In this document: positions 1-32,960 of the stretch, in pieces
How positions within the stretch are numbered: position 1 is the first letter of the stretch
Layout: every line of letters starts with the position of its first letter
Assembly: GCA_024704765.1 (NCBI GenBank)
Contig: JAKMXF010000137.1
Span: forward strand, 1-32,960
Direction of reading: 5' to 3'
Length of the DNA: 32,960 nucleotides
Origin: Oopsacas minuta
Lineage: Eukaryota > Animalia > Porifera
Notes under the pieces: model-generated
Database searches by the model: none
What the model saw: the letters and a program-made list of their open reading frames with translations, nothing else
What the model was told of the DNA's origin: nothing
Program-made: the position numbers and the translations under genes

Positions 1-937
1 GATTAATTTCAAATAGTTACCTATGAATTTATCACAGCTTGTGTACATGAAACGCTCTAAGGAGGAGTGAAATATGATTAAACATATGATAAACATGATT
101 ATGTGTATATTCCAAGCATTCCATTACCTACCTGTGGGTGTCACCCTTTGAGTGCTCTTGTATTCTTATGATATATGGTCGATTAGACGTTGCTTAACGC
201 AAATTCCATAAATTGACAACCTTCCCCGTGTCACGCTTATTCATCTTATTGTAATACAAAAGGAATGAAGCTGTGATTAATATTTACTGTATTTCACCTA
301 TCTTTACTCTTTGATATATATTTAACATGCTTACATGTATATTCCAGTAACATTTGTTTATTTCCGCGGAATAATTAATTAAAAGATTTTGTGGTACAAC
401 TATAGAATTGCACCCTTCGAACTTTTCACCCGAAATGTAAAACACATACTGATTCTATTTACTATCTGTAGCCATAGCAATGTCCCTACTAACATCATTG
501 CATAGTGACTTACATTATTGAGAATCCTGAACAGGAATGTAAACTACAAATTAACAAGCAATCATAATTATTGTCACTACTGCAGAACAATGCTGTCAAT
601 TTTCAGAACGTAAGAGTGCCAAATGAAGCTGACTAGTTCATGATTAGTATTGTAATTCTAATAACTTTAGTATATAATGTTGTTTGTAACACTGCAACAA
701 CTTGCAGCCTGTTAACTATTTACAGAAGTCATATTATCCTACTATTACCATTTTGTATTGACGTCATCTGTTTGGTTAGAAGGGCAATATGTTGTTGAAA
801 ATGCACCATTTTTAAACCTCTGATAAACGATCACTAATGCTTCTTCGATTCCAGAATTAATATCAAGTGATCTTAGGATGTTTATACATATATTATATAA
901 TTTTTGTAATTATAAATTGTCACGTAACTGAGTTATA

Positions 938-1530
938 TTAGATACCATGGATGCCACTTATTTGGTAAAATCCCTTAATAACACGATAGTCGCTAGAGTT
1001 ATTCTCAAATAAGTCCAACCAATATGTGCTATATACCCAACTTCCCATAACCTTGTAATACATTTTCATACGACCAAGTACTTTTTGCCATCTGTAGGCA
1101 GCTGGCTCCAATTTCACCACTCAGATCTCTATCTTAGCTGGATTGTAGAGAAGATTCAATTTCTTATTGTTTGAGTAATAGAAGCATTTCAATTTTTCAT
1201 TCTCTTTCCAGGTGTTATCAGAATTTGACAAAGATTCATAAATTTCTCTCATTTGTTATTTCAATTCATTTTCTTCCAAAATTCAAAGATTTCTTCAGAA
1301 CAGTTTTCATGTCTTGTTCGTGTCCATAAAGTTCCCTCAAATACATCAAAGATGTGAAGAGATTGTTCCCACAATTGACACAATATAAACTCAGTCAAAT
1401 CAACTACATTTCTACTATCAAATCTTAACATAGCAACCTTTGTTGCAACACCAACCATCCCAATTGGGGCAGGACCAAGTTGTGCTATTCTTTGAAGCTT
1501 AAGTAGCGTCGTAATTACCATTTCAACCAT
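938..1530 (-). pseudogene. Degraded ORF of unrecognised family
   Basis: ORF 1261-1530 continues, after a 1-nt frame change near 1270, into the frame of ORF 938-1120 with two in-frame stops (...EIFEFW/ENELK*QMREIYESLSNSDNTWKENEKLKCFYY...KIEI*VVKLEP...). It reads like protein, but I recognise no family. Confidence 0.3.
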
Positions 1531-1715
1531 CTAACCAAGACAAAAATGCTCTGAATAAGCAAGCTTCAGGCTGTGTACATGCACTTAGCTTAGAGTTGCG
1601 ATCGGAGTGGAAATTGAAATTCCGCAAGCCCCGGCATGGTTCAATAAAACAAATATTATAACACTGCTTATATAAATATATTGAAATCCGTATATAACTA
1701 ATATTTATACAAACA

Positions 1716-2634
1716 TTATGCAAACTCAAAGAATACTCTTCTGTTGTTAGTTTATCTAATTTATTGAAAATGGTATATGCACTGTTTATCCAATACTCAT
1801 CTCCTACTTCAAGCTGTTTATCCTCATTAACAGATTTTATATTAAACTTACTGTTATCAGCTAAATTAACATTGTAGAAGTGTATGTATGTTATAGTACA
1901 TGAGTTTATTACGTCATCATTATCTCTCTTCAATCTCCTTACATAATACTTAGCACCATACTCTGTGGATGGATGCCAAGAATCCTGTCTTGTAACCACA
2001 TGCATTCTGAGTTTACATTGTCCCAGATAGAAGATTGGTCCATAAACGGTTTCATCTTCTCGATACCCGTGTGTCCATTCTATTCCTTGTAGTGTCTTAC
2101 CTCTATTTGCTATGAATTCAGTAATATACCCAGCTGTAGACATTAGAGACTGTATAGACAGTTCATGTGACAGTATAGACTGTATGGTTGACTGTATAGA
2201 CTGTTTATTTGACTGTATAGACTGTTCATGTGACTGTATAGACTGTACATGTGACTGTATAGACTGTTTATTTGACTGTATAGACTGTTTATTTGACTGT
2301 ATAGACTGTTCATGTGACTGTATAGACTGTTCGTTTTGGTGTATCCTATCTCTCTCCATAAGTATGAGAGGGATTAGAATAGCTATACCCGTGATAACTA
2401 GTGCTAACAAGATCCATATACTCCAGTTATTATTTATATCACTTCTATACAAATCGGTTTGTTTGTTTGTTGTTTCAAATTCCTTCTTATTCATTTTGTC
2501 ATTTAGCTGTTTGTTCTCAGTTCTCAGCTGTTCGTTACCAATTCTCAGCTGATTCAATTCATGTAGCAATAATTTCTGGTGACTAATCATATTCTGAGTT
2601 ATATGTGTGTCCAGGTCCTTTCTAGCTATTTCAA
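1716..2634 (-). pseudogene. TRAF-like paralog 1 (coiled coil, TM helix, heptad stalk, MATH-like domain); 5' part missing, frameshift near the 3' end
   Basis: Near-identical to 7941-8734. Homology stops at the N at 2635, followed by a Tigger-like MITE end. A 1-bp deletion at 1740/1741 relative to paralog 2 removes the TVRVFFEFA* ending (homologous stop at 1716-1718) and extends the ORF to 1523. It may be a real gene broken by assembly or a sequencing error. Confidence 0.7.
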
Positions 2635-2635
2635 N

Positions 2636-2869
2636 TGAATTGTCCAGAAATTGTTTTCGTTTTCGAACATCCAATAGTGATTCCTATTGTTAAGATTGGC
2701 CGTAATTCTGAGGTTAAAATAGGGTTTCGTTCTAAAAGTATGGCCGTAATTCGGAATAGCGGAGTTGCCGGAATTCTGAAATATACTAATGTCAATGCCT
2801 ATAGTATATTAAACTGGACTTTAAAAAGTGGCCGGTATATCGAGGTGGCCGTTAAGCGGGGTTCCACTG
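2636..2869 (-). mobile_element. pogo/Tigger-like MITE end, truncated at an N
   Basis: Ends ...GCGGGGTTCCACTG|TA, i.e. TA|CAGTGGAACCCCGC on the minus strand. The same terminal type occurs at 14730. Confidence 0.65.
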
Positions 2870-2899
2870 TATCATAGACAACGAATGATAACAAGCAAT

Positions 2900-2982
2900 T
2901 GTTCTACTTTCTGCTATTGCATAGAATCTTTCAACGAATTATTGCCTTGTACAGTGTTCTAATACTTTTGGCCGGGCAGTGT
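2900..2982. mobile_element. Tc1/mariner-like terminal fragment
   Basis: AATACTTTTGGCCGGGCAGTG|TA end plus TTCTACTTTCTGCTA; a homologous fragment lies at about 14445-14545. Confidence 0.5.
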
Positions 2983-3076
2983 ATGAATAATTCATGCGGC
3001 AGGTTCTGTTAACCCACCAAATTATTAATTCCCTCTCTTACTATATTTAGTGATTCTTTATACTCAATACTATTAT

Positions 3077-4743
3077 ATGAATATATTTGAAATATGTCGG
3101 ACATACGAGGCTAAACCTCAGTCTCCAGTGATCTCATCCTTTTCAGCTTCTCACTTCTACAGAGAGCACTTCAGAGCAGTATTCATTGAACAACATGTGG
3201 AATATTCTCACGAGTTATCTGATGATATTATATTCTATATAACAGCTGGACACGGAGGACCAACACTCACAGTAGCTAGGAGAGAGTCTGTGTCTCCAAT
3301 GACTGACCTTGAGCTTGACTGGCAGGCTACTTTCTATGCTAATCTGGTGCTACATACACTGGAGTATACTATGATTTGTGCTGTCGGGTGTACTAATGAT
3401 AAAAATGTTTTCAAGTTGGTTAGCATATTGTACTTAATACAGTAGAGTCTCCGAATAACTGACGCGTTGGGAGCATCTCTTCTGTCCGTTGTAGAGGGAT
3501 TGTCTGCTTCCCGAAGTGTCCGTTTTGGGAGACTCCACTTGTCTTATACTTAGTTGAGAAGTATGGAATAATTCATTTCATACTTCTCAACCTGAAATGG
3601 CGGGACATCACGGGACGTAGCAATAAGGTTTTTAACATTTCTATGTGCATATTTTCACACCTTTTGATACTTTTGTATTTTAACCTAATCAGATTGTAGG
3701 GGAGTGTTTGTAATTTAATTAGTACTGTAATGTATTTGTATTGATGGAGACTGTAATTCTATTGGTCAATCCATTCTATTAAATATATATACACTGATTT
3801 ATCATATGATTAATCATATTTTCACACCTTTGGTGAACATTAAAATTGTCATACTAATTAGCTTTCACCTGTTAAATAGGCTTAAACAAGGAAGTAGAAT
3901 TCTATTTTAATATTTTAAACTGTCTAACAAGATTATTATATTTCATTTTATCTTTCTTTGCTAAAATGAATATTTATTGAATAATATAATTTCAATAATC
4001 CACTGATATTAATTTGTATATTTAAGTCGGCGCAGACGATGATTTGAGTGTTTTGATCCCATGGGGGTTCACAACATATGCGTAGCCATGGGGTTGCCGG
4101 TAACCCCAGGGCTACTGTCACCAATCTCAAAGGTGAAATGCTAGCTACACCTGGTTCACTATAAGATACTCTTACTGTATTATCTTTCTCCTTTAGTCCT
4201 CTTCACAAATGCACGAAACGTGTCTATCCTAGTCCAAGCCAATCCCGTATGGACAAGAAAGGAAAATCAACAACTATTTGCTATCCACACATATACTTCT
4301 CAGTTGATGACTACGAACAAACATTCTCAGAGATACATGTAGGGCCTGACCACAGACTAGCAGTTGAGGTTATTGCTACTAACCAAAAGTTCGGAGTTAG
4401 TAAATCTGTATTCGCTGGTATGGTAGAGTATTCGTTGCTGAGGAATGCAGTAGATAGAGCTGTACATAGTAGGTCTACTCTATTCAAGAAACTGACAGCT
4501 ACTTTCCATGCAAGCCCTCCTTCTCCTTACGAGTTTGTTAGAATGAACGGACCTAAAGGTAAGGGACACGCAGAGGTGGCTATATCCGTAGAACCTGTTG
4601 CTGTCCTCCATTCTGCCATCACAGCCACTTCAGTGCCATCTAGCAAACTACCATTGACCTGTCATGTCACATATGTGGAGCTACATGTGGATAGCTTGGT
4701 ACAGGACATAATGCGAGGTAAGAAATCACCTATACTATCCTGA
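3077..4743 (+). CDS. KIAA0930: KIAA0930 / DUF2045 family protein, 2 exons, about 294 aa
   Basis: Exons 3077-3414 and 4197-4743 with a phase-2 GT-AG intron. Motifs DDIIFY, DWQATFYANL, VYPSPSQSRMDKKG, YPHIYFSVDDYEQTF, EFVRMNGPKGKGHAEVAIS and LTCHVTYVEL match the family. The start codon and exact donor are inferred. Confidence 0.88.
3440..3541. mobile_element. About 100-bp Tigger-like MITE in the KIAA0930 intron
   Basis: TA|CAGTAGAGTCTCC ... GGAGACTCCACTTG imperfect TIRs. Confidence 0.6.
3639..4003 (-). repeat. Interspersed repeat family B, inverted copy
   Basis: Reverse complement aligns by eye to 24693-25097 and 9901-10218. Confidence 0.8.
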
Positions 4744-4934
4744 TGGTATCACTTTATAAGCCCTGTGTATATTCCATTAAAGCTATGCAATCACTATGCT
4801 AAGCTCTGTATATTAGTATAGTGATAATCTCAATTAATTGTCTGTATAATTCTATATTGGTATTATTTATTTCATACAGTATTATTTGTATACCTGATAT
4901 TAATATTTATTATTGCCATAACTTACAGCTGTTA

Positions 4935-5104
4935 CCCTTTAACCATTGTTCTATCAGCTGGTAGATAATTAACCATGGATGGTTGTTTTTGTTTATCTGT
5001 TATGCCATTTTTAGTTACTCCTTGCTTGATTGGAGGTGTTTTTCATATAACATTAAATAAAGGGAAATTAACATCCATGGTTCATTATCTAACAACCATA
5101 GGGG
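4935..5104. mobile_element. Small foldback/MITE
   Basis: Inverted arms TAGATAATTAACCATGGATG / CATCCATGGTTCATTATCTA. Confidence 0.45.
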
Positions 5105-5125
5105 CAAAGCATTAGCGTTCCTCAT

Positions 5126-5392
5126 GTTGCCATGCACTTCAATATAATTATACCGGTTATAAGAACATTCTTAGAATAGTAGTTAATTGGTTTTATTACT
5201 GGTATGTTTGTATAATCAGCATTAATAATACAGTAAATATTAAAACCGTTTCTCTAATATGGTTCTTACATCCAAATGTGTTTAAGTGAAGTGTTCTCAT
5301 AACCGACACCCACTATATACTACATACCGGTAATGAGAACATGTCAGATTATGTCCAGTCCTCAACGGTGTTCTTATAACCGGTTTACACTG
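5126..5392 (-). mobile_element. Tigger-like MITE family A
   Basis: Near-identical inverted copy at 25244-25509. Ends GGTTTACACTG|TA. Contains repeated ACCGGTTATAAGAAC motifs, also seen at 11161-11502. Confidence 0.8.
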
Positions 5393-5659
5393 TACTTCTA
5401 TTTAAGCGGGTATTTCTATATAACAGGAGTTGACTATATGACCATACAGTCAACATCCGGTAACCCGAACCCCGAAGGAAATCAAAATCCGTTCAAGATA
5501 ACGAATGTTCGAGTTATAAACGGATGGCCTCTATGTCTCAATGTCTCCTGCACGTGACTGTTTGAGATATTTACTGCTTATTCAGTTTCTGTGTTCTATA
5601 CAGCAAACATCCGAGATAAGGAATATTGACTATATTTGAATCTCCCATTAACTCTAGTG

Positions 5660-7375
5660 ATGGATATAATATTTCCTCCCTCAAACGTGGTGGCATACTT
5701 CAAAAAGCAAGTACTCCTCCCTCACATATGGACGGGTAAGGATCTACAACTTGAATTAACACCTCTACAAAAAGCATGTGTAACTCTACAACACAATAAA
5801 GTAGTAAAACTCCTTGATAAGAGACATACACAGCTGAACTCAGGATTTGATTCATCAGATATTGAGTACCCTGGTGCTGGCTTAACACCATTGGAATGTT
5901 GTCTGAAGGAGAATGCTTGTGTATTATTGAGTAATTATAATCCTACAAAGAAGACTTATCGCTATCACATTAATAATTATATTTCAAGACGTAAGGTTAA
6001 ATCTAGGAAGAATATACTGACAGCTCTACTCAAGGCACGTATGCATATTCAGCCGGGATGGAGTGCTCACAGCCCGTTGGAGATTCCTTGGAGTATTCTA
6101 GATAAGGACGAGACACAAGCGGTGGTTGACTTTGTGGATCTGTCCACAGGACAAGTTGCAGAGTCAATAGCACAGGGCTGGATAAACTGGCTTAAGAATA
6201 TCCATTATACGTCTACAGAAGCTTTCTTTCTTAACCATCTCAGTCCGTTCTACATAAGATACCCTCGCTGTTGTATGAGATATCAATTTAGAATGATGGC
6301 AGCCGGGGTGAAGCATGGAGGGAAACTACAAATGTTCGGTAATACAGGCCAACTACTTGTCACCCTGCTAGACAATGCCCTCGTATTCCAAGCCATGCTA
6401 TCATGTTATCATTGTGTAAATGGGACTAATGTACACGTGCCTGATTTTGATTGGATAAGCCAGAACCTGACAAACATTCTTGAGACTGATTTCTACAAAT
6501 GGAAATCAATATACAGGGCTATGCGTGGATACATGGATCTCCTGCTATCTGAGAGTGTAGTAGAATTTGATAATAACCTAATAGAGCATAACCCTAGGCA
6601 GCTACCAGGTTATGTACTCACTCGATTCAGAGTTGTAGCGAGAGGGTTAGTTTGCATGGATAGAGAGGAGAATAGACATATAGGGAAGCTTCTAGACTTA
6701 ACTATTCAAGTTATTTATCGTGTAATTAACGTGTTTCGTGTCAAAGGGGTTGATGAAGATCTGGAGAAGTTAGTTTGCTGTATTATCAGCGCTCTGACAT
6801 CATTTAGGATAGAATTATTGGAGCCAAATAATGGTGAAAAGATCCGTAATTGTGTCAGAAAACTGTTTGGAATAGTACAATTGAATGATCACATTCCATT
6901 CGTCATAATGCGTCAAGCTGTTGCTAACATACCAGTTGATATCCTAGAGATATATATTCCTATCATATTTAACTTCCTGTCTGATCTTGACATAAACCTT
7001 AATATGAGATCCAGAATAAATAATGAAAATCTACTACTCACTTCTATTTCAAATCATACTTTCACTTTCCTGCTGATTGACCTATTGTTGGAACTGAAAG
7101 TATACCCTTTTACAGTGAATAACTCGGGTCTTTGTTTTGCCAGTCATATAGATGAATTTTTCGTCAGGAATTTGGGGACCTTATTTGAAGAAGATCTTGA
7201 TTCACTTGAATTTCTGAAATCAGATTTTCCGATTCTCAAAAAGCCTTACAGTTTGAAAATATTATCTGCTCAGGCTTCGGGGCAAGCTATTGAGAAATTC
7301 CCTAAATTAGCAGATTGTATTTCTCCTCAAAAACAGCTGTTTGATTACGTAAAACTTCATATCAAAATTCCATAG
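5660..7375 (+). CDS. Divergent FEM1-like ankyrin-repeat protein, putative Cullin-RING substrate receptor, intronless, 571 aa from the ATG
   Basis: Long ORF. Ankyrin-like LTPLQKAC...VVKLLDK near the N-terminus, LLIDLLLELKVYPFTVNNSG near the C-terminus, FYIRY, and a terminal SLKILSAQA...LFDYVKLH resembling the FEM1 ending (LQCLAAR...FVxLH). Coding status is confident; the family call is moderate. Confidence 0.65.
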   Translation: MDIIFPPSNVVAYFKKQVLLPHIWTGKDLQLELTPLQKACVTLQHNKVVKLLDKRHTQLNSGFDSSDIEYPGAGLTPLECCLKENACVLLSNYNPTKKTYRYHINNYISRRKVKSRKNILTALLKARMHIQPGWSAHSPLEIPWSILDKDETQAVVDFVDLSTGQVAESIAQGWINWLKNIHYTSTEAFFLNHLSPFYIRYPRCCMRYQFRMMAAGVKHGGKLQMFGNTGQLLVTLLDNALVFQAMLSCYHCVNGTNVHVPDFDWISQNLTNILETDFYKWKSIYRAMRGYMDLLLSESVVEFDNNLIEHNPRQLPGYVLTRFRVVARGLVCMDREENRHIGKLLDLTIQVIYRVINVFRVKGVDEDLEKLVCCIISALTSFRIELLEPNNGEKIRNCVRKLFGIVQLNDHIPFVIMRQAVANIPVDILEIYIPIIFNFLSDLDINLNMRSRINNENLLLTSISNHTFTFLLIDLLLELKVYPFTVNNSGLCFASHIDEFFVRNLGTLFEEDLDSLEFLKSDFPILKKPYSLKILSAQASGQAIEKFPKLADCISPQKQLFDYVKLHIKIP

Positions 7376-7627
7376 TATCATCCCTTACTTCACTGTAGCA
7401 CACTTTATCACTGATTATCATATTTGTAGTTTGAACTTTGATATATTTGACTTTATTTTCAGTTAATTATATAAGCCGAATTATGTTATACTAAGAACAT
7501 GCTTGTTCTATTTTCACACCTATTAATATTAGTGACGGTACCAGAGAGGCAGGGTATAGGGAGTCTAAGGGGATAGCTATAGGCCTGTTTCGTGCTAGAT
7601 TGAGTTAACTGTATTAGTGAACCATGG

Positions 7628-7644
7628 ATATATATATATATATA
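7628..7644. repeat. (TA)n microsatellite
   Basis: Direct reading of the sequence. Confidence 0.8.
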
Positions 7645-7940
7645 ACTACCTTACCAGATTGGGTCGTTTGCCATGTTCCCTCTAACTTTTGGGTGTCCGT
7701 ATGGTATTGACAAAATTGATAAATTCGGGAGAATATACTGGCTGTATGCCGTCCTTAGAGAGAGCATTGATCATTTGTATTGTTGCTATAAATATTACTT
7801 TCATTTGAGTCTTTGAGTTAGATTTTGATTTTTCAGAGTTGCCATCGCACGTCCCGGCATCGTTTCAACAAAACAAATATTATAACACTGCTGATATATA
7901 CAATATTGAAATTCATATATAACTAATATTTATACAAAAA

Positions 7941-9050
7941 TTATGCAAACTCAAAGAATATTCTTACTGTTGCTAGTTTATCTAATTTATTCCATAAATG
8001 ATATTCCCTGCTTATCCAATCCTCATCTCCTACTTCAAGCTGTTTATCCTTATCTTCAGAAAACATGTTAAACTTACTGTTATCAGCTAAATTAACATTG
8101 TAGAAGTGTATGTATGTTATAGTACATGAGTTTATTACGTCATCATTATCTCCCTTCAATCTCCTTACATAATACTTAGCACCATACTCTGTGGATGGAT
8201 GCCAAGAATCCTGTCTTGTAACCACATGCATTCTGAGTTTACATTGTCCCAGATAGAAGATTGGTCCATAAACGGTTTCATCTTCTCGATACCCGTGTGT
8301 CCATTCTATTCCTTGTAGTGTCTTACCTCTATCTGATATGAATTCAGTAATATACCCAGCTGTAGACATTAGAGACTGTATAGACTGTTCATATGTCTGT
8401 ATAGACTGTATGGATGACTGTATAGACTGTTCATGTGACTGTATAGATAGTTCGTTCCGTTGTATCTTATCTCTCTCCATAAGTATGAGAGGGATTAGAA
8501 TAGCTATACCCGTGATAACTAGTGCTAACAAAATCCATATACTTCTATACAAATCGGTTTGTTTGTTTGTTGTTTCAAATTCCTTCTTATTCATTTTGTC
8601 ATTTAGCTGTTTGTTCTCAGTTCTCAGCTGTTCGTTACCAATTCTCAGCTGATTCAATTCATGTAGCAATAATTTCTGGTGACTAATCATATTCTGAGTT
8701 ATATGTGTGTTCAGGTCCTTTCTAGCTATTTCAATTGTCTCACAACCTACTTCCATATAAGGACATGTAACAACACCATCTGGATTGTCCAGACAAATTC
8801 TAGCGTGTTCGTTTGTTCTGTTAGCTTGTACTTCTTTTCTACAGTACTCGCACATTTGATTTCGGAAGGGACACTTTTTCTGGTGGTCCAATGTGTCACA
8901 TTTTTGTAACACCTCTCCACATCCTTTCTCACATTTTATTTTCACTTTATCACAACCATTCATGTGTTCCTCAATATTCTCCAGCTTTCCTGACCAATCA
9001 CAACCTCGTATTGATAGAGGACATCTGCATTCCAGTTCCCTTACGACCCC
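7941..9050 (-). CDS. TRAF-like paralog 2: TRAF zinc fingers, coiled coil, TM helix, heptad stalk, MATH-like domain; 5'-partial
   Basis: The frame stays open up to the gap: GVVRELECRCPLSIRGCDWSGKLENIEEHMNGC, then KCEKGCG...HQKKCPFRNQMCEYC...HARIC...CPYMEVGC...HITQN (TRAF-type Zn fingers). TM IWILLALVITGIAILIPLILM at 8478-8540. MATH-like EWTHG...VYGPIFYLGQCKLRMHV...VRIFFEFA. A RING domain would lie in the N gap. Confidence 0.85.
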   Translation of the reverse strand, partial: GVVRELECRCPLSIRGCDWSGKLENIEEHMNGCDKVKIKCEKGCGEVLQKCDTLDHQKKCPFRNQMCEYCRKEVQANRTNEHARICLDNPDGVVTCPYMEVGCETIEIARKDLNTHITQNMISHQKLLLHELNQLRIGNEQLRTENKQLNDKMNKKEFETTNKQTDLYRSIWILLALVITGIAILIPLILMERDKIQRNELSIQSHEQSIQSSIQSIQTYEQSIQSLMSTAGYITEFISDRGKTLQGIEWTHGYREDETVYGPIFYLGQCKLRMHVVTRQDSWHPSTEYGAKYYVRRLKGDNDDVINSCTITYIHFYNVNLADNSKFNMFSEDKDKQLEVGDEDWISREYHLWNKLDKLATVRIFFEFA

Positions 9051-9647
9051 NNNNNNNNNNNNNNNNNNNNNNNNNNNNNNNNNNNNNNNNNNNNNNNNNN
9101 NNNNNNNNNNNNNNNNNNNNNNNNNNNNNNNNNNNNNNNNNNNNNNNNNNNNNNNNNNNNNNNNNNNNNNNNNNNNNNNNNNNNNNNNNNNNNNNNNNNN
9201 NNNNNNNNNNNNNNNNNNNNNNNNNNNNNNNNNNNNNNNNNNNNNNNNNNNNNNNNNNNNNNNNNNNNNNNNNNNNNNNNNNNNNNNNNNNNNNNNNNNN
9301 NNNNNNNNNNNNNNNNNNNNNNNNNNNNNNNNNNNNNNNNNNNNNNNNNNNNNNNNNNNNNNNNNNNNNNNNNNNNNNNNNNNNNNNNNNNNNNNNNNNN
9401 NNNNNNNNNNNNNNNNNNNNNNNNNNNNNNNNNNNNNNNNNNNNNNNNNNNNNNNNNNNNNNNNNNNNNNNNNNNNNNNNNNNNNNNNNNNNNNNNNNNN
9501 NNNNNNNNNNNNNNNNNNNNNNNNNNNNNNNNNNNNNNNNNNNNNNNNNNNNNNNNNNNNNNNNNNNNNNNNNNNNNNNNNNNNNNNNNNNNNNNNNNNN
9601 NNNNNNNNNNNNNNNNNNNNNNNNNNNNNNNNNNNNNNNNNNNNNNN
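9051..9647. other. Assembly gap (run of N)
   Basis: Direct reading of the sequence. Confidence 1.
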
Positions 9648-9900
9648 ATTGTACTGTTAAATATATGGTTTGACTTATTAAAATCTATTATGTTGACTTT
9701 TAATATTCTAATATTAAATAAATCAGGCCGGGTGTGGTAAATCATTTAATCTGATGATTCATAATTAACTAGGAGGCAGTAGAATCACACCTATAGATAA
9801 TACATTATACTTTGAAAGTCGATGGTAATGACAATCCATGGTCCAAAATTTCAATAGAGTGCCATTGCCTTAGTATATAGAATGCTATGATTGAAGCTAT

Positions 9901-10218
9901 ATTATTCTACTAAATATTCATTTTAGCAAAGAAAAAATTGAATTTTACTAATCTTGTTAGATATTCAAAAGTGTTAAAATTGAATTTTACTTCCCTGTTT
10001 GCCCCTATTATCAAGTGGAAGCTAATCTCAAGGATAATTTGAAATGTTCACCCAAAGATGCCGAAATATGAATAATCATATGATAAATCAGTGTATATAT
10101 ATTTAATAGAATGTATTGACCAATAGAATTGCACTCTACGGTCAATACAAATACAATACAGTCCTAATTAAGTTACAAACAATCCACCAGAACTAATTTT
10201 ATGCATTAATGCCTAATT
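9901..10218 (+). repeat. Interspersed repeat family B
   Basis: Direct repeat of 24711-25029. The adjacent 9812-9895 has an inverted match at about 28730-28810. Confidence 0.8.
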
Positions 10219-10228
10219 ATGATCCATG

Positions 10229-10439
10229 CCCAACTTTCCATAACATGATAATACATTATGGTATGATATCTTGTACCATTATGACGTAATCCTGAATATG
10301 CCCAATTAAGGTCATTTTCAAGATTCCGCATTAATCTTCAGAGATCTAGAAAATGACCATAATTGGGCATATTCAGGATTACGTCACAATGGTACAAGAT
10401 ATCATATCAATATGTATTATCATGGTATGGGAAGTTGGG
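10229..10439. repeat. Long near-perfect palindrome (about 91-bp arms, 29-nt loop), probable foldback MITE
   Basis: 10229-10319 is the reverse complement of 10349-10439 with few mismatches. Confidence 0.85.
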
Positions 10440-10547
10440 GATGTATTATACTTTGGCTATCTTGATAAGACTATAACTGTAACGCTTATCGAGTTATAAG
10501 TGAATATTGACATATAAGTACAATCGATGGTTTCAGCTGTAACTCAA

Positions 10548-10844
10548 GAAGGGGGAGCTGCATTTGTCAGAATTTCAATTGGCATTTGTCAGAATACTCG
10601 TAATTGTCACTGGTCAGAATCAATATTTTGGTTGACTGTCACTTGTTATCGTTGGATCTGGAGCAGGCTGTGAGTTGCTTAGAGTATTTAGAACTCACGT
10701 TGTATTTGGTTAGGACAAGTGACAGTCAACCAAATATTAATTCTGACAAGTTACAATCAACCAAAATATGATTCGGACAAGTGACAGTCACGAGTATTCT
10801 GATGAATGCCAACTGGAAATTCTGACAAATGCATGCACTTCTTC
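10548..10844. mobile_element. Foldback element with long, internally repetitive TIRs
   Basis: TGCATTTGTCAGAATTTC...GGTTGACTGTCACTTGT / ACAAGTGACAGTCAACC...GAAATTCTGACAAATGCA; 58-bp core at 10647-10704. Confidence 0.75.
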
Positions 10845-11160
10845 AAGAACTAGCCAACTTAATCATGACAATTTTTCGATATTTTGTACAAAATATATTT
10901 CTACTAATTCTTAAGTGAACTTTGGAATCAAAGCTCAATATTATTCGTTTTATAGATTTAGCATATTTCCACATATCATCCTATTAGGCGATAACATGAC
11001 GTATTTCGACCGGAAAATATTTTCTAGATGTGGGATGATTTATCATATGATATTTGTGAAACTTGCTGATAGCTTCAAAATATTTGTAATATGAGTTATT
11101 GTCTTCTAATCAATTCATATTTATCCCTGGTCCAGAAAATTGTAATTTCCAATCCTTATA

Positions 11161-11502
11161 CAGTAGATGCCGGAAATAAGAACACCGGTTATAAGAACCA
11201 CGACTTGAATTATGGAATCTTTTGTATTCTACTCCATGGAATTTTTACCGGTTATAAGAACATCATAATAGAAAACAGTTACTATATACCCCCATTTAAC
11301 TTATACCGGCTATAAGAACGTTCTCATTACCAGTATGTTTGTAGAATAGACATAATTAATAGTAGATATGAGAATACATTTCTTTAATATGGTTTCTACA
11401 TCCAAATGTTTTCAAATGAAATGTTATCATAACCGGCGTCATACCGGTTATAAGAACATTATGTACAGTTCCTGACGATGTTCTTATAACCAGCATCCAC
11501 TG
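11161..11502. mobile_element. Complete pogo/Tigger-like MITE, 342 bp, related to family A
   Basis: TA|CAGTAGATGCCGG..ATAAGAACA ... TGTTCTTATAACCAGCATCCACTG|TA, i.e. TIRs and a TA TSD. Confidence 0.85.
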
Positions 11503-11573
11503 TATTACGTAGTTCACGATTATAGCCTATAATAATATTCAAAGATTTTTTAGTATTTAACATTTGACTATTC

Positions 11574-11768
11574 ATGGATCAAAAGAGTAAATCATGTCTC
11601 TCATGCAGATTAATAGGAGTAGCAGGGCCTTATGGAGTAGCAGTATACTCTCTCTATGCTTACAGACGATCTAAACACTTATCAAATATCAGAGACGGTA
11701 GAATATTACTTGCTATAGCTTCTGGATTTTTCATGCTAGGAACTTATGCTTTGTTCAATAAAAAGTAG
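11574..11768 (+). CDS. DMAC1: DUF4536 / DMAC1-like small membrane protein (complex I distal membrane arm assembly), 64 aa
   Basis: CLSCRLIG motif followed by two hydrophobic helices (GVAVYSLYAY; ILLAIASGFFMLGTYALF). Confidence 0.75.
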   Translation: MDQKSKSCLSCRLIGVAGPYGVAVYSLYAYRRSKHLSNIRDGRILLAIASGFFMLGTYALFNKK

Positions 11769-12253
11769 CTCCCAATTACCTTAAGTTGATATTTGGTATA
11801 TAACTAGTCCTGGGGTATGGGAAACGGGAGGAGTAGGGCCGTAGCTGGGCTGGACCAGTAGCTACTCTGTACTATGCATACTTGCCAACTGTACAGCTTT
11901 TGGCGGGACGTCCCACCCTTTTGGAAATATGTTGAGGCTATGCTAATGTCCAGCTTTTGTAGTAAAGTATAATGTACTAAGTAATGTCCCTTTTGGGAGA
12001 CTACAATACAGTCACCTCCTGTTATAATGAATATTTTAAAATCTGAAATTGTACGAATATTGGTCCGTAGCAGATATTCAATCGGTTATATCGAACTCCG
12101 CTTATATGGAAGAAATTATCGCGGCACTTGAGCTTAGATCAGCGTGGACCATTGACCTATCACACAATTTGGAAGATAAATCATACTAATACAAAGTGAA
12201 CACACCCATGGATCATTCATCAATATCATAAAGGACGAATAACTTATAAAGCT

Positions 12254-12418
12254 CAGCTATACTATAGTACAGTTTTTGTGTATTAGCTTTTCTATGGTTG
12301 AGGAAGGCTCATATTTTCGGATTAATGAAAGTCACCTTTTAGGAATGAGGGTATGGGGTTTTTATATTACAAAGCTGTACTATACCATGGCTCAGTTATA
12401 TATAAGGAATCTCATATA
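12254..12418 (+). repeat. Interspersed repeat family E
   Basis: Direct repeat of 21698-21862. Confidence 0.75.
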
Positions 12419-12550
12419 AGAAATAGAAAATACACCTAATTCTCAATCGCTCATTTTCCATTGTATGTGCCGTCAGTCAGTCGATGTGTCAATCCCATAA
12501 CTCCATCGTCCATCTGGCTTAGATATGCCGTGAGGTGGCTGTACAAATAG

Positions 12551-12925
12551 CTACAACAATTTGAGATTTCCAATCAATCTTCTTAACCTAATCTCATCCC
12601 CAAACACCCCCAACACCGTACATGCTCCCGCTTCAACCTGTGTCCTCCCTGCGTCTCTAACCAGATAGCATGCTAGTCCCTCCTCTCCAGCATCTCTAAA
12701 CAAACTCATCAATTCTTCTGTTGTGTGGCATTGTAGCACTACTTTAGTTTGTCCTGCTAAATACCAAGAATTGCAGTGCCTACGTAGACTACTGTTATTA
12801 GTTATCTCAGTGTATAGAGATAGACAAGCATGAGCTACCTGAGCTGCTATCTTACCAGCTCCCATCCTCAGCTCTTTGTTAACTATAAAAGTCATTCTGT
12901 ATGTGCTAGCTGAAGTTATACCCAT
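12551..12925 (-). CDS. PTRH2: Peptidyl-tRNA hydrolase 2 (PTH2) family, 124 aa
   Basis: MTFIVNKELRMGAGKIAAQVAHA, W...GQTKVVL, VRDAGRTQV...TVLGVFG and GNLKLL; the catalytic His and the DAGRT motif are intact. Confidence 0.92.
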   Translation of the reverse strand: MGITSASTYRMTFIVNKELRMGAGKIAAQVAHACLSLYTEITNNSSLRRHCNSWYLAGQTKVVLQCHTTEELMSLFRDAGEEGLACYLVRDAGRTQVEAGACTVLGVFGDEIRLRRLIGNLKLL

Positions 12926-13138
12926 TACAGCTTTATCTACAGATAATTCTTAAAATATAGCTGTGAGATTATTTAATACGAGCCTTTGGCTCGACGCATT
13001 GCTTCTCGAGGTATCCATTATTTTCCAAATTGACGGTCCCTTTGAGTATATTTAGAACAATGTAATTCACAAATATACGTATATGGCATATATACAATTG
13101 AATTATTTGTAGATCAACCCCCTCAGTAGCCGTTGAGA

Positions 13139-13352
13139 GCAAACCTGTACATATATTATGAGATTTGGTTAATTTGTTTACTTTATAGTCATAAAAACAA
13201 TGAAAATCTGATTCATCATGTTGGATATGTTTAGTGAAGTTTTATTGAATTCTATTTGCTTCATTGATAAACACGATAAATACATAGTTATGCGACAACT
13301 TGAAAATTGCATACCGTAAATCCTTTCCTTGACAACGGACAACCAACAATTG
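13139..13352 (+). repeat. Interspersed repeat family F
   Basis: Matches 29331-29465 and, in parts, about 27196-27367. Confidence 0.75.
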
Positions 13353-13489
13353 AGATATAATACCTTACTATAGGAAATTAACGCGATTGAGAAGGAGAAC
13401 ATTTGTATATTCACTACTTTATGCGAATAAATATTGAGAAATTATTCAATTTTCTAAATATAAAAAGAAATAATTCCTAAACAAATAAT

Positions 13490-13815
13490 ATGTCCTTGTA
13501 AGGGTCTAGATCTCGGAACTCCATATCTCCCTTTCTGGAATTCGTGACTGCTGAAGCAATCACTGAATATGACCAATCAGCTTTGATAATTTCTATCCCT
13601 TTCTCCAAGTTGAAGAAAAGTGAAAAGTTCACCCATCAATCTGCCATGTTTCGGCTTCAATGTTAATAGTTTGAAGTCAACATCGATGGTAGTAATGTCT
13701 CTACCAGGCTCCTGAAGCATGGCAGCAGTAATCGTTTCGGTAAAGTAATTACTGAATGCCTTCTTCTCAAAATGTTTAAAAGACCTATTTGTTGAGAGGT
13801 CCAGGGCAAGCGAAA
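13490..13815 (-). mobile_element. Relic of the C-terminus of a pogo-family (DDE_1) transposase
   Basis: LDLSTNRSFKHFEKKAFSNYFTETI...IDVDFKLLTLKPKHGRLM, a frameshift, then KGIEIIKADW...DLDPY. This resembles the pogo-like pattern LDLxVN..K..F..WY...VDL.LS.LKP.HA.W...G...I..GW...LDPF. Confidence 0.7.
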
Positions 13816-13859
13816 ACCTTCTCCTTTAAGATGTTTAGTGCTTCTGCCTGCTCCATCGG

Positions 13860-14197
13860 ACTGTAATAAAATTGGTATTTCCAAACCACCTTGCAAAAGC
13901 GGAGAACTTCTAGGCTTCACACAAGATATTATTCCCGAAATACAAACTCCATTTTTTAGTGCGTACTATAAATAACGACTGATCTCTCTTGGAATATGCC
14001 GAACTGTCGTTATAGACAACTTCCCGAGTAATTTTGTTTGTCCGGCCACTGCGAAATTATTATAAATATTAGTATTCTTCTGTTTGAGAAATAATGTCTT
14101 GTCCCAAAATAGGTTATCAGTCCGCTTGATAGACATGGCATCCTCTCAAACCAGTCACGCATCGGAAAACTTGTAAATTGGGAGTTTGCCCATCCAT
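13860..14197 (-). pseudogene. Relic of a HIRAN-like domain ORF (transposon-associated type)
   Basis: LRGCHVYQAD**PILGQ, a frameshift, then NIYNNFAVA...VRHIPREISRYL*YALKNG...PRSSPLLQGGLEIP. This matches the RGxHVY...NxxDxxAVA...GHxPRExS...QGGLEIP pattern. Confidence 0.65.
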
Positions 14198-14286
14198 TGT
14201 ATAAATTTGCTAAATAGTATAAATAGCAGGAAATTAACGCGAATTGGAGTTAGTGTTGATTTCCTATAATAAGGTAATATTGATAT

Positions 14287-14608
14287 CAGAGATCGAACCG
14301 GTCGGGTCGGGTCGGCTACCGGTCGAAGATCTCGACCGGCCGTTCATGATTTCTGAATATAGTAAATCTGAATTTGATACTGTAATCATATTGACCAAAA
14401 ACTTCAACTTAGTAGTTTGATTAAACTAGAGCAAAAGAGATTTTCTACTTTCTGCTATATCCACAAAATATTCAACATATTCTCGCCGTGTGCCACTTGT
14501 GTCACAAGTGGCAAGGTGTTCCAATACTTTTGGCCAGGCAGTGTATAGTCAAAGTTACCAGTCGACCGGTCGGGTCGGGTCATGAAAAGCTGACCGGTTC
14601 CATCTCTG
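14287..14608. mobile_element. Non-autonomous hAT element, 322 bp
   Basis: TIR CAGAGATCGAACCGGTC / GACCGGTTCCATCTCTG; 8-bp TSD ATTGATAT / ATAGATAT; subterminal GGTCG repeats. Confidence 0.85.
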
Positions 14609-14729
14609 ATAGATATACACATTTGTAAATAATTCTTAATGAATTCAGTAATTTTCTGTATTATTATATAATTATTAGTTATCAGTTAGTGTTTACATTT
14701 TATGTTCTATAAGCACAGAGAATTTTATA

Positions 14730-14911
14730 CAGTGGAACCCGCATAATCCGACACCTCTGTAACTCCGGAATTTAGCTAAACCGACATTATTTCTTTTCAC
14801 GGATAGTTTTGTATAGAAAACAACCTCAATAACCCGGAACCTCGCTACTCCGTAATCCGACAATTTAATGATGATCAAGTAATATAAATTCGGTCTCTAT
14901 AAACCGACGAT
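14730..14911 (+). mobile_element. pogo/Tigger-like MITE end, truncated at an N
   Basis: TA|CAGTGGAACCCGCATAATCCG with CCG-rich subterminal motifs. Confidence 0.65.
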
Positions 14912-14912
14912 N

Positions 14913-15035
14913 TTCCTGTGGAGTACTGGTTTATTATATTATTTTCCCTGTGGAGTACTGGTTTATTATATTATTTTCCTGTGGAGTACTGGTTTATTAT
15001 ATTATTTTCCCTGTGGAGTACTGGTTTATTATATT
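14913..15035. repeat. Minisatellite, 4 units of 31-32 bp
   Basis: CCTGTGGAGTACTGG starts at 14915, 14947, 14978 and 15010; there are no spacers. Confidence 0.9.
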
Positions 15036-16089
15036 CTTTCGTATTATATTTTCTACACTCAATGCTAATTTTCCACGACCAATTAGCAATTACTATATTT
15101 TTATAACATTCCTTTCCTTACGTAGTGTTTCTTTTGTTTCATTTATAGAATGCCTTCCGTAAAACTATGGCAAAAAGCAGAAACTTTGCCGCAATTAGAT
15201 AGTTTTCAGCCGATAAAACAGGCCATAAGGCCGACCAAATGTGACCCATAACTTGGCTTAGGTGGAATACTGTTAATTATTGGCACAAGTTGTGTTTATG
15301 AGCTCAACAACAAACTTTCCAAACACCAACACAAAGAAGTATAAGACTATAAACAACAAAAGAATCACCTCTCTATAAAGTCACATAATATTTCACTTTA
15401 ACAAACATTCGTATTACGATATAGAGTAAGAGTTGTTAGAGAAAAGATTACCTCAACCCATGGCTTACTATATACACGGCTAGTTAAGCTAAGAATAGAC
15501 AAAATCATTCCCAAGCAATTGATTATATTCTGTTTGAGTATGAAGAATTGCAGTTATCATTACAAATTCAACTGTAAATAGGTTCTTTTCACAATCATAA
15601 AACACATTTCGAAATCCTTATTCTACTTTTTACTACCCGTACAACCCCATGCTCAACCTAGTCCATACTGATTATACAGCATTCCAATGTCAATATGTGT
15701 TGTCATGTTACTTATCATTATTGTTTACTTGTTTACATATACAGTAGAATCTGTTTAGCGCCAAAAACAATTATCTAACAAGTTATAACATTGTCCCGAA
15801 TTAGTTGATTATTCAATTCTCCACAAATTGAAAGTAATAGCTAATACAGCATAGCAACTAATTCTATACAAGGAATGTGAGTAGTTATAACTGGAACTAA
15901 TTTACAAGTTGAAAGCTATCTGATCTAACACACCCGTAATTCTGTGAGACAATAGTCTCGTGGTAGAGTTCAAGGAAATTGGATTAGTTGTAACTTTCTA
16001 TTTCACCACTTGACACCTGAATAATTAACCTACAAACTTGTATAAATCAGTCTGTAAATGAGAATAATCATAAACAGAACAACAAACAA

Positions 16090-17253
16090 ATGGCCACCAA
16101 ATACCCAGATGAAATTCCTACCAACAATTTCGAAATAGCTGAACAACAGATCCACTCCACGTTCGAGAAGATAATTATAATTGCGACAAAGAGGAGAGAT
16201 CAACTGCTTGTCCAGCTGTTCGATATTAAGCAGGACAATCTGAGGAAGGAGATTACAAGAAAGAAACAAGTAGCAGACCTGGAGAATCTAATCCAACAAT
16301 TAATGGAAACTAGCATTCAGCAGAACCAATTATTAAAGTTTCAAAATGACCAGATGAGGCAAACAAGAGCTGAAATACAGAAACACGGAAAAGAAACAAT
16401 TATCCCAATCACTTCCCTCAATACTGAGGGTCTTGACTCTCTCATAGAACAGCTTGAGAAGTTGGGGTCTATTCAGGATATGGCTGTACCCTACAGAAAA
16501 AAGACCGAGCCGATCAGAAGGATTGGGGGTAAGGGCAGTAAGAAAGGAGAGCTGTATTTCCCTCATGGACTAACTCTAGACGGAGATAAGATCTATATAG
16601 CAGATACATTCAATAGTAGAATACAGATCTTCTCTACAGAGGGTAAGTTCATTCATGAATTTGGTAAGGGGCAGCTAAAGGCTCCACACGGTATAGCATT
16701 ACATAATGAATGGGTGTTTGTAAGTGATTTGGTAATTGGTACTGTATTTAAATTCTCTAAAACAATAAACAAATTATTAAACAGTGTTAAGGCAGGTATC
16801 AGTCACCCTCATGGTCTAACAACTGACACAAACGGAGAAGTGTTAGTTGCAGATTCTAATAATAGAATTGCAGTATTCAGCTCTGATTTACGACATATTA
16901 GAGAAATAGGAAAAGACAAACTCAAATCCCCGACAGACGTCAAAATCAATAATAATAAGATATTTGTAGCAGACAAAAATAGGACTAAAAATATTCACAT
17001 ATTCTCTAAATCTGGTGATTTGTTGAAAAGTTTCATAAAATTCGAAAATGGAGAAGGAATTATGTTTATGTGTTTTGATTTGTATAATAATATTTTAATT
17101 AGCGATTTTTTGGGAAATTCAATTAATATATTTACTAAAGATGGACAGCTGATACACAAAATTAAATGTAATGATCCTACAGGAATAGTTGTTAATAATA
17201 ACTTTGATATTATTTGTGCTAGTTGGTGTGATCATGTAATAAATATATATTAA
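16090..17253 (+). CDS. Coiled-coil + six-bladed NHL beta-propeller protein (TRIM-NHL-like, no RING or B-box), intronless, 387 aa
   Basis: N-terminal helical/coiled-coil region, then NHL repeats, e.g. GELYFPHGLTLDGDKIYIADTFNSRIQIF, LKAPHGIAL, SHPHGLTTDTNGEVLVADSNNRIAVF, LKSPTDVKI. Confidence 0.9.
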   Translation: MATKYPDEIPTNNFEIAEQQIHSTFEKIIIIATKRRDQLLVQLFDIKQDNLRKEITRKKQVADLENLIQQLMETSIQQNQLLKFQNDQMRQTRAEIQKHGKETIIPITSLNTEGLDSLIEQLEKLGSIQDMAVPYRKKTEPIRRIGGKGSKKGELYFPHGLTLDGDKIYIADTFNSRIQIFSTEGKFIHEFGKGQLKAPHGIALHNEWVFVSDLVIGTVFKFSKTINKLLNSVKAGISHPHGLTTDTNGEVLVADSNNRIAVFSSDLRHIREIGKDKLKSPTDVKINNNKIFVADKNRTKNIHIFSKSGDLLKSFIKFENGEGIMFMCFDLYNNILISDFLGNSINIFTKDGQLIHKIKCNDPTGIVVNNNFDIICASWCDHVINIY

Positions 17254-17624
17254 TTTCCTGCATTTACTTGTTCGTTTATTATTATTAAATATTGCTCCCA
17301 CTTTATCACATTTTATTTATAAGAATCTTAATGAAGGTGTCAACCAACAATTTTTCCTATGAAAATCACTTAGGACTGTTTTACATTACGTCACACAATT
17401 TCTGAAATTATACCTGTTTCCTGCGTTTTCACTGGTGGACCCAATCCTGTCATCTGTGGACCGTCAATGGGTACATTGAACAGGTGATGTAACGTCTGAA
17501 CAGCCCATTAGGAATTGACAAAATTCACACCTGCCACTAGTTGTTAATCTTCTCTACTGGTCTGATAAATACATCACATAATTACTATTCATAATTACAA
17601 CAATTAGACAACCCAACAACTCAA

Positions 17625-18128
17625 ATGCTTTGCTACTTAATTCTACTAATAATAATCCAAGTATAGTATATTCACACGTCATCTTACGAGGATACATTTA
17701 ACTCAATTTTCAATTGGGAGCCTTACTCCCCTTCATTTGAGATTCCCAATCCATTACCGGAACATGTTATGATATTATTTTACGGGGAAAAGTGTTTTGC
17801 AAGCAGTCGGTTCGAAAAAGAGCTAATCACCTCTCCAGAGCTCACTGGGCTCAGTCAGGAATTCACTATGTTTAAAATAGAGAGGGAATATAGAGAGGGA
17901 ATATGACCCTGCTATAGGGAGGTACAGAAAAATGGTGTATACTACCCTAGGGTATATTTCTTAAGTACCACGGGAGCTCTCGTTCAGGGTGTGAACGGTC
18001 CTGACCCAGAGTACAAGTTCTGTTTTGCTACAGCTGATGAATTGCTAAATGCGATGAAAACTGTTTTAGAATTAAACAAACAACAACAACAACAAGATTT
18101 ATTCGATGTATTTCAGGAAGAATTTTAG
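17625..18128 (+). pseudogene. TXNDC12: TXNDC12 (ERp18)/AGR-like ER thioredoxin-fold pseudogene
   Basis: One frame reads MLCYLILLIIIQV*YIHTSS...FNSIFNW...VMILFYGEKCFAS...ELTGLSQEFTMFKIE...GI*...NGVYYPRVYFLSTTG...DPEYKFCFATADELLNAMKTV...FQEEF*. This parallels TXNDC12 (FGDHIHW; ELSHNFVMVNLE; DGGYIPRILFLDPSG; PSYKYFY). Lesions: TAG 17664-66, a 13-bp tandem duplication, TGA 17904-06. Confidence 0.8.
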
Positions 18129-18332
18129 TAATTTTACTTTTCATCATTTATCACATTATTAACTCAAATTTCTCATAAACTAGTAATCACCATGACAACC
18201 AAAAGAATGTTAAAGTTACATCATAACTCATAAGTACTCTACTATCTGTATAGTTAATTAATAGAACAATTGTCTACTATATGAATTGTATTCATAGATT
18301 CCTTAGTTACATATTAGTGTAGTTGGAATTCA

Positions 18333-19697
18333 ATGCCACCAAAATTAGATCCCACTGAAGTTAAGATTAGTAAGTTATTACATAAGAACTTCGAATAGTA
18401 GCTTGGAGTGATTATTCATTTAGCACCCTTGTACGGGACATAATATATACTCACATACTATGAATCATAGCATTCCCTACATGAATATATTCACCACCTC
18501 CCTTGGCGTGCTTCTGTGACGTGTTATGTCCCAGTTTCTATGGTTACCTCGTTGATATTTGGCTACACCCTTAGCGAGGGAGGGTATCATCGAATCGAGC
18601 TACTATTTGAGTTATTATTTGCTATAGTTCTTATTTGATTTGTGGTGTTGTTTAGTATACGTCAAAACTGTTGGAGGGGAATCCGGGAACTCTGCTAACC
18701 TGCAGTGTTTGTCAGAAAAGACCACCCCCGGTAAAAACCACTTATGACGATAGCCACCATATGTGACTTTATTCCTGGCCCATTTCTAACATGTAAGAGA
18801 CTGATTTCTAAAGAGATTTTACTCTTGTATTACCTCTTGTTGTTGAAATTTCGGACTATAACCCTTTCATACTGGGTTCCTAATGTTAGACAGAAGTTTG
18901 TGGAATATCAACTTAATGAACTGACAGGTTTGTTTAGGTAAGATATTATGAAAGAGAATATCAATAATCACAGTTATCATCAATGATCAATTATCATACC
19001 TAATCAGCTGAAAGAGGCAGTAAGGACCGGTTTTTTCCGGAAAAACCGGTTTCTTCGACCTGCCCGGTATTTTCTAGAAAACGGCGGTTTTTTCGAACAC
19101 TGATACCCTGGCACCTAAAATTGGTCCTCTTGGATTGGTGAGTTCATACAATCTGTAGGTGTGAAATAGGATTGTCATTAATATCCCAATCCTACAGCGG
19201 AAATTCAAAACTCAGAATTTGTTAATTTTGGGTATAACGTGAATACCGTGATATTGGTAATACTATCATATTAATACTGTACCAATACTAGACCCCAAAG
19301 AAGCTAGGATAGGACATATCCAAATGCACACAAGCCTACAAAGGTCTACGTGTTACTGTCAAACTGACAATTCAGAACAGACATGCCCAGTTAGAGATCG
19401 AGCTGAGTGCTAGTACCTTGATTATTCATGCACTGAAGGAACCCACCAGAGATAGAAAGAAAGTAAAGAATAGTAAGTACACCCTCCTAAGTTACCGGGT
19501 AGGGTATTTGGAATGTGCAGTTATATGTCACTTTTATTACTTGTGACGCCACTTAATTGTGTCGCATATTATTTGTGCTATTTCTAGTTAGACATGTTGA
19601 TAACTTGATAGTAGACCAGATAAAGGAGATAGCTCATAGTCTGGAGTATAAGTCCGGGTATACGAGCTTCCAGGTGTTAGGTACTGCTCATTCAGTA
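18333..19697 (+). pseudogene. RPL12: Unprocessed 60S ribosomal protein L12 (uL11) pseudogene
   Basis: Exons 18333-18369 (MPPKLDPTEVKI), 18656-18702 + 19103-19137 (YVKTVGGESGNSA/TLAPKIGPLGL, split by an insertion), 19292-19472 (TPKKLG*DISKC...[14 protein letters not shown]...[14 protein letters not shown]) and 19588 to about 19697 (IRHVDN...VLGTAHSV). GT-AG sites and phases are consistent. TAG at 19310-12 and an internal deletion in exon 4. Confidence 0.92.
18703..19102. mobile_element. Non-autonomous hAT element inserted in RPL12 exon 2
   Basis: TIR CAGTGTT / AACACTG. The flanks CTAACCTG and ATACCCTG each differ by 1 nt from the reconstructed target CTACCCTG (8-bp TSD). Confidence 0.8.
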
Positions 19698-20040
19698 ACA
19701 ATTTCTGTAGTACTGAATGCAGAAATTCTTCAACAATTTCCTTAAGTATCGTATTTGTCTCTGACAGACATTTCCTTTAACTGTACTGCGAAACAGCGAT
19801 TCTAGTTATGGTTCCAAATGTTATTAATGAAATCGAGATATACATTCAGAATCACTTGTACAATGGTTTATTTTTCTAACAAGGAATTGCATAGTATATT
19901 CAACCTTAAGGAAGTTCTACTGTATCTGTGTATATACATAATGGGATTAAATTAATTGACACATACTTGTATATGAAATAACTAATTCAAACCCTAAAAA
20001 TAATTAGTAATATATAATCTCATTCATTCATTTTCACATG

Positions 20041-20110
20041 ACTTACATATGTATATACATACATACATGCATATGTATATATATATACACGTATATATCA
20101 CATACACACA
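20041..20110. repeat. (AT/AC)-rich low-complexity tract
   Basis: Direct reading of the sequence. Confidence 0.6.
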
Positions 20111-20126
20111 TGGTTAACATAATTAG

Positions 20127-20777
20127 ATGTATCCTATATATTTATTGTATGTTTGTTTATTTACATCTAAGGTGTTAATCACCACACAACACACAACAAA
20201 TGGAACACAATACGTTTGTTATGACAAGATGGATTGTAGTATAGAAGAGATAGCTGAAGATTCAAAGTATATAACTTGCATTGATAATAAATGTTTTTGT
20301 GATGACACTTGCTTTGAGCAATTTTCAGATGGTCGTTGTGGCGTTAAGAGCTGTTATTTATACTCATTCGGGACAGATAGTTGTGAGTTCAGTGGTAAAA
20401 ATTGGCGTATAACTACAATCCTAGCAAAATACACAGGTTTCTTCGGCGGTGCATATTTCTATCTAGGAAGATGGGAATTGGGGGCAATCCAATTGGCTAT
20501 TTTCGTTGCTATCGTAATAACTCTACCGATTATTATGCTAGTATACTGTTTGGTGGGATTTTTGATGCTAAAAATAGGAGTAAAGCTACATTCCTTATAT
20601 GGAATTGTTAAGAGAGTTGTCATTAGTATTGTGACTGTTTGTTGTGTGCATTGTTTATTTGTTTGTGTTTGTTTAGTTTGGTATATTGTAGTTACAGTGC
20701 TAGTCTCACAGAATCTTCTCTTAGACTCTCAAGGCTGTGGAATGGGTAATGAACCTGAATATATCCATGTCGTGTAA
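20127..20777 (+). CDS. TM2-domain membrane protein with a Cys-rich ectodomain, intronless, 216 aa
   Basis: Signal-like N-terminus, a Cys-rich segment, TM2-like KNWRITTILAKYTGFFGGAYFYLGRWELGAIQL, further hydrophobic helices, and a C-terminal LLDSQGC. Confidence 0.8.
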   Translation: MYPIYLLYVCLFTSKVLITTQHTTNGTQYVCYDKMDCSIEEIAEDSKYITCIDNKCFCDDTCFEQFSDGRCGVKSCYLYSFGTDSCEFSGKNWRITTILAKYTGFFGGAYFYLGRWELGAIQLAIFVAIVITLPIIMLVYCLVGFLMLKIGVKLHSLYGIVKRVVISIVTVCCVHCLFVCVCLVWYIVVTVLVSQNLLLDSQGCGMGNEPEYIHVV

Positions 20778-20782
20778 TTCTC

Positions 20783-20830
20783 TTATTATTATTATTGTTA
20801 TTATCATTATTATTATTGTTGTTGTTGTTC
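20783..20830. repeat. (TTA)n/(TTG)n microsatellite
   Basis: Direct reading of the sequence. Confidence 0.75.
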
Positions 20831-21349
20831 TGGTTGTGGTGTTTACATATAACATATATATTATATACTTAACTGGCTGAATTCAATCGGAAAAGGTCAG
20901 GTTGGACAGGGTTTCCATGGGACTCCAATACAGTAGAGGAATGTTATACAACCTTTGGAAATAGTTTAAAATGTATAAAGAGCAGCAGAACATTAAGCGC
21001 TCCTCATTTTTTGGGATCGCGCTCTCACTCCGCGCTCCTTCTCATTCATTCAGATTTACATTAAATTTGTATTTTAAGTAATCAGGATTGAATCTAACCA
21101 TTAATGGTACTTTCGGAAAATTACTAAATATGCAACGTCAAACCACTTCAATAAATTGTTAATTATACAAAAGTGTCCTATCATCCTCTATTTATAGCAA
21201 AAATACTGAAAATATGCATAATAACGATGAAAATTTAAATTCTTTGCATTAAATAGGACCGCGCTCCAGTATGTGCACTCCTACAAGAATCTGACGTACA
21301 ATAAGGTTGACTAGTAATTAGAAAGTCTAGGAGAGTCACTAGTAATATG

Positions 21350-21667
21350 CTAAGTTGTTTAATACGTCTTTCAATGGAGACGTATTATACGTTCAATCTC
21401 AATTTTTGATGACGTAACTTCTATCAGGCTGATTTCTGCAATAATTATTTTGCATCAAAACAGTATTTCTTGAATTATTAATGAGAAATCTCAGTACATT
21501 TGACCAAATTAAATCATGCTTGATAGTAATGTGACTTAAACAAGTCTAGCAATGTCAAAATCTGATATTTCGAGGTTAATCTAGACGTATGATACGACAA
21601 ATAGATCACGTATAAGGTATTATACGTTTAATATGATTATACGTTATACGCATATTAAACAACTTAG
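21350..21667. mobile_element. MITE family D
   Basis: TIR CTAAGTTGTTTAATA / TATTAAACAACTTAG; partial copies at 22378-22620 (inverted) and 22786-22989 (direct). Confidence 0.75.
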
Positions 21668-21697
21668 GTATTATGTCGTGGGGCGAAACACATATAT

Positions 21698-21862
21698 CAG
21701 CTATACTGTAGTACAGTTTTTGTGTATTAGCTTTTCTATCTTCGAGGAAAGGTCATTTTGTCGGATTAATGAAAGTTACCTTTTCGAATGAGGGTATGGG
21801 TTTTTTGCATTCAAAAAACTTACTATACCATAGCTCAGCTATATATAACGAATCCCTATATA
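21698..21862 (+). repeat. Interspersed repeat family E
   Basis: Direct repeat of 12254-12418, flanked by CGTGGGGCGAA direct repeats. Confidence 0.75.
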
Positions 21863-22377
21863 AATAATGCGTGGGGCGAATGGATAGTATATAATTGCAA
21901 GAATCTAATATTTTAACGAGCTAGCTAGCGAGTGAAACAAATTTTTCTGATGCCCATGGGAAAACATGCTCCATACAGGGATCACTATATCTGAAATCGA
22001 AATATTCGTGATGTCTTAACTAACAATAAGTAGCTTACTAAATTTAAATGATCATTAGAGGCGCCTGATCAGTGCCGTCCGCAAGCTACGGAGCGGAAGC
22101 AAGTCAAATGCGCTTGCATTAACAATTCCTAAATCTGCTATTAATTCTAACTTATGAATTCAATCTATCAATAATGATTCAATTCTGATAGAAATTGCTT
22201 CATGAATCTCGGGATCGAATACAGGCATTGAAATATGATTCAATACGTACGAGTGTATATTATAGTAATTGGGAAATAATATTAAGATGAAAAGAAAATA
22301 ACAGAATATGAGAGTGGCTGCTTGAATAAGTTTAAACCCAAGTTGTATAATAATACATACTAAATGTATAATATGCT

Positions 22378-22620
22378 ATACGTCTAGATTAACCTCGAAA
22401 TATGAGATTTTGACATTGTTAGACTTGTATAAGCCACATTATTATCAAGTATGATATAATTTGGCTAACTATGGTGAGATTTCTCATTAACAATTCGAGA
22501 AATACTGTTTTGATGCAAAAATAATTATTGTAGAAATTAGCCGAATAGAAATTACGTCACCAAAAATAGAGATTGAACATATAACAAGTCTTGACTAAAA
22601 GACATATTAAACAACTTAGG
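22378..22620 (-). mobile_element. MITE family D, partial inverted copy
   Basis: Reverse complement of about 21350-21590; ends ACAACTTAGG|TTAA. Confidence 0.7.
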
Positions 22621-22785
22621 TTAAAACTGCATTAATGCTGTCAATACATAGCAAAGTTGTATGTAATTTGGGAGCTACAAATAAATTGTTTATTCTTCCT
22701 ATAAGCTAATAATATACTAACAGTATATTAATAGTATAAATAAACAAGCTATATATTAATCCAAGGTGTTAATACTTCTTTTAAA

Positions 22786-22989
22786 GAAGACGTATTATAC
22801 ATTCAATCTACAATTTTTGGTGACGTAATTTCTATTCGGCTGATTTCTGCAATAAATATTTTGCAACAAAACAGTATTTCTTGAATTGGTAATTAGAAAT
22901 CTCAGCATAGTTAACCAAATTATATAATACTTGATAATCGAGTGATTAATACAAATCAAACAGTGTCAAATCTCATATTTCGCGGTTAA
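22786..22989 (+). mobile_element. MITE family D, internal fragment
   Basis: Aligns to about 21378-21580. Confidence 0.7.
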
Positions 22990-23180
22990 AATAAGATCAG
23001 GATAACTTGTTATACAATTAAGCCTTAATCAATACTATTATTGTGAAGTTGTTTAATCACGAGTTCAGAACTGAAACAAATCATTCAGTAATACAATACT
23101 CAATAGCCATTATCTATATTTACTATAAATAACCAAACAATTCTCACTAATACACTACTCAACATATTTTCTCTAAAACA

Positions 23181-26100
23181 ATGAAGTGTATTATACTACT
23201 AGCATTACTCGTAAGTTTCTGTGCAGCTTATGATCTGGAGGAATATACCTGGATTGGGTTTAAGAAGATACACAACAAGACCTATGTAGGAGATGAGGAT
23301 CGGATGAGACAGATAATATTTGAGGATAACCTACAGTATATCGAGGATCATAACAATGAAGGACATTCTTATACTCTGGGGATCAACCAATTTGCTGATA
23401 TGGTGTGTTTCATAGATAATTAGTAGAACCTTGAGTTATCGTGTTTGCGAACGTTACGCGTATTTCTCCGTGCTGACAAATGTATTTACAGTAGATGTAC
23501 GTACTCTGACTTTTCTCCAAAACTGATGTTTTATTCTTGTACTTATAGCATAGGAAAATATTCGGATAAGACGTTCTTCGGTTAGTACGTATGAATTTTA
23601 GTTTTCCGAAAGGATAGCTCTTATGCGAGCTCTACTGTGCTCAGTTTCTTTAAGATAATAATATCGCTCTCTAATCGAATTCGTCCTATCTCAAATTCTA
23701 TTGACATTATCACTTAAGATGCCGGATCAAAGTTGCACGCGGACCAGCCCGCAAGCCCGCAGCCCGATTTTCGATAACGGCCTGTGAGTTGATGCGGGCA
23801 AAGCCAAAACTTCGGCGGGCCTTGTGGGCCTGGCACAAGACACCATGATTACGACCGATCTGAACTGTTTTTTATTGTCACGACTATGAGTACCAATTAG
23901 GGAATACATAAGTAAATGAAATTTGGTAAAGCAAGTTATAATATTTAAGCGTTTACATACATAGTTTCTTTCGAAGATTTGTGCGGGCTTTTTGGGGCCG
24001 GATAATTCAGTTGCTGGCCGCGGGCTGAGGCTACGAAAATTGCGGGTCGCGTGCAACTCTGTGCCGGATGTACAGATAAGCCATGCAAATATATTAATTG
24101 TTTCTTATCCGGAAAGTATATATCGATTCCAAATACACAACGAACATCCAGGAGGTAGTTAGAAAGCAAAACGGATGATACATACTGCCAACTGACCCAA
24201 TATTGGTCATGCATTTTGTGTCTTATCCGGTAAACTGTAGTAAGAGTTGAATTGTCCCGCTTTTGAGTAGAATAGACTAATACGAACATGCTATGTCCAG
24301 CTTTCTCTTGATCTTGGTGAGATATATTTGTACACCTTCGTTTAACTCATAACATTCCATAGACTAACCTTGAGTACAGACAAATGATGCTAGGCTATGA
24401 CAATGAAGCTCGTATAAGCAGACCTGAGTCTACTGACACATACCATGTGTGTAGTATGGATACTAAGGATTTACCAGCTAGTGTAGACTGGAGGACAAAA
24501 GGTGTTGTCACTCCTGTAAAGAATCAGGTATGTTGATATTCTGTAGTACATAAATAGAATTTAATATATACTAATCTACTACAAAGAATTCGTCGCTGTT
24601 AATTACGTCATTTAAATAATTTTTGATTACGAAATTATGAAAAATTTCAAATCATCGTTTGTACCGACTTAAATATTACGAAAATTACATTTGTGGATTA
24701 TTGAAATTATATTATTCTACTAAATATCAATTTTAGTAAAGAAAGATAAAATTGAATTTTACTAATCTTGTTAGACATTTAAAATGTCAAAATCCAATTC
24801 TACTTCCCTGTTTGCCCCTATTATCAAGTGGAAGCTAATCTCAAGGATAATTTGAAATGTTCACCCAAAGATGCGAAAATGATTAATCATATGATAAATC
24901 AGTGTATTTATATTTAATAGAATGTATTAACCAATAGAATTATAGTCTCCATCAATACAAATACATTACAGAGCTAATTAAATTACAAACACTCCACCAA
25001 AACTAATTTTATTCATTTATGACTAATTGTAAAACTTTACAATCTGATTGGGTTAAATACAGAAGTGTCAAAAGGTGTGAAAATATACACATTAGAATTT
25101 TTTCAAATGTCAGGTGTACAACTAGATGTCACTACGAGTATACATGAGATTAGAGGATTAATCAAATGCATTGAAACAATACTATATTCTAGAGTACATC
25201 TTGAACGATGAAAAGTTATCCAACATGTGTAATATACTATATTGTGTAAACCGGTTATAAGAACACCGTTGAGGACTGGACATAATCTGACATGTTCTCA
25301 TTACCGGTATGTAGTATATAGTGGGTGTCGGTTATGAGAACACTTCACTTAAACACATTTGGATGTAAAAACCATATTAGAGAAACGGTTTTAATATTTA
25401 CTGTATTATTAATGCTGATTATACAAACATACCAGTAATAAAAACCAATTAACTACTATTCTAAGAATGTTCTTATAACCGGTATAATTATATTGAAGTG
25501 CATGGCAACCGTTTTCCAGTATAATATTCTTAAACCCGCCGTCTTGCGTATTTGTCCGCTGTAGAATATAAATTATAATTCCGTACAAAGTCACGGAATT
25601 ATAACTTATATCATTTCGTTATACTCGTGAATTATTTTCAAGCTATAGGTAGTAATAATCACTTCGTTATAGCTGGAGTTTTGTTATATCCGGTTTGGAG
25701 TTTACTGTATTGTTCCAGTTAATACTGTATGTGATAGTAACTTAACCTATTGGTATAAATATAGGGACAATGCGGATCATGTTGGTCATTCAGTGCTACA
25801 GGAAGTCTAGAGGGTCAATATGCAATGAAGAATAACAAGCGCTTATCTTTCTCAGAACAACAACTAGTAGACTGTTCTACTGCAGAGGGGAACCATGGAT
25901 GTCAAGGTGGACTCATGGATTTTGCCTTTGAATATTGGAAAAAATATCTTGAAGAGCAAGAATTAGATTATCCCTATAAGGCTATGGTGAGTAATGTAGA
26001 ACTGTAGTTGTATGTGTTGACGGAAAGATGATCGCGGAAAATGGTCGTGGAAATTTCGTCGCGAGGAAAATTGTCCGGGAAATTTATGAGAGTATTTAGA

Positions 26101-26983
26101 ACTCAGGTTGTAAGGTGCTAGATATGGCATTTCATGTATTATCTAGCTAGATTTGCTTGAGCTGAGAAGATGAGCATTTCAGTAGACTATTAGGATAACT
26201 GGTGTGGTGGATTATCGTTGGATTTGGAGCAGGCTGTGAGTCGCTGAGAGTATTTAGACTCAAAACTACAAAAGTAAATATTTCCTCGCGACGAAATATC
26301 CCCCGACCATTTTTCGGCGACCATCTTCCACCATTCAGTTATGTGTTCTGTGGATACTTTGGGATCAGAATGGCCAGATGGATCCAAATCAATTTCAAAT
26401 CCAATCCAAATCCATAAAATTCGTGGTTTAATTCCTTGGTCATTAGAGAACCCAAATGAACCCGAAATCCACAACATCCACCATTTGTCATCTCTGTATT
26501 GGATGCAGGGGATGTTTTAGGAAACTTGATAATTTGAGTTTTCTCATCAAATGTGCTTTCATATGTAGATTGAAGCTATAGTGCCTATCTTAAAGTTATA
26601 AATCTGATTTTTAGAATATGAACTGCAAATACAATGCAAGCAAAGGTATAACTAAGGACCAGAGCTACAAGGACATAAAGTCAAAAGACATTGCATCCCT
26701 TAAAGATGCTATAGCTAATGTAGGACCAATATCTGTAGCGATGGATGCATCACACACATCATTTCAACTTTACAAAAGTGGAATATATGATCCATTCTTT
26801 TGTAGCGAAACTAGGCTAGATCATGGAGTACTTGCAGTTGGATATGGTACCGAAGATGGTAAAGATTATTGGCTAGTAAAGAACTCATGGACCGAATCTT
26901 GGGGAGATAAAGGATATTTTAAGATAGAGGTTAAGGGAAATAAGTGTGGGATCTGTACAAGTGCCAGTTACCCTGTTCTGTAA
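23181..26983 (+). CDS. CTSL: Cathepsin L-like cysteine protease, 4 exons, 325 aa
   Basis: Exons 23181-23402, 24363-24527, 25765-25986 and 26615-26983, all phase 0. Signal peptide, ERFNIN-type and GINQFADM prodomain motifs, [19 protein letters not shown] (catalytic Cys 25780-82), [15 protein letters not shown]. Confidence 0.97.
23728..24061. mobile_element. Non-autonomous hAT element, 334 bp, in cathepsin intron 1
   Basis: TIR CAAAGTTGCACGCG / CGCGTGCAACTCTG; perfect 8-bp TSD TGCCGGAT (23720-27, 24062-69); GCCCGC-rich subtermini. Confidence 0.9.
24693..25097 (+). repeat. Interspersed repeat family B, in cathepsin intron 2
   Basis: Matches 9901-10218 (direct) and 3639-4003 (inverted). Confidence 0.8.
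25244..25509 (+). mobile_element. Tigger-like MITE family A, in cathepsin intron 2
   Basis: Near-identical reverse complement of 5126-5392. Confidence 0.8.
26018..26337. mobile_element. MITE family C, in cathepsin intron 3
   Basis: About 55-bp imperfect TIRs (TGACGGAAAGATGATCGCG...GTCGCGAGGAAA / TTTCCTCGCGAC...CATCTTCCACCATTCA); inverted copy at 32448-32718. Confidence 0.8.
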
Positions 26984-29330
26984 GTAGGAAATATGAAGTG
27001 TGTTAGTTATTACTTTTAGTTGTGTGAGTATTTTATCTTGTTATTTACTATTTTACTTCTTTTATTATCTCGTATGATTGAACTTTGATCCTAATTTCAT
27101 AGTTTACGAGCGTGCTTCGGTTGCTCGCGCTACGCGGTTGCAAAAACAACATTCGGATTCAGCGTACTTAGTTACCTTTGTGTAGCTGTCTAGAGCAAGC
27201 CTGTACGTATATTTGGAGATTTGGCTAATTTCAAGGTTGAAACCGATCGAACCTAATATCAGTATTCATGAATAGCTGCTTGACCGGATACTGATAATAT
27301 TTGGTTGCAACCTTGGCTAATTTGTTTACTTTATATTCATAAAAACAACAATAAATTTATGATTAATCCAGGGATGTGACCCTATAGTAATATTCCATTC
27401 TACACCCATTGATATCTTACAAGCAAGTTTCGCTCCCCGGCTCGCAGTCTATTTACTAACAAGCATAGTTACATATTGAATTATTTGGCATTTTAATTAT
27501 TTTTCCAAATAGGGACTATTGAGCATATTTTGCATTATAATTAAATTGTGTTAGAGCCTAAAATCTGATAGGTCAAGATTATCATAATTGGTAAACCATC
27601 TTATTTGATTGGTCAATACATTTTGACACTTTCTCCTAGAGTTTTTGAGATATCGCTTAAATCTTAAAAGGTCTTCCTAGGTTTATTACATTCCACACTC
27701 ATGCAAAATTTTCAAGTCTCTAGCTCTTATCAGTTCTTCAATCAATTCCGTGCAAAACAATACATTGAGTTTAACATATAATCTATCTATATGTGCGCGT
27801 TTTCTCAGAGATACCTGGGCCGATTCGAACCAAATTTTGTGTGTCGACTAAGTAGTACTCAGCCTTTCCAAATAAGAAATATTTTTGAATGGAACCATTT
27901 ATGGACAAGATATGTGAATTTTTCACACCTCGCCCATATATATCAATGCATTATCGGAGGAATCTGATTGGTCAACGTTGGCTAATCAGATTCCTTCCTT
28001 CGTATGATATGCGTAGCGTTCGCAAACTCCAAAAGACAATCGTGAGGGCCGAAGGCCCGAAAAAGCATTCCGCAGGAACTAGCAGAAAAAGCCGCCAAGA
28101 GGGCAGGTTTCGGCTAGTAACATCTAATAAGATGATTGCCCAGAAAATAAGAATATTACTTAAATAAAACTTGTTTTGAGTACGCATTAAGAGTCTAATA
28201 ATGTGATCTGATACATGGCTGACACTCGTGGTCACACATCGTGTTACTGGAGTAATAATTTCTAAACTTAGCTAAGAATATCTAAGCGTAAAAGTCATAA
28301 GATTAGAGATGGTTGAATAATTCCCACTCGTGATAGAACATTCTAGAATCTGCATAACATACACTCAAGACATATTCTATTACACAGCCCAGCACGAGGC
28401 TACGGCTGCATATTCCTCTTGAATTAGGAATGTAATCCTACATTAGAGTTGACTTATTCATTGAAGACTGTTATGAATAATGAATTACGAAATTTCAAAT
28501 GAATTCAAACCACGTAAATACACATGACAAATATTTAATGTATCTGATTATGGCAAAACTCATTAACAGTAACTAGCTTGCAAAGATATTAGATAACATT
28601 ACATAGAAACCTCAGAATCACCTTTACAATAGGAAGCGATATGAAAGACAGTAATTAAGGGTTAAATAATAATAAGTTTCATGTAAAATTATCAAATAAC
28701 TGTTTCTAACAAATAATTTCAATGGATTATTGAAGCATAGCATTCTATATACTAAGGCAATGGCACTCTATCGAAATTTTGGACCATGGATTGTCATTAC
28801 CATCGGACTACTTTACATCATAACTTTTGTATTTCTTAATATATCAAAGTGATTTTAACATTTATGTGTATCCAACAACTGCTTACTCCTTAGAACATAT
28901 TTTGGTATAATTTTGCCTGATTTATAAAACTTCAGTTTTGCACATGTTTGAGTATCCAATTCAGTCGTATTGTTCGCGCGAATTAATCGCCTATAGTGCT
29001 CTAAGAATATGTATAATTCATTATGAGGATAGAGATCTTATGTAGCAACATGCAAACTATGTATTAGCGTCAATATTTGTGATTACTTTTGAAATTTTGT
29101 GTCTTAAACGTCTTAATATGAAAAATATTTTACCCACCCATAAATTTTGTATTCAATGTTGATAATATATGATAATTATTGTAAATATTTTCGTTTCTTC
29201 CAATTACTGCAATATTTGTACCGCATCATCACATATTCAACATGACATGCCTAGTACCTGGTTGTAAGTCGAATTATCACAGTCAAGGTGATTCATATGT
29301 GCCTACTTTTTCCTTTCCTACTGATGTTGN

Positions 29331-29465
29331 TGAAGTTTTATTGAATTCTATTTACTTCCTTGATAAACACGATAAATACATAGTTATGCGACAATTTCAA
29401 AATTGCATACCGTAAATCCTTTCCTTGACAACGGACAAACAAACAAACAATCATTGAGATTTAAT
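29331..29465 (+). repeat. Interspersed repeat family F, starting at an N
   Basis: Matches 13225-13350. Confidence 0.75.
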
Positions 29466-29704
29466 AATATAGATTAGCTATTTAATATCCCTGTATAGAG
29501 CTCTCATTTCCCTTTTGCATTGGCCAAAACCGTGTACGCCCACAAATCTTTCACGCTTACTGCGTATAATAATATTCGTAGTAAACACAAATAAACAATA
29601 ATATGTAGTATACTTTATTTCTAATTTGAATCTTGCAGGTATACCGAGAGATTGTATGAGTAATGAAATCCTACTTGTGGAAATACGTAATATAAATATC
29701 GAAT

Positions 29705-30943
29705 TTAACAGATATCATCGTCATTAGTTCTGTATCCAAACAGAAGAAAATCAGCTTTGTATATCTCATATAGTTTCTTTCGCATTTCTAAGGGAATTGC
29801 ATTGAATGCGGTATTACAAATATTAATCTTAGTATTTGTAACAAAAGAGTCAAATTTGATCATATGGTTTAGATCGTTGTTACTTGTTAGATAATCCATA
29901 ACCAGATTAGATTCTTCGGTAGCATTCTCATGTTCGATGAGTATATCATATGAAAAAGCACATGGAGAGCAGAGGCGAGAGATTGGCTTCCAATGATCGT
30001 CTAATAAATCTGTAGAACCTGTCTCTTCCCAAATCACAATGATATATTGCAAGAATTCCATAAAAGTAATTTTCTTCAAATAGGGATCTCTTAACCTCCT
30101 GTACTGGAAGATAGTATCATTTTTAGCACTCTCATCTAAATAAGAATATGTCGAATTCATCTGTTCAATAAAATCTGATTCGCTTTCTGGCAAGCCACTT
30201 AAATATAACTTTTTAATGTAAACTTTATTCATCCCGTCTACATACATCACATGATGATCAAACTTATCATTAAAACCAGAAAGAAGCCGTCTAAACGGGT
30301 GTCGTGTAACAAGAAATTTTGTATATGTGTGTAACCGCTGAGCAGTTAGTAAGTAAGGTGTTAAATGAGTTCCTAATGAGAAAGAATATCTTTCTTCTGG
30401 ATTAGCTTCAGGAATTATAGTCCTACTAGCATTTTGCATATTTACAAACTTGTGTACCCAACCTCGAGAGGAGGCCTTGGGTACAACACAATGAAGAGCT
30501 TCATATGAATCATTGAAATAGATTCTAGCTAAGGACTTTATATCCATAAGTTGAATTCCTGAAATGTTAAGCTTATCACAATTTGTATTCAATACGTCTA
30601 GTCTACTTTTAAACAGCTGATATTTCTCGGTTAGAGGGTGATAACCTTTTGACAGCATCTTCTGTCGGTATCCATCTAAGAATGTTATTAAGCCATTCTC
30701 TTCATCGATTTTAATCAACATCAATTGATTCAAATTCTTACGATATACTAACCATGGAGTTTTAACTTGAGAGGGAAGAGTTATCTCGCTTACAGATGCA
30801 TCACCAGTATCTAGGTGCTTTAATAAGTTAATATCACTGATATCACTTTGCTTCAATTCAAAAGAGATGTGGATTACCAATAATCCAAAAGTAAAAGTTA
30901 ACAACATAATACTTAACAGAAAATTCTTTCTTGAAGATAACAT
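29705..30943 (-). CDS. Carbohydrate sulfotransferase, Sulfotransfer_2 (CHST8-14 type), type II Golgi membrane protein, intronless
   Basis: The likely start is MLSSRK at 30943, followed by a TM anchor. 5'-PSB CVVPKASSRGW, 3'-PB KFLVTRHPFRRLLSGFNDKF, DDHWKP...CSPC, LYEIYKADFLLFGY. Confidence 0.93.
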   Translation of the reverse strand: MLSSRKNFLLSIMLLTFTFGLLVIHISFELKQSDISDINLLKHLDTGDASVSEITLPSQVKTPWLVYRKNLNQLMLIKIDEENGLITFLDGYRQKMLSKGYHPLTEKYQLFKSRLDVLNTNCDKLNISGIQLMDIKSLARIYFNDSYEALHCVVPKASSRGWVHKFVNMQNASRTIIPEANPEERYSFSLGTHLTPYLLTAQRLHTYTKFLVTRHPFRRLLSGFNDKFDHHVMYVDGMNKVYIKKLYLSGLPESESDFIEQMNSTYSYLDESAKNDTIFQYRRLRDPYLKKITFMEFLQYIIVIWEETGSTDLLDDHWKPISRLCSPCAFSYDILIEHENATEESNLVMDYLTSNNDLNHMIKFDSFVTNTKINICNTAFNAIPLEMRKKLYEIYKADFLLFGYRTNDDDIC

Positions 30944-31034
30944 CGGTTGGAAGTAAAATCTAAAAATGAAAAATGAAGAAAATAATGTGTTTATTATAGT
31001 AAACAATCGACTGATCTTTCGGTTTCGGTATCAG

Positions 31035-31343
31035 CAGTACCGGATTTAGGGGTGTTCGGAGTATGCGGCCGAACAGGGCCCCACAGCTCAACGTCATGAA
31101 TTTATACACACTGTAATTCTACTTTAATCACAATAAATCTTATACTAGAAAACAAGTCCTGCCATCTGCCACTGGGCGAAATAGGCCTTCGGCTAGGGTG
31201 GTACTACTTATGGAGTTGAATTTTACATATGCAAAATTTGAATACACACAAGCATTCTAAATTGAGGAATGGGGACAGGTGGGCGAATCGTGACGGCTTT
31301 GAATTGGCTTCAGGGGCCCCCCAGATACCTAAATCAGGCACTG
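31035..31343. mobile_element. Non-autonomous hAT element, 309 bp
   Basis: TIR CAGTACCGGATTTAGG / CCTAAATCAGGCACTG; perfect 8-bp TSD GGTATCAG (31027-34, 31344-51). Confidence 0.9.
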
Positions 31344-32447
31344 GGTATCAGTGATAACCAAAATCGTGCAGAAATATTGTGATACAGTAGACTCCGCTGA
31401 ATTTCAGGGATGTGACGTTCAGGGATGTCCTGCTCTAATTATAAGTAAGGGAGCGGTATTTCAAATTTCAAATTCAATTGAATATTTCCGAATTTCTAAT
31501 ACAAAATTCAAACAATATACCAGTAATTGAATTAATAATATAAATATGAATAATATCAAAGGTTTAGTAGTAAATCTGAAAATAGAATTCTAACAAGTGA
31601 TTGAATACACAAAATTACTTAACTAATAAAACTTACAAATTTCTTCTTGTTTATAGGCTCAGAATATTATAATATATCATTTTACATATCCACATTACAT
31701 AACACGTTGCTTATAATATAATTATTACTTAATTAAAGGAATCATTTGAAATTGATATTTTGTTTACGATTAACGCTAGATTCGGATAGAATAATACATA
31801 GTTAAGGTAGAACTTCCTAATGTTCTTCAAAACAAATACAATATATTCACGGCGCTATAAAGTAAACATTGCTCTCTCAACTCGACTTAATTATATTTGG
31901 AACAAATTTCAATGTATTTCAAATATTGATTGTATGCTACTGTAGATATCAGGTATACATATTCAGTAACTTGTGAAGTAATTGTGACTTGCCAATTTGA
32001 TTTGTTAAAAAAAGTATGGAAGCGGCGCTCCTACCCGCTCCCACAGCAGGACACCACTGGTGACGTTGTCGTGACGTAACCTCTCAATTTCATCACTCAA
32101 AGTGTATAACTCTGAGCTTCATGTATTCTGTGCTATCCCTAATACGTATGTTACTATCGCAGGATCTAATACGTGAAATATTATGAGCTGGTGTAAACGC
32201 GTGAGGGTAGCCTGATGGCTAATATACCCAATACAGTAAAGAATTTGGGTTAACGAGCTACCTATGGCTTATTATAGCTAGTATGAGGAATTTGTTAGCG
32301 ATACCTATCTCGCTGGATTGGTTTGCCACAGCGTCGCTGAACACGGTGTCCCTAAACTTCAATCGTGTTGAGAAAAATAGGCCCAGTGAATATCGGGTAT
32401 CAAAACATGTTTTTTCGTTAGAGGAATGAATGTGAAGATTCTCAAAT

Positions 32448-32718
32448 TGAATGGCGGAAATTTGGTCGCGAGGAAATATAGTCATTTACTTTTGTTGTTA
32501 AGAATCTAAATAATCCCAGTAACTCACAGTCTGCTCCAAATCCAACGATAATCCATCAAACACCACATCAGTTAGCCAAATAGTCTACTGAAATGCTCAT
32601 CTTCTCAGCTCAAGCAAATCTAGCTAGATAATACATGAAAATGCCAATTCTAGCCCCTTACAACCTGAGTTCTAAATACTCTCATAAATTTCCCGCGACG
32701 ATCTTCTTCCAACGCTCA
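32448..32718. mobile_element. MITE family C, inverted copy
   Basis: The interior is the reverse complement of about 26085-26280. Termini TGAATGGCGGAA / TTCCAACGCTCA. Confidence 0.8.
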
Positions 32719-32814
32719 AAATATTTATCTATCAGAAAATCGAAAGAATTTCATATTTTCATAATAGTAATGCATTACTGTTTTCATACTCAATGGATAA
32801 TAATAAAATGATTA

Positions 32815-32960
32815 CAGTAGAACTCGGATAAGACGTACTCGGCTTAAGACGTACACTCGGTTAAGACGTACTCGGCTTAAGACGTACACTCGGTTAAGAC
32901 GTACTATTTCTTATATCCCAAAATATCAGTCATCACTATTTGTAATGCAAACATATTCGG
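32815..32960 (+). mobile_element. pogo/Tigger-like element left end with subterminal tandem repeats, running off the window
   Basis: TA|CAGTAGAACTCGG followed by five 15-17-bp ACTCGG..TAAGACGT units. Confidence 0.7.

Follow-up and report, generated by a model that had tools for sequence, protein, structure and literature searches.

The window analysed here is the entire 32,960-nt contig JAKMXF010000137.1 from the genome of the glass sponge Oopsacas minuta (GCA_024704765.1). It carries an intronless TRAF-like gene and, about 6 kb away, a second and incomplete copy (Table 1). The reading frame of the gene is uninterrupted from its stop codon to the edge of an assembly gap, where the 5′ end is lost. 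About 80 N-terminal codons and the promoter are hidden in this gap; alignments with two relatives, P0020 and P0005, reach the gap edge starting at residues 82–83 of those proteins. The annotated product, P0001, is the same frame entered at an internal ATG (position 8963, giving 340 amino acids), and the frame is open further, up to the gap. An exact look-up of the window protein returned the genome contig itself as the only match.

Table 1. Features of the TRAF-like gene and its second copy in the window
Feature	Position	Strand	Remarks
Open reading frame of the TRAF-like gene	7941-9050	-	369 codons, stop at 7941-7943
Divergent C-terminal domain, predicted MATH fold	7944-8366	-	two cysteines nearly invariant across the family alignment; from model and structure matches
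Juxtamembrane segment and heptad-repeat stalk	8367-8477	-	QSIQSxx-type unit; Ile every 7 residues
Predicted transmembrane helix	8478-8540	-	21 residues (171-191); KD19 2.99
Leucine-heptad coiled coil, N-terminal side of the helix	8571-8696	-	Leu 128, 135, 142, 149
TRAF-type zinc fingers	8706-9050	-	residues 1-115; Pfam zf-TRAF covers 8805-8957
Assembly gap	9051-9647	.	597 N; adjoins the 5′ end of the TRAF-like frame
Second copy, 5′-truncated and frameshifted	1523-2634 (~to 2674)	-	homology starts at a single N, 2635

Two open reading frames matching Pfam DUF2045 (3050-3445 and 4249-4743, both on the forward strand) are joined in the annotation with a 579-residue frame at 5636-7375 into one multi-exon gene of 858 amino acids (3050-7375, forward strand), which stands tail to tail with the TRAF-like gene. 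Further along lie a weak TM2-domain frame (20127-20777, forward strand; E 8e-4, below the cut-off), a Sulfotransfer_2 frame (29705-31006, reverse strand; E 1e-28) and an NHL-repeat gene encoding a six-bladed β-propeller (16090-17253, forward strand). Genes of this last kind are found a few kilobases from TRAF-like family members in the window and at all three other loci that we fetched (L001 1-1015, L002 14080-15330 and L003 2927-4153; three assemblies). This proximity might reflect microsynteny that has been conserved, or a family that expands along with this one.

The N-terminal part of the protein is plainly TRAF-like. Pfam recognizes zf-TRAF (PF02176) in the window frame above its cut-off (E 2.1e-7; 32 bits against 27), and the window protein matches the TRAF4 zinc finger 2yuc weakly. 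A search of PDB sequences with the N-terminal 215 residues of a paralog gave no match; the search succeeded with a profile of 22 family members, which found the TRAF4 zinc finger (5e-8) and the linker and zinc fingers 1-2 of TRAF6 (3e-5). Moreover, the model of a full-length paralog overlays the TRAF6 RING–zinc finger crystal structure 3hcs (E 2.6e-8; TM 0.70 by target). The zinc fingers proposed in the initial annotation are thus well founded.

The same annotation had allowed for a RING in the gap and suggested a built-in ubiquitin-signalling module in the protein. Full-length paralogs do not bear this out. Ahead of their first zinc finger they have four nearly invariant cysteines, spaced C-x2-C, about 15 residues, C-x2-C (C46, C49, C65 and C68 in P0005). 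In the profile alignment the post-RING linker of TRAF6 aligns only about 8 residues past the second cysteine pair, so that the segment for the last two RING ligands is missing, and none of the Pfam RING families matches the full-length paralogs at E<=1. We read these sequences as carrying a half-RING, with four of the eight zinc ligands. The corresponding module of the window gene would lie in the gap. Because the RING appears incomplete in the full-length paralogs, a built-in ubiquitin ligase is doubtful, and the idea of an E3 module is left unsupported.

Two heptad repeats flank the predicted membrane helix. Leucines recur at 7-residue intervals before it and isoleucines after it, and part of the leucine-heptad coiled coil is encoded by a 21-nt repeat (8605-8651). 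Long helices are also present in the paralog model, one of them (residues 201-230) at the position of the coiled coil.

The helix itself maps exactly to the hydrophobic segment first proposed. Its Kyte–Doolittle 19-residue mean (KD19 in Table 1) accompanies an uncharged span of 22 residues between an Arg and a Glu. Its counterpart in the second copy, at 2357-2419, was described as identical; this is right for the peptide but not for the DNA, which differs by one synonymous base. At least 28 homologues keep the helix at a corresponding position, after the coiled coil and before the stalk. Across 28 members KD19 is 2.0-3.3 and the uncharged span is 19-28 residues long; the helix sequences diverge widely, yet their hydrophobicity is kept. 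A divergent sequence with the same position and the same hydrophobicity in so many homologues is conserved beyond chance.

On the far side of the helix, the stalk is a tandem repeat with a period of 21 nt, encoding Ile at every seventh residue, with 3.5 copies in the window gene (8374-8447) and 8.8 copies in the second copy (2148-2332). Relatives have from 3 to more than 25 copies of units that may be 7-mers, 14-mers or ~40-mers. Both copy number and repeat unit vary among members while the heptad character is kept. The stalk of P0033 (L003 10001-11545), for instance, consists of eight 14-residue repeats, each with an N-S-S sequon; the units of other members (7 or ~40 residues) are unrelated to it. 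As judged from these repeats, the stalk appears to have been rebuilt on several occasions, with the helix and the C-terminal domain on either side retained.

The C-terminal domain was initially called MATH-like. This description holds for the fold but not for sequence models. The last 140-150 residues have no Pfam match at E<=1, and an hhalign comparison with the canonical MATH domains of the family itself gives a weak though in-register match (E 0.0067, probability 5.7%). By contrast, an AF2 model built on 17 family sequences (pLDDT 83.6, pTM 0.78) gave consistent structural matches. Foldseek found 60 matches in the PDB at E<=1e-3, and the 50 listed are all MATH domains of SPOP or USP7 (best 1.6e-5). 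Among Swiss-Prot models the matches are SPOP, plant MATH proteins and Dictyostelium TRAF-like proteins, and the matches among AFDB clusters are likewise MATH domains. Alignment with VIA-align gave Z 10.3 for SPOP (rmsd 2.7 Å over 110 residues) and Z 8.4-8.8 for the TRAF-C domains of TRAF6, TRAF2 and TRAF1. The model thus identifies a MATH domain at the level of the fold. SPOP and USP7 are its best structural matches, but they share only about 10-15% sequence identity with it, and both are found in soluble proteins of the nucleus or cytosol that carry BTB or protease domains; the common fold shows no common function. We also considered a TNF-like head, as a type II anchor followed by a stalk and a β-sandwich might suggest, and rejected it because all significant structural matches are MATH domains.

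This domain is more variable than the zinc fingers. Mean pairwise identity among 13 glass-sponge paralogs from ENA (one assembly compared) is 84% for the zinc fingers and 68% for the MATH-like domain, whose variable columns cluster in loops. The variable ectodomain proposed for the window protein is borne out to this extent: stalk length and the loops of the MATH-like domain both differ between paralogs.

The window gene belongs to a family. A word-indexed search found 27 relatives, and an exhaustive profile search of 1.84 billion representatives gave 3144 matches, of which we inspected the best 150. At least 28 proteins share the full layout of zf-TRAF, coiled coil, helix, stalk and MATH-fold domain. 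Their sources are O. minuta itself and ENA assemblies for which it is the closest named relative. The methylmalonyl-CoA mutase encoded beside one ENA member shares 82% identity with the O. minuta enzyme and no more than 70% with those of other named animals, so that these assemblies represent other glass sponges or close kin. Full-length open reading frames of 430-580 amino acids occur in several assemblies that are ~18% apart in a conserved enzyme. All three full-length genes that we checked, from O. minuta and two ENA assemblies, are single uninterrupted frames (1332, 1356 and 1545 nt); one full-length paralog occupies positions 8001-9332 of L001. The genes can be arranged in tandem, with three members within 10 kb in L003. 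We conclude that this TRAF-derived family is real and lineage-specific, seen so far only in glass sponges (best 150 of 3144 matches inspected), and that the suggestion of a family rather than a one-off was correct. The first reading of the sequence knew of no TRAF with this topology, and neither did the full-text literature that we searched mention a membrane-spanning or tail-anchored TRAF; subscription journals lie mostly outside that search and absence is not proof. TRAF and MATH go unmentioned in the genome papers on O. minuta, which reports RNA-seq, and Aphrocallistes vastus.

Parts of the gene seem to recur in the genome in many near-identical copies. Across 8000-9050 the short-read contigs are 70-140 nt long, with many alternative bases and a very high summed word depth, unlike the flank at 7400-7900, which is one single short-read contig. 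Zinc-finger and stalk sequences present in many near-identical genomic copies probably caused the adjacent assembly gap. Four sequencing runs listed as RNA have flat depth across intergenic DNA, and in them the gene lies in fragmented, multi-variant contigs; they thus look like genomic DNA with a multi-copy family in it. A search confined to RNA libraries listed no run.

The second copy in the window is real, with 77% identity overall to 7941-9050, and in this respect the initial claim of two paralogs about 6 kb apart stands. It is not an equal partner, however: it lacks the zinc-finger region, the sequence upstream of the N at 2635 is unrelated, and a 1-nt deletion near 1740/1741 shifts its frame, with loss of the last strand of the domain. 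Of the 15 amino-acid differences that the two copies show in this domain, 12 cluster in a stretch of ~28 residues near its C-terminal third (1742-1840 against 7980-8070). For the whole MATH-like domain dN is 0.064 and dS 0.040, values that rest on small numbers and on a copy that is possibly a pseudogene. Relaxed constraint in the frameshifted copy may explain these differences as an alternative to diversifying selection.

Several relatives depart from the common layout. In P0004 the same MATH-like domain is joined to the coiled coil without the helix. P0004 and P0027 bear 'isoform' names, which we considered as a sign that the helix is spliced out; we rejected this because P0004 is one uninterrupted frame in the DNA, at a contig end. 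The names appear to have been copied from the best database matches. In P0020 and P0024 the helix is followed by a canonical MATH domain that Pfam recognizes. The L002 locus holds a soluble canonical TRAF gene (5975-7186) beside a TM-bearing member (8001-9356), and the MATH-coding part and ~130 nt of 3′ flank of these neighbours share ~91-95% DNA identity, with homology starting sharply before the domain. Such identity and so sharp a start indicate that P0024 is a recent chimera with the adjacent soluble TRAF, one that the sequences suggest arose by unequal exchange or gene conversion. A membrane helix followed by a canonical MATH domain is therefore ruled out as an ancestral form in the case of P0024. 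A canonical MATH domain, of the cytosolic type, behind the helix in two members also means that the placement of this domain relative to the membrane may be less constrained. Further O. minuta relatives (P0003, P0013, P0022 and P0026) are truncated or internally rearranged. These signs point to active recombination in the family, some copies of which may lack function.

How would such a protein sit in a membrane? We applied the positive-inside rule to charges within 15 residues of the uncharged span in 28 members. The N-terminal flank holds on average 4.96 Lys and Arg residues and the C-terminal flank 2.32, with mean net charges of +3.4 and -0.6, respectively. In 27 of the 28 members it is the N-terminal flank that carries the more positive charge; the members are related and so do not amount to 28 independent trials. 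The window protein's own bias is marginal (net +1 on the N-terminal flank against 0 on the C-terminal flank). The N-termini of full-length paralogs are hydrophilic and conserved and have no signal peptide. Together, the charge asymmetry, zinc fingers rich in cysteine and the missing signal peptide favour an N-in/C-out orientation. The type II placement first suggested, with the zinc fingers on the opposite side of the membrane from the MATH-like domain, is therefore the predicted one.

We consider it reasonably probable that these proteins are a type II single-pass family derived from TRAF, with the zinc-finger half in the cytosol and a MATH-fold cap held on a variable stalk on the opposite side. 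The internal helix would act as a signal anchor (residues 171-191 in the window protein) that keeps the N-terminal part in the cytosol. This part would comprise the half-RING, as deduced from paralogs, three TRAF zinc fingers and the leucine-heptad coiled coil, whereas the heptad stalk of variable length and the divergent MATH-fold cap would be extracellular or luminal. TRAF2 and TRAF6 are trimeric, with a stalk-and-cap 'mushroom' shape. By analogy, the helix would occupy a position inside the TRAF-N coiled coil of ordinary TRAFs, and the protein might form a trimer with its cap pointing outward and its zinc-finger arms toward the cytosol. A ligand bound to the variable loops of the cap could then cluster trimers and bring the cytosolic arms together. 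The RING being incomplete, the output would probably depend on a soluble TRAF that has a RING, of the kind encoded beside family members, or on another partner. Membrane insertion, orientation, trimerization, ligand binding and signalling are all steps that we infer, and a receptor-adaptor function is plausible on the same terms.

The proposed design has parts in common with several known systems. Canonical TRAFs are soluble and have a C3HC4 RING in TRAF2-7, though not in TRAF1. TRAF2, TRAF3, TRAF4 and TRAF6 share the order seen here: RING-like module, zinc fingers, coiled coil and MATH-fold domain. In the sponge family, coiled coil and MATH domain are set apart by a repeat stalk and a predicted transmembrane helix; the MATH domain is too divergent for any Pfam model, and the RING keeps four of eight ligands. 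Meprin α and β, astacin proteases of type I topology, have a C-terminal anchor and an extracellular MATH domain; the Pfam model bears the name 'TRAF/meprin MATH'. They too are membrane proteins with MATH on the extracellular side, which for the sponge family is a prediction; meprins, however, have no TRAF zinc fingers, whereas the sponge domain lies C-terminal to a signal anchor and the presumed cytosolic part is TRAF-like.

TNF-family ligands, class A scavenger receptors and collectin-type receptors each have a cytosolic N-terminus, a signal anchor, a coiled-coil stalk and a β-sandwich head at the C-terminus. This is the overall design of type II trimeric surface proteins and the one that we propose for the sponge family. 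The heads of the known proteins are TNF homology, SRCR or C-type lectin domains rather than MATH, and their cytosolic parts are short tails, against ~170-250 residues of zinc fingers here.

Sponges also encode tail-anchored TRAF-like zinc-finger proteins without a MATH domain: P0141 and P0157 in O. minuta, P0115 in the homoscleromorph Corticium candelabrum, and P0045 and P0125 in ENA assemblies. In P0115 a complete C3HC4 RING is combined with six zinc-finger repeats that are almost identical. These proteins resemble the family described here in combining TRAF zinc fingers with one hydrophobic helix; the database entries from O. minuta and C. candelabrum are named TRAF3, TRAF4-like or TRAF6-like. 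Unlike in that family, the helix forms the very C-terminal end of the chain.

The same type II topology might instead be realized inside the cell, in the membrane of the ER, Golgi, endolysosome or phagosome, with a luminal MATH-like domain and a role as organelle scaffold or luminal sensor. Nothing in the sequence specifies the plasma membrane; the tail-anchored proteins P0141, P0157 and P0115 would sit on internal membranes; and in Dictyostelium, damaged endolysosomes are a site of action of soluble TRAF-like E3s. Yet a long coiled-coil stalk of variable length and a variable cap are more typical of surface-exposed molecules, and we regard an internal location as a real but rather unlikely alternative.

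We think it improbable that the whole protein is cytosolic, with the hydrophobic segment serving as a peripheral or monotopic anchor or as the buried core of the coiled coil and the MATH-like domain binding cytosolic peptides, which would make it an ordinary TRAF associated with a membrane. Such an arrangement would suit P0004, which carries the same MATH-like domain without a helix, and P0024, whose canonical MATH domain behind the helix is almost identical to that of its soluble neighbour. Nor are N-glycosylation sequons enriched on the C-terminal side (58 observed, 57.5 expected from composition). However, P0024 is a recent recombinant and may be non-functional, and an uncharged stretch of 19-28 residues between charged flanks is too short for a hairpin, with Kyte–Doolittle values (2.0-3.3) far above the usual threshold of 1.6. 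The charge asymmetry in 27 of 28 members also speaks for a membrane-spanning segment. Least credible of all is the view that the window copies are decaying, recombining members of a multi-copy family and that this gene is a pseudogene or an assembly artefact: the adjoining 597-N gap, the truncation and frameshift of the second copy, the truncated or rearranged P0003, P0013, P0022 and P0026 and the fragmented, variant-rich short-read contigs over the gene would fit it, but the 369-codon frame is intact as far as the gap and 430-580-residue frames of the same architecture occur in several assemblies ~18% apart in a conserved enzyme.

Our preferred reading remains a TRAF-derived, type II single-pass family. 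It can be taken further, to a TRAF that is its own receptor: trimeric type II surface proteins, encoded in tandem and rapidly diversifying, whose caps recognize microbial or other non-self ligands and whose zinc-finger arms signal directly. We put this forward tentatively, as a possibility that we doubt more than we believe. If it is true, TRAF-type signalling would start in these animals without a separate TNFR- or TLR-like receptor.

In animal innate immunity, TRAFs are the textbook soluble adaptors, whose MATH domain reads receptor tails within the cytosol. A family in which a membrane helix separates the signalling portion from the MATH portion would wire a TRAF differently, joining recognition and adaptor in a single chain, and this in a syncytial lineage that is among the earliest-branching animals. 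Next to the meprins, such a family would be another class with an extracellular MATH domain. To our knowledge, almost nothing is known of immune or allorecognition receptors in glass sponges, and this family would provide candidates. Receptor families of this sort usually show what is seen here: genes in tandem, stalks of varying length, variable loops and paralogs that recombine often.
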